DNA of 64,000 nucleotides from Candidatus Calditenuis fumarioli. GTDB taxonomy: Archaea > Thermoproteota > Nitrososphaeria_A > Caldarchaeales > Calditenuaceae. The first letter of the stretch is position 1, and the number at the start of each line of letters is the position of its first letter. This document shows positions 1 to 64,000 of this stretch, piece by piece. The DNA lies in assembly GCA_030059665.1 (NCBI GenBank), contig JANVYR010000002.1, positions 352,001 to 416,000 on the forward strand, given 5' to 3'. The translations under genes were made by a program, and so were the position numbers. The notes below the pieces were generated by a model. It was not told where the DNA came from. It made no database searches and saw only the letters and a list, made by a program, of their open reading frames with translations.

Positions 1-852
1 CCAGCGACCATCGGGCTCCTCCCGATGCCAGGTGGAGCGTACGTCTCGGCGGTGATCGCGGACCCGCTCTACAGCAGGCTCGGCCTCGACGCCAAGCATA
101 AGGTCTTCATCAACTACTGGTGGAGGCACATCTGGATACCGATCTGGCCGCTGTACCAGGGAGTGATCCTGGCAGCCGCTATACTCAACACCACGCCCGT
201 GAACGTCATCCGCTGGACCTGGCCCGCATCGGTCGCGGCCATCCTCTCGGGTCTGGTCACCCTCAACTCCGTCCCCAGGGTCTCCGAGAACGGCGTGCCC
301 AGGGCGCTCGTCTCGCTCTGGCCGATCGCTCTGGTCGCGGTGCTGACGTTCGTTCTCCCGCTGCCGATCGCAGTGGCATCGGTCCTGATCCTTTACTCCC
401 TGGTGGAGAGGGTGGGGATGAGGGAGCTGCTAAGGGCCTTCAAGCACGGCCTCAACCCGAACATCCTTCTGATCATCGTCGGATCGCTCGTCTTCTCGGA
501 GTACATCGAGGCGACCGGGCTGAACCACCTCCTCTCGGACATCCTGGGCCCGTATGGTCCGGTGGCCGTGTTCTCCATCCCCCTGATCATCGGCTTCGCG
601 ACCGGTGTGGAGTTCTCGTTCGTCACGCTGACGTTCCCTCCGCTGCTCAACCTGCTCAACGGTTACATGCTCGCGCTGGCCTTCGCTGGCGGCCACATCG
701 GCGTCATGCTCAGCCCCGCTCACAGCTGCTTCGTCCTATCCGCGGAGCACTTCAGGTGTGAGATGAGGAGCGTCTACGGGTACCTGTTCAAAGCGGTGGC
801 GGTTGAAATCCCAATCGCAGCTGCACTGATATATCTTTTGATGACTCTGTAG
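1..852 (+). CDS. DUF401-family multi-pass membrane protein (5'-partial)
   Basis: Frame is open from the window start. Hydrophobic throughout, with GLLPMPGGA, WWRHIW and LSPAHSC motifs typical of DUF401/TIGR00529. Confidence 0.75.
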   Translation, partial: PATIGLLPMPGGAYVSAVIADPLYSRLGLDAKHKVFINYWWRHIWIPIWPLYQGVILAAAILNTTPVNVIRWTWPASVAAILSGLVTLNSVPRVSENGVPRALVSLWPIALVAVLTFVLPLPIAVASVLILYSLVERVGMRELLRAFKHGLNPNILLIIVGSLVFSEYIEATGLNHLLSDILGPYGPVAVFSIPLIIGFATGVEFSFVTLTFPPLLNLLNGYMLALAFAGGHIGVMLSPAHSCFVLSAEHFRCEMRSVYGYLFKAVAVEIPIAAALIYLLMTL

Positions 853-865
853 AAAATCCTGGACA

Positions 866-2854
866 TCAGAAGAGCTCGGAGATGTCCCTGACTTTCACCT
901 TGCCCTCAAGACCCATCACCCGGGCCGCGTCCTCGAGCATGGCGAGGCAGAACGGGCACTCGCTGACGACCACCTCTGCGCCGGTGGAGAGGGCCTCCTC
1001 GAGACGTTGGACGCTCTCCCTCTTCAACCGCTTGATCTCGTACCAGTAGTTCCCTCCACCGCCGCCGCAGCAGAACGTCTCCCTCCCCCTCCTTCTCATC
1101 TCCCTCAGGTCAAGCCCTGCAAGTGCCTGACGGGGCTCGCTAACGATCCCGTTGTGCCTGGCCAGGTAGCAGGAGTCGTGCAGCGTCACCGAGACCGCCT
1201 CCCTTGCCCTCAACTTCCCCTCGCTGACGAGCCTCCCCAGGAGGACCGAGTGGTGGAGCACCTCTATCTCCAACCCGAACTCCCTGTACTCGTTCCTAAG
1301 CGCCTGGAAGCAGTGCGGGCAGTGCGTAACCACCTTCTTCCCGTTAAGGGCCTTCAGGACCTCGACGTTCGCGTACGCCAGCTCCTGGAACCTCCCCTCC
1401 TCGCCGATCCGCCGGGCCTCAGCGCCTGTGCAGGACTCGGACGGCCCCAGCAGCGCGAAGTTCAGGCCGCACCTGTTCATCACCTCGACCATTTTCTTCG
1501 CGATCTGTCTCGCCCTCGAGTCGAAGGTGGCCAGGCACCCGAGCCAGTAGACGTACTCGGCATCGGGGTTCTCATCGAGCGTCTTCGCACCCAAAGCCCT
1601 CAGCTCCTCGATCGCCTCTTCTCTTGCCGAAGGCGGGAGGCCGTACATGTTACCGGTTCTACCGAGCGACGTGAGGACCTCCACCGCCCTCTTCTCAAGC
1701 CGTCCCTCGAAGGTCAGGGCCCTCCTCGCCTCTATGATGTACTCGAGCGGGCTGATCGTGACAGGGCAGGCCTCCACGCAGGCAGCGCAGGTGGTGCAGG
1801 CGAAGAGCTCGTCGTAGGTGAGGACCCCGGACTCGAAGACGTCCCTCGGCCCGCGCCTCCTCGACTCCCAAAGCTCGACCCGGAGCTTCTGGACCACCAT
1901 CCTCGGCGAGAGCGGAGTTCCGGCGGCGAACGCCGGACAGACGGCCTCGCACCTGCCGCAGTCGGTGCAGGCGTCGAGCCCCATCCTCTGGTACCAGCTC
2001 AGCTCCGTAACTTTCCTGAAGCCCACCCTGATCTCGGCCGACTCGTCGAGCTCCTGGAGCTTGAAGGGCGTGCCCGCAATCATGGGGAGCCTCGGTGCGG
2101 TGTGAGAGAGTCCAGCGTAGAAGACGGCCACGACCGAGTGGAGGAGGTTGGTGAAGGGGAGGGATGCGACGAGCCCGAAGGCCACCAGCGCGTGCGACCA
2201 CCACACCCAGCCGTACAGCTGGGCCATCGCCTCACGCGGAGGTCCCAGGTAGGAGAGGGCAACAGAAACGGAGTTGCCGACGAACGAGTAACCAGACCAA
2301 GGGACCCGGGTGACGTAGAGCCTGACACCCTCGAGGAGGTAACCGGTGACGCCGATGTAAAGGAGGCCGTACAGGTAGGAGTAGTACTCGACCCTGTTCC
2401 TGAGCCTCCTGACGCCAGCGTAGTGCCTCCCCAGCGCCACCAGAAGGCCGTAGAGAAGGAAGAGCCCGAAGAGGTCGAGCGTCGCCTCGAAGGCCAGGTA
2501 GAATGTGCCCTCGAGGAGCTTTCCTCCGAACCGCTCGAAGAGGTCGAAGTCGATGGCCACCAGCACGGTCCCTATGAAGAGCGCGAGGATGCCGTAGCTC
2601 AGGCCCAGGTGCATCAGCCCCGGTCCCATCTCCCTGAGGATCCGCCTCTGGGCTACCGCGTACCGCACGACGTTCCTGAGCCAGCCCACCGGGTCCCTGG
2701 CGATGGCCCTGAGGGCCTCGAGTCCGTACTCGGAGAGCTTCAGGTAAAGTCCGTAGAGGAAGACCGCAGCGAACGGTATCAGAACGAGGTACATCATCAG
2801 CTCGGTACCGTGCGGGAGCAGCGCGAAGTTCTCCCTAGCCGGGAGCTCGCTCAC
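866..2854 (-). CDS. Membrane-bound Fe-S oxidoreductase (FadF/HdrD/GlpC-like: TM domain, 2x[4Fe-4S], two CCG domains)
   Basis: N-terminal TM helices; CTDCGRCEAVCP and CTTCAACVEACP ferredoxin motifs; CCG motifs (HDSCYL, CCGGGGG, CPFC). Confidence 0.85.
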   Translation of the reverse strand: MSELPARENFALLPHGTELMMYLVLIPFAAVFLYGLYLKLSEYGLEALRAIARDPVGWLRNVVRYAVAQRRILREMGPGLMHLGLSYGILALFIGTVLVAIDFDLFERFGGKLLEGTFYLAFEATLDLFGLFLLYGLLVALGRHYAGVRRLRNRVEYYSYLYGLLYIGVTGYLLEGVRLYVTRVPWSGYSFVGNSVSVALSYLGPPREAMAQLYGWVWWSHALVAFGLVASLPFTNLLHSVVAVFYAGLSHTAPRLPMIAGTPFKLQELDESAEIRVGFRKVTELSWYQRMGLDACTDCGRCEAVCPAFAAGTPLSPRMVVQKLRVELWESRRRGPRDVFESGVLTYDELFACTTCAACVEACPVTISPLEYIIEARRALTFEGRLEKRAVEVLTSLGRTGNMYGLPPSAREEAIEELRALGAKTLDENPDAEYVYWLGCLATFDSRARQIAKKMVEVMNRCGLNFALLGPSESCTGAEARRIGEEGRFQELAYANVEVLKALNGKKVVTHCPHCFQALRNEYREFGLEIEVLHHSVLLGRLVSEGKLRAREAVSVTLHDSCYLARHNGIVSEPRQALAGLDLREMRRRGRETFCCGGGGGNYWYEIKRLKRESVQRLEEALSTGAEVVVSECPFCLAMLEDAARVMGLEGKVKVRDISELF

Positions 2855-2915
2855 GCGATGATCGGGTGACCAGAAAGATAAGAACCTGCGGACGTCACAA
2901 GTGAGGTGTGCGCCT

Positions 2916-4226
2916 TCAGGTCCTCAGGTCCAGGACGCGCTTCGCCTTGCCAACCTCCTGCCTCGGCAGCGTCATCGGGTCCACCAGCTCCACCACCGGG
3001 TCCACCAGCAGGCTCTCCGCGATCTCCCGGCGCACCCTCTCCGCTAATTCCCTCCTCCTCTCCTGAGGCACGTCGGAAGAGGCGAGCTCGACCGTCAGCT
3101 TCATGACGTCCAGCCCCTTCTCCCGTGTCAGTGTGATCTGGTACTCCATCCCCAGCTCCGGGAACCTCATCAGCACCGCCTCTATAGCCGACGGCCAGAT
3201 CGCGACGCCCCTCACCTTGACCATGTCGTCGATCCTTCCGGTGATCCGCTCGATCCTGAGGTGGGTCCTGCCGCAGTCGCAAGCCCTCGCGTCGTAGACC
3301 CTCGAGACGTCCCTGCTCCTGTACCTGATCAGTGGCATCGCCTCCTTCGTCAGCGTCGTGAAGACCAGCTCGCCCCTCTCCTCCGGCCCCACCGGCTCCC
3401 CGGTCTTGGGGTCTATCACCTCGACCAGGAAGTGGTCCTCCCAGAGGTGGAGGCCGTCGTGGAGGTAGCAGTCGTTGGCCACACCCGGCCCGCAGAGCTC
3501 GGTGAAGCCGTAGATGTCGTAGACGTCCATGTCCCAGGCCTTCGAGATCCTGCGCTTCATCTCTTCTGACCAAATCTCTGAACCGAAGACGCCCTTCCTG
3601 ACCAGCGTGTCCCTCGCCGGGTCGACGCCCATCTCGTAGGCCGTCTCGGTCAGCCTCAGCACGTACGAGACCACAGCGCTGATCATGGTGGTGCCGAGAT
3701 CGCGCATCAGCTGTATCTGCCTCCTGCTGTTGCCCGCACCCGTTGGCACGATGAAGGCGCCGATCTTCCGGGCGCCGTAGTAGAACCCGAAGCCGCCGGT
3801 GAAGAGGCCGAAGCTTGGGGTGATCTGGAAGACGTCCTCCTTCCTGAGGCCCGACATGTACAGGGACCTGGCCATAACCTCAGCCCAGACCTCGATGTCG
3901 TTCATCGTGTAGAGCCCGACGGTTGGCGTGCCGGTAGTGCCCGAGGTCATGTGGATCTCCACCAGCTCCGACTTGGGAACCGCGAGCAATCCGAAGGGAT
4001 AGGTGGCCCTCAGCGTCTCCTTGTCGGTGAACGGGAGCTTCCTCAGGTCGTCGAGCGTCCTCACGTCGTCCGGCGTCAACCCCCTCTCCCTCATCGCCTC
4101 CCGGTAGAAGCGGACGTTCTCGTAGGAGTGCTTGACCGTCCACCTCAACCTCTCCAGCTTCAGCTTTTCCAGCTCCTCGCGGGGCATCGTCTCCGCGCGC
4201 CGGTTGTAGTAGCCCTCCGCCCTCAC
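2916..4226 (-). CDS. paaK: Phenylacetate--CoA ligase
   Basis: TSGTTG P-loop, YGFTEL, RYRSRD and GRIDDMVKVRGV motifs of the ANL family. Start placed at GTG 4226; the ORF-track extension upstream is probably non-coding. Confidence 0.85.
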   Translation of the reverse strand: MRAEGYYNRRAETMPREELEKLKLERLRWTVKHSYENVRFYREAMRERGLTPDDVRTLDDLRKLPFTDKETLRATYPFGLLAVPKSELVEIHMTSGTTGTPTVGLYTMNDIEVWAEVMARSLYMSGLRKEDVFQITPSFGLFTGGFGFYYGARKIGAFIVPTGAGNSRRQIQLMRDLGTTMISAVVSYVLRLTETAYEMGVDPARDTLVRKGVFGSEIWSEEMKRRISKAWDMDVYDIYGFTELCGPGVANDCYLHDGLHLWEDHFLVEVIDPKTGEPVGPEERGELVFTTLTKEAMPLIRYRSRDVSRVYDARACDCGRTHLRIERITGRIDDMVKVRGVAIWPSAIEAVLMRFPELGMEYQITLTREKGLDVMKLTVELASSDVPQERRRELAERVRREIAESLLVDPVVELVDPMTLPRQEVGKAKRVLDLRT

Positions 4227-4302
4227 ACCAGAGAACCGACCGACGGTCTCATTAAAATCTGAAAGCGGAGGGTGGCACTGAGGCTTCACATGTGCTGAAC
4301 CG

Positions 4303-6054
4303 TCACGTCTTCCCGCCTGAGGACCGACCTGCAAGGACGTCATCGATCGAGCCGACGTTCCTCTCCCTCCGCTCGACAAGCCCCCTGATCCACTCGACGA
4401 AGTCGCCCAGCGCGACGTTCCTCGCCACCTTCCCCTCGTGGTCCCTGACCGATACCGTGCCGGAGCCCTCCTCCGCCTCGCCCACTATCACCGCGAACGA
4501 GGCCCTCCGCCGGTGCGCCTCCCTGATCCTCTTCTCCAAGGTGCCCTCAGTCCACAGCTCGGCCCTTATGCCAGCTTCGAGAAGGGCCCTCAGCACCACC
4601 TCCGCGTAACCCGACTGGGCAGACCTCACCGGCAGCACCACCGCCTGAAGCGGCGAGAGCCAGACGGGCAGCCTGCCGTTGTAGTGCTCCAGCAGCAGAC
4701 CTGTGAAGCGCTCGAGGCTTCCGAGGATGGCCCTGTGGATCATCACGGGCCTCTTCCTCGTGCCGTCCTGATCGACGTACTCGAGGCCCAGCCGCTCGGG
4801 CATGAAGAAGTCCAGCTGTATTGTGGAGCACTGCCACCGCCTCCCCATCGAGTCCTCCACGTCCACGTCGATCTTCGGTCCGTAGAACGCGCCCTCGCCG
4901 TGCTTGATCTCGTAGCGGATCCCGGTCGACTCGAGGGCCGCCTTCAGATCCGACTCGGCCAGGTCCCAGAGCTCCTTCGTCCCTATGTGCCTCTCGGGCC
5001 TCGTGGAGAGGTTGACGTGGACGGGTGCTCCTAGAACGCGATCCAGCACCTCGAACGCCGCGAAGAGTATCTCCCTCACCACCTGCTCGACCTGATCGGG
5101 CCTGGCGAATACGTGGCCGTCGTCCTGAGTGATGCTCCTGACCCTGAGGAGGCCCGTGAGCTCACCGGGCTGCTCGTTCCTGTAGACCGTGCCGAACTCC
5201 GAGAGCTTCACCGGAAGGTCCCGGTAGCTTCTGGTGGAGCTGGCGTAGATCATCGCGTGACCCGGGCAGTTCATCGGCTTCAGCACGTACTCCTCGTCGC
5301 CGATCCTGAAGAGGAACATCCTGTCCCTGAAGGTCTCGTAGTGGCCTGTCCTCTGCCAGAGCGTCGACCTGAAGAGGTGCGGCGTCCAGACCTCCCTGAA
5401 CCCGAGCCTCCGGTTCACCTCGCGGATCAGCCTGATCAGCTCCTCCCTGATGATGGCGCCGTTGGGGTGGAACAGTATCAGCCCGGAACCCACGTTCTCG
5501 TTGACGCTGAAGACGTCCAGCTCCCTGCCGAGGCGTATGTGGAGCGGTTCGCGCTCGGCCCTCTCAGCCACATGCTCCGCCCTCTGGGCCCTCTCCTGCA
5601 CCGCACCGACCTGGGCCCTCTCCTCCTTCCGCGCAACGACGTCGTCCTTCGTCACGACCCTCAGCTGCTCCGCCAAGGGATGGCCCTTCACCGAGAGCGT
5701 GAAGCGCTTGTTCCAGCCGAAGGGCGCCCGGTAGACCTCAAGCCCCATCGATCGGGCCTCAGCCTCCATCCTCCTGAGGATCTCCAGCGCCTTCTCCGGT
5801 CTCGCCAGCTCCGGGCTCAGGTGGGCGTAGGGGTAGATCAGGAGACGCTTCACGCCGAGCCTCTCCATGAAGCTCGCCACCTGTCTGAGCATCTCCGCAG
5901 CGACCTCGGGCGTGTCATCGCGCTCGACGCTGGTGAAGAGCACCACCGCCTCCTCCACCCGGTACCTCCTCCTGTCCACCTCCTCGAACACCCTTCCCTC
6001 TACCTGAACCGGCTCGTACTCGATCGAGTCGACGTGGAGCTGCAGCGCCCTCAT
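4303..6054 (-). CDS. thrS: Threonine--tRNA ligase with archaeal N-terminal editing domain
   Basis: MRALQLHVD start; YPYAHLS and APFGWNK editing-domain motifs; KPMNCPGH, YRNE and FYGPKID catalytic motifs; anticodon-binding domain. Confidence 0.95.
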   Translation of the reverse strand: MRALQLHVDSIEYEPVQVEGRVFEEVDRRRYRVEEAVVLFTSVERDDTPEVAAEMLRQVASFMERLGVKRLLIYPYAHLSPELARPEKALEILRRMEAEARSMGLEVYRAPFGWNKRFTLSVKGHPLAEQLRVVTKDDVVARKEERAQVGAVQERAQRAEHVAERAEREPLHIRLGRELDVFSVNENVGSGLILFHPNGAIIREELIRLIREVNRRLGFREVWTPHLFRSTLWQRTGHYETFRDRMFLFRIGDEEYVLKPMNCPGHAMIYASSTRSYRDLPVKLSEFGTVYRNEQPGELTGLLRVRSITQDDGHVFARPDQVEQVVREILFAAFEVLDRVLGAPVHVNLSTRPERHIGTKELWDLAESDLKAALESTGIRYEIKHGEGAFYGPKIDVDVEDSMGRRWQCSTIQLDFFMPERLGLEYVDQDGTRKRPVMIHRAILGSLERFTGLLLEHYNGRLPVWLSPLQAVVLPVRSAQSGYAEVVLRALLEAGIRAELWTEGTLEKRIREAHRRRASFAVIVGEAEEGSGTVSVRDHEGKVARNVALGDFVEWIRGLVERRERNVGSIDDVLAGRSSGGKT

Positions 6055-6172
6055 CCCGCGCTTCACTTCCCTCCGGACCTTGCTGTTATTGAGGGTGGTC
6101 CCCGGATATTCCCCAAGCTGGGGGGAGGGGAATACGTCAGGCTGCTGACCCGGTGCCGCAGGAGCCGAAGCT

Positions 6173-6853
6173 ATGACCGCGGTTCGCCTGAAGCCGCGCG
6201 TGAGGGGTACCTTCGCCGACGACGTGGCTGTCCTGAGGGAGGCCGTGAGGAGGAGGTACGGAGAGGGCGTTGCGAGGGCACTCGAGGATCCTGCCTCCAA
6301 GCTCCTCGAGCTCCACAGCAGGGGGATCGTCAAGACCAACCACTCGGTCCTCGAGCTGATCTGCGCCGCGCACCTCATCTCGATGGGTTACGAGGTCGAC
6401 GTCGAGCGGCAGCTGGAGGGTCCGCTGGTCTGCGACGTCTACGGCGTCAAGGGCGGGGGAACGATCGTGGTCGAGATCGAGACGGGCTTCACGTCACCGG
6501 AGCACGCGCTCGACCCGCTCACCTACCTCAGGGCCCGGATCGCCAGCAAGGTGGCCCGCTACAGCAGGTTCGCCGACCGGTTCTGCCTCGCCACGCCGAG
6601 GAACAACCTCCTCGAGATCCACAGCGCCCTCATCAAGCCTCCCGCAGCGAGGACCCGGACCGAGCTGGAGCGCCTAAAGGCCCTCTGCGACCTGTACTAC
6701 ACGAGCCCGCCGGTGACGATGGAGGAGCTGAGGAACTGCAGGCTCCACTCGGTGATGGTGATCGACGTGGACGACCTCACGGTCCAGGAGTTCTCACCGG
6801 AGGAGTACAGGGAGATGCTGACGCGCTGCGGCCTCTCCGAGTGGGACGATTAG
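6173..6853 (+). CDS. Conserved hypothetical protein with PD-(D/E)XK nuclease-like motif
   Basis: Host-like codon usage. E...CDVYGVK...VVEIETG resembles a restriction-endonuclease-fold signature. I recall a similar ETGFTxPEHALD motif in Nitrososphaerota hypothetical proteins. Confidence 0.65.
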   Translation: MTAVRLKPRVRGTFADDVAVLREAVRRRYGEGVARALEDPASKLLELHSRGIVKTNHSVLELICAAHLISMGYEVDVERQLEGPLVCDVYGVKGGGTIVVEIETGFTSPEHALDPLTYLRARIASKVARYSRFADRFCLATPRNNLLEIHSALIKPPAARTRTELERLKALCDLYYTSPPVTMEELRNCRLHSVMVIDVDDLTVQEFSPEEYREMLTRCGLSEWDD

Positions 6854-8379
6854 GGCTCCTGGAATTCTCGGAGGTACCTGGGGCCGGAGCTGGTGACGAC
6901 CCGCCAGAGGAGAGCAGAGGCGGAGACTACGTAGACGCAGAGCCCAGCGAGCAGCACGGGGCTCACGACGTCGGGCGCGGGGTACAGCACCCTCACGACG
7001 ACGACCGGGAGCGACAGCAGCGCGGAGCCCAGCATCGGGAAGAGGACGTACAGGAGCGAGCCGAGCGAGAGCGGCGACGTGGCCACCCTCGAGGAGACCG
7101 AGATCGCCACGGACAGTAGCGAACCGAAGGAGGACATCGCGAAGAGCAGCAGCGAGTCGACCAGCAGGAAGGGGACCTCCTCCGCTCCCAGAGAGATCAG
7201 GGCGTAGAGCAGGCCCGAGAAAACAACGGTGACCGTCAGGTAGGAGAGCGAGAGGGTGCCGACGTAGCTCCTGAGGGCGTCGCCCGTGACCGAGATGTAC
7301 CACGTGTTCCTCCGCTCGGAGACGTTCCAGTTGATCGCCAGCAGCGCCGGCAATAGCGGCGTGTACATGGCCACCATCGAGAGCTCGGCCAGCCTGGGGA
7401 AGCTCCCGAAGCCCGTGAGCCTCGGTATCGCGGAGTTCACCAGCGTCAGGAACGCCAGCACCATCGCCCCGGTCCAGAGGCTCCCCTCCCTGGAGATCCT
7501 GGTCAGGTGGAGCGCGTACATCGTCCACCATAGCCCTCCACGACCGACCAGACCGATCGAGGCGCTTAGGACCCCGGGGATCCTGAGGTACCTCGGCATC
7601 CGACGGGGAGGCTCCATCAGCACCGTCATCAGCAGCGGCGAGACCGCGGTGTAGAACCTGGCCCTGGAGAGGACGGCGTATGCGGCCACCAGCAGCGCGA
7701 GGTAGAGCGAGACGACCGGCAACCTCGAGGCGTCACCGGCCAGCAGGAGGGCCAACGCCTGGACCGGGTGGTAGGCCATCCACGGAGGGGAGTCGATGCC
7801 GGCCGCAAGCAAAACCACCGGCAGCACCACCAGCCCCATCACCGCCCAGCCCATTGCCCTCGACGCCCTCTCTCCGACGACGGCCCTCGAGACCCCGAGG
7901 AGGTGAGAGGTCATGGCAGCCATCAGGATGGCGGTCAGGTAGGTCAGGGCAGCGGTGGGGAGGTAGGCGAGGTGGCGGGGATAGGTCAGCACCGATATGG
8001 CGACGAGCGAGGAGGGTACCGAGTAGAGGCTCAGCAGCATCACCTGGAACGCGAGGTCCGAGAGCAGGAAGACGTGGGGCCTGACCGGTGAGGTCAGCAC
8101 GAACTCGACCTCGTAGGGGAAGGCCGTCACACCGCCCCTCGTTCCCAGAAAGGCTCCTATCCCGAGCATGGAGGTGACCGTGACCAGCGAGAGGACCTCG
8201 AGCGCTCCGGAGACCCCGCCCAGGGCCGAGGATCCGAGGAACCTGAGGAAGAGGGCGAGAGCTCCCACCACGAAGGTCCAGAGGAGGTAGAACGTGACCA
8301 GCGAGAAAACCGACCTGGGAGAGCGCCTGACGTGGCCGAAGTACTGCTTCACCTTCGCCGATAGCAGCAACCGGATCAT
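6850..8379 (-). CDS. Putative ABC exporter permease (about 12 TM)
   Basis: Hydrophobic 509 aa; 4-nt overlap with the upstream ABC ATPase. Confidence 0.7.
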   Translation of the reverse strand: MIRLLLSAKVKQYFGHVRRSPRSVFSLVTFYLLWTFVVGALALFLRFLGSSALGGVSGALEVLSLVTVTSMLGIGAFLGTRGGVTAFPYEVEFVLTSPVRPHVFLLSDLAFQVMLLSLYSVPSSLVAISVLTYPRHLAYLPTAALTYLTAILMAAMTSHLLGVSRAVVGERASRAMGWAVMGLVVLPVVLLAAGIDSPPWMAYHPVQALALLLAGDASRLPVVSLYLALLVAAYAVLSRARFYTAVSPLLMTVLMEPPRRMPRYLRIPGVLSASIGLVGRGGLWWTMYALHLTRISREGSLWTGAMVLAFLTLVNSAIPRLTGFGSFPRLAELSMVAMYTPLLPALLAINWNVSERRNTWYISVTGDALRSYVGTLSLSYLTVTVVFSGLLYALISLGAEEVPFLLVDSLLLFAMSSFGSLLSVAISVSSRVATSPLSLGSLLYVLFPMLGSALLSLPVVVVRVLYPAPDVVSPVLLAGLCVYVVSASALLWRVVTSSGPRYLREFQEP

Positions 8380-9119
8380 CCGGTCCTTCCCCGGGAGCCA
8401 CGAACGATGTTGATGAACGCCTCCTCAAGCGTTGACCCCTCGTCGAGCCCGGCCCTCCTGAGGATCTCGGAGATGGTCCCCGAGGCCACCGCGCGGCCGG
8501 AGCTGAGGATGGTGGCCCTGTCGCAGAGCCTCTCGACCGAGTCCAGGAGGTGCGTGCTCACCAGCACAGCGCCCCCTGCCTTGGCGGTCTCGCGCATCAG
8601 CACCTTCGCGACCCGCTGGGCCTCCGGGTCCAGGCCGTTGAACGGCTCGTCGAGCACCAGTATCTTCGGGGAGTTGATCACGGCCGCCGCGAAGGCGACC
8701 CTCTGCCTCGTCCCCTTCGAGAGGTCGTGGATGAGCCTCTCCCAATGGGCCTCAACGCCGAAGAGCGCAGCCACCTCCTCCGCCCTGTCCCGGGCCTCCC
8801 TCGGCTCGAGACCCTTCAGCCTGCCCATCAGGAGCAGGAACTCCCCCACCGTCAGGTACTCCGGGAGCGAGGGGTTCTCCGGGAGGTACCCGAGCAGCTC
8901 CTTGTAGGTCCAGTCGTCCGGGACCTCCCTCCCCGCCACCCTTATCGCGCCCCGGTCGGGCCTGAGCAGCCCCACCACGCACTTGACCGTCGTCGTCTTC
9001 CCGGCGCCGTTGGGGCCGAGCAGCCCGTGGACCTCACCCGCCTCGACGGTGAAGGAGAGGCCCCTCACGACCGGCCCCTCGCCGAAGTCCTTCCAGAGGT
9101 CCCTGACCTCGATGATCAA
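8376..9119 (-). CDS. ABC transporter ATP-binding protein (exporter type)
   Basis: GPNGAGKTT Walker A, LSKG signature, LVLDEP Walker B, STH. Confidence 0.92.
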   Translation of the reverse strand: MIIEVRDLWKDFGEGPVVRGLSFTVEAGEVHGLLGPNGAGKTTTVKCVVGLLRPDRGAIRVAGREVPDDWTYKELLGYLPENPSLPEYLTVGEFLLLMGRLKGLEPREARDRAEEVAALFGVEAHWERLIHDLSKGTRQRVAFAAAVINSPKILVLDEPFNGLDPEAQRVAKVLMRETAKAGGAVLVSTHLLDSVERLCDRATILSSGRAVASGTISEILRRAGLDEGSTLEEAFINIVRGSRGRTG

Positions 9120-9159
9120 CCCACGTCGACCAGCTTCTACCCCCCCGAAAAGCCTTCGC

Positions 9160-9972
9160 TCATCCCGTCAGTAGGTAGACGACCGATGCCACGACTGCAC
9201 CCGTCAGCGCGCAGACCGCGTTGACCGCCTGGTTGTCGAAGCCCCTGATCCCCCTGACGAGCTGCGCGGGCGCTCCGCAGTGTACTGGGACCTCCGTCAG
9301 GGCCCCGCAGACGCCGCACCGGTAAACGGCCTGGAGCAGCTGGCCCGAGACGCTGTCAACAGTGGTCCCGACGACGGACGAGAGGGTCACCGTTAGCAGC
9401 AGGCGCGAAGGCCCGAGAGGGTTCGTGAAGAACAGGACCGAGACGGCCCACGAGATGGCCGCCGCCGTCAGGGCTCCCACGTAGCCCAGCGCCGTCACGC
9501 CTCCCGGCTCGCCGGGCCTAGCCTCTCCGAAACCCAGTATCCTCCTGACCTTCCCCCTGCTCAGGAGCCCCACCTCGGTCGCCATCGTGTCGGCGAAGAC
9601 CGCCGCGACGGATCCGATGAAGGCGTGGACGAACAGGTGATGGTTGGATGGGTAGAGCGCGCTGAGGAGAGCCGCGACGCCCGCGACGCCACCGTTCCCC
9701 ACCACGTTCCTCCACCCCCTCATCCCTCCCTTCAGCTCTGCCGCGCCGACGGCCCTCTTCCTCTCGTAGCCGATGCGTGTGAAGGCCGCCGAGACCGCGA
9801 GGAACGTCACCAGCAGCACCGCCCCTCCACGGCCCACCGTGAGGTAGACGACCGCTCCCAGGACCACCGCCGCAGCTCCTCCTGCCGCGTCGAGGACCCT
9901 CGTCCTCCAGACGACGACGCTCACGGCTCCCAGGAAGGCCGCGGCCTCGAGCAGCAGCCAGAGGTCAACCAT
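9160..9972 (-). CDS. DUF92/TMEM19-family membrane protein
   Basis: RGWRNVVGNGG, ADTMATEVG, GGVTALG, DSVSG and DNQAVN motifs. Confidence 0.85.
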   Translation of the reverse strand: MVDLWLLLEAAAFLGAVSVVVWRTRVLDAAGGAAAVVLGAVVYLTVGRGGAVLLVTFLAVSAAFTRIGYERKRAVGAAELKGGMRGWRNVVGNGGVAGVAALLSALYPSNHHLFVHAFIGSVAAVFADTMATEVGLLSRGKVRRILGFGEARPGEPGGVTALGYVGALTAAAISWAVSVLFFTNPLGPSRLLLTVTLSSVVGTTVDSVSGQLLQAVYRCGVCGALTEVPVHCGAPAQLVRGIRGFDNQAVNAVCALTGAVVASVVYLLTG

Positions 9973-11287
9973 GACCGAGCAACCTCTCCACCTCTTCGGC
10001 CACCCCCTCCCTCTGGACCTCCAGCTGCCTCCCCTCGCGCATGTCCCTCACCAGCACCACGCCCCTCTCGCGCTCCCTCGCGCCGACGATCAGCACCAAC
10101 CTCACGCCCCTCTCCGACGCGAGCCCCAGCTCGTCACCGAGCGACCTGCCGGGGAAGGCCGTCTCCACCGCTATCCCCCTCCGCCTCACGGAATCCGCCA
10201 CCATCAGCGCGTACTCGCCGTCGCTCCTCGTCAGCGGCTTGACCAGCACCTTCGGCCCTCCCACATCGGCCCTGTAACCCATCCTGTCGACGAGGTACTG
10301 CATGACCCTCGTGATCCCTATGGCCACGCCGACTCCCGGGAAGTCCCGGCCTCCGAAGAGGCCGATCAGGCCGTCGTAACGCCCGCCACCGGCCAGCGCC
10401 ACGCTCGCCCTCGGGCCGTAGACCTCGAGGATGACCCCTGTGTAGTAGCTCAACCCCCTCGCGAACCCCGGGACGTATCCTATCCGGTCGCGCCCCACCA
10501 GCGCCTCCAGGACCCTGAGGACCGCCTCCAGCTCCTCGACCTGCTGCCGTGCCCCCTCGACCCGCGAGAGCAGCTCCCTCACCTCACCGACCTCCGCAGG
10601 GCCCTCGATCGAGACCAGCTCGAGGTAGGCCTCCTTCGCCGAGGGATCGCCCGGAGCCTCCCTCACGATCCCCATCGCCTCCTCCCTCCTGCCCCTGTCG
10701 ATCAGCGAGAGGACCCTGTCCTGCGAGGACTCGTCCAGCCCGCACGCCGAGAGCACCGCCCTGTGGATCCCAACGTGCCCGAGCTTCACCCTGAAGTCCC
10801 TTATCCCCACCGACTCGAAGAAGTCCCTGCATATCAGCACCTGCTCCGCGTCCGCCATCGGGTCCCTGACGCCGATCAGCTCGAACCCCGCGTGGTAGAA
10901 CCTCCTCCTCCTGCCCCACTGCGGCTCGTCGAGCCTGTAGCAGTCGGCTACGTACCCGAGCCTAACCGGTAGCGGCCTCCTGCTCAGCCTCGCCGCGAAG
11001 AGCCTCGCGACCGGCGCGGTCATCTCCGGCCTCAGGACGAGCCTCCTGCCGTGGGCGTCCTCGAACCCGAACATGTGCGTCAGGATCTCCTCGCCGCTCT
11101 TGACCGCGAAGACCTCGTAGTGCTCCACCGCTGGGGTCTCGATCATCCTGTAGCCGTAGGCCTCCATCACCGCCCTCGCCTTCCTGACCAGCTCGTCCTG
11201 GACCGCGTACTCCTCCGGCGTGAGGTCGTCCATCCCCTTCGGCGGATCGAGGGGCGGCCTCAACCTGCGCCCTCTTCTCTCTTCCAT
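9965..11287 (-). CDS. hisS: Histidine--tRNA ligase
   Basis: PKGMDD, LRPEMTAPVAR, RRRFYHAG, ARGLSYYTG and GGGRYDGL motifs plus a C-terminal anticodon domain, which argues against HisZ. Confidence 0.92.
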   Translation of the reverse strand: MEERRGRRLRPPLDPPKGMDDLTPEEYAVQDELVRKARAVMEAYGYRMIETPAVEHYEVFAVKSGEEILTHMFGFEDAHGRRLVLRPEMTAPVARLFAARLSRRPLPVRLGYVADCYRLDEPQWGRRRRFYHAGFELIGVRDPMADAEQVLICRDFFESVGIRDFRVKLGHVGIHRAVLSACGLDESSQDRVLSLIDRGRREEAMGIVREAPGDPSAKEAYLELVSIEGPAEVGEVRELLSRVEGARQQVEELEAVLRVLEALVGRDRIGYVPGFARGLSYYTGVILEVYGPRASVALAGGGRYDGLIGLFGGRDFPGVGVAIGITRVMQYLVDRMGYRADVGGPKVLVKPLTRSDGEYALMVADSVRRRGIAVETAFPGRSLGDELGLASERGVRLVLIVGARERERGVVLVRDMREGRQLEVQREGVAEEVERLLGHG

Positions 11288-11395
11288 CTAATTTAGGTGC
11301 CATGCGGACCCGATGGCCTCGGGTTGGGACGAGGAGAGCCCACGGGTCGAGCTGAAGGCAGAGAACAGGGTAGTCACGGAAAAGGCGTGAGGATC

Positions 11396-11427
11396 GGGAG
11401 GGTGGAGCGCTTTGGCATAGGGTGCGC
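11396..11427 (-). other. 3' arm of the pre-23S processing stem (bulge-helix-bulge)
   Basis: GCGCACCCUA-UGCC-AAA-GCGCUCCACCCUCCC pairs with 15112-15143 to give a 3-4-3 BHB. Confidence 0.9.
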
Positions 11428-12101
11428 GCCCGGACAGCTCGGGCGATTGGGAGTGGCGCGCTGAGGGCGTCCGGCTTACGCCTCCGCCCTTACACGCCCA
11501 CCCCATCAACCCCCTCTTCTAGGGGAGCCCTCGTCGGGGCCCAAGGCCCGTTGCCGGGCCCTATAGGCCCCGATTGGCCGCCTATTTTTGGGAGGGGCTT
11601 CGGGCTTAGATGCTTTCAGCCCTTATCCCCAGGGGCGCGGCTGCCCGGCGTCGCCCTGTAGGACGACCGGCACACCGTTGGCCCCGGCCCTCCGTTCCTC
11701 TCGTACTAGGAGGACCTTGCCCTCAGGCGGCCCGCACCCCCAGCAGGTAGAATCCGACCTGGCTCACGCCGGTCTAAACCCAGCTCACGTTCCCCTTTGA
11801 TAGGCGAGCAGCCTCACCCTTGGCCCCTGCTGCGAGGCCAGGATGGGAAGAGCCGACATCGAGGTACCAAGCCGCGGGGTCGATGGGGACTCTCGCCCGC
11901 GACGAGCCTGTTATCCCTGGGGTAACTTTTCTGTCACCACCGGCCCCCACTGGTAGGGGCCGATGGATCGCTAGGCCCGGGTTTCCCCTCAGGACCCCTT
12001 GCGTTCGAGGGTCCTGTCAGGCCGGCTTTTGCCCTTGCACTCTACAGCGGGTTTCTGTCCCGCCTGAGCCGACCTTTGGGCTCCCCCGATATCTTTTCGG
12101 G

Positions 12102-12132
<31 letters not shown>

Positions 12133-13061
12133 CCGTTGTCCCAGGGCACAGGCCCCGGTTAGCGGGACAGCCCCAGGTGGCCGGTGTTACATTGGCGCCT
12201 CCCCGGGCCCCCGGAGAGGCCCGGATCGACGGCTCCCGGCTACGCTATGCACCCAGAGCCATCCCGCAGCGACAGGCTGCAGTAAAGCTCCACAGGGTCT
12301 TCTCTCCCCGCTGGGGGTCCGTGGACTGTTCGTCCACGTTATGTGGGTTCACGGGGCTCCGGGCCGGGACAGTGGGGCCCTCGTTGATCCATTCGTGCGC
12401 GTCGGAACTCACCCGACAAGGCATTTGGCTACCTTAAGAGGGTCAGGATTACCCCCGGCGCTAGCCGGCCCTTATCCCGGTTGGACCCGGGTTTCAGGTA
12501 CCGGTGCTGGCCAGGATTGAGAAGCCGTTCAAAGCCTTTCGGCCTTGCGGCTTCCTATGTTTTTATTAAACAGTCGGGACCCCCTTGTCACTGCGACCTG
12601 CCAACCCCTCCTCGTCGGAGAGGAAGGCAGGCACCCCTTCTCCCGAGGTTACGGGGCCAATTTGCCGAGTTCCCTGGCCCGGAGTCACCCCAGACGCCTT
12701 GGCCTTCTCAGCCAGGGGCACCAGTGTCGGATCTAGGTACGGTCTCCCGGGATCGTTCCGGACCCCCTTTTCACTGGCTCCAGGGATCGGCCGAAGCGGC
12801 ATGCGCCGCCCCGTCACGCCTTCACCCGGTTCTCGCCATTACGGCCCTCCCCGGGCTTCAGCGCTTGGCCGGAGCTACGGCCCCGGTCGGCCTACCCCGA
12901 AGCGTCAGGGGTCCGGCCTGCGTTGCCGCACCTACCCGGGAGGCGCCGGAATCTTAACCGGCTTCCCCTTCGGCCTACCCGGTTAAGGTCGGCCTTAGGA
13001 CCGGCTTACTCCCGGCTGACGACGCATTGCCGGGAAACCCGTGCCCTTCCGGCGGAGGGGA

Positions 13062-13610
13062 TTCGAGGAGAGGGAGAAGGGCCGTCCGTTCCCAAAAGGT
13101 GAACAAGTCAAGGAGGAAGGAATTGTAAACCCTAATTGAGAGAGTTCCAAAATTTGAGCGTGATGTTCGCGATCCACGCCTCACTACGGATTTGCGGAAT
13201 TGCGACAAGGGTATATTCAGCAGATTTGACCAATATCTCTCCAATTTCTGTACGACCTCGTCACGTTCCCATTTAGCGAGTTTAATTTGCAATCGAGGTT
13301 TAATCGCACTTCTCGTCACCCCTAATATCTCCAAAAATTTGACCATGGCCAGAAGCTTATTAGGGTCGCTATTAACGAATTCGAACCTCGTCTTCACGGT
13401 TTTGGGCCTCTTGGTTCCTTCACCTGCGTAGAGGCCTATAGCGTACCCGAATAAGATCGCGGGGACGAATCGTCGGATAACGATGCTTCCCACCCGGCCG
13501 TTTCGGTACTTATATTGAATGATTATCCTGTCGTCCTCAATTATCTTCCTAATCACTTTGCTAAAGTTCAAGGTTTCGGGAACCAATTCGGCAATATCTA
13601 CACAAATCAT
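13062..13610 (-). CDS. Intron-encoded single-motif LAGLIDADG-like homing endonuclease (183 codons within the intron, no stop in the linear intron)
   Basis: FGYAIGLYAGEG helix, FEFVNSD beta-strand, YWS...IPLSQF and GTLSIRV motifs; Lys/Arg-rich; low GC. Confidence 0.78.
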
Positions 13611-13678
13611 GCCCTTTACTTCGTAGATTTGTTTAAGACTGGTTATTTAAAGATTATTGGACGGCCCTGACCCTCTCT
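13062..13678 (-). mobile_element. 617-nt archaeal-type (BHB) intron in 23S rRNA
   Basis: Sharp drop in GC. Removal restores GAGGGGUGGGAA|UCCCCUC. BHB: outer helix GAGGGG/CCCCUC, central helix UGGG/CUCG, bulges AAA and AAU, long inner stem GAGAGGG..GGGCCGUCC. Confidence 0.92.
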
Positions 13679-15111
13679 TTCCCACCCCTCTTCGCTGTCT
13701 ACTACCACCGGGATCTGCATTGGCGGCCGGTCCACGGGACCTCACGGCCCCGCTTCTGCCCAGCCGCCACGCCCCCCTACCCCCACCCGTGCAAGGCACG
13801 GGTGAGCCCGGGTTTCGGCGGCCCGCTTAGACCCGTCAATTTTCGGGGCCCCCGTCCTCGGCGGGTAAGCTGTTACGCACTTCTTAGCCGATGGCTGCTT
13901 CTAAGCCTACGGCCCCGCTGTCTCAGGACGGGGACGCCCTTCGGTTTGTCACTTAGCGGGCACTTAGGGGCCTTAACCCGAGGTCTGGGTTGTTCCCCTC
14001 TCGGTCCTGGAGCTTACCCCCAGTACCCCACTCCCGGGATCTACGGCGCCCGCGGGTTCGTAGTTTGAAAGGAGAGCGGGGCCTCATCGGCCCCTTTCTC
14101 CCCTATCAGTGCCCTACCCCGCGGGCAACCTCCCCCGGGGCTGTCCTGCGAGACACTTCGGGGGGAACTAGCTATCACCGGGCTCGGTTAGCTTTTGACT
14201 CCTAGCCCCAGGTCAGGGGACCGAATTGCACGTCAGGACCCCTATTCGGGCCTCGACCGGGGTTTCCCCCGGCTTCACCCTGCCCAGGGCTAGATCGCCC
14301 GGTTTCTAGCCTCACGGGCGTGGCTACAGGCCCTTTCGGACCCCGCCCCTCGCCGGGGCTAACCCCGGCTGCGGGCGCTCGGTTTCCCTACGCCTCCGGG
14401 CTTACAGCCCTTAGACTCGCCACACCCGTGAACTCCCCGGCCCGTGTTTCAAGACGGAGCGGACGACCCTGGGATTGTCCCCGCGCGGCCCCTTGCGGGG
14501 CCTTGACGGGGATTTCCCTTTCGGGCCGCCCTCGTCTGTTACCGGCCGGTTTCAGGCGCTTTTCACCCCCCTCTCGGGGTACTTTTCACCTTTCGCTCAC
14601 GCTACTGGTCCGCTATCGGTCTTGGGACGTATTTAGCCTTGGAGGCCAGTGGCCCCCAACTTCCCGCACCATATCCGAGGTGCGGTACTCTGGGATCCGG
14701 GGCATCACCCATCCGCCCTTCGCCTACGGGGCTGTCACCCTCTGTGGCCCCCCATTCCAGGGGAGTTCGGCTCGGGCTTCAGGGTGGACCCCCGGCCCTT
14801 AACCCCACATTCCCCCTGAGTTTCCCCAGGGGGTTCGGTTTGGGCTTCTCCCCGTTCGGTCGCCCCTACTAGGGGAATCTCGTTTGATTTCTTCTCCTCC
14901 CCCTACTTGGATGCTTCCGTTCGGGGGGTTCCCGATCCCGGCTCGAGGCCGGGACCGCGGCGAGCCGAAGCCCGCCGCAGGATGTCCCATTAGGAGATCC
15001 CCGGATCTACCCCTGCCTGCGGGTACCCGGGGCTTATCGCAGCTTGCCACGTCCTTCGTCGGCGCCCAAGCCGAGGCATCCACCGGCCGGCGTACCCCTG
15101 TCCGGGCCAAG

Positions 15112-15143
15112 GCGCACCCTATCTTGCCGCGCTCCACCCTCCC
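15112..15143 (-). other. 5' arm of the pre-23S processing stem (bulge-helix-bulge)
   Basis: GGGAGGGUGGAGCGC-GGCA-AGA-UAGGGUGCGC is complementary to 11396-11427. Confidence 0.9.
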
Positions 15144-15232
15144 ATGACGCGGTCACAGCATGAGCTCCCGCATCCCGCCGTGGGGCCTCCCCCGCGGCGT
15201 TCACGCCAACTGGGTATTGTGCAAAAGGACCC

Positions 15233-15239
15233 TATTAAA
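15233..15239 (-). promoter_or_regulatory. TATA box of the 23S rRNA transcription unit
   Basis: TTTAATA about 95 nt upstream of the processing stem, in an AT-rich patch. Confidence 0.65.
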
Positions 15240-15369
15240 CCATCCGACGAATAAGGCAGTAAAGAGTGCCCAATCATACGGGTCCTGCCAGCCCGTCGCC
15301 CCGCTGCCCCTGCAAATGGCAACCCACGACGTCGGACTAAAATGAAACCCGGTGCCCGTTGGTTCAGGC

Positions 15370-15534
15370 ATGCCGGAGGCATGGGAGGTAGTATCCGTCG
15401 TCGCGATCTTCCTGTTCGTGCTGCTCCTGGCGCTGCTGGTCGTCGGCCTCGCGGACTTCATGAGGGCCGTGGGCCAGCTCCTGAGGATAGCGCTTCCTCT
15501 CAGCGGCAACCCGTTCCAGCTGATCTTATCTTGA
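15370..15534 (+). CDS. Small single-TM hypothetical protein
   Basis: ATG 15370; hydrophobic stretch VVSVVAIFLFVLLLALLVVGL; fills the gap between the rRNA promoter and the rhomboid gene. Confidence 0.5.
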   Translation: MPEAWEVVSVVAIFLFVLLLALLVVGLADFMRAVGQLLRIALPLSGNPFQLILS

Positions 15535-15538
15535 CAAT

Positions 15539-16192
15539 TCAATAATAGAACAGCACGTAGTACCTTCTGCGGATTAAAGCTCTGAACCACAGACCCATGA
15601 GCATGCCCACCACCAGACCGCCGACGTGTGCGGTGTAGGCGATGGAGCCGAACGGCAGCGCGAGGGCCAACAGCGTCTGAATTAGTCCCATGATCGCGAT
15701 GGCCGCGAATGCCGGAGCCACTATCGGCAGGAAGTAGAGGAAGAACGCGACGGGTCTCCTCGGAAAGAGGACCGCGAACGAGCCCATCACCCCGAAGACC
15801 GCTCCGGACGCGCCTATCGCTGGAACGAAGGCGGCCCTTGGATCGAAAGCCGCAGCGTAGGTGAGCATGTAGAAGACGTAGGCGATTCCGCCCGCGATCC
15901 CGCTCAAAAAGTAGACCAGCGTGAAGCGCCCGCTGCCGACAGTCGACTCGATGTCTCTGCCGAAGATGAAGAGGGCCCACATGTTGAACAGTATGTGGAG
16001 GAGGTCGGCGTGGAGGAACATGGACGTGATCAGCCTGTAGTACTCGTGTTCGAAGACGATCATCGCCGGAACGGCTCCGTATGCCAGGAAAACCCTCGGC
16101 AATCCCATCGCGAGCGACAGCAGGAAGACGAGGAAATTGACCGCTATCAGCGCGTAGGTCACGACCGGCGTCCGATCGAACTCGCGCAACAC
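15539..16192 (-). CDS. Rhomboid-family intramembrane serine protease
   Basis: YYRLITSMFLHADLLHILFNM, GASG catalytic Ser, AHVGG catalytic His. Confidence 0.93.
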   Translation of the reverse strand: MLREFDRTPVVTYALIAVNFLVFLLSLAMGLPRVFLAYGAVPAMIVFEHEYYRLITSMFLHADLLHILFNMWALFIFGRDIESTVGSGRFTLVYFLSGIAGGIAYVFYMLTYAAAFDPRAAFVPAIGASGAVFGVMGSFAVLFPRRPVAFFLYFLPIVAPAFAAIAIMGLIQTLLALALPFGSIAYTAHVGGLVVGMLMGLWFRALIRRRYYVLFYY

Positions 16193-16360
16193 CGGATGTC
16201 ACGACTTGAAGGACCATAAGTTGAAGTTATCGACGGCGCTGGGCTCCGATACGATTAAAGTGTTGTCAAGCCCTGCAATCCGCTCTAGAGTGGAACCGAC
16301 CAGCCACCGGACCTGAGGGGACGGAGAACGGAGATAGGGACGCCGTACCAGAAGAGGCCG

Positions 16361-17674
16361 ATGAGGCGACGTCGAGTCATCATAATGGGCGCTGCCGGAA
16401 GGGACTTCCACAACTTCAACGTCCGCTACAGGAGCGACCCGAGCTACGAGGTCGTGACCTTCACCGCAGCGCAGATCCCGGGCATCGCCAACAGGGTCTA
16501 CCCCTACCCCCTCTCCGGAGAGCTTTACCCGAACGGGATACCGATCCACGACGAATCGGAGCTTCCGAGGCTGATCGAGCGGTATGAGGTGGAGGAGGTG
16601 GTCCTGGCCTACTCGGACCTCTCCTTCCAGGAGGTGATGGAGAAGGCATCCCTCGTCATCTCGCGCGGCGCCGACTTCGTCCTCTTGGGGCCCAGATCCA
16701 CGTGCCTCAGATCGAATGTCCCTGTGGTCGCCGTGACGGCCGTCAGGACGGGGGCCGGGAAGAGCACGGTGACCAGATACGTCGTCCGGCTCCTGAAGCG
16801 GTCGGGCAGAAGGGTCGTGGTGGTGAGGCACCCGATGCCCTACACGGACCTCAGACATCCCGTCCAGAGGTTCAGCAGCTACGAGGACCTGGACAGGTAC
16901 AACTGCACCTTCGAGGAGAGGGAGGAGTACGAGCCCCACATCCGCGAGGGGAACGTGGTCTACGCCGGCGTGGACTACGCCGAGGTCCTCAAGGCAGCCG
17001 AGCAGGAGGCGGACGTGATCGTCTGGGACGGAGGAAACAACGACTTCCCCTTCTTCTGGCCCGACGTCCACATCGTCGTGGTCGACGCGCTCAGACCCGG
17101 TCACGAGCGGAGCTACCACCCAGGGATGGCCAACCTCCTGATGGCCGACGTGGTTGTGGTCAACAAGGTGAACGCCGCTCAGAGGGAGAGCGTCGATGCG
17201 GTCGTCAGGTCCGTGAGGGAGCTGAACCCGAGGGCGCGGCTCCTCCTCGCTGGAGCGAAGGTCGTGCTGGAGGACGGCGAACGGCTCAGGTCGAAGAGGG
17301 TCGTGGTGATCGAGGACGCGCCGACGGTCACGCACGGAGGGATGCCGCACGCTGCAGGTTACGCGGCTGCGACCGAGGCCGGGGCCGTGATCTTGGACCC
17401 GAGGCCCTTCGCGGTGGGGAAGGTTGCAGAGGTCTACAGGGCCTACCCCCATATAGGTCCGGTCCTTCCGTCACTGGGCTACACCGATGAGCAGAGGAGG
17501 GACCTGGAGGAGACGCTGCGCAGGATCGACTGCGACCTCGTGGTGAACGCCTCACCCACCGACCTCTCGAGGGTCCTCCGGACGGGGAAGAGCTTCGTGA
17601 ACGTGGGGTACGAGCTCGAGCTCCTCGGTCCCGACGCGATCAGCGATGCGCTGAAGGAGAAGGGATTGCTGTGA
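16361..17674 (+). CDS. COG2403 P-loop protein (cyclic 2,3-diphosphoglycerate synthetase-like/predicted GTPase)
   Basis: GAAGRDFHNFN, RTGAGKST, RHPMPY, EEREEYE, WDGGNNDFPF and EDAPTVTHGGM motifs. Confidence 0.8.
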   Translation: MRRRRVIIMGAAGRDFHNFNVRYRSDPSYEVVTFTAAQIPGIANRVYPYPLSGELYPNGIPIHDESELPRLIERYEVEEVVLAYSDLSFQEVMEKASLVISRGADFVLLGPRSTCLRSNVPVVAVTAVRTGAGKSTVTRYVVRLLKRSGRRVVVVRHPMPYTDLRHPVQRFSSYEDLDRYNCTFEEREEYEPHIREGNVVYAGVDYAEVLKAAEQEADVIVWDGGNNDFPFFWPDVHIVVVDALRPGHERSYHPGMANLLMADVVVVNKVNAAQRESVDAVVRSVRELNPRARLLLAGAKVVLEDGERLRSKRVVVIEDAPTVTHGGMPHAAGYAAATEAGAVILDPRPFAVGKVAEVYRAYPHIGPVLPSLGYTDEQRRDLEETLRRIDCDLVVNASPTDLSRVLRTGKSFVNVGYELELLGPDAISDALKEKGLL

Positions 17675-17706
17675 CGTCCGCTCTGCGCCCCTTCCCTCGG
17701 GGAGAC

Positions 17707-17713
17707 TTTTTAC
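17707..17713 (+). promoter_or_regulatory. TATA box for SRP RNA
   Basis: TTTTTAC about 25 nt upstream of the predicted RNA 5' end. Confidence 0.6.
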
Positions 17714-17735
17714 GCGAGGCAATTACCCACCTGAT

Positions 17736-18067
17736 GGAGGCGGCGGGTAGGGCCAGGGGGCTAGCCCTCCCCTTCCCGTAGCGGACCCGAAACGGGCTCA
17801 CGCGGGGGCCAGCAACCGGCGGCGTACGGCCGCGTTGCGGGGCTAGGGAAGGCAGGGGGCGGATGAGCGCGCGTCCCGGTGGAGGCGGGTAGGGCCCCAC
17901 GCCCTCCGTAGGGAGGGCCTCTGGGGTCCGCGCGCGCCGAACCGCGTCAGGCCCGGGAGGGAGCAGCGCTAAGGCGCGGCTCGCCTGCTGCCGGGAAAAC
18001 GTGCGGGACGCTGCCGGCCTGACCGATCCCCGCACCGCGACCGGAAACCGCCGGAGCCGCCGCCTCC
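17736..18067 (+). ncRNA. ffs: Archaeal SRP (7S) RNA
   Basis: Helix-8 motif TCAGGCCC-GGGA-GGGAGCAGC; terminal helix GGAGGCGGC/GCCGCCTCC; about 330 nt; GC-rich and intergenic. Confidence 0.9.
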
Positions 18068-19434
18068 TAACGCTCTCCCCTTCTCACCGGCCTCACCAGC
18101 TGACCCCTCCGCGCGTCCTCCACCACCTCCCCCCGCTCCATGACCACCTCACCCCGGACCACCGTGTAGACCGGCTTCCCCCTCACCCTGAGACCCTCGA
18201 AGGGCGTGACCTTGCTCTTGCTGTGGAGGCGATCGGCCCTGATGACCCATTCGGCGTCTGGGTCCACCAGCGTCAGGTCTCCGTCCGAGCCTATCGTGAT
18301 CGAGCCCTTCCTCGGGTAAAGGCCCCAGATCCGCGCCGGGTTCTCGGAGAGCAGGGCTGCAATTTTCTCGTAGCTGAGCCTGCCTTTGTGGACCTCGGTC
18401 AGCATCAGCGGAAGCATCGTCTCGACCCCGGGGAATCCGGACGGCGCGGACCAGACGTCATCGACCATCTTCTCATGCGGAAGGTGAGGTGCATGGTCCG
18501 AACCGATCGCGTCCACCTCGCCCCTGGCTATTGCGTCCCACAGGGCCTCCGCATCGGCCCTCCCCCTTATCGGCGGGTTGACCTTCGCGACGTTGCCGAG
18601 CCTACTCAGGGCATCCTCTCCGTCCAGCAGCAGGTAGTGGGGACAGGTCTCGACGGTGACATCGACGCCGAGCGGCCTGAGGGCCCTGATGACCTCGAGC
18701 GCGGCTGCCGAGGAGAGGTGGAAGACGTGAAGCCCGCAGCCGGCGAGCCTCGCCGCTAGCAGAGCCCTTCCCACCGCCAGGACCTCCGCCTCGACCGGCC
18801 TAGCCCTCATGTGGAGCAACGGGTTCCTCTGACCGGTGGCCCTCAGCTCCTCCCTCAGCCTCGAGATCGTCCTGCCGTCCTCCGCGTGGACCCCGACCCT
18901 CAGCCCCAGCGATGAAGCAACGCGCATGGTCCTGATCAGGTCCAGGTCGTCGACCGGCTCCCTGATGCCAGTGGTCTCGGACATGTAGACCTTGACGCCG
19001 ACGACGCCCAGCTCCGCCAGCTCCCTGAGCTCCTCAACCCTCCCCGGGACCACGCCGGCGTAGAAGCCGAAGTCCACCAGGGACTTCCTCGATGCCGCCT
19101 CGAGCTTCGCCCTGAAGCCATCGGCGTCAACCGTTGGGGGATCCGTGTTGGGCATGTCCAGGACCGTCGTGACCCCTCCCGCAGCGGCTGCCATCGAACC
19201 CGTCCTGAAGTCCTCCTTCCACTCGAGGCCCGGATCCCTGAAGTGGACGTGCTCGTCTATTATCCCTGGAAAAACCAGAAGACCGGACGCATCTATCGTC
19301 CTCTCTGCCATCGGCATCGATGCGCTGCTCCCGATCGCAATTATGACGCCGTCCTCTACCCCTATCGAGGCCCTGAAGGTCCCTTTCGGCGTGACCACGA
19401 GGCCGTCCCGAACGAGGAGGTCGAGCGCCGTCAA
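18067..19434 (-). CDS. pyrC: Dihydroorotase (type I; allantoinase-like amidohydrolase)
   Basis: DEHVHFRDPG, DMPNTDP, HAED, HVFHLS, TCPHYL and GSDHAPH motifs; overlaps the pyrF-pyrE gene. Confidence 0.8.
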   Translation of the reverse strand: MTALDLLVRDGLVVTPKGTFRASIGVEDGVIIAIGSSASMPMAERTIDASGLLVFPGIIDEHVHFRDPGLEWKEDFRTGSMAAAAGGVTTVLDMPNTDPPTVDADGFRAKLEAASRKSLVDFGFYAGVVPGRVEELRELAELGVVGVKVYMSETTGIREPVDDLDLIRTMRVASSLGLRVGVHAEDGRTISRLREELRATGQRNPLLHMRARPVEAEVLAVGRALLAARLAGCGLHVFHLSSAAALEVIRALRPLGVDVTVETCPHYLLLDGEDALSRLGNVAKVNPPIRGRADAEALWDAIARGEVDAIGSDHAPHLPHEKMVDDVWSAPSGFPGVETMLPLMLTEVHKGRLSYEKIAALLSENPARIWGLYPRKGSITIGSDGDLTLVDPDAEWVIRADRLHSKSKVTPFEGLRVRGKPVYTVVRGEVVMERGEVVEDARRGQLVRPVRRGER

Positions 19435-20759
19435 GCCTCACCCTTCGCCACGAGCTCGATGAAGCTCCAGAATTCGTCCGAGACGGTGCAGAGGGCGTGG
19501 AGCCTGACCCCCTCCGAGGCCAGAAGCTCCGAGGCACCCTCGTTCCTGTCCAGGACGACGAAGTAGTGCTCGATCGAGCCGCCGAGCTCCCGGATGGCCC
19601 TGACGCACGCCAGAGCCGTCGAGCCCGTGGTCGTGAGGTCGTCCACGCCAACGAACCTCTCGCCGGGCCTGACGACGCCCTCCACGCCCTTCCCGAGCCC
19701 GTGGTCCTTAGACCCCGACCTGTAGTAGACGAGGCCGGTCCTGAACCTGTCGGCCACGAGCGACGCTATGGGGATCCCTGCGGTCGCCGTGGTGGCGACC
19801 TTGAAGCCCCCGGTTCCCAGGACCCTCCTGATCCTCGAGACCATCGCCCGAACTACCCTTTCCCGGTTCGTCGGGTCCGAGTAGAGCGCCCTGATGTCGA
19901 AGTAGTAGTGAGAGAGCCTGCCGCTGGAGAGCCTGATCGGCTCGCTGGACCTCACCACGACACCCTCCGCCGACGCGAGGGCCCTCGCAGCGGTGTAGAA
20001 CTCCCTCATCGAACCGAGGGATTCGGCTACCTCCCTCGACGCCTCAGCGGGATCCGGTGCCGACGTGACGCTCCTGCCGTAGACCGGCAGAACCCTCTCG
20101 CCTCCGTACATCGACGCGACCCTCGGGTCCCCGCCCTGCGCCCCCAACCCCGGTATCATGATCACCGCCTCCTCGCCCGCCCTCCTCCTGACGCGCCTGA
20201 GGACTGAGCCGTCGTCGCCCCTGCCGAGACCCACCACGTAGCCCTCGACGCCAGCGGAAACGGAGAGCTCGAGCATCACCTCATAGAGGAAGCGGCCGTC
20301 CTCGGTTCTGGTCCTGTAGACCGCCGCTGAGGACTCGGAGGACGGATGGACGAGCGCGAATGCGTGAAGCCCGGCCGACCTCGCCTCCCTCATTACGTGA
20401 CCTGCGTTGCCGATGACCGGGTTGAAGGTGAACGCCTCGTACCCGAGCTCGCGGATTGTCCTGATCCCGGCAGAGACCGTGTGGTCGACGTCGTTGAGCT
20501 TGCAGTCGTAGATCGCCATCATCTCCCTGGACCTGATCTCCTCAGTCAGAGATCTGTGCGCGCCCTCCGGAAGGCCCCTGACGAAGTTCTCGTTCACCTT
20601 GACCGCGACCGCGTGGCGCCAGACCTTCCTCACCGCATCTATGCAGAAACCGTACCGGTCCTCGACTGTCCTGAACCTATCCGGTGGTGGGTCGAGCGCG
20701 ACGCAGAGCGGAGAACCCTTCCTCGCCAGGAGGTCGTCGTAGACCTCGTGAAGCCTCAT
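19431..20759 (-). CDS. Fused OMP decarboxylase (N-terminal) / orotate phosphoribosyltransferase (C-terminal)
   Basis: ALD, VKVN, DCKLNDVDHT and PGLGAQGG (OMPDC); LSSGRLSHYYFD, KDHG and DDLTTTGST (OPRT). Confidence 0.9.
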   Translation of the reverse strand: MRLHEVYDDLLARKGSPLCVALDPPPDRFRTVEDRYGFCIDAVRKVWRHAVAVKVNENFVRGLPEGAHRSLTEEIRSREMMAIYDCKLNDVDHTVSAGIRTIRELGYEAFTFNPVIGNAGHVMREARSAGLHAFALVHPSSESSAAVYRTRTEDGRFLYEVMLELSVSAGVEGYVVGLGRGDDGSVLRRVRRRAGEEAVIMIPGLGAQGGDPRVASMYGGERVLPVYGRSVTSAPDPAEASREVAESLGSMREFYTAARALASAEGVVVRSSEPIRLSSGRLSHYYFDIRALYSDPTNRERVVRAMVSRIRRVLGTGGFKVATTATAGIPIASLVADRFRTGLVYYRSGSKDHGLGKGVEGVVRPGERFVGVDDLTTTGSTALACVRAIRELGGSIEHYFVVLDRNEGASELLASEGVRLHALCTVSDEFWSFIELVAKGEA

Positions 20760-20839
20760 CCGATGGGCACCTTAGCAACGATCCAAAAAAGATGTGTGGG
20801 CGCGGAGGTGCGGCTGGAGATTGGCCCTGAACGGTCGTC

Positions 20840-21136
20840 TCAGACGCCGAGGACCTGGCGTATGATGGCCCTGTAGTCGACCTTCGCCACCTTCGATCCA
20901 GGAGCGGGCAGCTGGTAGATGATGGGAACGGTGACCGACCTCGCGAGCTCCGCGAGCCTCCTGGAGAACTCGGGACCGTACTCGTCGCTCACCAGCACGA
21001 GCCCCACGTCGCCCCTCCCGATCAGCGAGTTGACCGCCCTCATCGCCTCCTCCGGCGTCTCCGCGATGACCGCGCCAGCACCGGCCAGCTTCATCGCCGA
21101 GGTGAAGGCCCTCCCGCCTACAGCCACCACCCTCAT
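20840..21136 (-). CDS. atpF: A/V-type ATP synthase subunit F
   Basis: MRVVAVG...MKLAGAG...; 98 aa; PIIYQLP pattern of the ATP-synt_F family. Confidence 0.75.
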   Translation of the reverse strand: MRVVAVGGRAFTSAMKLAGAGAVIAETPEEAMRAVNSLIGRGDVGLVLVSDEYGPEFSRRLAELARSVTVPIIYQLPAPGSKVAKVDYRAIIRQVLGV

Positions 21137-22206
21137 CCCTTCCCCTCAACCCGCTCGCTCGCGGTTCTTGAGGCTTTTCTGTCCTCCGAGAGGACGTCGT
21201 AGAGCGGCGTCTTGACGGGCCTCTCCTCGATCAGGCCCCTAGGCCTGTAAAGCAGGAAGAGGACTATCAGCGCGCCGGTTACCGCGTAGCGGACGTAAGA
21301 GATGTCGAACGGCACGTGGATCCCGAAGAGCGCGAGGGTGCTGGCCTGGGAGAGGCGTTCTATGACCGACATCAGGAGGGCCCCCACCACGACGCCCAAG
21401 TTGTTGGCGACGCCGCCGACGATCACCATCGTCAGCACGAAGAAGGTCAGCGAGGGTATGAAGTCGTCCGGGAAGATCGCCTGCGAGTAGAACGTGTAGA
21501 GCGATCCCGCGATGCCCGCCAACCCGGATCCTATGAACAATACCCGGCCCCTAACGGCAGCGACGTCCTTGCCCAGCGAGTAGGCCGCGAGCTCGTCGTC
21601 CCTGACCGCCTTCATCACCCTCCCGAAGGGGGAGTTGGAGAGCCGCTCCACTAGGATCAGCACGAGGAGCGTGATCAGCGCCACCGTAACGAGGTAAGCA
21701 GCCGTGGTCGCCATGGGGTCCCGAAGGAAGACGAACGGGTTGGCTATGCCGGAGATCCCGAAGACCCCCCCGACGAGGGGCTCGTAGGTCCTGACGAAGA
21801 CCCTAGCGGCCTCGCCGAATATCAGGAGGGCTATCGAGAGGGTGGGGCCCTTCAGGGCCAGTGCGGGATAGCTCGCAAGGTATCCGAGGAGGCCCGCTAC
21901 GAGGCCGCTGGCAACCAGAGCAGCTGCGAAGAGGCCTAACGCGAGGGCCGGATCCGAGGCCGCGAGCTCAACCCTCCTAGCGGCGGAGACCGCCGACAGG
22001 GGGTCCTCTATCCCGAGGACGGCGTCGTACGTCCGTGTAACGAGGACCGCCGTCACGATGCCTCCCACGAAGTAGAACAGGACCTTTCCCAGGTTGGGTA
22101 TCCCCGTGTAACCGTACTCCAGGTTCGTGCTGAGGGCGAGAATAGCGTAGATCATCAGGTAGAAGAGGAAGCTCGTCGCGAGGACGAAACCGCCCTCCGG
22201 GATCAC
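21133..22206 (-). CDS. livM: Branched-chain amino acid ABC permease (LivM-like)
   Basis: NLEYGYTGIPNLG, SPFGRVMKAVRDDE and GGVANNLG motifs; start at GTG 22206. Confidence 0.88.
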   Translation of the reverse strand: MIPEGGFVLATSFLFYLMIYAILALSTNLEYGYTGIPNLGKVLFYFVGGIVTAVLVTRTYDAVLGIEDPLSAVSAARRVELAASDPALALGLFAAALVASGLVAGLLGYLASYPALALKGPTLSIALLIFGEAARVFVRTYEPLVGGVFGISGIANPFVFLRDPMATTAAYLVTVALITLLVLILVERLSNSPFGRVMKAVRDDELAAYSLGKDVAAVRGRVLFIGSGLAGIAGSLYTFYSQAIFPDDFIPSLTFFVLTMVIVGGVANNLGVVVGALLMSVIERLSQASTLALFGIHVPFDISYVRYAVTGALIVLFLLYRPRGLIEERPVKTPLYDVLSEDRKASRTASERVEGKG

Positions 22207-23102
22207 GCCTCGACCACCGCCCTGAGCCTCGTCCTGTTGCGGTACAGCAATGCGACCACGATGGCCAGGTACGGTATCAGGGGTTTGTATGCGGTCGGGA
22301 CCGACAGGCCCCTCGATAGGGCCCACATCCCAAGGTTCTCCGAGAAGCCGATGACGAAACCGCCGATCAGGGTGAGGGGGAAGCTGGTGAAGTTCCCGAT
22401 GATGGAGGCGCTGAAGACCCATAGAAGGAGCCTCCAGCCGGACTCGGGGTTGATGCTGGTGTAGTAGGCCCAGAGGGCTCCCGAGATGCCCGCGAAGAGC
22501 CCGACCAGGACCCGCGTGAACCTCCGTATCCTCCACACGGGTATGCCGGTGGAGACGGCCAGGTCCCTGTTGCTCGCTATCGCCCGCATCCCCTTACCGA
22601 TCTTGGTCCTGAGGGTGAGGTAGGTGAGGGCGGCCACGCTCGCCGAGAGGGAGGCGATCGCGATCAGGTGGAGGTTCGTGAGGGGCCTGTTACCGACGTA
22701 GACGATGGGGATTAGCCGGAAGCCCGACGAGAGGAAGAGGAGGTCCCTTACGTCGGCCGCGATCGAGAGCAGGTACCTGATCAAGAGCGTCAAGCCAATT
22801 GTGGCTATGAAGACCTGGAGCTCCGTGGCCCCTCTCCGCTCGAGGGGTTTGATGGCCAGCTCATCGGTCAGGAGCGTCAAGGCGGCACCGGAAAGCCCAG
22901 CGGCCAGCATCGACGTGATGGGGTCGAGGCCGCTCAGCGTCAGCAGCGCAGCCACGTAGCACCCAACCGTGATGTACTCGCCGATCGCGAAGTCCGCGTA
23001 CCTCAAAACAAGGTAGTTCAGGGTCAGGCCCGTGGCCGCGATGGCGTAAAGCGAAGAAGCGAGCAGCGATATCGGTATCTGCCCCAGCGCCTCCTCTATC
23101 AC
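22203..23102 (-). CDS. livH: Branched-chain amino acid ABC permease (LivH-like)
   Basis: GLTLNY...DFAIGE and TKIGKGMRAIASN motifs; operon position. Confidence 0.88.
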   Translation of the reverse strand: MIEEALGQIPISLLASSLYAIAATGLTLNYLVLRYADFAIGEYITVGCYVAALLTLSGLDPITSMLAAGLSGAALTLLTDELAIKPLERRGATELQVFIATIGLTLLIRYLLSIAADVRDLLFLSSGFRLIPIVYVGNRPLTNLHLIAIASLSASVAALTYLTLRTKIGKGMRAIASNRDLAVSTGIPVWRIRRFTRVLVGLFAGISGALWAYYTSINPESGWRLLLWVFSASIIGNFTSFPLTLIGGFVIGFSENLGMWALSRGLSVPTAYKPLIPYLAIVVALLYRNRTRLRAVVEA

Positions 23103-23132
23103 GGGATCCGTAACGCTGAGCTGCAGATAATT

Positions 23133-23846
23133 CTAACGTTGCGAAGTCTGGAAGAAAACGGAACGTAGGTCTGCCCTCGAGATTTCGGGGCTCGGGCCGC
23201 TCAGGGCTATTCTGCCTCCCACCATGACCACCGTCCGGTCGGAGTGTTTGAGCGCCTTCACCGCGTGCTGCTCGATCAGGACGATCGTCAGCCCCATCGC
23301 CCTCATCGCATCGATCTTCTGGTAGACCCGCTCGACGAGCTTTGGCGCGAGACCCGCTGAGGGCTCATCGAGGATCACGAGCTTCGGCGACATCATGAGG
23401 AGCCTGGCCATGGCGACCATCTGGCGCTCGCCGCCGCTCATCGTGCCGGCCCTCTGGGAGAGGCGCCCCCTGATCTCCGGGAACAGCTCCAGCACCTCCT
23501 TCATCCTCACCTGAAGCTCGTGACGCCCGAGGTGGTAGCCGCCCATCTCCAGGTTCTCCTGCACCGTCAGGTCCGGGAAGACGTTTCTAGTCTGGGGGAG
23601 GTAGCCGATCCCCAGCAGGGCCCTGCGCTCCGGCGGCAGCCCGGTGACCTCGATGCCGTCGAACCTGATGGACCCAGAGAAGAGGGTCGTGAGGCCGACG
23701 ACGGTCTTGGCAAGGGTGCTCTTGCCCGATCCGTTGGGGCCGATGACCGCCAGCGTCTCCCCCTTCTCCACCCTCAGGTCCACGTCCCTGATGATCGGTA
23801 TCTTGCCGTAGCCCGCGACCACCCCGGAGACCTCGAGGACGCTCAA
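23133..23846 (-). CDS. livF: Branched-chain amino acid ABC ATPase (LivF-like)
   Basis: GPNGSGKS, AGTMSGGERQM and DEPSAGLAP motifs. Confidence 0.92.
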   Translation of the reverse strand: MSVLEVSGVVAGYGKIPIIRDVDLRVEKGETLAVIGPNGSGKSTLAKTVVGLTTLFSGSIRFDGIEVTGLPPERRALLGIGYLPQTRNVFPDLTVQENLEMGGYHLGRHELQVRMKEVLELFPEIRGRLSQRAGTMSGGERQMVAMARLLMMSPKLVILDEPSAGLAPKLVERVYQKIDAMRAMGLTIVLIEQHAVKALKHSDRTVVMVGGRIALSGPSPEISRADLRSVFFQTSQR

Positions 23847-24604
23847 CCCACCTCACCACCCAGGTACGCCTCAACTACCCTTCTGTCCTTGGTCACTCCG
23901 TCAGGGTCACCGTCGTAGATCAGGCGGCCTTCATGCATGACCATCACCCGCTGGACGTATTCGAAGAGGATGTCGAGCCGGTGCTCGATGACGATGAAGG
24001 TGGTTCCCAGCTCCCGGTTGATCCTGACCAGCGTGCTGAATATGTCGTGCGCCAGAGGCACCGCCACTCCAGCCGCAGGCTCGTCGAGCAACACCAGCTT
24101 ACCGCCTCCCATGATGGCCCTGCCGATCTCGGTCAGCTTCATCTGACCTCCCGAGACCTCCGAGCCCCAGCTCCTGGACACCTGGGAGAGCTTCAGGAAC
24201 CCCAGCAGATCTCTGACCTTGCCCGCGAGCTCCAGCTCCTGCCCGACCCAGAGCCTCCGGAAGGGCGCTACGTGCGGCCTCTCCCCCCTCTGACCCTTGG
24301 CGGCCAGCATCAGGTTCTCCGCCACCGTGACCCTGTCGAAGGTCCTCGGGATCTGGAAGCTCCTGACGATGCCCTTCCGGTAGATTTCGTGCGGCGGCAG
24401 GCCGTCGATCCGCTCGTCCTCGAAGAGGATTTCGCCCGCGTCGGGCCTCAGGACACCGGAGATGAGGTTGAACAGCGTCGTCTTGCCGGAACCGTTCGGT
24501 CCTATGAGACCGACTACCTCGCCGCGCCGGACGGAAAAAGAGACGTCGTTTACCGCGACCAGTCCCCCGAACCTCTTCGTCAGCCCCCTGACCTCGAGGG
24601 ACAA
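23843..24604 (-). CDS. livG: Branched-chain amino acid ABC ATPase (LivG-like)
   Basis: FGGLVAV, GPNGSGKTT, RSFQ and LLDEPAAG motifs; ends AYLG. Confidence 0.92.
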   Translation of the reverse strand: MSLEVRGLTKRFGGLVAVNDVSFSVRRGEVVGLIGPNGSGKTTLFNLISGVLRPDAGEILFEDERIDGLPPHEIYRKGIVRSFQIPRTFDRVTVAENLMLAAKGQRGERPHVAPFRRLWVGQELELAGKVRDLLGFLKLSQVSRSWGSEVSGGQMKLTEIGRAIMGGGKLVLLDEPAAGVAVPLAHDIFSTLVRINRELGTTFIVIEHRLDILFEYVQRVMVMHEGRLIYDGDPDGVTKDRRVVEAYLGGEVG

Positions 24605-24609
24605 GGACG

Positions 24610-25986
24610 CTAACCCGTCAGCTCGATTACCTCTGCCGGGTACCTCCAGACGCCTATGTCCGCGAAGGCGTACTTGCCTCCCACCTGTCTGTACTGCCAG
24701 ATGACGTAGTCGGATCCCCTCGCGTCGCCGAACTGGTCGAAGGCCTTGTAACCCGTAACGCCGACGAACCGCTCCGCTACCACGGGCAGCGCTGCCCTTA
24801 TCGCCTCACCGTCGTACTTGCCTGCATAGAGTATGGCCATCGCCGCAAGCCAGACGGCGTCGTAGGTGAAGTAAGCGTAGGGCGAGGGGTCGCGGCCGAA
24901 CTTGGCCCTGTAATCCTGCTCGAACTTCGTCACCAGCGGTCCTCCCCTCGGCGAGGCGAAGACGCCGGTGAGCTTCACCTGCCTCAGGAACTCGGCGATC
25001 TCGGGCGTGGCTTTCCCGTCTGGCGCCGGAAGGTACGCGGCCGGCCTCCTGAGCGTCTCCGACCCGAACCACCTGACGCCAGCGAGCGTTCTGTCGAGCC
25101 TTGCGTGACCCAGTATGTTGAGGCCGTCGTCCTCGAATGCGATGATCAGCACGGCCGTGTCAGCTCCTCCGCCGAGCTCGGAGACGATGGAGCTGAGCTG
25201 GGAGACCTCGGAGGCGTAGTCCGGCTGACCGACGGTGTACAGGAGCTTCCTTACGGTTCCTCCGAACCTGTTGACGAAGGCCTTCTCGAAGGCGTCGGCG
25301 AGGCCCTTTCCGTAGTCGTCGTTCCTCGCTATGACGGCCACCTTCTTGATCCCCTCCTTGGCCATGAGCTGGGCCAGCACGTTCCCCTGGAAGAGGTCCG
25401 TCGGGACCACCCTGAAGACGTAGTCGTCAGCGGCCAGCGCCGGGCTCGTGGAGGAAGGACTGATGATCACGACCTTGTTGGTATTCGCGAAGTCCATCAC
25501 CCCCCTGACCTCGCCCGATGAGAAGGGACCCACGATGACCCTGATGCCAGCGGCGTACATTGACTGAACGACCTTCAGCGCGTCGGCTGCGGTCCCCTTC
25601 GTGTCGTCGTGGACGAACTTGAACCTGACCGGAGACCCGATTGACTGGAGGTAGGCGTTGATGTGCTCGATCGCGAGCACGCCGCCATCCCTCCTCACGG
25701 GACCGTCCACCGCGTAGGGGCCGCTCACGGCCATCGCGAATCCTATCGTGTACTCGATCGCGGAGGGCGCTGCTGTGACCGTGACTACTTGTGTGACCAG
25801 CTGGGTCTGGACGGCCGTTACGGTCCTGACAACGGTCGCGCCTCCGACCTCACGGGTAACGGTAACCGTCGAGGCGGCTGGAGAGGTAGTTGCGACGTAT
25901 CCCAGGAGCGCCGCGAGAACGAGGATGACCACGATCAGACCTGCGACCAGCGGCGTTATCCTTCCCGACCTAGAGGTCTTTCCCAT
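24610..25986 (-). CDS. livK: Branched-chain amino acid ABC substrate-binding protein (membrane anchor plus Thr/Val-rich linker)
   Basis: N-terminal TM, TVTVT linker, GPFSSG, SPSSTSPAL, FRVVPTD and YTYDA-like motifs. Confidence 0.85.
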   Translation of the reverse strand: MGKTSRSGRITPLVAGLIVVILVLAALLGYVATTSPAASTVTVTREVGGATVVRTVTAVQTQLVTQVVTVTAAPSAIEYTIGFAMAVSGPYAVDGPVRRDGGVLAIEHINAYLQSIGSPVRFKFVHDDTKGTAADALKVVQSMYAAGIRVIVGPFSSGEVRGVMDFANTNKVVIISPSSTSPALAADDYVFRVVPTDLFQGNVLAQLMAKEGIKKVAVIARNDDYGKGLADAFEKAFVNRFGGTVRKLLYTVGQPDYASEVSQLSSIVSELGGGADTAVLIIAFEDDGLNILGHARLDRTLAGVRWFGSETLRRPAAYLPAPDGKATPEIAEFLRQVKLTGVFASPRGGPLVTKFEQDYRAKFGRDPSPYAYFTYDAVWLAAMAILYAGKYDGEAIRAALPVVAERFVGVTGYKAFDQFGDARGSDYVIWQYRQVGGKYAFADIGVWRYPAEVIELTG

Positions 25987-26093
25987 CGCGATCGGTAATG
26001 GTGCGATGCCCGTTATAAAAGTTCCATGAGAAACTTGATGACAGCCGTTACTACAACAAACCCTAAAATCACTTAGGCTGCTTTGAGCACTCC

Positions 26094-26813
26094 GTGGGCG
26101 TCGGGAGGAGGCTGGAGGCAAGCGAGCTGGCTGCGAGGATAGACCACACCAACCTGAACCCGGACGCGACGGTGAGGGACATCGAGCGGCTCTGCGCCGA
26201 GGCGAGGGATCACGGCTTCAGGGCGGTCGTGGTGAACCCGATCTGGGTGCCTCACGCGGTCAAATTCCTGAAGGGGACGGAGATCAGGGTCTGTGCAACA
26301 ATCAACGTCCCGATGGGAGGGTCCACGACGCTGGCCAAGGTCGTGGAGATCAGGAACCTGAAGGCGATGGGGTGCGACGAGGTCGACTTCATGGTGAACG
26401 TCGGCTACCTGAAGTCGGGGATGCTCGAGGAGTTCAGGCGGGACGTCGAGGAGCAGGTGCGAGCGGCCGAAGGGATGGTGACCAAGGCCATCCTCGAGAC
26501 CGCGGTGTTGACCGAGCAGGAGGTGGTACTGGGGGCCAGGCTCTGCGAGGAGGCCGGTGTTGACTACGTCAAGAACTCCACCGGATGGGGGAAGGGCGGG
26601 CCTGCAACGGTCGAGATCATCAGGCTCCTCCGCAGCTCCGTCAGCCCGAAGGTCCGGGTCAAGGCGTCAGGAGGGATAAGGGACGCGGCCACCGCGCTGG
26701 CGCTGATCGAGGCCGGCGCCGACCTGATAGGCACGAGCAGGGGCGTTGAAATCGTCAAGGGACTCGCTTCGATGACCGCAGAGCGGAACGCCTCAAGCGC
26801 TCGCCCCAAATGA
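26094..26813 (+). CDS. deoC: Deoxyribose-phosphate aldolase
   Basis: IDHTNL, DEVDFM, KAILET, VKNSTG, VKASGGIR and IGTS motifs. Confidence 0.93.
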   Translation: MGVGRRLEASELAARIDHTNLNPDATVRDIERLCAEARDHGFRAVVVNPIWVPHAVKFLKGTEIRVCATINVPMGGSTTLAKVVEIRNLKAMGCDEVDFMVNVGYLKSGMLEEFRRDVEEQVRAAEGMVTKAILETAVLTEQEVVLGARLCEEAGVDYVKNSTGWGKGGPATVEIIRLLRSSVSPKVRVKASGGIRDAATALALIEAGADLIGTSRGVEIVKGLASMTAERNASSARPK

Positions 26814-26895
26814 CCAGGGCCCGCAGACCGTCCACCTGACCGCTGGTCCTCGCGTCCTTTCCCTCGAGGAAAAGCCCATAAGCGCCGGCGGCTCT

Positions 26896-28485
26896 GTGAG
26901 CGCGATGCCGTCCCCGGGACAGAAGGTGACCTACGTCACCCTCTTCGCCGACCCGAGCATCCACCCGAAGTACGAGGAGGCCCTCCAGCGCGTCAGGGAT
27001 GAGTACCTCGGCAGGAGCTACCCGATGCACATAGGGGAGAGGGAGGTCAGGACCGGCGAGGAGTTCGAGGACAGGAGCCCCATAGACACGTCGGTCCTGG
27101 TGGCGAGGTTCCAGAAGGCGAGGCGCGAGCACGTCCGGCAGGCCATCGAGGAGGCGAACAGGGCCTTCGAGGAGTGGTCGGGAATGGACTGGAGGGAGAG
27201 GGTGAAGGTGATGGAGCGCGCGGCCCAGCTGATCGACGAGAGGAAGTTCGAGATCGCCGCTGTGATAACGTACGAGGTGGGGAAGAACAGGCTGGAGGCC
27301 CTCGCCGAGTGCTGGGAGGCGATCGACGCCATCAGGTACTACTGCAGGGTCATGCAGGAGAACAACGGGTACGAGAAGGAGATGGGCCCGGGAGGGCCCG
27401 GGGAGAGGTGCAAGATGGTGGCGAAGCCCTACGGCGCCTGGGTCGTGATATCGCCCTTCAACTTCCCCTTCATGCTCGCGAACGGCATGATCCAGGGAGC
27501 CCTAATCACTGGCAACACGGTCGTCTTCAAGCCCACCAGCGAGGCCCCCCTTGCGGGCTACATGCTGTACAGGGTCTTCAGGGACGCCGGCGTGCCTCCG
27601 GGAGCGATCAACTTCCTCACCGGACCCGGAGACCTCTTCGAGGAGGAGGTCACCACCAACCCCGGGGTCGCGGGCATCGCCTTCACCGGATCGAGGGACG
27701 TGGGCATGAGGCTCTACCGGAGGTTCCTCACATCCCAGCCATACCCGAAGCCCGTCGTGCTCGAGATGGGGAGCAAGAACCCGACGATCGTGACGGAGAA
27801 GGCCGACATCGGCAAGGCGGTCACCGGCGTGATCAGGGCGGCGTTCGGCTACGGAGGGCAGAAGTGCTCCGCCACGTCGAGGCTCTACGTTCAGGAGACG
27901 ATCTACGAGAGCTTCGTCGACCAGCTCGTCCGCGAGACGTCCAAGCTGAAGATCGGCGACCCGAGGGAGCGCGACGTCTTCATGGGTCCCGTGATAAACC
28001 GGAGGGCCTTCGAGAACTTCAAAAGGTACGTGGCCGAGGCCAAGGAGGCCGGAGGCCAGGTCCTTTACGGCGGCGAGGTCCTCTCCGGAGAACCGTTCGA
28101 CAGGGGCTTCTACGTCCAGCCCACGATAATCGCCGACCTGCCCCACGACCACAGGCTCTGGAAGGAGGAGCTCTTCCTACCGATACTGCTCGTCGCCAAG
28201 TTCAGGACGCTCGAGGAGGCCCTCAGGATGGCCAACGACACGGACTACGGGCTGACCGCGGGGATCTTCTCGGAGGACCCGAAGGAGGTCGAGTACTTCT
28301 TCAGGAAGATCCAGTTCGGCGTCTGCTACGCCAACAGGAGGGGAGGCGCGACGACAGGTGCGTGGCCCGGGGCCCAGACCTTCGTGGGCTGGAAGGCGAG
28401 CGGCGCGACCGGAAAGGGCGTGGGAGGCCCGCACTACCTCCTGACGTTCCTGAGGGAGCAGGCCCAGACCGTCGTGGTCGAGTGA
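26896..28485 (+). CDS. Aldehyde dehydrogenase, 1-pyrroline-5-carboxylate dehydrogenase-like
   Basis: ISPFNFP, FTGS, LEMGSKN, AFGYGGQKCSA, EELFLP and YGLTAG motifs. Start may be ATG 26905. Confidence 0.85.
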   Translation: MSAMPSPGQKVTYVTLFADPSIHPKYEEALQRVRDEYLGRSYPMHIGEREVRTGEEFEDRSPIDTSVLVARFQKARREHVRQAIEEANRAFEEWSGMDWRERVKVMERAAQLIDERKFEIAAVITYEVGKNRLEALAECWEAIDAIRYYCRVMQENNGYEKEMGPGGPGERCKMVAKPYGAWVVISPFNFPFMLANGMIQGALITGNTVVFKPTSEAPLAGYMLYRVFRDAGVPPGAINFLTGPGDLFEEEVTTNPGVAGIAFTGSRDVGMRLYRRFLTSQPYPKPVVLEMGSKNPTIVTEKADIGKAVTGVIRAAFGYGGQKCSATSRLYVQETIYESFVDQLVRETSKLKIGDPRERDVFMGPVINRRAFENFKRYVAEAKEAGGQVLYGGEVLSGEPFDRGFYVQPTIIADLPHDHRLWKEELFLPILLVAKFRTLEEALRMANDTDYGLTAGIFSEDPKEVEYFFRKIQFGVCYANRRGGATTGAWPGAQTFVGWKASGATGKGVGGPHYLLTFLREQAQTVVVE

Positions 28486-28542
28486 GCGGAGCCTTCTACG
28501 CGACCCCGCGACGTCTCGTTCTAATTCTTCGTCACGCGACGG

Positions 28543-29160
28543 ATGAGCGGGATGGGGAAGCGCGAGACCGAGCGGATGCTGTTGATGAAGCTGGCCGAAC
28601 CGGTGGTGGGGTTCGCGGTGAGGAAAGGGCTGTCGCCCTTCGCTCTCACCTACTCGGCGTTCGCGCTGGCTCTGGTCGCGGCCGCCCTCTACGGCCTCAA
28701 CGGTTTCTCCGCTTTCCTCGTTCCGCTCGCGGGAACGGTCTACTTGGTCTCGGCGTTCCTCGACGCGATCGACGGCGAGGTCGCGAGGAGGCAGGGGAGG
28801 GCGAGCGAAAGGGGGGCATTCCTCGACTCGGTCCTGGACAAGGCGTCCGAGGTAGCCGTCTCGGTGGGGCTGGCGTTCGCGGTGGAGCCGCTCGCGGCGA
28901 TCCTCTTCGCCTCCGGTTCGCTGCTGGTCAGCTACGCTAGGGCCAGGGCCGAGGCGCTCGGGGTCGAGCTGGCGGGCGTCGGCATAGCCGAGAGGGCCGA
29001 GCGGACCATCATCCTCTTCGTCGGCTCCCTGATGCGTCCCGTGCTCGGTGCTGAGGCCCTGCTGGCTGCGCTTTTGCTGGCGGCCCTCCTCTCGTTCCTC
29101 ACGGTAGCCCAGAGGGTTCTCGTGACGGTCAGACGCCTCAGCGCCTCCTCCCCTCCCTGA
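28543..29160 (+). CDS. CDP-alcohol phosphatidyltransferase (archaetidylinositol phosphate synthase-like)
   Basis: DAIDGEVARRQG...GAFLDSVLD signature; SYARARAE. Confidence 0.9.
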   Translation: MSGMGKRETERMLLMKLAEPVVGFAVRKGLSPFALTYSAFALALVAAALYGLNGFSAFLVPLAGTVYLVSAFLDAIDGEVARRQGRASERGAFLDSVLDKASEVAVSVGLAFAVEPLAAILFASGSLLVSYARARAEALGVELAGVGIAERAERTIILFVGSLMRPVLGAEALLAALLLAALLSFLTVAQRVLVTVRRLSASSPP

Positions 29161-30289
29161 CCTCCTCGAGGGCAGACCTGAGTGCCCGGAGGAACCTCTC
29201 GTTCTCCCTCCTCGAGCAGACGGTCACCCTGATGCAGTCGCCGAGCCTCGGGTTGCCGGGGAAGGTCCTGACCACGATGCCCCTCCTGAGGAGCGCGTCC
29301 TTCACCGCAGAGGCCTCTGACTCGCTCCTGAGCCTGACCAGCAAAAAGTTGGCGCTCGAAGGGAAGACGGTCAGGCCGTCGATGCGCGTGAGCTCGAGGG
29401 CCATCCTCTCCCGCTCCCTGACAATCTCTTTCACCACCCTCTCCACGTACCCCCGGTTCCTGAGGGCGATCACCGCGCCGGCGACGTTGACGGTCCCGAG
29501 GCTGTTGGGAGGTCTGGCCTTGTTCAGCTCCCTCACCACCTCCTCCGTGCAGAGGACGTAGCCGATCCTCAGGCCCGCGAGGCCGAAGGCCTTGGAGAGC
29601 GTCCTGACCACGCAGACGTTCGGGTAGTCCCTGAGAAGGCGGAGCGAGGTCCTGCCGGAGAACTCGAAGTAGGCCTCGTCGATCACGACCAGTGCCTCCG
29701 TCTCCTCGCAGAGCCTCCTGAGCGCTCCCTCGTCGGTGAGGTTGCCCGTGGGGTTGTTGGGGTCGCAGATCCAGAAGACGGCCGTGCTCTTGTCGTACCT
29801 CTCCAGCAAATCGTCCGCGCTGAAACCGAAGTCCTGACCCCTCTCGACCGGGACGAACCTCGCGCCCTGGAGCTCCGTCGAGACCCTGAAGTACGAATAG
29901 GTCGGAACCGGTGCGACGGCGCTGAGCCCGCTCCTCAGGAAGGCGCTGGAGATTACGTCGATCCCCTCGTCGGCTCCGTTCGTGGGCACTATGAGGTCTT
30001 GGTCCCAGTCGGCGTAGTCGGAGAGCAGCTCCCTCAGCTCCCTGTAGCTCGTGTCGGGGTAGTGGTTGACCCTCAGCCTCGGAAGACGCCCCGCCAGCCG
30101 CTTCAGGACCTCGACCGGCGCGTAGGGGGAGACGTTGGTGTCCATCCTGACGACCCTGCCGGGACTGATCCCGACGCTCCGTGCGATCTCCTCCGTCGAA
30201 GGCTCCCAGGAGTAGGGCTCGAAAGAGGTGAGGTCCTCCCGCTTCCTCAGGGATTTGCCGCCAGAACCGTTCCGCTCGAACCCCTCCAT
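29138..30289 (-). CDS. hisC: Histidinol-phosphate aminotransferase
   Basis: YPD, NGADE, DPNNPTG, DEAYFEF and RTLSKAFGLAGLRIGY (PLP lysine) motifs; real start near ATG 30289. Confidence 0.9.
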   Translation of the reverse strand: MEGFERNGSGGKSLRKREDLTSFEPYSWEPSTEEIARSVGISPGRVVRMDTNVSPYAPVEVLKRLAGRLPRLRVNHYPDTSYRELRELLSDYADWDQDLIVPTNGADEGIDVISSAFLRSGLSAVAPVPTYSYFRVSTELQGARFVPVERGQDFGFSADDLLERYDKSTAVFWICDPNNPTGNLTDEGALRRLCEETEALVVIDEAYFEFSGRTSLRLLRDYPNVCVVRTLSKAFGLAGLRIGYVLCTEEVVRELNKARPPNSLGTVNVAGAVIALRNRGYVERVVKEIVRERERMALELTRIDGLTVFPSSANFLLVRLRSESEASAVKDALLRRGIVVRTFPGNPRLGDCIRVTVCSRRENERFLRALRSALEEVREGRRR

Positions 30290-30463
30290 CCCGCCCACCA
30301 GCGGAACCACCAGCCTCCACACCAGGCTCGTAAAAACGCTCGCGGGCTGAAGGACGACCGCCGTGACCCGGTTGATGAAGCCGCATCGCCTCACGACGTC
30401 GGAGACCCCGAAACCGACGCAGCGGGGAAGGATGATAACGGCCCTTGGGGCATGGGATGCGGG

Positions 30464-31228
30464 TTGAAGCTCGCAGCGGTCCTCGAGGAGCTGGGGCTCG
30501 GGAGGCTCGCGGAGACGGCGCATCTGGTCTCGGGCAGCGACCGGAACGGGGCCGCTCAGGAGCTCCACGTGAGTGGGCCGCTCGCGCAGCACCTCAGGGC
30601 GCTTCTCGGAAGGGCGGGATCGGTCGAGCTGATCGGTGCGATTCTGGCGGACTCGCTCGGGCTGAGGGAGGTCTGCGAGAACGACCTGCGGAACGCCGGC
30701 GCGCTGCTCTCCGCATCGGATCCTGAGCTGGAGCCTCTGAGGGAGGCGGTGGGGGAAGTCCTGAGCGCATCGGAGGAGGCCAGGGCAGTGCTCCTGATCT
30801 CGTCGGAGCTCGGCTCGCTTCTCGCCCTCTCCGTTCTCGAGGAGGCAGGGATGGGTGGCGAACAGCTGAGGGCCCTGAGAGGATCGGAGGAGGAGGCGCT
30901 CGGGTACTCGATAGACCGCGCATCGGCTCTGCTCTCGGGTCGTCCGGGAGCGATGGAGGCGTTGGCGGGTGAGCTGGAGCGGAAAAGCGACCTGCTGAGG
31001 TACCTCTCCCTGAGCGACGACCGGATGAGGCCGGAGCTGGAGGCCCTTCTCGGAGGCGGGACGTCTGAGGGCGAGCTCTCGCTCGGGGCCACGAGGTTGA
31101 CCATGCTCCACGAGGAGTTCCACGTCAGGCGCGTCAACGCTTTCAGGAGGGCCGGCATGGGCCTCGCGCTGGCCCAGAGGATCGCGGAGCTTCACGGCGG
31201 TTCCGTCAGGGCCGGATGGGGATGCTGA
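30464..31228 (+). CDS. Hypothetical protein with degenerate histidine-kinase-like C-terminus
   Basis: Host-like codon usage from TTG 30464; C-terminal GMGLALAQRIAELHGGSV resembles the HATPase_c G2 box. Confidence 0.5.
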   Translation: MKLAAVLEELGLGRLAETAHLVSGSDRNGAAQELHVSGPLAQHLRALLGRAGSVELIGAILADSLGLREVCENDLRNAGALLSASDPELEPLREAVGEVLSASEEARAVLLISSELGSLLALSVLEEAGMGGEQLRALRGSEEEALGYSIDRASALLSGRPGAMEALAGELERKSDLLRYLSLSDDRMRPELEALLGGGTSEGELSLGATRLTMLHEEFHVRRVNAFRRAGMGLALAQRIAELHGGSVRAGWGC

Positions 31229-31271
31229 AGGACGGAGAAGGTTCTTAGTCGGGAGGTGCTGGGCGTTGGCG

Positions 31272-32027
31272 ATGGCCTCTCAGCGTCCGGACCCGAGAAC
31301 CGTTGCGGACCAAATGATCGTGACGATAGCGGAGCACCTGAGGGAAGGTGAGGCCGTCGCCACCGGACTCAACTCGCACGTGCCGATCCTCGCTGTGGCG
31401 GTCGCCAAGGTCATCCACGGTAGGAGGATCAGGCTTCTGACGGTGGCGGAGGCCCACGACCCAGAGCTGGAGAGGATCGAGCTGACCTACTCGACCGGTG
31501 ACCCCTCATGGGCCGGTTTGGGAACGGTCCTTCCCATGATAGAGGCCTTCGACCTAGTCCAGCAGGGGAAGGTCGACGTGATGTTCCTCGGGCCGCTCCA
31601 GATCGACTCGGAGACCAACTTCAACCTCTCCGTCATAGGGCCCTACGAGAGGCCCAAGGTGAGGCTGACGGGCGGTGCGGCCTCGGCCTTCATAGCGCCG
31701 CTGGTGAGAAGGCTCTTCCTCTGGAAGACGAAGCACACCAAGAGGGACTTGGTGGAGCGCGTGGACTTCGTCACCGCGACCGCGAGGAACTCGACGAACG
31801 AGGTCTACCTCTTCACCGACCTGTGCGTCTTCCGGTTCGACCGCTCAGCAAGGGCCTGGACGCTCGAGGCTCTGCACCCCTGGGCCGACGTGGAGACGGT
31901 GAGGGAGAACACCGGCTTCAGGTTCCAGGTGAGTTCCCCGGTCAGGACGAGGCCTCCCTCTGAGGAGGAGAGGGCGCTGATCGACCGGATGGATCCCCAG
32001 GGCCTCAGGCTCAGGGCATTCTACTGA
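31272..32027 (+). CDS. CoA-transferase subunit beta (glutaconate/3-oxoacid CoA-transferase-like)
   Basis: VDVMFLGPLQID..NFNLS, RLTGGAASA, VDFVT, FTDLCVF, LHPW and ENTGF motifs. Confidence 0.85.
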   Translation: MASQRPDPRTVADQMIVTIAEHLREGEAVATGLNSHVPILAVAVAKVIHGRRIRLLTVAEAHDPELERIELTYSTGDPSWAGLGTVLPMIEAFDLVQQGKVDVMFLGPLQIDSETNFNLSVIGPYERPKVRLTGGAASAFIAPLVRRLFLWKTKHTKRDLVERVDFVTATARNSTNEVYLFTDLCVFRFDRSARAWTLEALHPWADVETVRENTGFRFQVSSPVRTRPPSEEERALIDRMDPQGLRLRAFY

Positions 32028-32120
32028 CGTTCGATCAAGAGAAATTGCGCTGCAACAGGGAAGCAAGTGAAACACGCGCTGCGGAGGTCCTCGAAAGACC
32101 TCGCGAACGATGACCGCTCC

Positions 32121-32285
32121 TCAGCTGTAGACCTTGAAGCCCATCAGAGGTGCGACCTCGTTGATGCACCTGCGGCAGATGTAGAGCCTGTACTTCCGGA
32201 TCACGCCGACGGTGGTCCCGCACCTCCTGCACTTGGCGACGCCCTTCCCGAACTTCCTCACCTTCGGAGGCTTCTGCTTCGCCAT
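32121..32285 (-). CDS. rps14: 30S ribosomal protein uS14 (zinc-binding)
   Basis: KFGKG..CRRC...IRKYRLYICRRC...MGFKVYS. Confidence 0.95.
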   Translation of the reverse strand: MAKQKPPKVRKFGKGVAKCRRCGTTVGVIRKYRLYICRRCINEVAPLMGFKVYS

Positions 32286-32553
32286 TCCCGTGAGGCTCCG
32301 CGAGAACCAGAATAATAACTTCAGACCGCGAACCCCCAGAAGGTCCTGATGCGGAGGTCGGATCGGTCCCGTCATCGTTGGACCCGAGGACGAGCTCCTC
32401 GCCGGAGTCCTCGATGGGTGCCCGCAGGCGGACAGGGGCTACTTCGTACGTTGCGGCTGCTGGACGGCTACCCTGAGCCGCTGAGCGAAGGACAGATAAT
32501 TTGCGCGAGAATGGGCACTGAAGCTTCGCCATCGGAATACCAAAAATCACCTC

Positions 32554-32769
32554 GGTAATACCATTTTTCAGCAACTGATAAGTGCTCTGAATTGAGTTGA
32601 TATTGAGATTCAATTTTTCGCGCACCGAGCAGCATATATAAATCACCTATATGAATTTTGCTGAAGATGACCACCGTTATCTTAAAATAGAGGTCAAAAA
32701 ATTCATTCGTGCGAGGGGGTGGCGCGGCGGGAAGCCGCGCAGAGCCCGAAAATCCCGGAATAGGGAACG
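32554..32769 (+). promoter_or_regulatory. CRISPR leader (AT-rich; TATATAAAT at 32635-32643)
   Basis: Directly precedes the first repeat; near-identical to the reverse complement of 62449-62607. Confidence 0.8.
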
Positions 32770-32867
32770 GTGATCCTGAGAGAGGGAGTTGAAAGACGAA
32801 CACCAGGAACATCGCGCCGAGGAGCATGAACCCCTGCTTCAGTGATCCCGAGAGAGGGAGTCGAAGG
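32770..32867 (+). CRISPR. Orphan CRISPR mini-array: 2 repeats (26 nt, consensus GTGATCCCGAGAGAGGGAGTTGAAAG), 1 spacer (46 nt)
   Basis: Repeats at 32770-32795 and 32842-32867 (the second degenerate at its 3' end); GAAAG 3' handle; same repeat as the 62.3 kb array. Confidence 0.85.
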
Positions 32868-33044
32868 TCAAAACTCATTGTTCCCCACCTCCTCTACACC
32901 GAAAATCCGCCCTTGATCCGGTGAAAGGGATAGGGAAGGAAACTCGGGAAGAGGTGGTGGTCCGGACTGAGGCAGGGGCGATCAGGGGGCGTCAAAACTT
33001 TAAGATCGTCTTCCGGTGGTCGACGGAGGTGCGGATGGGGAAGC

Positions 33045-33890
33045 TTGGTTGAGGTCGAGCTGCTCTACGACTACCCGAGGCTCGAGGAGCGGCTGATCAT
33101 CGAGCGGCTGAGGGCTAGGGGGGCCGAGGTGACGCTGACGAACGTCAACGACGTACCGCTGGTGATGGGGGAGCGCGTCGCCGACGTTGCGGTCGTCAGG
33201 CCAATCTCGATGTTCAAGGCCATCTACGCCGCGGCCGCGAGGGAGTCGGCGGGCACGTGGGCCGTCAACAACGCCTCTGCCATCTCCGTCTGCGGCGACA
33301 AGGTCCTCTGCCTCTCGCGCATGGCCGCAAGCGGCATACGCATCCCGAGGACGGTGATCGCGGTCGACAGCAGGTCAGCGGAGCAGGCCTTCAAGGCGTC
33401 GCCGAAGCCGGTGGTGGACAAGCCGCCCATCGGGAGCTGGGGAAGGCTGGTCTCCCTCATCGAGGACGAGAGGACGTGGAGGACGATCCTCGAGTACAGG
33501 TCCCTCCTCTCATCCGCGCAGCTGAAGGTCCACCTGCTGCAGCAGTACGTCGAGACCGGCGGAAGGGACGTCAGGGTCATCGTCCTCGGAGGAGAGGTGC
33601 TGGGCGCGATGGAGCGGATCGGGCCGCCCGACGACTGGAGGACCAACGTGGCCCTGGGAGGTAAGACCGTTCCCTACAAGCTCAACGGAGAGCTGGTGGA
33701 GACCTCGATCAAATGCGCCGAGCTGGTGGGAGGCGACTTCATCGCGGTCGACATACTCGTGGACAGGTCGGGCAACTACTACGTGAACGAGCTGAACGGC
33801 GTCCCGGAGTTCAAGGGCTTCATGGAGGCGACCGGGATAGACGTGGCCGCCCACCTCGCCGGGTTCGTGCTGGACCGCGCAAAAAGGTGA
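33045..33890 (+). CDS. lysX: LysX/ArgX-type ATP-grasp ligase (RimK family)
   Basis: CGDK, KPPIGSWGRL, LQQYV, RDVRV, WRTNVALGG, VNELNGVPEFKG motifs. Confidence 0.85.
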   Translation: MVEVELLYDYPRLEERLIIERLRARGAEVTLTNVNDVPLVMGERVADVAVVRPISMFKAIYAAAARESAGTWAVNNASAISVCGDKVLCLSRMAASGIRIPRTVIAVDSRSAEQAFKASPKPVVDKPPIGSWGRLVSLIEDERTWRTILEYRSLLSSAQLKVHLLQQYVETGGRDVRVIVLGGEVLGAMERIGPPDDWRTNVALGGKTVPYKLNGELVETSIKCAELVGGDFIAVDILVDRSGNYYVNELNGVPEFKGFMEATGIDVAAHLAGFVLDRAKR

Positions 33891-33918
33891 ATAGACCGAC
33901 GGCAGCGTTTTCCTGGAG

Positions 33919-34206
33919 TTGTCGGAGAGGAGGACCGATCTGGTCGTCGTCGGCAGAAAGCCCGTGCTCCGATACGCTCTGGCCGTTCTGACGTCCTTCA
34001 ACAGGGGATCGACCGAGGTGGTCGTGAGGGGAAGGGGCAGATCGGTGGCCAAGTGCGTGGACGTGGTTAACACGCTCCGCAACTCCTTCTACCGCGACCT
34101 CAGGATAGAGGACGTCAAGCTCGGAACCGACCAGCTCGTCCTCGGCGACAGGACCGTGAACGTGAGCTTCATCGAGATCAGGATCTCGAGGGGAGGTCGG
34201 AGTTGA
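33919..34206 (+). CDS. albA: DNA/RNA-binding protein Alba
   Basis: VGRKPVLRY, VVRGRGRSVAKCVDV, VSFIEI. Confidence 0.92.
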   Translation: MSERRTDLVVVGRKPVLRYALAVLTSFNRGSTEVVVRGRGRSVAKCVDVVNTLRNSFYRDLRIEDVKLGTDQLVLGDRTVNVSFIEIRISRGGRS

Positions 34207-34394
34207 GCCTCGGCGCAGATCGCCTCGGAGGACCAGGGCGTGATGGGGCCGCGGGCAATAAGGGGCCGTTGATCCGGCAGCTGTCTGACGGACCCTCGGG
34301 AGCTGCCTGACGGAGGTTCCCGCGGAAATCTGGAGGTCTGGACATAGCGGCTGAGGGAGACGGCTTTTTGACGCGGCGCTCCCACCTGACCGCG

Positions 34395-34931
34395 ATGCGG
34401 GTCCTGAACGGGATAGACCTCGACAAGCTCGAGGAGGCCCTGAGGTCGGTCCGTGAGCAGTGGCTCGACGCGGAGAGGAGACCGCTCATGGGAAGGCGGC
34501 GCGCCAGAGCTATCTGGAGGGGAGGCCTGAGGTCCACGGTAAGGACCGGCAGCGGCGGGCGGTTTGAGGTCGACGAGGGCCTCGAGCCTAAGGCTGGGGA
34601 GATCACCCCAACGTCCGTCGAGTACCTGATCGGCTCCCTCGCGGGGTGCGTGCTCCTCACCTTCGTCTACCTGGCCACGCTCAGGGGGATAGAGGTGAGC
34701 GACGCCGAGCTCGCGGTCGAGGGCGAGCTGGAGAACGTCTGCAACTTCCTCGGCCTCAGCGACGAGGGCCATCCGGGCTTCAACAGGATCTCGATGACGC
34801 TCTACGTCAGGTCAGGTGCCGATGAGGCGCGGCTCAAAGAGGTCTTCGAGGAGGCGCTCCGGAGGTCGCCGGTTTACAGGACGCTCGAGTCTGGCACGGG
34901 CCTCACCGCCTCGCTCAAGGTCTTCCGGTGA
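34395..34931 (+). CDS. OsmC-family protein
   Basis: NGIDLDKL, P.EYLIGSLAGC, RSPVYRTL. Confidence 0.8.
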   Translation: MRVLNGIDLDKLEEALRSVREQWLDAERRPLMGRRRARAIWRGGLRSTVRTGSGGRFEVDEGLEPKAGEITPTSVEYLIGSLAGCVLLTFVYLATLRGIEVSDAELAVEGELENVCNFLGLSDEGHPGFNRISMTLYVRSGADEARLKEVFEEALRRSPVYRTLESGTGLTASLKVFR

Positions 34932-35929
34932 TGACGCCGATGGACTGGACGAGGCTCCTGCCGGCGCTCGCTGGACTCGCGCTCTCCTTCCCTCTCGCGC
35001 TGGTGGCCGTGCGCTTATCGATGTCCCTCTCGCGGAGGCTGAACCTCCTCGGCCGTGACGCCCACAAGCCCGGCAAGGTGATGGTTCCGAAGATAGGCGG
35101 GCTCGGGATGGCCGTCTCCTACTCCGCCGCGACGCTGCTGCTCTCGCAGGCCCTCGACTCCGTTACGGCAGCCCTGCTCGTTGCCCCCCTGCTCTCCGCG
35201 CTGATCGGCCTCGCGGAGGACTTCAGGGAGCTCAACCCCGTGCTGAAGCCGGTGCTGCTGGCTCTCCCAGGGTTGGTAATCGTCGCCCTCGGAGCCTACG
35301 ACCCGCACCCCCTGATACCCTTCGTCGGGAAGGCGAGGTTGACCCTCCTCTATCCCGTGCTGCTGGTGGTCTCCTACTCGGTCGTCGCCAACGCGGTGAA
35401 CAGCATCGACGTGGTCAACGGCTCCCTCGCCCTCTTCTCGCTACCCGTGCTGGCGCTCTCGATACCGGTCTCCCTGCTCGCCGGCTCGCCCCAACAGGTC
35501 GTCGTGGCCGAGACGGCCCTCCTCGGCTCCCTCCTCGGTTTCCTGGTCTACAACAGGTACCCCGCGAGGACCTTCGCGGGCAACGTCGGCAGCAACCTCG
35601 TCTCGACCTGCGCTGTGACCTTCGCCGTCCTCGGAGGATTCGAGGTCTTCCTTCTGGTCGCGCTCCTACCCGCGATAGTGAACGAGGCCATCGTGATCGC
35701 GTCGATGGGCGGGCTCAGGTCGGGCAAGGAGGTGGTGAAGAGGCCCGTGCTGGTCATCGGAGGCCTGATCAGGGACAACCCCGACCTCTCAGCGCCTCTC
35801 ACGCTGGTCAGGATGCTATCCGCAGGAGGTCCGGTCGACGAGCCCAGGATCGCGAGGGACATCGGGCTGCTCTCCCTCCTCTCCTCATCGCTGGCCCTGA
35901 TCACCTTCATCATCGCCTGGAGGTCGTGA
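34928..35929 (+). CDS. Polyprenyl-phosphate GlcNAc-1-P transferase (MraY/AglH family, GT4-like)
   Basis: GRDAHKP, PKIGG, NAVNSIDVVNG, YNRYPARTFAGNVG, TLVR. Confidence 0.85.
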   Translation: MMTPMDWTRLLPALAGLALSFPLALVAVRLSMSLSRRLNLLGRDAHKPGKVMVPKIGGLGMAVSYSAATLLLSQALDSVTAALLVAPLLSALIGLAEDFRELNPVLKPVLLALPGLVIVALGAYDPHPLIPFVGKARLTLLYPVLLVVSYSVVANAVNSIDVVNGSLALFSLPVLALSIPVSLLAGSPQQVVVAETALLGSLLGFLVYNRYPARTFAGNVGSNLVSTCAVTFAVLGGFEVFLLVALLPAIVNEAIVIASMGGLRSGKEVVKRPVLVIGGLIRDNPDLSAPLTLVRMLSAGGPVDEPRIARDIGLLSLLSSSLALITFIIAWRS

Positions 35930-35933
35930 GGGC

Positions 35934-36158
35934 TTGGCTGGTCCCCTTCCCAAGCTGATGGTGCTGGTCCTCATCGTCTGGGCAAGCCTCCTCGCGGTGC
36001 TCGCCTCCGTCGGACTCATCATCTCGGCCACAGGTCAGGAAATGAACGCGATCGCAGGGCTGCTGAGGGTAGCCGCGGCTCTGGCGCTCTTCGCGGTCTG
36101 GGCCCTCTGGATGATGATGCTGGTCCAGTTCTGGTACATCAAGGTGCTCAGACGGTGA
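35934..36158 (+). CDS. Small 2-TM hypothetical protein
   Basis: Two hydrophobic helices; follows the upstream gene by 4 nt. Confidence 0.6.
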   Translation: MAGPLPKLMVLVLIVWASLLAVLASVGLIISATGQEMNAIAGLLRVAAALALFAVWALWMMMLVQFWYIKVLRR

Positions 36159-36414
36159 GCTCCTCTATCTCCCTCACAACGAACTCCCTCACGTCGGCCT
36201 TCTTGTACGGGTCGTTCTCGACGATGGACATCGCCTCGTTCAGGTCCCTCGCCTCCAGCACGTAGAAGCCACCTGAACCGTCCTTGAACCTCCCAGCGAC
36301 GACGACCTTCCCGGACCTGATGAGGCTCCTCACGTACTCCAAGTGGGCTGGCCTGTGAGGTGCAGAGACCTCCGGCGGAACCTTCGGTATCAGGAGGACG
36401 TGGAACCTCGGCAC
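36148..36414 (-). CDS. YciI-family protein
   Basis: HRPAHLEY, AGRF, GGFYV, DPY motifs. Confidence 0.85.
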   Translation of the reverse strand: MPRFHVLLIPKVPPEVSAPHRPAHLEYVRSLIRSGKVVVAGRFKDGSGGFYVLEARDLNEAMSIVENDPYKKADVREFVVREIEELTV

Positions 36415-36550
36415 GTCGATCCCGATCTGAAGGCGGAGAAAAATCTTTGGGTCAGGCAGGGTGATCCCGCGTCACCGATCAGTAGTTCCGACGCTCATCA
36501 TCCCCAAATAATGCGGAGAAGGCCGAATATCTCGGTATCCCCGCCGGCCC

Positions 36551-37963
36551 TCACGCAGGGGCCTCCTGCCTCCGCTTGTAGTACTTCCTGATGTGCTCCT
36601 CCTTGATCTTGGTCAGCTCCGACTCCGGCAACGTCGATAGGATCTCCCAGGCTATCTCCAGCGAGTCGTCGAGCGTCCTGTTCTCGTACGGAGACTGGTT
36701 CAGGAAGCGCTGCTCGAAGAGGTCGCCGAACTCCAGGTACTTCAGGTCAGAAGGCGAGAGGCCGCTCTTCCCCACGATCTCGGCTAATGACCTCAGCTGG
36801 ACCGCCCTCGAGTAGGAGGCGTAGAGCTGGTTGCTGACGTCTCCGTGGTCGGGCCTCGTCTTCTTCGGAGCTATGATGCCGGGCCCCATCAGACGGCTGA
36901 GCGACATCAGCACGTTGATCGGCGGGTATATCCCCTTCCTGTGCAGGTCCCTTCCGAGCACGATCTGGCCCTCGGTGATGTAACCCGTAAGGTCCGGGAT
37001 CGGGTGGGTGATGTCGTCGCTCGGCATGGAGAGGATCGGCATCTGCGTCACGCTCCCCTTCTTCCCCTTTATCCTCCCTGCCCTCTCGTAGATCGAGGCC
37101 AGGTCGGTGTACATGTACCCAGGGTACCCCTTCCTCCCGGGGACCTCCTCCCTCGCGGCGCTGATCTCGCGAAGGGCCTCGCAGTAGTTGGTCATGTCGG
37201 TCAGTATGACCAGGACGTGGTAGCCCTCCTCGAAGGCGAGGTACTCCGCGAGCGTCAGGGCGACGCGGGGCGTGATGATCCGCTCTATCGCCGGGTCGTC
37301 GGCGAGGTTGAGGAAGAGGGCCGACCTGGAGAGGGCTCCGCTCTCCTCGAGGCTGCGCCTGAAGTAACGCGCCTCGTCGTTCTGGACGCCGATCGCCGCG
37401 AAGATCACCGCGAACTCCTCCTCCTTCCCCGGAACGGTCGCCTGGCGCGCGATCTGGGCCGCGAGGACGTTGTGGGGCAGACCGGACCCGCTGAAGATCG
37501 GGAGCTTCTGGCCCCTCACCAGGCTGTTCATCACGTCGATCGCGGAGATCCCTGTCTGGATGAACTCGGACGGGTACTCCCTTCGCTCGGGGTTGATGGG
37601 GTCTCCGTTGACGTCCCTGAACTCATTCGCGTAAGGCGCAGGCATCCCGTCAATAGGCCTGCCGAGGCCGTCGAAGACCCTGCCGAGGCAGTCGGTCGAG
37701 ACGCCGAACCTCATCGTGGTTCCGAGGAACCTGGCCTTGGTGCCCTCGATCGAGAGGCCCTGCGTCCCCTCGAAGACCTGGACCACAGCCCTCCCGCCTC
37801 CTACCTCTATCACCCTTCCCAGCCTCCTCTCGCCAGAGGCCGTTTCGATCTCCACCAGCTCCTCGTACTGGGCCCTCTCCACCCGGTCCACCACCACGAG
37901 CGGCCCCCTGATCTCGTAGATCGAGGTGTACTCTATCCCTGCGGCTCCGGACCTCTGCGACAT
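36551..37963 (-). CDS. atpB: A/V-type ATP synthase subunit B
   Basis: [58 protein letters not shown]. Confidence 0.97.
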
Positions 37964-38029
37964 CCTCGAATGCGCATCGAGGCAGGACGTAATAAAGAGA
38001 ACCGCGAAGGGGCGGGACGATTCACCGCA

Positions 38030-39028
38030 TCAGCCGGGCTGGCCCTCCTTCCCCTCTGCCTTCTCCCTCCGCGCGCCCTCCTGCGGCAGAACGACCCTGT
38101 GGAATGTGTAGCGGTCGGAGTGCCTGCTGATCAGCTGCCTCGTCACCTCCTCGCTCGCCACCGCTATGACCGCCCCACCTCCTCCGCCGCCGGTGAGTTT
38201 AGCACCATACGCGCCTGCCCTGAGCGCCCGGTCGATGATCTCGTCCAGCTCCCTCGAGGAGACGCCGATCGCCCTGAGCAGGTTGTGGCTTACGGTCATG
38301 AGGCTGCCGAGCCGCTCGATGCGGTTGTTCTGGATCGCGAGCTCCACCTCCCCCGCGACCATGTCGGAGACCTCCATCAGCTTGTCGAAGAGGTTGATGT
38401 GAAGCTCCCTGAACTGGGCCACCTTCCTCACCATCTCACCGGTACGCCTGGGCCTGCCAGACTCTATCACCAGAAGCTCGAAGGCCTTCTGGGGCTCGAT
38501 CCTCTGGGGCTTCGATCCCCTCCTGAACCTGATCACGCCTCCGAGCGCGGAGACCGTGGGGTCTATCCCGGAGGGCCTGTAGTGGAGCTCGGACTCGGCG
38601 ACCAGCGATGCGTTGACCACGTCCTCGGTCGTGAAGTCCGCTTCCAGCGCGTCGAGCAGCGCACCAGCTGTGGCCACCGCGATCGCCGCCGAGGAGCCAA
38701 GCCCCGAGGCCCGGGGTATCTGCGAGTCGACCGTAACGCTGACGCCCTTCCTCCGGCCGTATTTCTCCAGCAGGGCCTCGACCATCTTCCGGTAGGCCTC
38801 GAGTCGGTCACCGACGCCCTTGGAGGACTCCTTCACAAGCTTGCCGTCGAGCCACTCGGCCGTCCCGATCTGCTTGGAACCTATCCTGACGATGCGGTCG
38901 TCCCTGAGAGATACCGTGGAGTAGGCCCTCTTGTCGATCGCCGCGGCCACCGCGAGACCTCCGTAAACGACGAAGTGCTCGCCGCAGATGATCACCTTCC
39001 CCGGCGCCGACCACGTCACCCTGACCAT
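38030..39028 (-). CDS. mvk: Mevalonate kinase
   Basis: APGKVIICGEHFVVYG, SGLGSSAA, PSGID, AKLTGGGGGG. Confidence 0.93.
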   Translation of the reverse strand: MVRVTWSAPGKVIICGEHFVVYGGLAVAAAIDKRAYSTVSLRDDRIVRIGSKQIGTAEWLDGKLVKESSKGVGDRLEAYRKMVEALLEKYGRRKGVSVTVDSQIPRASGLGSSAAIAVATAGALLDALEADFTTEDVVNASLVAESELHYRPSGIDPTVSALGGVIRFRRGSKPQRIEPQKAFELLVIESGRPRRTGEMVRKVAQFRELHINLFDKLMEVSDMVAGEVELAIQNNRIERLGSLMTVSHNLLRAIGVSSRELDEIIDRALRAGAYGAKLTGGGGGGAVIAVASEEVTRQLISRHSDRYTFHRVVLPQEGARREKAEGKEGQPG

Positions 39029-39060
39029 CCTACCCCGTGGATCTCCCTGCCGGCCAATTG

Positions 39061-39243
39061 TTAACGATAGTCCTCCTCCTCCCAGAGCAGGCTGCCCTTG
39101 AGGTCGTACCTAGCACCCCTAAGGCTGAGATCCAGGGCCGGCCCGAAGGGCCTCATGGACGCGATCGATCCTTCGTCCAGCAGCTGCCTCACCCTGTGAA
39201 GCGCGCCCTCCCTCGGTCTCGCCCGGACCAGATAGTGGGCCAA
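39061..39243 (-). pseudogene. Probably 3'-truncated conserved hypothetical gene (MAHYLVRARP...WEEEDY family)
   Basis: I recall homologues continuing past WEEEDYC for about 40 aa; here the frame reads WEEEDYR-stop in an AT-rich junction. Confidence 0.45.
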
Positions 39244-39429
39244 TCCGACCTCATCCGTCCATGGAGGAGAAAAAGCGTTTGCCGCAAACTCAGCTCATTT
39301 ACGGTTGAGCCCTTGCTCGAGGCAGCGTTAAATCGAAGTCCTCCACCTCGAGAACGAAATGATTTCGCGAACGCTCGATCACTTTGGCCCTCATGGGCGA
39401 TAAAGTTTGGGGAACTAAGCTATAAGGCA

Positions 39430-39640
39430 TGGTAAGCCTAAAGAGGAAAAGGAATAAAAGGGGAGGGGTTGGAGTCCTCTTTGATTAGCTGTCATTCATC
39501 CAGCCAGGCGTTTGAGGCCCCGAGGCCGTATGTTAACAATTCTTCCCGCGTTGCGCGGGACCCCTGCCCGAAGCCGGGCGGGTATGTAACGGTGCTACCC
39601 TCTTTCCGAGGGCCGGTCACTCGGGGTTTCCCCACCCAGC
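39430..39640 (-). ncRNA. Candidate structured ncRNA overlapping and downstream of the IS110-like gene
   Basis: Run of hairpins (GGGGAAACCCC; CCCUC-GGAAA-GAGGG; GCCCG-GCUU-CGGGC; CCCGCG-CAA-CGCGGG; GGCC-UCGG-GGCC) followed by a pyrimidine/U-rich tract. Confidence 0.45.
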
Positions 39641-40680
39641 TGGGCCACGACCTCGAGGCACCTCGTCCTATATTTCCATATCTTCGTCGCAAGCTTCTTG
39701 CATTTTCCTTTGACCCTGCTTCGCTCACGATTAAGGTCAATGCGGTAGACCTTCACAGCCAGTTGGTTGATTGCGAACGCTGCCTGTCCGTCGTGTATGA
39801 ACTTCTCTCCCGTCTTTCCGTTATTGTCAAGAGAAAGACCGAGCTTCTTCAGGAAATCGGCTAATGACCGACTTCCTTCAGTCTCGATTAAGACCTCGCA
39901 ACAGTAGGCTAGGTCTATCAGACTTTCCTCGATCCCGATCCTATCGAACAGCTCATTTATTCTCGGAAACGTCCTTATCATCGTCTCAACGAAGCTCTTG
40001 GCTTCTTCGAGTAATTCTTCTTCCGATCTCCTTATCCTCTTCGCCTTCTCCTCCTCAGTTAGCGGAAGTGCTGACAGCTGTTGAAGCAACCCTTGATGAT
40101 CCCTTCTCGCTCTCCTCCACAATATCATCGCCACCCATCTCTCGATGTGCTCCTCGGTGATCCGCATATGGAACTTAGGCGATACGTATCTCAGTAGAAC
40201 AGCGTCGTAAACGTCGTTCTTGTCGTACTTGATCTGCGTCTTGAATCCCTCAAGAACCTCCGGATGATGTCTTTCTAACCACTCCACGAGGCCCTTTGGC
40301 TTCCCTGAATTCTTCTTCCTCCGCCATCCGTGAAGGGCCGATGGTCTGGTTAGGACCCAGACCTCGACCCCGCTTTCGATTAGCTGCTTGAGGATGGCTA
40401 CGTTCGTCGGCCACAGGGCGTCCACCAGCACGCGGCGGACGCCCTGCGCGACGAGGAACCCCGGGAGCTCTCCGTTCTCGACTTGAGATATCAGCTCTTT
40501 CTCCGCTATGAAAACCATCGCCGGCCTCTTCTGATGGAAATCAACACATGCTCCGTCAAACCTCGGAAGCTCTGATATCTGCTCGAGTCTCCTGAACAGC
40601 TCAAGGGCTTTCTCCTTCAGCTTCCAATCGAGATGTTTTTGGTTTGCTTCTCCGATCATTCCTATCATCTCATATCGCAA
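39595..40680 (-). CDS. Divergent IS110-family (DEDD/RuvC-like) transposase/recombinase-like protein
   Basis: ACVDFHQK, VLVDA and KNDVYDAVLL give the DEDD-type tetrad with Asp in the Glu position; then a coiled coil and a F..LKKLGL C-terminal segment; GC lower than host genes. Confidence 0.65.
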   Translation of the reverse strand: MRYEMIGMIGEANQKHLDWKLKEKALELFRRLEQISELPRFDGACVDFHQKRPAMVFIAEKELISQVENGELPGFLVAQGVRRVLVDALWPTNVAILKQLIESGVEVWVLTRPSALHGWRRKKNSGKPKGLVEWLERHHPEVLEGFKTQIKYDKNDVYDAVLLRYVSPKFHMRITEEHIERWVAMILWRRARRDHQGLLQQLSALPLTEEEKAKRIRRSEEELLEEAKSFVETMIRTFPRINELFDRIGIEESLIDLAYCCEVLIETEGSRSLADFLKKLGLSLDNNGKTGEKFIHDGQAAFAINQLAVKVYRIDLNRERSRVKGKCKKLATKIWKYRTRCLEVVAQLGGETPSDRPSERG

Positions 40681-40804
40681 TGCACGTTCATAAGGAATGT
40701 GAGTTAGTGTCCAGGCTCCTGAAGGAGGTTTTGGTTCAGATAGGGGAGACGCAGGCGATACCCGTCCTCGAGCAGTTGATGACGTAGAAGAGGGATAAGG
40801 GGGT

Positions 40805-41110
40805 ATGGCATATCACAAGCAGTTCATTTTTGTGCTCTTGAATCCCGAATCCGCGCGACCCAGTTTTTCTCGACGGCCGAAAGGTCATCATAGATATCGA
40901 CGACCTTTACGAGCTGCTATACGTCATCTCGGGAAGCAACGGATGCGGTCATACATGGCCAAAGATATACGCCGAGGAGGTGGTGGAGTGGACGACTCCG
41001 CTCGGGGAACCCATTAACATGCCCTACACGGGTCTCGAAACCCAACCATCAAACGATATCTGCTGTGATCCGTTTATTCATTCATCCTATTTATATATTC
41101 TACTTAAGAA
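40805..41110 (+). pseudogene. Frameshifted low-GC ORF remnant of unknown family
   Basis: MAYHKQFIFVLLNP in one frame; protein-like continuation (PVFLDGRKVIIDIDDLYELLYVISG...) in another after about 40850. Confidence 0.35.
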
Positions 41111-41244
41111 ATTTAACGGTGCCTTTCGCGCCCTCTTCATCCGAGGCAAGCGTTCACGCAAACCCTTATTAGCAGAATCAATTCGAACGGTGCCCTCGTC
41201 CCGGAGGGCCGTTACCGATACGTACAGGGCCGTTCTATTCTCCG

Positions 41245-41478
41245 GTGATGCTGGTGCGGGTCATCGGCGCGCTCCTCCTCTCGGCGGGGCTCCTGGGGAT
41301 AGCGTTCTACACCACCTCGTTCCTCGGGCTGGTGAGGCTGGTCGACCAGGAGGTGCTCGTGAGGGTGACGGTCTACGCGATAGCCGTCGGAATCCTCGCG
41401 GTGATATCCCTGCTGGGGTACCTGGCGCTTACGGCGCCGGCCCAGCACGTCCGCGTCAACAGGGGTGGTGGCGGATGA
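41245..41478 (+). CDS. Small 2-TM membrane protein
   Basis: Two hydrophobic helices; overlaps the MEMO1 gene start. Confidence 0.65.
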   Translation: MMLVRVIGALLLSAGLLGIAFYTTSFLGLVRLVDQEVLVRVTVYAIAVGILAVISLLGYLALTAPAQHVRVNRGGGG

Positions 41479-42332
41479 GGAGGAGCCCTGCTGTGGCCAA
41501 CTACTTCTACGAGGGCAGGCGCGATGCGCTCCTGGAGCAGGTGAGGGGGTGCTTCCTCTCGCCCCACGGACCGGGTGAGCTGCCGGACCCCAAGGGCCCC
41601 GACGTCTCGACGAGGGTACCGCCGGTTCTGGTCTCGCCCCACGCGGGCTACATGTACTCGGGTCCTGTGGCGGCCCACGGGTACCTCGAGCTCTCGAGGT
41701 GCAGGAGGCCGAGAACGGTCGTCGTGGTGGGGCCCAACCACTACGGCATCGGAACCGACGTCTCCGTCTACCCCGGAGGCCGCTGGATCACACCTCTTGG
41801 GGAGGTCGAGGTGGACAGGGAGCTCGCGGCGGTGCTGGCCGAGACCTCGCAGGTCTTCTCGCTCGACGAGCTGAGCCACTCGAGGGAGCACTCGATCGAG
41901 GTCCAGGTGCCGTTCCTCCAGTTCGTCTACGGCGACGGGTTCAGGTTCGTGCCGATCTGCATGCTGGACCAGAGCAGGGAAACGGCGGAGGAGGTCGGAA
42001 GGGCCCTTGCAGAGGCGATAACAAACCCGGAGGAGGTCGTGGTCATCGCCAGCAGCGACTTCACCCACTACGAGCCCCACGACGAGGCGGTGCGGAGGGA
42101 CATGCCCGTGATCGAGAGGATCTTGGAGCTGGACGTCGCTGGGTTCTACCGCGAGATGGAGAGGAGGGAAGCCACGCTGTGCGGTTACGGAGCCATAGCC
42201 GCGGTCATGGAGTACTCCAGACGGAAGGGCTACGCGAAGGCGAGGCTCCTGAAGTACGCCACGAGCGGTGACGTCTCGGGTGACAGGTCCTCTGTCGTCG
42301 GCTACGCGTCCATAGCGTTCTACAAGGACTGA
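41475..42332 (+). CDS. MEMO1/AmmeMemoRadiSam protein B family
   Basis: PHAGYMYSG, GPNH, EHSIEVQVPF, SSDFTHY, CGYG, SVVGY; true start ATG 41475. Confidence 0.92.
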   Translation: MRRSPAVANYFYEGRRDALLEQVRGCFLSPHGPGELPDPKGPDVSTRVPPVLVSPHAGYMYSGPVAAHGYLELSRCRRPRTVVVVGPNHYGIGTDVSVYPGGRWITPLGEVEVDRELAAVLAETSQVFSLDELSHSREHSIEVQVPFLQFVYGDGFRFVPICMLDQSRETAEEVGRALAEAITNPEEVVVIASSDFTHYEPHDEAVRRDMPVIERILELDVAGFYREMERREATLCGYGAIAAVMEYSRRKGYAKARLLKYATSGDVSGDRSSVVGYASIAFYKD

Positions 42333-42362
42333 GCGGTTGAGAAAAAAGAGGAGTGAGAGCTC

Positions 42363-43649
42363 TCAGGGCCAGATGTTGAGGAGCTTGATGGCCTCGCAGA
42401 CCCGATCGACGGCGAGGCACATCGCGCCCATCCTGTTGCTGACCGCGTACTTCCTCGAGGTGCTCAGGACGTCGTGGAACGCCTTCACGAGCTTCGCCTC
42501 CATCCTCGAGAGTACCTCCTCCTTCGTCCACCTCTCCCTTTTCAGGTTCTGCACCCACTCGAAGTAGCTCACGGTCACGCCGCCTGCGTTCGCCAGGATG
42601 TCGGGCACCACGAAGACCCCCTTCTCGTTCAGGACCCTGTCGGCGTCCGATGTGACCGGGCCGTTCGCTCCCTCGGAGATTACCTTGGCCTTCACCCCCT
42701 CGACGGTCTTGGCGTTAATGGACCCCTCGACGGCCGCGGGAACGAGGGCGTCCACGTCGAGGTGCAGCAGCTCCTCATCGGTGATGGCCTTGGCGCCCTC
42801 GAACCCCAGAACGGATCCCGTCCGCCGCTTGTGCTCGATCAGCTTCGGGACGTTGAGCCCCTCGGGGTTGTAGATTCCGCCCTTGCTGTCGCTGACCGCC
42901 ACCACCTTCGCTCCCCACTCGTGCAGGTAGAGCGCCGCGTAGCTCCCCACGTTCCCGAAGCCCTCGACGGCCACCCTCAGTCCCTTGATGCCCATGTTGA
43001 GCGCCTTCGCGGCCTCCCTCAGCCCGATCGCGACCCCGAGGCCCGTAGCCTCCTCCCTCCCCTCGCTTCCCCCCAGCGATATCGGCTTCCCGGTGACCAC
43101 CTCGGGAGTCTGGCGGCCCGCGAGCTGCGAGTAGGTGTCCATGATCCAGGCCATCACCTGCGCGTCGGTGTACACGTCGGGTGCCGGTATGTCCTTGTAG
43201 GGGCCTATGACGTCGTAGATCATGTAGGTGTACCTCCTGGTTATCCGCTCTATTTCCTCCCGCGTCAGCTCCTTGGGGTTGCACGCGACGCCGCCCTTAG
43301 CACCGCCGAAGGGCAGGTCCACGACCGCGCACTTGTAGGTCATCAGCATGGCGAGCGCCGTGACCTCCTCCAAGCTCGTCGTGGGATAGTACCTGATACC
43401 GCCCTTGTATGGACCTCGGGCGTTGTTGTGCTGGACCCGGTATCCTATGAAGGTCCTGATGGAGCCGTCCCTCATCCTGACCGGTATCGAGACCGTCAGC
43501 TGCAGCTTGGGGTGCTTGAGGACCTCGAAGTAGTCGCTGCCGTATCCGGTTATCTCGACCGCCTGTTTGACCTTCTGGACGACGTCCCCGAGGAACTCGG
43601 ACCCCGTGACCTGGGCCCTGAGCTGCGACGAAACCATCAAGCTCCTCAC
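42363..43649 (-). CDS. gdhA: Glutamate dehydrogenase (Glu/Leu/Phe/Val family)
   Basis: RGPYKGGIRY, GGAKGG, DIPAPD, GFGNVG, EGANGP, ANAGGVTVSYFEW. Confidence 0.95.
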   Translation of the reverse strand: MRSLMVSSQLRAQVTGSEFLGDVVQKVKQAVEITGYGSDYFEVLKHPKLQLTVSIPVRMRDGSIRTFIGYRVQHNNARGPYKGGIRYYPTTSLEEVTALAMLMTYKCAVVDLPFGGAKGGVACNPKELTREEIERITRRYTYMIYDVIGPYKDIPAPDVYTDAQVMAWIMDTYSQLAGRQTPEVVTGKPISLGGSEGREEATGLGVAIGLREAAKALNMGIKGLRVAVEGFGNVGSYAALYLHEWGAKVVAVSDSKGGIYNPEGLNVPKLIEHKRRTGSVLGFEGAKAITDEELLHLDVDALVPAAVEGSINAKTVEGVKAKVISEGANGPVTSDADRVLNEKGVFVVPDILANAGGVTVSYFEWVQNLKRERWTKEEVLSRMEAKLVKAFHDVLSTSRKYAVSNRMGAMCLAVDRVCEAIKLLNIWP

Positions 43650-43707
43650 CGACGACTTCGCCTCGGTCGTTGTCGTGTTTAATTTTAATTTTATGCAGGA
43701 CGTCCGT

Positions 43708-44820
43708 TCAAACGGCCCTTCTCTGCGTTCGGAGAAGCCTCGAAGGTCTGAGACGTTCCAGCTCGTCCGACGTGAGAACTCCTGACCCTCTCGACCTCAG
43801 GAGCTCGTACGCCGCCTCCCCCAGCGCAGGACCTCGCATCAGCCCGTACCCCCTCAGGCCCCCGACCACGACGACGTCTCCGAGCTCGTCAAGCCTGCCC
43901 AGGTACGGATCCATGTCGGGCGTCAGCTCGCACGGTCCCCTTAGCGAGGAGTGGTAGCGGGGCTCGCGCCGCAGCTCGAGGCGTTGAAGCAGCATCTCCA
44001 GGGACCTTCGGACGTAATGGGCCGGCGGCTCCGCAGAGGAGTAGTCGGGCGCATCGGCCCACTCGGCGTCATATCCTCCCCCAACCAGCAGTGTCCCCCA
44101 CCTCCTCCAGTACGAGTGGAGCAGCTCGTCGGAGAACGAGGGTATCTCCAGCTCCTCTCCCAGGTCGAACTTGTACGCGTAGCAGGTGATCACCCTGGTC
44201 CTGATCTCGATGCCGAGGAGTTTGAGCAGCTCGCGGTTGTGGGAGCCAGCGGCCAGGATGAGGCCATCGTGATCGATTTTCTCGCCGCCCTCGAGGACGA
44301 CGCCGGTGACCGCGTTGCCGTCGGTGGCGAAGGACGCAACGCCGCGTTTGACCACTCTCACGTCTTGGGCTTCGAGGACCTCCATCAGCTCGAGGCCTAA
44401 CGCCGGAGGCTCAACCGAGAGGTCCAGGTCGGTGTAGACCCCGATGAGGTCCCGATCGACCCTGAAGGCCGGCCACCTCCCGACGACCTCGGAACCCGTC
44501 AGGATTTCGTGCATGACACCGGCATCCCTGAGGGCCGCGATGGACTCGGAGAGGTCCTCCTCCCTGCCCAGCTGCAGGAAACCGGTCCTGAGGGCGGAGG
44601 ACTTCGCGACGGACCTGATCAGCTCGATGCTGCGCAGAACGAGCCTCACGTCCATAGGGTCCTCCAGCTGGACCGTCACCACTCCCGCGGACCTCGACGC
44701 CGCACCGCCGAGCACTCCCCTCGGGTCTATCAGCGTCACCTCCTCGCCCCTGAAGGCGGCGGAGAGGGCGGCGAAGGCGCCCGCTGGGCCAGCACCTACC
44801 AGCACAAGCCCCCTCGACAC
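43708..44820 (-). CDS. FAD-dependent oxidoreductase, DAO/sarcosine oxidase beta-like
   Basis: GAGPAG dinucleotide-binding motif, ASRSAG, TPD, GYGLMRGP. Confidence 0.8.
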   Translation of the reverse strand: MSRGLVLVGAGPAGAFAALSAAFRGEEVTLIDPRGVLGGAASRSAGVVTVQLEDPMDVRLVLRSIELIRSVAKSSALRTGFLQLGREEDLSESIAALRDAGVMHEILTGSEVVGRWPAFRVDRDLIGVYTDLDLSVEPPALGLELMEVLEAQDVRVVKRGVASFATDGNAVTGVVLEGGEKIDHDGLILAAGSHNRELLKLLGIEIRTRVITCYAYKFDLGEELEIPSFSDELLHSYWRRWGTLLVGGGYDAEWADAPDYSSAEPPAHYVRRSLEMLLQRLELRREPRYHSSLRGPCELTPDMDPYLGRLDELGDVVVVGGLRGYGLMRGPALGEAAYELLRSRGSGVLTSDELERLRPSRLLRTQRRAV

Positions 44821-44853
44821 GCTCCTACCTCTGCACCAGACCGGTCAGCCAGC

Positions 44854-46302
44854 TTATGGACCCGACTGGGGCTCGTTGAGCCTCCGGTGGGTCTCGTCGT
44901 CGTACCTCCTGTACTTCAGAATTATCGGGCACCACTCTTTCTCCGGGCAGTAGCCCAGGTGCCTGCACTTCTCGCCCGTAAGCCTCCCCAGCTCGGGCAC
45001 CGACCGCTCCACCTCCCTCCAGATCCGGTAGGCGATCGCCCTCTCCTCCCATTGCGCGGCGCTGCAGGTCCTGGTGGCGACGAAGCCCATCGGGCTCAGC
45101 AGGTTGAAGAGGTCGTAGACCCTGAGCGTCCGTATCCTGACGGCCTGGGGCACCAGGTAGAGGGCAGCGGCAGGCCCGAGCTCCTCGCGGACCGATCGGT
45201 ACAGCTCCAGCATCGAGAGGACCCTCGCCACGAACTCGGAGGTCAACGCCTCGCTCGACCTGAGCCTCGGAGGCACCACCACGGACCGCTCCGGCTCCTT
45301 GAGCGCCCTGTCGGCGGCCTCGACGAGGGACTCGACCGCCGTAGGCACGCTCCTGTGCCTGATCGACTGGTGGTAGGCGACGAGGGATGGCGCCTCGAGA
45401 ACCACGGCCTGAACCGCAGGGTAGACCCTCTCGGCCGTCCTCAGTCCGTCCTGAGAGAGGACCCGGTTCACACCACCGACGGTCATGATGTCGACCAGCT
45501 CCGCGTCCTCTGGCACCCGGTCGCCGAAGAGCGCGCTGAATACGCCGTCACCCTCCCTCAGGGGATCTGGCACCGGGTAGTAGGTCCAGGGGCCCGAGAA
45601 GGCGAGCCGCGAGCCGGTGAGAGACGGCATGAGGTCCGAGAGGAGCGAGATCAAACGGCCCGAGTAGACCTCGAGCTCGGAGGTCACCAGGCCGATCCGG
45701 TGCCTGACCTTCAGGACCGCGTACAGCACCGACTCGAGCGAGGATGCGGAGAAGAACGAGGTCGCGGTGGCCAAAGGCAGGACGTACCTCGCGTCCTCCA
45801 GATCAAGCCCCCGGCTCAGCAGCTCCCGGTAATAGGCGTGGTTTGCGAGCAGGGCGTCCCTCACCCTACCCTCGAGGGCCGTGCCCCTCACCTCCGCCGG
45901 GACGAGCATGCGGTCCGCCGTGACCTCCGACCTCCGCTGGCTCTCCTGGAGGAAGCTACCGAACCGCGCACCCATCACCACCATGCTCAGGAGCCTCGAG
46001 CACCACCTTACCTCGAGGAAGGGGATGGCCGAGGTCGTGAGGGAGGCGTGGCCGCGCCTCGTCGACTCGAAGTGCACCTTTCTCGAGAACTTGGTGACGT
46101 CCTTCCCCCGGCCGATGAGGTCGTTGAGGTTCCGGGAGAGGTGGACCATCGAGAAGGTGCCTACGCCCTCCAGCGCTATCACTTCATCCGGCCCGAGCGA
46201 CCTCCCCGAGAAGGAGACCTTAGGCCCCAGGTCGAGGACGTCGACCTCCAGCTGGTCGGTGTACCTCGGTCCCGCCACACCACTGCCAGACGCACCTGCC
46301 AA
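44854..46302 (-). CDS. thyX: Tandem two-domain flavin-dependent thymidylate synthase (ThyX-like)
   Basis: GHAS, ESQRR and EDARYVLPL (domain 1); HQSIRHRS, AQWEER and CRHLGYCPE (domain 2). Confidence 0.7.
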   Translation of the reverse strand: MAGASGSGVAGPRYTDQLEVDVLDLGPKVSFSGRSLGPDEVIALEGVGTFSMVHLSRNLNDLIGRGKDVTKFSRKVHFESTRRGHASLTTSAIPFLEVRWCSRLLSMVVMGARFGSFLQESQRRSEVTADRMLVPAEVRGTALEGRVRDALLANHAYYRELLSRGLDLEDARYVLPLATATSFFSASSLESVLYAVLKVRHRIGLVTSELEVYSGRLISLLSDLMPSLTGSRLAFSGPWTYYPVPDPLREGDGVFSALFGDRVPEDAELVDIMTVGGVNRVLSQDGLRTAERVYPAVQAVVLEAPSLVAYHQSIRHRSVPTAVESLVEAADRALKEPERSVVVPPRLRSSEALTSEFVARVLSMLELYRSVREELGPAAALYLVPQAVRIRTLRVYDLFNLLSPMGFVATRTCSAAQWEERAIAYRIWREVERSVPELGRLTGEKCRHLGYCPEKEWCPIILKYRRYDDETHRRLNEPQSGP

Positions 46303-46433
46303 TTAGCCGACCTCGCCTTAAGGCGTATCGGATGTTTTATGGCTATTACTACGGGAATCGGTGATCGTAGAGGGGCTGTGACGAGCAACGTCCATGCCGA
46401 GCTGTGAGGCGACGATGGGCAGTCTGAGCCCCC

Positions 46434-46940
46434 TCAGACGCGCTCACGTTCCGATCCTCGCGACCTCGCCCATTCCCTCAGTCCAATCTCCTGCTCCGGC
46501 TCGACGGACCCTGGCCTGACGGACCTGACCCTCGCGATCGCCTCATCGGGCTGGAGGCCCTCCGTCACGATCAGGTATGCGGCGAGCACGGTTCCGGTCC
46601 TGCCCTGTCCTGCGGCGCAGTGCACCAGCACCTTCTTCCCTGAGGAAATGAGGTCTGCCAGCAGCTTAACGGCCCGCTCCAGCGTCTCCGCGTCCGGCAT
46701 CTCGTGGTCCATCATCGGGACGTGGTGGTACTCGATGCTCAGGCCCTTGAGGAGCTGCGGGGGTATGGGATCCTCGGTCAGCGAGATGATCGCGTTTATC
46801 CCCTGCGCGGCGACGTACTCGAGCTGGGACCTGCTCACTGGCCTGCCCGAAGCCGCTATCTGGCCGTTGAACCAGCCGAAGTTGTAGGGCCTATCGGCGA
46901 ACGCCGCCCTGATCCTCCTCATCAGGTCGCCCGGCGTCAA
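46434..46940 (-). CDS. Dual-specificity protein phosphatase
   Basis: HCAAGQGRTG (CX5R) motif, DH..P acid loop, RPGSVE..Q. Confidence 0.9.
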   Translation of the reverse strand: MTPGDLMRRIRAAFADRPYNFGWFNGQIAASGRPVSRSQLEYVAAQGINAIISLTEDPIPPQLLKGLSIEYHHVPMMDHEMPDAETLERAVKLLADLISSGKKVLVHCAAGQGRTGTVLAAYLIVTEGLQPDEAIARVRSVRPGSVEPEQEIGLREWARSRGSERERV

Positions 46941-47040
46941 CGCTCGACCCCTCACGTTGCCATCATGCCCTCCTAAGAAACCGCTCGGTCCTCGAACGCG
47001 TTGGGCCAACACAAAAATCGTCCGCTAGGACGCTCTTCGT

Positions 47041-47436
47041 GTGTACCAGCTCAGGCTTCGGGACCTGATCAAGAGGAGGCCCATCACCGTCGAGAGCGGA
47101 GCCACCGTCCACGACGTCATCAAGATCATGGCCAGAGAGAACGTCGGGTTCCTGATCGTGAGGGAGGGTGATGAGGTGGTGGGCGTCCTCTCCGAGCGGG
47201 ACGTCATCCGAGTCCTGGCGGAGGAGGGGGACCTGCGGAAGAGGGTCGGGGAGTTCTGCAGGAGGGACATCATCAAGCTCAGGGAGGACAGCACGCTCGA
47301 GGAGGCCGCTCAGGCGATGGGGAGGCACAGGATAAGGCACATCGTGGTCGAGAACGAGCGGGGTGAAGTCGTGGGGGTCGTCTCGGTCAGGGACCTGCTG
47401 GAGGAGCTGTTCGGCCCCGGCACGAAGACCGACTGA
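47041..47436 (+). CDS. CBS-domain protein
   Basis: Two CBS repeats (VGVLSERDV; VGVVSVRDL). Confidence 0.9.
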   Translation: MYQLRLRDLIKRRPITVESGATVHDVIKIMARENVGFLIVREGDEVVGVLSERDVIRVLAEEGDLRKRVGEFCRRDIIKLREDSTLEEAAQAMGRHRIRHIVVENERGEVVGVVSVRDLLEELFGPGTKTD

Positions 47437-47531
47437 CGTGACACGCAACCTGACGTCGGCCCTCCCCGCCGTCCCTCCCTCCGTCGGACCCGAAAACCAT
47501 CAAGAGCGACCGGGTTGAGCTGTTACCCGGG

Positions 47532-48428
47532 ATGGAGGTCACGGTGATCGGCGGCCCCGCATCGGCCGAGCAGGCGAGGAGGCTCGCGGTGGAGCTCGGC
47601 GCTGAGTACGTCCCTGTGGAACACAAGCTCTTCCCCGACGGCGAGTCCTACCTGCGCTTCGTGGCCGACCTGAAGGGCAGATGCGTCGTCGTCTTCCAGG
47701 GCACGCACCCCCCTCAGGACAGGAACCTGCTGCAGCTGCTGATGATCTCGAAAACGGCTCGTGAGAGGGGAGCATCGAGGGTCCTCGCGGTCGTCCCGTA
47801 CCTCGCGTACGCCAGGCAGGACAGGGAGTTCCTCCAAGGCGAGGTCGTCAGCATCAGGGTCGTCCTCCACGCGATGAGGTGCGCCGGCGTTGACGCACTT
47901 CTGACGGTGAACCCGCACTCGCCCTGGGCCCTCGAGGCCGGTGGGCTGGAGTCCATCCAAGTGGACGTGACGAAACTCCTCGCCCGGAAGGCGGCAGAGT
48001 CCCACGGGCCGTTCGATGTGGTGGGCTCTCCGGGGAAGAAAGGTCGCTCCATGGCGGAGGCTGCAGCCGAGGAGATAGGGGCCGTTCCTTTCCACCTCGT
48101 GAGCTCGAGGGATCCGATGACGGGGAAGGTGGAGGTGCGCGTTGACGGCCTCGACGTCGCGGGCAAGAGGGTCCTGCTGATCGACGACATCATCAGCACC
48201 GGAGGCACGATGGCCGATGCGGTTCGTGGCCTTCTCAGGTCTGGCGCGAGGGAGGTGATCGTCTCGTGCGTCCACGGCCTCTTCGTCGGCGACGCGGTGG
48301 AACGCCTGCTCGGCGCAGGGGCATCGGCTCTGATATCGACCGACACCGTGCCCACTGACCACTCGAGGGTCTCCGTGGTCAGCGAGCTGGCCAAGGCCGT
48401 CGGCGCGTGGGCCTCTGCGAAGCGATGA
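47532..48428 (+). CDS. prs: Ribose-phosphate pyrophosphokinase
   Basis: FPDGE, PYLAYARQD, DDIISTGGT, VHG, STDT. Confidence 0.93.
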   Translation: MEVTVIGGPASAEQARRLAVELGAEYVPVEHKLFPDGESYLRFVADLKGRCVVVFQGTHPPQDRNLLQLLMISKTARERGASRVLAVVPYLAYARQDREFLQGEVVSIRVVLHAMRCAGVDALLTVNPHSPWALEAGGLESIQVDVTKLLARKAAESHGPFDVVGSPGKKGRSMAEAAAEEIGAVPFHLVSSRDPMTGKVEVRVDGLDVAGKRVLLIDDIISTGGTMADAVRGLLRSGAREVIVSCVHGLFVGDAVERLLGAGASALISTDTVPTDHSRVSVVSELAKAVGAWASAKR

Positions 48429-49444
48429 GGAGGTTCGTCGCGCTCATCTCGGGCGACAACGTCCAGCTGGGCCTCGGAGAACTGAACGCGCTGCTCGACG
48501 TTCTGGGAGGGTCCCTCGCGACCGAGAGGACCCACGAGAGGCTGCCCGAGTTCACGGCAGACCTGCGGGCTGCGCGCGACGCTGCGTGGAGGTCGGCCTT
48601 CGTCAAGGAGTCGGTCCTGAAGCTGTTCGAGGTGGGACTCGAAGAGTTCGGGAGGCCCTTCGACCCGCTCGTCGAAGACCTTCCGCGGCCCGCTGGCCCC
48701 ATCGCAGTCAGGGCCCTTAAGCTGGAGGAGGTCCCTCTCGGGAGGACCGAGGTGGAGAGGTGGGTTGCGGCGAACCTGCTCGAGCGCTGGAGGGGCCTGA
48801 AGGTCGACCTCGAGAACCCGAGGGAGGTGATCAGGGTCTTCGTCACGTCGAGGTGCGCGGTCGGAGGACTCCTCGTCGGTGTGAGGGACAACGAGGGCAT
48901 CGCCAGGAGGTCGCCCGTCAACAGGCCCTTCAGGTTGCCGTCGACGCTCAAGCCCAAGGAGGCCAGGGTCGTGGTGAACCTAGCGAGGGTCCCACGGGGT
49001 GGCACGGTCTTCGACCCGTTCGCCGGCTCCGGCGCGATACTCCTCGAGGCCTCTGCGTTGGGTTACGAGGCTCTGGGCACCGAGGTGAAGGGTTGGATAG
49101 CCCGCGGTGCGAGGAGGAACCTCAAGGCTCTCGGTCTGGGAGAGAGGTCCGATGTGATCGCGGCGGACGCGAGACACCTTCCCTTGCGGCGTGCTCCGGA
49201 CGGCGTGGCAACCGATCCTCCATACGGTAAGTCCACCACGGTCGTCGGCGGCAGGAGGTCCGAGCTGGTCGACGAGGTGATCGGAGAACTACTCGATGCG
49301 ATGGAGCGGGGCAGGAGGGCCGTCGTCGTTTACCCCGCCGGTTCCGATATGCCCGGGATACTGACGTCGGGAAGGGTGGTGGAGCGTTACTCCTACAAGG
49401 TCCACTCGTCTCTGGTGAGGACCGTGAACGTCCTCGTCGCTTGA
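48425..49444 (+). CDS. THUMP-domain tRNA (guanine-N2) methyltransferase (Trm11/TrmG10-like)
   Basis: RPF..PSTL, DPFAGSG, TDPPYG, HSSLVR. Confidence 0.85.
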   Translation: MRRFVALISGDNVQLGLGELNALLDVLGGSLATERTHERLPEFTADLRAARDAAWRSAFVKESVLKLFEVGLEEFGRPFDPLVEDLPRPAGPIAVRALKLEEVPLGRTEVERWVAANLLERWRGLKVDLENPREVIRVFVTSRCAVGGLLVGVRDNEGIARRSPVNRPFRLPSTLKPKEARVVVNLARVPRGGTVFDPFAGSGAILLEASALGYEALGTEVKGWIARGARRNLKALGLGERSDVIAADARHLPLRRAPDGVATDPPYGKSTTVVGGRRSELVDEVIGELLDAMERGRRAVVVYPAGSDMPGILTSGRVVERYSYKVHSSLVRTVNVLVA

Positions 49445-49452
49445 GCTCGACC

Positions 49453-49911
49453 TTATGCGAAGACGAGCTTCAGCAGAATTCCAATAACCGCCAGCAGAAT
49501 CGGCAGGTTGAATGCAATGAAGAGCTTGACGAAGAGGTTCATCTGACCCTCCAGCCTCGACAACCTGGTCTCGATGGAGTTTACCCTGTTCTCGAGCGCC
49601 GCGATCCTGTTCTCCAAGGCATCGATCCTCCTCTCGAGGGAGTCAATTCTCCTTTCGAGCGAGTCAATTCTCTTCTCGAGCCTCGATATCTCCCTCTCGA
49701 TCAGAGCCTTCAGGTTGTCCTCAACCCTCTTGATATCGGCCTTGAGCTCAGCCCGTAGCGTTTCGAGGTCCCTCTTGGTCGCTACGTCCGCCAGAACCGC
49801 GTTGATTATCGCCAACCTCACCTCACCGTCGGTAACCAAGATCTCGGCGAGTCTCCTCCTTGCCTCTTGATCCCTCTCGAGCTCCTCGATCAGCTTCTCG
49901 GCTATCGACAC
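49453..49911 (-). CDS. Head-neck-stalk-anchor coiled-coil membrane protein (DUF1640/CCDC90-like)
   Basis: VATKRDL neck motif, heptad repeats (LERRIDS), C-terminal TM helix. Confidence 0.7.
   Translation of the reverse strand: MSIAEKLIEELERDQEARRRLAEILVTDGEVRLAIINAVLADVATKRDLETLRAELKADIKRVEDNLKALIEREISRLEKRIDSLERRIDSLERRIDALENRIAALENRVNSIETRLSRLEGQMNLFVKLFIAFNLPILLAVIGILLKLVFA
49558..49690. repeat. Imperfect 21-nt tandem repeats encoding heptads
   Basis: For example GAGTCAATTCTC occurs twice 21 nt apart; RIDSLER/RIDALEN/RIAALEN units. Confidence 0.7.
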
Positions 49912-49986
49912 CGGAACCCAACGCGTTGTGACGGTTAATAACGTTTCACATGGTATTGTCGGACATGGGTCCTGCCGAGATCTCCG

Positions 49987-50829
49987 TCACTGCGCCCTCC
50001 TCGTCACGTCGCTGAGCCTTAACCTCAGCCAAGCAAGGACCATCGCGAGCGCCGTGTATGCCGCAGCGTTCAGCAGCAGAAGTTCCACCGAGACGCCCCC
50101 GGAAAGACCGGAAAGGGGCCCGAACGCTCCAGCAGGAAGACCTGTGCCCGAAAGGCCCCGCAGGACGACCTCGGAGGTCAGCCTGACCGATCCCCAGGTG
50201 GGCAGGTACCGAGTCAGCTCCAGGAGCGCCCTGTCACCGGTGAAGGTTGCGATCACGTTGGCGTAGCTCTCGAAGATGTAGGAGCCGAAGAAGACCAGCG
50301 TCGAGAGCACCGTGGAGAGCATCCCCCTGCGGAGGCCCTCGCTCAGGGCCAGGCCGATGGCGTAGAAAGGTAGCGCGGCGGCGATCGACGCGGGGAGGGC
50401 CGTGAGCAGCAGGTCGAGCCGCGACTGGGAACCGAAGGCGAACCAGGAGATCCCGACGGAGAAGGCGGTGTAGCTCAAAACGATCGAGCAGACGAGCGCC
50501 AGCCCTCCCAGGACCTTGCCGGCGTAGTACTCGGACCTGGATATGGGGCGGGTCAGCCAGAAGTCGGCCGTACCTGCCTCGTACTCGTCCGAGAAGACCG
50601 TGGAACCGATCATGAGGGATGTGACCTGGACCAGCCCGATGGTGGGCGCGAGGAACCCCACCACCCAGACGTAGGGCGACAGAGGCCCGGTCAGAGACGG
50701 AGGCATCCTCGTGAGCACGAAGTAGAGCCCTGCCTCGGTGAGGAAGACCGCTGCCGTCAGGATCAGGACCCTCTTCTTTGCCATGACCCTGCGGAGCTCG
50801 TACCCTATCAGGACGTCAACCGCGCCCAA
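49987..50829 (-). CDS. ABC-2 type exporter permease
   Basis: SDEYEAGT..LTRPISR..YYAGK motif; about 6 TM helices. Confidence 0.85.
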   Translation of the reverse strand: MGAVDVLIGYELRRVMAKKRVLILTAAVFLTEAGLYFVLTRMPPSLTGPLSPYVWVVGFLAPTIGLVQVTSLMIGSTVFSDEYEAGTADFWLTRPISRSEYYAGKVLGGLALVCSIVLSYTAFSVGISWFAFGSQSRLDLLLTALPASIAAALPFYAIGLALSEGLRRGMLSTVLSTLVFFGSYIFESYANVIATFTGDRALLELTRYLPTWGSVRLTSEVVLRGLSGTGLPAGAFGPLSGLSGGVSVELLLLNAAAYTALAMVLAWLRLRLSDVTRRAQ

Positions 50830-51766
50830 CGGTCCTCACCCTCTCCATGAAGACCTCCTCCAACGAGGGCCTCTCCGTCCTGAGCTCCAGCAGACCGCAT
50901 CCCGAGAGGACGATCCGCTCAGCAATCGCGTCCCTCACGTCCGTAGAGTTGTCCGAGAACACGGTGAGGGAGTTGCCCTCAACCCTGACGTCCCTCACGC
51001 CCTCGATCCTCCGGATGGCTTCGACGACTCCGTCTCCCGGCGCGACCCTCGTGACGACCCTCACCCGCAGTCCCCCGGCGCCGTTCAGAATTTCATCGAT
51101 GCCTCCCTCCATCACGGTCTTCCCGAGGTACACCATGCCGACCCTGGTGGCGAGCCGCTCGACCTCGTACAGCTCGTGCGACGAGAAGACGACCGTCTTT
51201 CCGGTTCTGCTGACCTCCCTCAGGACCTCCCTGATCTGGACCCGGCCAACGGGGTCAACGCCGAGCATCGGCTCGTCCAGGACCAGCAGCTCGGGGTCGC
51301 CGATCAGCGCCTGGCCTATCGAGAGACGCTGGACCATCCCCTTCGAGAAGTTGCCCACCCTCCGGTCGGCGTGGTTCACGAGTCCGGTCAGGTCAAGTAC
51401 CCTCTCGACCTCGCGCTTCAGGTCTTCCCCCCTGAGGCCCCTGAGTTTTCCGGTCACCTCGAGGACCTGGCGCGCCGAGAGAAAGGCCGGGAAGTTGGGG
51501 AGCTCCGGCGAGTAGCCCAGCAGCGAGTTGACCCTCTTCGCCTCCCTCCAAGGGTCCATGCCGAAGACCTCGACCCTCCCGGAGGTGGGTTTCAGCAACC
51601 CGAGAACCGCCCGGAGCGTGGTGGTCTTCCCGGAGCCGTTGGGACCGACGAAACCGTAGACGTCGCCCTTTCCCACCCTCAGGCTGATGGGACCGACCTC
51701 TCCGCCGTCGGCGTACCTCTTCACCAGACGCTCGACGAGGATGACCTCTCCACGGCTCAAGGCCAT
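50816..51766 (-). CDS. ABC transporter ATP-binding protein
   Basis: GPNGSGKTT, FSKGMVQR, LDEP, SSH. Confidence 0.92.
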   Translation of the reverse strand: MALSRGEVILVERLVKRYADGGEVGPISLRVGKGDVYGFVGPNGSGKTTTLRAVLGLLKPTSGRVEVFGMDPWREAKRVNSLLGYSPELPNFPAFLSARQVLEVTGKLRGLRGEDLKREVERVLDLTGLVNHADRRVGNFSKGMVQRLSIGQALIGDPELLVLDEPMLGVDPVGRVQIREVLREVSRTGKTVVFSSHELYEVERLATRVGMVYLGKTVMEGGIDEILNGAGGLRVRVVTRVAPGDGVVEAIRRIEGVRDVRVEGNSLTVFSDNSTDVRDAIAERIVLSGCGLLELRTERPSLEEVFMERVRTVGRG

Positions 51767-52650
51767 TAGACGTAGTGGGGTTTGGAGACGGCTGCGGACG
51801 ACCTCCTGGGTCTCCTCAGCAGCCCCAAAGACGCAACGGATCCGATGGCCGCGAGCCCTATCGCGGTTATCGCTATCACCCTCGTAGTCGGGTCCTCAAA
51901 GGCCGCCTTCGGAGAGCCCTTCGTGCCCTGTGTGCCCTGAGCGTTCGTCGGTGACGGAGGCTGCTGTCCCGAAGGGAGCCCCATCGCACCGATCCACCTG
52001 GACAGGTCGGACGATCCAGGGGCGAGCAGAGAGGGCGTCAGGGATGCGAGCGCGGTCACGTCACCTGCCTGTCCGGTGCTCACGACCCGTGTCAGGTCGA
52101 GGTTGGTGTCGACGAGCTGCGCGGTGAAGCGCGCCCCGCCGGAACCTCCACCGGTCGCTGTCAGGTCAACGGCGTAGATCGCTCCCGACCCGGAGATCAG
52201 CTCGACGGTCCCCACGACGGTGAGGGAGGCGTTGCGCGACTCGACAACCACCCTCAACGAGTAGAGCTCGGTCTCGTAGGTCTTCCCGCCGACGGTCCTC
52301 GAGCCGGTGCCGGTCCTAACCACACTGACCGAGAGGTGTTGACCGTCCTTTGTGTAGGAGAAGCTCCCGGACTCGGGGAGGCGGAGCGTCGGAACCGCGA
52401 ACGCAGAGCTGGGGACGTTCTTCTCGAACGTGAGGAGGCCGTCGTTGAACGTAGCCTCGAGCCTGAGCCTGATCGATCCCTCCCCGACCGCATTGACGAC
52501 CGCCACCTTGACCTTTCCCTCCGCGGACCTCTCACCGGCGCTCAGCGAGTACCTGTACTCGTAGAAGCTGCCCGGTTGGACGTCGGCCATTGCGGTGACG
52601 AGCGACGTTAGGAAGAGCGCAACCGTTAGGAGGAGCCAGAACCGCCTCAT
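51766..52650 (-). CDS. Secreted/membrane-anchored hypothetical protein
   Basis: N-terminal signal peptide, beta-rich body, C-terminal TM followed by an RRPRR basic tail. Confidence 0.7.
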   Translation of the reverse strand: MRRFWLLLTVALFLTSLVTAMADVQPGSFYEYRYSLSAGERSAEGKVKVAVVNAVGEGSIRLRLEATFNDGLLTFEKNVPSSAFAVPTLRLPESGSFSYTKDGQHLSVSVVRTGTGSRTVGGKTYETELYSLRVVVESRNASLTVVGTVELISGSGAIYAVDLTATGGGSGGARFTAQLVDTNLDLTRVVSTGQAGDVTALASLTPSLLAPGSSDLSRWIGAMGLPSGQQPPSPTNAQGTQGTKGSPKAAFEDPTTRVIAITAIGLAAIGSVASLGLLRRPRRSSAAVSKPHYV

Positions 52651-52695
52651 CTGCACTCCGTTTCCTCCGTGTGGCTATAACGTTTTGCCAGACCA

Positions 52696-54093
52696 TCACA
52701 GCATTATCCCTGGGTTCAGGATCCAGTTCGGGTCGAAGAGCGACTTGATCCGCCTCATCAGCTCGAGGGCCTCGCCGTGCTGGAGCGCCATGAAGTCCTT
52801 CTTCTCGATGCCTATCCCGTGCTCCGCTGAGGCCGCACCGCCCACGCTGATCGCGTACTCCACCAGCTCCCGGTTCGCCTGCATCGCCCTCCTCCACGAG
52901 TCGGTGTCCCTCCCCTCCGGAAGCCAGTTGGTGTGAACGTTCCCGTCGCCGAGGTGGCCGGCTACGCCCGTCCGGACACCGTACTTCTCCCCGAGCTCGT
53001 AGGACTTCCTCACCACGTCCAAGAGTTTCGAGAGGGGGACGATCACGTCTCCGGTTATCGGCGAAGGGGTCGCCCTCGTCACGGATGGGTAGAGGGCCTT
53101 CCTCGCCTCCCATATCCGCTGGACCTCCTCGTCCGTCCTCGGGACCTCGAGCCTCGAGGCTCCCATCTCCCTGATCACCGAGACGGCAGCCTCCGCCTCC
53201 TCCATCACGCCTGCGCGGGAGTAGCCGTGGAACTCGACGATCAGCATGCACTCGTGGGTGGGCAAGACTATCCCCGACCACCTCGAGATCAGATCCATGT
53301 GGACCCTGTCGAGGAACTCCATCGCCGCAGGCTCGAGCCCCTCCTGCCTGACCGCGTTGATGGCCGAGACGCCGGCCTCGATCGAGTCGAAGTACGCCGC
53401 GAACGTGTACCTCGCCCTGGGAAGTCGCCTCAGCCGGAGCGTCACCTCCGTCACCACGCCCAGCGTCCCCTCGGACCCGACGAGGAGCCTGACCAGGTCG
53501 TACCCGACCGAGCTCTTGAAGACGTTGGCGCCCAGCCTCAGCAGTCGCCCGTCCGGCAGCGCGACCCTCAGCGAGAGCACGTAATCCCTCGTGACGCCGT
53601 ACTTGACCGCCCTCAGACCCGAGGCGTTGTTGGCGACCATGCCTCCTATCGTGCAGGACCTGCTGCTTCCCGGATCGGGAGGGAAGAAGAGGCCGTGCGG
53701 CTCGAGCAACCTGTTCAGGTGGTCGTAGACGATCCCCGGCTCGACGACGGCCTGGAAGTCAACCGGCCTCACCTCGAGCAACCTGTCCATCTTCATCATG
53801 TTCATCAGTATCCCGCCGTAGACCGGAACGCAGGCCCCGGCCAGTCCCGTTCCAGCCCCCCTCACGTAGACTGGTATCCTCCGCTCGTTCGCGTACCTCA
53901 GGACGTCGGCGACCTCCTCACCGCTCTCCGGCCACACGACGACCTCCGGCAGGTGCGGTTCACCGGGGAAGGCGTCCAGCGAGTTGGTTACCAGGTCGTA
54001 CTCCTCGGTCGAGACGTCCTCGGGCCCCAGCCTCGACCTGAGCCACCCGAGGTCCCCTTGGGTCACCTTCGAGTAACCCGACGGCCCGGCCAT
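52696..54093 (-). CDS. FAD-linked oxidase, GlcD/D-lactate dehydrogenase family
   Basis: RGAGTGLAG, PPDPGS, GGMVANNASG, GSEGTLG, HLGDGNVH, AEHGIG. Confidence 0.9.
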   Translation of the reverse strand: MAGPSGYSKVTQGDLGWLRSRLGPEDVSTEEYDLVTNSLDAFPGEPHLPEVVVWPESGEEVADVLRYANERRIPVYVRGAGTGLAGACVPVYGGILMNMMKMDRLLEVRPVDFQAVVEPGIVYDHLNRLLEPHGLFFPPDPGSSRSCTIGGMVANNASGLRAVKYGVTRDYVLSLRVALPDGRLLRLGANVFKSSVGYDLVRLLVGSEGTLGVVTEVTLRLRRLPRARYTFAAYFDSIEAGVSAINAVRQEGLEPAAMEFLDRVHMDLISRWSGIVLPTHECMLIVEFHGYSRAGVMEEAEAAVSVIREMGASRLEVPRTDEEVQRIWEARKALYPSVTRATPSPITGDVIVPLSKLLDVVRKSYELGEKYGVRTGVAGHLGDGNVHTNWLPEGRDTDSWRRAMQANRELVEYAISVGGAASAEHGIGIEKKDFMALQHGEALELMRRIKSLFDPNWILNPGIML

Positions 54094-54095
54094 TC

Positions 54096-54473
54096 TCACT
54101 TTTCCTCCGAGAGGTACTTGCGGAGGTCCTTCACCTCGCCGTGCCGCAGTATCCTCACCGAGGTCTCGACCCTCACCGGTATGCCGACCTCACGGAAGAG
54201 CCTCAGCAGGTCCCCCGAGTCGATGGGTGTAACGAGCCTGCCCGATTTTACGGCCCTGAGCAAAGCCTCCGCGATCCTCTCGGTCAGGGCCCTGTTCATC
54301 GAAGCCGCCTCCTCCAGGACCTCCGGGCCCCTCTCGTCGAGGTAACGCTTCAGCTCCTCCAGCGGGTCCTCCCTCTTGACGGGTTGCTGCGCGGTTTCGG
54401 GCGCCTTCGCTGCCAGGAGCTGCCTCATCTTCCGGAGCCTTATCATTTTGAGCTCGAGGTCCTCGTCGCTCAT
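54096..54473 (-). CDS. PDCD5-related double-stranded DNA-binding protein
   Basis: MSDEDLELKMIRLRKMRQ N-terminus; RGPEVL and DSGDLLRLFR patterns. Confidence 0.65.
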   Translation of the reverse strand: MSDEDLELKMIRLRKMRQLLAAKAPETAQQPVKREDPLEELKRYLDERGPEVLEEAASMNRALTERIAEALLRAVKSGRLVTPIDSGDLLRLFREVGIPVRVETSVRILRHGEVKDLRKYLSEEK

Positions 54474-54641
54474 GCCGACCGACCTGGGGAGCCGGGGGTT
54501 ATCAGGGTTACCTCGGCATCGGCACCAGCTGGCGCATCCGAAACCTCGTGCGTTGCGAGGCGATCGCAATAAAGGGCACGAGTCGCCGATCTTCTCTTGT
54601 CCGCTTTTTCTGCTATTGTGGAGACAAGATAACAATCTGCC

Positions 54642-54728
54642 CGCCGGGGGCGGGATTTGAACCCGCGCGGGCCTCATCGGCCCAGTGGCTTAGCAGGCCA
54701 CCCCCCTACCGGGCTAGGGAACCCCGGC
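54642..54728 (-). tRNA. tRNA-Ser(GCT), no intron, CCA not encoded
   Basis: GCCGGGG/CCCCGGC acceptor stem; anticodon arm GTGGC-CTGCTAA-GCCAC; long variable arm; GGTTCAAATCC T-loop; discriminator G. Confidence 0.95.
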
Positions 54729-54999
54729 AAAGGCCTCCTAACCCCCAGATCGAGACCCTTCTGATAAACCGGCATCCCGGAGCCCACGCGCTCCCCACCG
54801 GCGACCGACGGGACCGGCCGTCCACTGGCCTACTGAGGGATATCGACGGCGCACCCGGCCGCTCTCGTGCGCAAACCGGGTACATTCCCCCAGCAAAGCT
54901 TATAGCGGATGATTGGGGGCCATCCGGCATCGCAGGTTAATTAGCGGGATCTGGGGGGCGCCAGCGGCGAGGAACCGATTGGTCCGAAAGCCCCCTGGC

Positions 55000-56910
55000 T
55001 TGCCGGCGGAAGTCCGGCCTGCTGGGAACAGAACTCTCGCGGAGAAGCTGGACCCGGAGTGGTGGGCCAGGATCTTCGACGGCCTCTATCTGGTCACGGA
55101 CGGCGACATCGCGCTGAACGAGTCCCTCACGCGGTACGAGGTCGACGTGATCACGGAGGTGCTAGGGATCGAGAGGGACGACGCGATCCTGGACCTCTGC
55201 TGCGGCAACGGGAGGCACTCGATCGAGCTGGCCAGGAGGGGCTACAGGAACGTGGTGGGGCTCGACTACTCGGGCGAGCTGCTGCGCGTGGCGAGGAAGC
55301 GCGCTGAGGAGGAGGGCCTCAGGGTCAGGTTCAAGCAGGGAGACGCCCGGAACCTGCCCTTCCCATCTGGCACCTTCGACGCGGTCATAATGATGGGCAA
55401 CAGCTTTGGGTACTTCGCCGATCCACTCGACGACCTCAGGGTCCTGAGGGAGGTGCACAGGGTTCTGAGGCCCTACGGGAAGTTCCTGATAGACGTCGCC
55501 GACGGCGAGTACCTCCGGAGGAGCTTCGAGAGGCTCAGCGTGGAGCGGCTCCACGACGGCCTCCTGGTGATCAGGGAGAGGGAGCTTGACGAGCACGGCA
55601 GGAGGCTCGTGACGAGGGAGCTCGTGATCGACGGCGGCCAGCAGGTGATCGCCGACAGGGTCTACGCTGTGAGGCTGTACGATCGCTCCTCACTTAGGAC
55701 GCTGCTGATGCGTGCGGGCTTCACCGGCGTCCTCCTCGCGTCGAGGCTCAGGTACGAACCAGCGGACCGAGACCCTGGGATGATGAAAAGCCGGTTGCTG
55801 TTCGTCTCCTACGCGGAGAAACCTGAGACCAAGGAACCACTGAACGGGAGGAACGGGAACCTCGTGGTGGTTCTGCTGGGAGATCCCAGGATCCCGAACC
55901 CCGTCAAGCCAGGAGGGCTCTTCGATGACGACGACGAGCTGGCGGTGTGCGAGCTGAAGCACGCGCTCCTCGGGATAAAGGGCTACAGGTTCGTCTTCCT
56001 CGACGACCACTCGAAGTTCGTCGAGTTCCTCTCCGCCAACAGAACGAGCATCCACATGGTCCTGAACCTCTGCGACGACGGGTTCGGGAACGACCCCTCG
56101 ATGGAGGCCCACGTCCCTGCGCTCCTCGAGATGCTGGGGCTGAGATACACCGGTGCAGGGCCGAGGTGTCTGACGCTCTGCTACGACAAGTCGGCGGTGA
56201 AGCTGATCGCCTCCTCGATGGGCATACCGGTCCCGTGGCACGCGCTGATCCCGGAGGGCTCGGAGGAGGTCCCGAGCTCGGTGAGGTACCCTGCTCTGGT
56301 AAAGCCCAACTTCGCTGACAACAGCTGGGGCATCACGGAGCGGAGCCTAGTCAGGAACAGGGAGGAGCTGAGGGCCGCCGTGAGGGAACTCAGGACCAGC
56401 TGGGGTTACAGGGGGCCGATACTCGTGGAGGAGTACGTCGATGGCATGGATCTGACCGTGTCGATAGTTGGCAACCCGCCGGACGACGTGGTGCTGCCCA
56501 TCCTCACCGAGGACTACTCCGGTCTGCCCGACGGCCTCCCCAGGATCCTGACGTACGCCGCCAAGTGGTTGCCCGACTCGCCATACGGAAGGGTGCGATC
56601 AGTCCCGGCGGAGGTACCGGAGCAGCTCAGGGCCCAGCTCGTGAGGTGGAGCAGGTCGCTCTTCGTCAGGCTCGGCTGCAGGGACTACGCGAGGTTCGAC
56701 TGGAGGCTCGGGCGCGACGGGGTGCCAAGGCTTCTGGAGGCCAACCCGAACCCCGGCTGGGTCTGGGACGGACACCTGAGGAGGGCCTGCCAGTACCACG
56801 GCTGGAGCTACCGACGCATGCTCCTCGAGATCCTGGCGGCCGCGGAGCGGAGGTACGCCTCGTCCCAGCAGGGCCACGGAGCGAGTCGGGTGACGGCCCG
56901 GGTCAGATGA
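55000..56910 (+). CDS. Fusion of class I SAM methyltransferase and D-Ala-D-Ala-ligase-like ATP-grasp domain
   Basis: LDLCCGNGRH and MGNSFGY (MTase); YPALVKP, SWGI, VEEYV, ARFDWR, LEANPNPG (ATP-grasp). Start is uncertain (TTG 55000). Confidence 0.85.
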   Translation: MPAEVRPAGNRTLAEKLDPEWWARIFDGLYLVTDGDIALNESLTRYEVDVITEVLGIERDDAILDLCCGNGRHSIELARRGYRNVVGLDYSGELLRVARKRAEEEGLRVRFKQGDARNLPFPSGTFDAVIMMGNSFGYFADPLDDLRVLREVHRVLRPYGKFLIDVADGEYLRRSFERLSVERLHDGLLVIRERELDEHGRRLVTRELVIDGGQQVIADRVYAVRLYDRSSLRTLLMRAGFTGVLLASRLRYEPADRDPGMMKSRLLFVSYAEKPETKEPLNGRNGNLVVVLLGDPRIPNPVKPGGLFDDDDELAVCELKHALLGIKGYRFVFLDDHSKFVEFLSANRTSIHMVLNLCDDGFGNDPSMEAHVPALLEMLGLRYTGAGPRCLTLCYDKSAVKLIASSMGIPVPWHALIPEGSEEVPSSVRYPALVKPNFADNSWGITERSLVRNREELRAAVRELRTSWGYRGPILVEEYVDGMDLTVSIVGNPPDDVVLPILTEDYSGLPDGLPRILTYAAKWLPDSPYGRVRSVPAEVPEQLRAQLVRWSRSLFVRLGCRDYARFDWRLGRDGVPRLLEANPNPGWVWDGHLRRACQYHGWSYRRMLLEILAAAERRYASSQQGHGASRVTARVR

Positions 56911-57055
56911 AAGTATCCCACGTCGTCCGGCTCCGGTGACGTTTATAGCTCTGCAATGGATGGGATTTGTGAGACCGGACAACATGAGGAAAGGGCCGCG
57001 CTCCCTGAACTGGCCGGTCACCGCTTCCAGCTCGTAGGGAGAGGGTGCTTCGTCC

Positions 57056-58303
57056 ATGTCGAAGAGGGATTCCGTATCGATCTACAAGTTCAAGCGCTTC
57101 ATCGAGGAGCTGGAGAAGAAGGAGGGGAGGGGCACAGAGCTGGTGACGCTGTACATCCCCCCGGGCAAGAGGGTTGACGAGGTGATCGGGTACCTGAGGC
57201 AGGAGTACGCGACGGCCTCCAACATCAAGTCGAAGAGCACGAGGAAGAACGTCATGTCGGCCATCGAGAGCGCCATCCAGCGCCTCAAGCTGTACCGCGA
57301 GATCGGGCCCAACGGCCTCATCATCTTCAGCGGCGCCATACCCGAGGGAGGTCAGGGCACGGAGAAGATCGAGGTCTACGACGTGATCCCGCCGGAGCCG
57401 ATCAACACCTTCCTCTACCGCTGCGACAGCAAGTTCTACCTCGAGCCGCTGAAGGAGCTGCTGAAGGAGAGGGACGTATACGGCGTGCTGGTGATAGACA
57501 ACGAGGAGGCGGCGATCGCGGTCCTGAAGGGAAGGAAGATCGTGGAGCTGAAGACCTACACCTCGGGCGTTCCGGGGAAGCACAGCGCCGGTGGTCAGTC
57601 GGCCAGAAGGTTCGAGAGGCTCCGGGAGCAGGCTCTGGAGGAGTACTACAAACGTGTCGGCGAGCACGCCAACGAGATCTTCCTCTCCTACCCCGAGCTT
57701 AAGGCCGTGATAATCGCAGGGCCCGGACCGACGAAGGAGATCTTCGCAGAGGGCGGGTACCTCCACTACACGCTGCGCGACAAGGTGAAGGTGGTTGACA
57801 CCTCGTACTCCGGGGAGGAGGGGGTCAGGGAGGCGATAGAGAGGGCTGCGGAGGAACTCAGGGAGCTGAGGCTCGTCGAGGAGAGGAGGATAGTGGACAA
57901 CGTCATGAGGCTCGCCATCAGCGGCTCCGGCGTCGTCTACGGAGAGCGTCAGGTCCGGGAGGCACTCGCGAAGGGGGAGCTGAGGACGCTGGTGGTTGTG
58001 GAGGAGCTGGACAGGTACGAGGTCACGCTGGAGTGCTCCAAGTGCGGCCACGTGGAGAAGCTCACGCTCTCGTCCGACGAGATGGTCTCCACCCTCCCGA
58101 AGCGCCTCGGAGAGCCCTGCCCCAAGTGCGGGAACGTTGCCCTTGTCAACAGGGGCGAGGAGCCGCTGGTGGACGTGCTGATACGAGAGGCCGAGGCCGT
58201 TGGGACCAAGGTCGAGCTGATCTCCTCCGACCACGAGGCAGGCGAGATGTTCCTGAGGATGTTCGGCGGCATCGCGGGCGTTTTGAAGTCGGCGCAGCAA
58301 TGA
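57056..58303 (+). CDS. prf1: Peptide chain release factor aRF1
   Basis: NIKS, YRCD, GGQSARRF motifs; C-terminal CxxC..CxxC. Confidence 0.97.
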   Translation: MSKRDSVSIYKFKRFIEELEKKEGRGTELVTLYIPPGKRVDEVIGYLRQEYATASNIKSKSTRKNVMSAIESAIQRLKLYREIGPNGLIIFSGAIPEGGQGTEKIEVYDVIPPEPINTFLYRCDSKFYLEPLKELLKERDVYGVLVIDNEEAAIAVLKGRKIVELKTYTSGVPGKHSAGGQSARRFERLREQALEEYYKRVGEHANEIFLSYPELKAVIIAGPGPTKEIFAEGGYLHYTLRDKVKVVDTSYSGEEGVREAIERAAEELRELRLVEERRIVDNVMRLAISGSGVVYGERQVREALAKGELRTLVVVEELDRYEVTLECSKCGHVEKLTLSSDEMVSTLPKRLGEPCPKCGNVALVNRGEEPLVDVLIREAEAVGTKVELISSDHEAGEMFLRMFGGIAGVLKSAQQ

Positions 58304-58905
58304 GCTCGACCGGCCCCGAAGAGGGCGCACGGTTCTACAAACCTGCGGAGGACACCTGGCTGCTGATGGACTGCCTCCTCTCGGACAGGAGAAACCGGGT
58401 GACCAGGGCGGTGGACGTGGGATGCGGGACAGGGGCCGTGACGGAGGCCCTCCTTCAGCTTTCCGACGAGGTGTTGGCGGTGGACGTGGACGTGGGCGCG
58501 CTGATCGAGCTGAGGTCCAGGCTGAAGGGGTCGCTGGAGAGGATCGAGACCGTAGCCGCCGACAAGCTCTCCTTCCTCAGGCCCGGCTGCAGGATAGAGC
58601 TGATCGCATCCAACCCGCCCTACCTGCCCTACTCCGGAGATGAGCCCTTCGATCCGACGATCCACTCGGGACCCGAAGGGACGGAGTTCGCAAGGGACCT
58701 GATCGCTTCGGCCCTCCGGCTCCTGGGATGCGGCTGGGAGGCCTACGTGATCGCCTCGTCGCTCTCCCGCCTCGACGATCTCATCGATTGGGTCTGCTCG
58801 CTCGGCCTCCGGGTTACGGTCCTGGCCAGAAGGCGCCGGTTCTTCGAGGACATTCTCTGCCTCAGGGTGACATGTGACCGGTCAGGTTCGGTGCATGAAA
58901 GATAA
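58300..58905 (+). CDS. HemK2/Mtq2-like glutamine N5-methyltransferase
   Basis: YKPAEDT, DVGCGTG, NPPY; overlaps the aRF1 stop (ATGA). Confidence 0.85.
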   Translation: MSSTGPEEGARFYKPAEDTWLLMDCLLSDRRNRVTRAVDVGCGTGAVTEALLQLSDEVLAVDVDVGALIELRSRLKGSLERIETVAADKLSFLRPGCRIELIASNPPYLPYSGDEPFDPTIHSGPEGTEFARDLIASALRLLGCGWEAYVIASSLSRLDDLIDWVCSLGLRVTVLARRRRFFEDILCLRVTCDRSGSVHER

Positions 58906-58938
58906 CTTTTTTAGTGATCGCCGCGTAGACCGCTTACA

Positions 58939-59199
58939 ATGGAGACGGCTCAGAGGAGGCTAACCCACAGGGGCCACGTCATGGAGACCCCTGAGGGCGA
59001 GCTCCTGCTAGTGAACGAGAGCGGCGTGGCGTACAGGGTGAACGAGTCGGTCGTAGCTGTCTGGAGCCTGTTCGAGGACAAGACGGTGGACGAGGTGGTG
59101 GAGGAGGTATCGAAGGAGCTGCAGATAGACCCGGAGGAGATAAGGCAGGCGATCGCTGACCTCGCGGAGCAGCTGATCCAGGCCGAGCTCTTGGCGTAA
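58939..59199 (+). CDS. PqqD/RRE-like small protein
   Basis: Three beta-strands then helices (VNES..AVWSLF..TVDEVVEEVS...L...L..L); 86 aa; acidic. Confidence 0.65.
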   Translation: METAQRRLTHRGHVMETPEGELLLVNESGVAYRVNESVVAVWSLFEDKTVDEVVEEVSKELQIDPEEIRQAIADLAEQLIQAELLA

Positions 59200-59251
59200 A
59201 GGGCAACGGGCTTCAGTCAGTAGCACGAGTTTGTTTTCCAGTTTCTCCCCC

Positions 59252-60475
59252 TCAGCGGAGAGAGTGCATCATCAACAGGGCTAAGGCGATGGCCGCCAGG
59301 TAGAGGGCAGATGCCAGCCAGGGGAGGAGGGGCCCTCCGAGACCGGTCAGGAACCAGACCATTCTCAGCACGTTGCCCGCGTTGAGGTACACCGCTGGCC
59401 AGAACGTGAGGCCGAGGTACGGCGTTCTGCCGGTGAGGAGTCCCGGCAACATGATGGGCGCGTATGCGAGGATCGCGTTGCCCACGAAGCCGATGGTGAA
59501 CGCGTGTATGCTGGCGTCCCTCAGACCGTACCAGAAGGGACCTGAGGTCAGCGAGCTGAGAGCGGTCAGGACCGAGAGGATGGATGCGGAGAGCGCCCAG
59601 AGCGTTGAGATCGCGAAGTGGACGACGAAGTACTCGTAGCGTTTCCTGTCTCGCTCGTTCATCCTCGAGTACTGCGCGCCAGACCTGACGACCCTGAGCG
59701 CGTCCAACGAGATAACCCAGATGAAGAGCGAGGCGGTGAACGAGACGGCGCCCAGAAGCTCGAGGAATCTATCGCTGAGCAGCACGGCGGCCATCGAGAG
59801 CGCTGAGCCGAGGGCCTGCAGAGGCGCGATCCACCACCAGAGGCGGCGCCTGAGCTTGAGCTCTATCCTGAAGTGCACAGTCTTTATCCCCACGCCGAGG
59901 ACCATCGAGCCCACGGCACCGAAGAGCGCGAGGTTCACGAAGCCGGGGGTTGTGAAGGGCGCGAGACCGGAGTGCTCGAGGAGCGCGTGAAGGAGGAGAG
60001 TGACCGCCATGACCGTCACCGAGAGCTGAACGAGCGGGTCCGCGGCTCCCAGCGGCCCGGAGGGCCTCCCAATCGAGAGCCACGTGTACAGAGCCATTGC
60101 CGAGACTGCAACGGTCGCGACTGCTAAGGCGGCGATCGAGGTAACAGATCCCGGGTCCGACAGGGAGCGGGCGAAGACCGAGGCGACGAGCAGAACGGGT
60201 CCGCACAGTCTGACGGCAACGCGGCGCGCCGGGTCGACGTTCCTGAACCTCGGAATCAGCAGCGAGGCCACGCTGAGGACGAAGGCGTAGACGAAGCCGT
60301 AAAGCATCAAGATGGGGTGCGATGTCGAGACCGCCACCGAGAAGCCGACTCCGGAGAGCGAGAGGAACCAGAGCGCGCCGAAGACCGCACCCAGCACCGC
60401 TGCCACGGTTGCGGCCGCGATCCCAGGGATCGCAACGGTCCTGTTAGCCCTGAGGCGCCGGTGGACCTCGGACAT
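59252..60475 (-). CDS. NnrS-like multi-pass membrane protein
   Basis: HPILMLYGF...PRF and HAFTIGF...P motifs; about 12 TM. Confidence 0.6.
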   Translation of the reverse strand: MSEVHRRLRANRTVAIPGIAAATVAAVLGAVFGALWFLSLSGVGFSVAVSTSHPILMLYGFVYAFVLSVASLLIPRFRNVDPARRVAVRLCGPVLLVASVFARSLSDPGSVTSIAALAVATVAVSAMALYTWLSIGRPSGPLGAADPLVQLSVTVMAVTLLLHALLEHSGLAPFTTPGFVNLALFGAVGSMVLGVGIKTVHFRIELKLRRRLWWWIAPLQALGSALSMAAVLLSDRFLELLGAVSFTASLFIWVISLDALRVVRSGAQYSRMNERDRKRYEYFVVHFAISTLWALSASILSVLTALSSLTSGPFWYGLRDASIHAFTIGFVGNAILAYAPIMLPGLLTGRTPYLGLTFWPAVYLNAGNVLRMVWFLTGLGGPLLPWLASALYLAAIALALLMMHSLR

Positions 60476-60565
60476 GCGTCTCCGACGATTTACCCTCCGA
60501 CCTCTATAAACATGGGTTTGAGAGATTTACGGGAGCGGTGAAGGAACCAGCGGTCCGGTTTCGAA

Positions 60566-60862
60566 TCAGCGGGTTCCCGACGGAGCGGTTATCGACTTCA
60601 GCTCCTGGGGAGAGAGGAGCCTCTTGATCTCGGTCCTGACGAACGGCTTGATGGGCATGGTCTCGACGAACCGCCTCACCTCCTCCTCGCTCTCGGCCTC
60701 GACGATCACGGCGCCGCCCGACATGTCCGCGAAGGCCCCGAAGCTCTTGACCTTCCCACTCGACTGAAGGCCGCTGCACAGATCGCACGTCTTGACGAAG
60801 GCCTCGAAGACCTCCGGCGAACCTTGGACCTCCAGCTGGCACCTGACCAGGAACAGGGGCAT
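60566..60862 (-). CDS. Muconolactone-isomerase-like / DUF3303 small dimeric alpha-beta protein
   Basis: GGAVIVEAESEEEV...P..PF pattern. Confidence 0.65.
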   Translation of the reverse strand: MPLFLVRCQLEVQGSPEVFEAFVKTCDLCSGLQSSGKVKSFGAFADMSGGAVIVEAESEEEVRRFVETMPIKPFVRTEIKRLLSPQELKSITAPSGTR

Positions 60863-60986
60863 GCTAGAACTCCCTAATTTTCAACTAATAAAGATATAAT
60901 CGGGGTGTAAAGCCCTGTAAAGCCTTTTATTCCGCTGGGTGATCGATGGCCGGATGCCCGGTCTCCGCGGGCCCTCGCTCCACGAA

Positions 60987-61178
60987 ATGAAGGCTGCGGT
61001 AGAGCGGGTCAACACCATGAGTCCTGGGGAGATTGCGCGGGCCTTTTTCGAGGTATGCCAGTCACTTCCGGGCGGCGGATCCGCGTCTAGGTCCGACGAG
61101 GCCAGGCGGATCGAGGGATTCGTCAAATCGGCGGTGCGCCTCGCGAGGAGGGTGTGGGGTGCGGTCCAGAGGGCTTAG
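60987..61178 (+). CDS. Small hypothetical protein immediately upstream of cas6
   Basis: 63 codons from ATG 60987; helical; ends 5 nt before the cas6 start. Confidence 0.4.
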   Translation: MKAAVERVNTMSPGEIARAFFEVCQSLPGGGSASRSDEARRIEGFVKSAVRLARRVWGAVQRA

Positions 61179-61183
61179 CTCGC

Positions 61184-62074
61184 ATGATCACCTCCTTCCT
61201 GGTCAAGGCAGTCTCGCCCGTCCCGATCAGGTTCGAGACCTACACGGGTTTCTCCGTCAGGGGGATGTTCTACGCGCTGCTCAGGAGCGCCGACGAGGAC
61301 CTGGCCAGGTCCATCCACGAGGCCAACACCATAAGCCCCTACAGCACGTCGGTTCTCGAGACCAGGAGGCAGGGCATGCTCTTCTCAGGCACGGTGGCTG
61401 CCGGCGAGCCCTTCTCGTTCCGGGTGGGGTGCCTCGACGGCAAGGTGTCTGACGCCATCGGCAGGGCCATCGCCGGCAGGTGGCCACCGCTGATGCGGGT
61501 GAGGAACGCCGACGCCCTCCTGCAGGAGGTCCAGGTCTCGGTCTGGAGGCCTCCCCAGCAGCTCCGGGTCGAGGAGAACATGAGGATCGAGGTCCGATTC
61601 CTCACGCCGACGTACTTCCGGAGCACCCAGCACAACCCGAGCATCCTCAGGAGGCTCCTTCCCAGGCGGTTCAGGAGGTCCGTCAGGCCGGTCTACCGTT
61701 ACGTCATACTCCCCGACCCCTACTATCTCTTCAGGGGGCTCGCGAGGCTCTACAAGAGGTTCTGCGATCCGGGCATCGGTAACAGGTCCTACGCCGAGTG
61801 GCTGCTGGAGGGAGGTATAGCGCTGGAGACCTTCAGCGGCCTCAGGGTTCACAAGGTCTACGACGAGAAGGGGAGGTGGTCGCGGGGCTTCACGGGCAAA
61901 GCCCTCTACGCGATACCCAGGGACCTCTTCGACAGGAAGATGGCTGAGCTGACGCTTCGGCTGCTCGAGCTGGCGAGGTACAGCAACGTAGGTGGCAACA
62001 GGACCGCTGGCTTCGGCGTGATCGATTACAGGGTGCTCGGACGTGGGGATGACGAAGGAGCTGATCGTCGATAG
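61184..62074 (+). CDS. cas6: CRISPR-associated endoribonuclease Cas6
   Basis: PYSTS, FLTPTYF, C-terminal Gly-rich loop VGGNRTAGFG; adjacent to cas1 and the array. Confidence 0.9.
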   Translation: MITSFLVKAVSPVPIRFETYTGFSVRGMFYALLRSADEDLARSIHEANTISPYSTSVLETRRQGMLFSGTVAAGEPFSFRVGCLDGKVSDAIGRAIAGRWPPLMRVRNADALLQEVQVSVWRPPQQLRVEENMRIEVRFLTPTYFRSTQHNPSILRRLLPRRFRRSVRPVYRYVILPDPYYLFRGLARLYKRFCDPGIGNRSYAEWLLEGGIALETFSGLRVHKVYDEKGRWSRGFTGKALYAIPRDLFDRKMAELTLRLLELARYSNVGGNRTAGFGVIDYRVLGRGDDEGADRR

Positions 62075-62293
62075 ACCTGGGACGTACATCGGCGTCCGAA
62101 AGGGTCTCTTCGTGGTGAAGGGGGCCGACGGCTCGAGGGCGGAGTTCTCGCCCGCGGAGCTCTCGTACATCTCGATCAGGTGCAGGGGCGTGGGAATATC
62201 GGTCGACGCGCTGAAGCTCGCCTGCAGGTTCGGGATAGAGCTGACGGTCTACCACAAGGGTAAACCTCTGACGAAGGTCGTCCACGCGGTGAA
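62049..62293 (+). pseudogene. cas1: 5' fragment (about 82 codons) of cas1, truncated at a CRISPR repeat
   Basis: LIVDRPGTYIGVRKGLFVV...ISI...GISVDALKLACRFGIELTV matches the Cas1 N-terminal beta-domain; the catalytic helical domain is absent. Confidence 0.8.
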
Positions 62294-62448
62294 CTTTCAA
62301 CTCCCTCTCTCGGGATCAATTACGGCCCTGTCCCTTCCCTCCATCCAGGTCCTCTTTCAACTCCCTATCTCGGGATCACTTAGGCTACATCAGCGTCAGG
62401 ATCACCGGTGTCAGGCTCGATACTTTCAACTCCCTCTCTCGGGGTCAC
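62294..62448 (-). CRISPR. CRISPR mini-array: 3 repeats (26 nt), 2 spacers (43 and 34 nt)
   Basis: Repeats at 62294-62319, 62354-62379 and 62423-62448 (CTTTCAACTCCCTCTCTCGGGATCAC on +, one mismatch each). Confidence 0.92.
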
Positions 62449-62607
62449 CGTTCCCGATTCCGGGATTTTCGGGCTCTGCGCGGCTCCCCGCCGCGCCACC
62501 CCTTCGCACGGATGAATTTTTTGACCTCTATTTTAAGATGATGGGGTCTCAATCTCAATATCAACTCAATTCATAGCACTTATCAGTTGCTGAAAAATGG
62601 TATTACC
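62449..62607 (-). promoter_or_regulatory. CRISPR leader
   Basis: AT-rich; near-identical to the 32554-32769 leader except for one indel. Confidence 0.8.
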
Positions 62608-62633
62608 TTGGTTGCCTTTTGACATCGCCCAGG

Positions 62634-63578
62634 TCACAGGTAATCGGATCTGTCCACGACGTTCCTCAGACTTTCCCCCCTCAGGTACCTGAGGACGTTC
62701 TCGGCCGCGTGGCGCACCATCTCGAGGTAGACCCGAGGGTTCCCGAAGGCCCCAGCGATCCACGGAGTGGCGATCACGTTCGGAAGCGCGGCCAGGTCGG
62801 CGTCCTGGGATATGTCGCCGCTCCAGTAGACGTCGGTGGCGTAGGTGAAGTCCGGGTTGTCGCGGAGGAACCTGATCAGATCGGGCTTCGAGACGACCCC
62901 TCCCCTGCCCACGTTCACCATGACGCCGTCGCTCCTCATCGCCCTCAGCTCCTCGTACCCGATCATGTTTTTGGTGTGCCTGTTCAGAGGCAGCGCGAGG
63001 ACCGCGAACTCCGCACCGCTCAGCGCCCCCCTCACGTCCGGGTAGGCGCGGAACTCGTCGATGAACGGCTCAGACCTCGGCCTCCGCGCGAAGCCCCTGA
63101 CCCTCATACCCAGGGCCTTAGCGAGCTCAGCGACCCTCATCCCGATCGGGCCCAGCCCGAGGACCGCGATCACGGAACCCTGGAGCACCTTGACCGTCTT
63201 GTCCCTGGAGAAGTCACCGGACCTGCAACGCTCGTGATAGTAAGGGATCCTCTTGGCGGCCGCGAGGAGGAGCGCTATCGCGTGCTCCGCCACGGGAACG
63301 GCGTTGGACCCTGCGTTGCTGCAGACCACCACGTCCTCCGGTATCGATGACCAGTCCAGGTGGTCAACCCCGGCCGAAAGTATCTGGATGACTTTCAGGT
63401 TCGGCATCATCTCCAGGTCCTCCCGGCTCAGCCTGAAGGTCACAAGCACCTCCGCCCTCCTCAGCTGCTCCGGCTCGGCCCTCCCGTAGTGCACCACGTC
63501 TGCGTGCTCGCGGAGCACCGCGTAGGTCTCCTCCGGAACGTTCTCGCCCACGTTGAGCACCACGACCCTCCGGACCAT
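62634..63578 (-). CDS. D-isomer-specific 2-hydroxyacid dehydrogenase
   Basis: SAGVDH, GLGPIG, LPLN, NVGRG, TDV, TPWIAG. Confidence 0.9.
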   Translation of the reverse strand: MVRRVVVLNVGENVPEETYAVLREHADVVHYGRAEPEQLRRAEVLVTFRLSREDLEMMPNLKVIQILSAGVDHLDWSSIPEDVVVCSNAGSNAVPVAEHAIALLLAAAKRIPYYHERCRSGDFSRDKTVKVLQGSVIAVLGLGPIGMRVAELAKALGMRVRGFARRPRSEPFIDEFRAYPDVRGALSGAEFAVLALPLNRHTKNMIGYEELRAMRSDGVMVNVGRGGVVSKPDLIRFLRDNPDFTYATDVYWSGDISQDADLAALPNVIATPWIAGAFGNPRVYLEMVRHAAENVLRYLRGESLRNVVDRSDYL

Positions 63579-63636
63579 CGCCGCCTACCCCTTCGGACGA
63601 GTTTAAACTGATATCGCTCTCGCTCGGCCGGGTGGC

Positions 63637-64000
63637 ATGGCAGCACCTCAGGGCACCGAGCTGGTGTGGGAGCTGGTGCGGGCGACCGTCGCGCTCTTCA
63701 TCATCGTGGACCCGGTAGGAACCGTCCCGTTCTTCGAGCTGCTCACCTCCGGCATGGACAGAGAACGGAGGTCGACGATCGTCAGGAGGGCAGTGCTGGT
63801 GGGGACCGCGCTCCTCCTGCTCTTCGCGGCCGCCGGTAACCTCCTGCTCGAGCTGTTCGGGATATCGCTCCAGAGCTTCCTCGTGGGAGGAGGGATGCTC
63901 CTGGTGCTCCTCGCCATCAGGATCATCCTCCACGGTGGCGAGGGCTGGGGCTCAGGTCATAGCACCGGGGTCTTTCCGCTGGCCTTCCCGCTGCTGGTGG
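63637..64000 (+). CDS. MarC-family membrane protein (3'-partial)
   Basis: LFIIVDPVGTVPFF, LELFGIS..SF..GGG..L, VFPLAFPLL; runs off the window end. Confidence 0.88.
   Translation, partial: MAAPQGTELVWELVRATVALFIIVDPVGTVPFFELLTSGMDRERRSTIVRRAVLVGTALLLLFAAAGNLLLELFGISLQSFLVGGGMLLVLLAIRIILHGGEGWGSGHSTGVFPLAFPLLV

Follow-up and report, generated by a model that had tools for sequence, protein, structure and literature searches.

The sole 23S rRNA gene of Candidatus Calditenuis fumarioli carries a homing-endonuclease BHB intron at an unusual site, and the protein encoded in this intron is a relative of the LAGLIDADG enzymes that is invisible to Pfam. The reading frame of the putative endonuclease reaches the last base of the intron without meeting a stop codon, and it can be closed in two ways, either across the junction of the circularised intron or by continuing into the rRNA exon. 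Closure on the circle is a genuine property of the element, shared with introns of the I-DmoI type, and a junction-crossing ORF is thus not new in kind. The sequence allows the stop to be supplied by the circle and does not require it, and the circle reading is partly supported.

The window analysed here is a stretch of 64,000 nt (positions 352,001-416,000 of contig JANVYR010000002.1, assembly GCA_030059665.1) from a genome of 1.57 Mb with 62% G+C, in which the 23S rRNA gene is the single match and hence the sole copy in the assembly. The Rfam alignment of archaeal LSU rRNA covers this gene end to end, except for a 618-nt insert at model position ~1417, in a hairpin loop where RF02540 has 1 nt. 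In E. coli numbering, taken from the conserved hairpin GGGUGAAAAGCCC (rrlH of MG1655, positions 1279-1291), the insertion lies between 23S positions 1287 and 1288, in the loop of helix 47; a blastn comparison of exon 2 with E. coli genomes gave no match. Once the intron is removed, a 7-nt loop UGGGAAU remains. Its counterparts are UGAGAA+1 in RF02540 and UGAAAAG in E. coli (1282-1288), and the mature RNA thus regains the conserved 7-nt consensus. The intron-less site reads GAGGGGTGGGAA/TCCCCTC. To our knowledge, the helix-47 site (1287/1288) is not among the classical intron sites of archaeal 23S rRNA. Among named organisms, the nearest relatives in which this element also occurs are 'Archaeon HR02' and Candidatus Wolframiiraptor gerlachensis.

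Other RNA genes of this genome also show peculiarities. Two contig ends share the 16S rRNA gene between them (G000:C2:574600-575471 and G000:C1:856414-857045), with a break at model position ~829 that may hide another intron or a repeat. This gene lies ~210 kb from the 23S gene, so that the rRNA genes are unlinked. At 17916-18002 on the plus strand of the window, this archaeal genome matches the Rfam family Bacteria_small_SRP with 42 bits (threshold 40), a match that most likely reflects a piece of the archaeal SRP RNA or arose by chance. An 87-nt tRNA match (RF00005, 53 bits), long enough for an intron, is found at 54642-54728 on the minus strand.

The 23S gene, the intron and the elements of its splice sites are located in the window as follows:

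11427-15108, minus strand: 23S rRNA gene that hosts the intron (Rfam RF02540, 2638 bits, model positions 1-2987)
13062-13678, minus strand: BHB intron of 617 nt in the helix-47 loop, based on BHB geometry (17/17 pairs) and covariation
13681-13690, minus strand: 5' BHB strand in exon 1, with exon helix GAGGGG (13690-13685) and central helix UGGG (13684-13681)
13678-13680, minus strand: 5' bulge AA/A, read from the sequence by hand
13659-13677, minus strand: 5' strand of the intron stem, made of GAGAGGG, a 2-nt loop and AGGGCCGUCC; in the circle frame, this strand also codes for REGQGR
13055-13087, minus strand: 3' strand of the stem and BHB, with GGACGGCCCU at 13087-13078 and CCCUCUC at 13074-13068
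13055-13067, minus strand: 3' BHB parts within that strand, namely central helix CUCG (13067-13064), bulge AA/U (13063-13061) and exon helix CCCCUC (13060-13055)

The assignment of 13678-13062 as an archaeal BHB intron is secure at the level of sequence. The motif consists of an exon helix of 6 bp, a central helix of 4 bp and an intron helix of 7 bp, followed by a 10-bp helix, with two 3-nt bulges on opposite strands. All 17 BHB pairs are present in the window. In 11 homologous introns, taken from genomes and metagenomes and examined with the same geometry placed at their splice sites, 186 of 187 pairs were found, with compensatory changes in all three helices. The joined intron ends fold with -51.5 kcal/mol (z = -5.6). 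As this thermodynamic fold gives the outer and inner helices without the weak U-G/G-U central helix, the BHB call is based on geometry and covariation. A 3-nt 'GAA' repeat makes the position of the cuts ambiguous by up to 3 nt, which changes neither the spliced rRNA nor the sequence of the circle. The splice sites proposed in the preliminary description (13678 and 13062) match this canonical geometry, which is kept in the 11 related introns. The genome encodes two EndA proteins (PF01974) and one RtcB (PF01139). The latter, located just outside the window, is a single 974-codon open frame (G000:C2:419269-422019) whose RtcB domain is interrupted by ~1.2 kb between profile positions about 83 and 46-426; the ligase expected to close the intron into a circle is thus itself the one with an intein-sized insertion.

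The coding frame, its continuation into the exon and an A/T-rich box upstream of it occupy the following positions:

13062-13610, minus strand: homing-endonuclease ORF of 183 codons, without a stop, whose last codon ends on the last intron base
12975-13061, minus strand: exon 2 stretch reached by read-through, 28 codons SPPPEGHGFPGNASSAGSKPVLRPTLTG and the TAG at 12977-12975
13645-13651, minus strand: TTTAAAT box, which spans intron nt 28-34 and precedes the ATG by 41 nt

The family alignment, in which the N-terminus xDLxxLIPE is conserved, supports ATG 13610 as the start. This ATG lies 68 nt from the 5' splice site, and the frame of 183 codons that it opens runs to the end of the intron exactly as described earlier. 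The two continuations given in that description were reproduced as well. When 13062 is joined to 13678, the frame goes on with REGQGRPIIFK and ends at the TAA at 13645-13643, giving 194 aa; in the resulting 617-nt ring, this TAA occupies intron nt 34-36 and the ATG nt 69-71, with 32 nt between them. Reading on through the genome gives an ORF of 211 aa (12975-13610) that ends in the exon, and the public gene call for this genome (P0001) also extends into exon sequence. The peptide LLEREGQGRPIIFK would tell the circle form from the exon-terminated form, which is marked by LLESPPPEGHGFPGNASSAGSK. What did not stand is the claim that the stop exists 'only' after circularisation, because the exon stop closes the frame at 211 aa and because any frame is closed within 34 nt of the 5' splice site.

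In fact, the intron has a stop in each of the three frames by nt 34 (at nt 34, 23 and 30), so that a stop soon after the junction is no more than chance would give and needs no selection. In the relatives, the tails added on the circle in the used frame measure 2, 6, 9, 9, 9, 11 and 27 codons, and this frame is not closed earlier on the circle than the two control frames. The tail has 11 residues here and 18 in the 77%-identical HR02 copy; only REGQGR/REVQGR, which corresponds to the 5' stem strand, is shared, and indels follow. A tail peptide maintained by selection was considered and rejected: where L002, L003 and L029 differ from one another, the opposite stem strand changes with them, and the tails of the window and HR02 differ by indels. 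Since the junction tail is not conserved and the crystallised I-DmoI constructs have no tail, distinct functional 'isoforms' are unlikely, and there is no sign in the sequence that they matter. The idea that the splicing state decides which isoform is made was overstated. Upstream of ATG 13610, no Shine-Dalgarno match to the 16S 3' end GGAUCACCUCC was found.

The 183-aa protein gave no hit against Pfam or NCBIfam and nothing meaningful against the sequences of the PDB. As direct sequence searches provided no identity, this was obtained from a family profile, VIA-align and the ESM Atlas. An exhaustive search returned 311 relatives, 35 of which were used for the family alignment. The alignment exhibits the motifs GLYAGEGTK, EFxNSxP, FWS, IPxxQFxKP and GTLSIR, and the conserved residues are E64, G65, N80 and W127. 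The first motif holds a LAGLIDADG-type helix (GLYAGEG) that ends in the acidic E64 followed by Gly; among the 35 relatives, E64 is nearly invariant and G65 is invariant. The only PDB hit of the family profile is I-DmoI (E 2e-4), with GLYAGEGTK aligned to its second motif, GLYVAEGDK, and Pfam LAGLIDADG_3 (PF14528) is matched by 7 of the 35 relatives (best E 7e-5).

Enzymes of the LAGLIDADG type have an alpha-beta-beta-alpha-beta-beta-alpha core fold. For the present protein, the confident AlphaFold2 model (mean pLDDT 94.9) predicts an N-terminal beta-sheet domain (residues 1-50) and an alpha/beta core (51-183). A Foldseek search of this model against the PDB gave no match at E <= 0.001. With VIA-align, Z values of 4.4-6.7 were obtained for the TliVMA intein endonuclease, I-DmoI, E-DreI, I-Vdi141I and WhiA, mixed with unrelated folds, and in the ESM Atlas the model reached TM 0.74-0.78 to archaeal clusters annotated as LAGLIDADG_3. 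The protein is accordingly read as a predicted divergent one-motif homing endonuclease of LAGLIDADG_3-like type, in agreement with its designation as a homing endonuclease in the preliminary description. By analogy, the enzyme presumably acts as a homodimer that cuts the intron-less site, and a homodimer would fit this target because it encodes a hairpin and is hence near-palindromic.

Introns at the same site were collected from metagenome contigs and genomes, and the hosts of this family are Aigarchaeota-like hot-spring archaea, soil Thaumarchaeota and AT-rich uncultured archaea. Six other intact lineages (L001, L002/L028, L003/L004, L029, L008 and L010) also have no stop inside the intron. 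They use two codon phases at the junction, and each is closed after 2-27 codons on the circle. From these sequences, the open 3' end is a family trait. In each of these six, 8-11 codons separate the conserved Trp of the last helix from the 3' splice site; in free-standing relatives that have a stop, the protein continues for 8-15 residues beyond the same Trp. These similar distances indicate that the domain is complete at the end of the intron, and the gene is so compact that its last helix is coded by the 3' strand of the splicing stem. In the window, the 3' stem and BHB strand overlaps the final 9 codons of the ORF. The 183-codon frame itself is identical and intact in two independent metagenome contigs (L026 and L027). 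Identical DNA is present in hot-spring samples, on contigs Ga0209394_1008601 and Ga0105162_1006235.

Two introns at this site depart from the common arrangement. An AT-rich intron (30% G+C) in Ga0213870_1000001 (L033:843-1476) contains a TGA that closes its ORF within the stem strand, 12 nt short of the 3' splice site; it is the only same-site intron found with an own stop. The 513-nt intron of ERZ27248082 k141_127194 (L009:1543-2055) is a multiple of 3 with one stop-less frame, which would be endless on the circle. Rolling-circle translation was considered for it and rejected, because the close relative L042 keeps a normal leader and ATG; L009 is a derivative with a ~97-nt deletion relative to L042, having lost the leader, the ATG and the first ~14-20 codons. 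In the soil Thaumarchaeota L034-L036, the exon closes the frame after one codon.

Many copies are decayed. The closest one, from HR02 (L006/L011, BEHE01000007.1; intron at reverse-complement positions 1280-1887 of L006; 77% protein identity), lacks one base in a run of G residues directly upstream of the LAGLIDADG motif, and the resulting 1-nt frameshift reflects either a young pseudogene or an assembly error. Stops or frameshifts also affect the copies of Wolframiiraptor gerlachensis (L015) and Thaumarchaeota archaeon TA_8 (L013), and L030, L031, L037 and L042 are broken. The TA_8 23S gene that carries the decayed helix-47 BHB intron also holds a group I intron (L013:2741-2990, VBPK01000067.1; RF00028, 67 bits).

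A different way of ending the gene is seen in L023, a free-standing bacterial relative (801-1490) that combines an HTH with the same nuclease core. It has no stop of its own and its ORF reads through a complete tRNA-Thr gene (L023:1380-1453), so borrowing a stop from a flanking RNA gene occurs without any circle. Other free-standing relatives (L014, L016 and L017) start a few hundred nt past tRNA genes.

The precedent for a frame closed on a circle is the I-DmoI intron in the 23S rRNA of Desulfurococcus mobilis (mucosus), reportedly described by Kjems and Garrett in 1985 and 1988 and by Dalgaard et al. in 1993. In the literature, this intron is said to form a stable circle encoding a 194-aa endonuclease, reviews cite it as an early example of a protein-coding circular RNA, and intron circles have been proposed to act as messengers (PMC5387670, PMC11724312). 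In the open literature, no paper was found that states where the I-DmoI stop lies. The precedent was tested indirectly, with the DNA of a Pyrobaculum relative and the Swiss-Prot protein sequence. The I-DmoI relative of Pyrobaculum aerophilum lies in a 545-nt 23S intron (L018:1176-1720, NMUF01000036.1) whose ORF has no stop inside the intron. Only 25 nt separate its ATG from the 5' splice site, too few to accommodate a promoter. On the circle, the frame gains RAEGG and a TAA, giving 178 aa, with 537 of 545 nt coding and stop and start 8 nt apart, while the exon reading would add 59 residues. The public annotations of this ORF (232 aa) and of the Thermoproteus IC-061 protein Q6L6Z5 (234 aa) include ~59 rRNA-derived residues. 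Swiss-Prot I-DmoI (P21505, 194 aa) ends in ...NPLPPERAGGYT, that is, in RAGGYT, whereas the crystallised constructs end at ...NPLPPE, without this tail. Judging from the two sequences, RAGGYT is evidently the homologue of the junction-crossing RAEGG, and the published 194-aa I-DmoI frame is therefore the circle reading, in line with the statement of the preliminary description that the I-DmoI ORF crosses the junction.

By analogy with I-DmoI, the circle may be the messenger, its stop being supplied across the junction; this is our tentative first choice, held with somewhat less than even confidence. According to this proposal, EndA would excise the intron and RtcB would ligate it into a stable circle, on which the ribosome would cross the ligation junction, pass through the 5' stem strand and terminate at the TAA at intron nt 34-36, 32 nt before the ATG, releasing 194 aa. 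The 11-residue tail would then be a by-product of the RNA stem and not a functional module, and synthesis of the enzyme would depend on splicing. Consistent with this are the canonical BHB, the restored mature loop, the presence of EndA and RtcB genes, the open ORFs of the six other lineages and the independent precedent of the Pyrobaculum relative of I-DmoI. Against it stand the unconserved tail, the chance-level stop after the junction, the own TGA of L033, the endless frame of L009, the missing Shine-Dalgarno sequence, the overlap of the TAA with the TTTAAAT box and the stop-less L023 gene, which has no circle. In a bolder version of this proposal, which is rather unlikely, the circle would be the obligatory messenger, with the frame closed by RtcB ligation alone and the endonuclease hard-wired to the successful splicing of the sole 23S rRNA. 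Given the short distance from stop to start on the ring (32 nt here and 8 nt in the Pyrobaculum relative), ribosomes that terminate could then re-initiate without any 5' end, and the intron would be a natural ring messenger in a lineage whose initiation is otherwise leaderless.

Circular translation is favoured only narrowly over transcription from within the intron, and the two are near-equal. The TAA that would close the circle frame is the end of TTTAAATAA and overlaps TTTAAAT, which, from its genomic distribution, is this organism's TATA consensus, a putative promoter-type box. If it acts as a TATA box here, a short-leadered mRNA would begin ~14-19 nt before ATG 13610 and be translated to the TAG at 12977-12975, giving 211 aa, and the 'borrowed' stop would reflect the way in which a compact mobile gene tends to end, right at its insertion boundary. 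Without the 5' BHB strand, such a transcript could undergo neither splicing nor circularisation. This possibility, which we regard as rather less probable than even and only a little behind the circle, draws on the rarity and placement of the box: TTTAAAT has only 37 copies in the genome on both strands, most of them 20-35 nt before ORF starts or ~31-33 nt before tRNA genes; at least 6 precede tRNA genes and ~10 lie 20-35 nt before the starts of ORFs of at least 60 aa. Shuffling the AT-rich leader produces it with P = 0.005-0.012, and TATA-like hexamers peak genome-wide at -36 to -28 of long-ORF starts. Nearly all lineages have an A/T-rich box directly behind the 5' stem; counted by hand on printed 5' ends, its distance to the start codon is ~33-42 nt in ~7 of 8 lineages and ~27 nt in L010. 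The lack of a Shine-Dalgarno sequence, the read-through of tRNA-Thr in L023 and the one-codon closure by the exon in L034-L036 fit as well. However, the box is 41 nt from the ATG, beyond the typical 20-35 nt, and a leader without a Shine-Dalgarno sequence must be assumed; AT-rich boxes could equally be multi-frame stops, and the 28-residue Pro/Gly-rich tail derived from rRNA would be longer than the circle tail. Moreover, the Pyrobaculum intron is equally open-ended without room for a promoter, and a promoter is thus not needed for the habit.

Two other explanations are considered improbable. The ORF might be translated from the unspliced pre-rRNA, giving 211 aa, or from the linear excised intron, giving a 183-aa non-stop product freed by rescue factors. 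In favour of this, archaeal translation is coupled to transcription, the exon continues the open frame, and public gene callers annotate exactly the exon reading (P0001-P0004). Nevertheless, any ribosome translating the final 9 codons would unwind the 3' BHB strand and block splicing of the sole 23S gene, non-stop products are normally wasteful, and neither RNA offers a Shine-Dalgarno sequence. It is similarly improbable that the gene is intact but unexpressed in this host, as a recent or decaying selfish element for which the closure of the frame has no consequence. The many decayed same-site copies (HR02, L015, L013, L030, L031, L037 and L042) are in keeping with such silence, as is the presence of a single 23S gene, which leaves no empty target. 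Opposed to it are the intact 183-codon frame, identical in L026 and L027, the conservation of catalytic and core residues (E64, G65, N80 and W127) and the confident structural model (pLDDT 94.9).

If the circle is indeed the messenger, the intron family would represent a natural protein-coding circular RNA independent of I-DmoI, with a frame completed by RNA ligation, and it would offer a tractable system to study translation initiation by archaeal ribosomes on an endless RNA. If instead the internal promoter is the real source, open-ended homing-endonuclease genes would simply borrow their stops from the conserved RNA gene that they invade, and annotation would be affected, as rRNA-derived tails are present in the public gene calls P0001-P0004 and in the entries of 232-234 aa from Pyrobaculum and Thermoproteus. 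In either case, the 23S 1287 helix-47 site and the Pfam-invisible one-motif LAGLIDADG family extend the catalogue of archaeal rRNA introns.

Among known systems, a close parallel is I-DmoI, with which the element shares a BHB intron in 23S rRNA, excision (predicted in the present case) by the splicing endonuclease, an ORF that nearly fills the circle and a catalytic Glu (GLYVAEGDK in the second motif of I-DmoI, GLYAGEGTK in the family described here). In contrast, I-DmoI is a two-motif monomer and is encoded in another 23S region, whereas the protein described here has one motif and an N-terminal beta-sheet domain, lies in helix 47 and is not recognised by Pfam or NCBIfam. The Pyrobaculum relative (L018) agrees with the window in an ORF that is open through the 3' splice site and meets an in-frame stop soon after the 5' splice site; they differ in the leader, which is 25 nt in Pyrobaculum and 68 nt here, with the promoter-like box in between.

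Other LAGLIDADG enzymes share some of these features. I-Vdi141I from Vulcanisaeta distributa (Vdi141.L1927; Nomura et al. 2008) is likewise encoded in an archaeal 23S BHB intron, is itself a single-domain homodimeric enzyme, and had both its ATG and its stop added by PCR for expression (PMC2602781). Its structural match to the present protein is weak (Z 4.4, 84 residues, 16% identity), its site is 1927 instead of 1287, it has no additional N-terminal domain, and phmmer detects no similarity between the two. I-ShaI and similar proteins are one-motif LAGLIDADG homodimers of rRNA insertions in CPR bacteria (Tsurumaki et al. 2024; PMC11270868). The CPR-type bacterial relatives found here (P0005, P0006 and others, from Minisyncoccota/CPR-like genomes) hold the motifs LYAGEG, NSDP, YWS, IPLSQFRK and GTLSIR. 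Unlike the archaeal intron, enzymes of this type come from group-I-like insertions or from free-standing genes beside tRNA genes, with neither BHB nor circle, and they present an N-terminal HTH in place of the beta-sheet domain.
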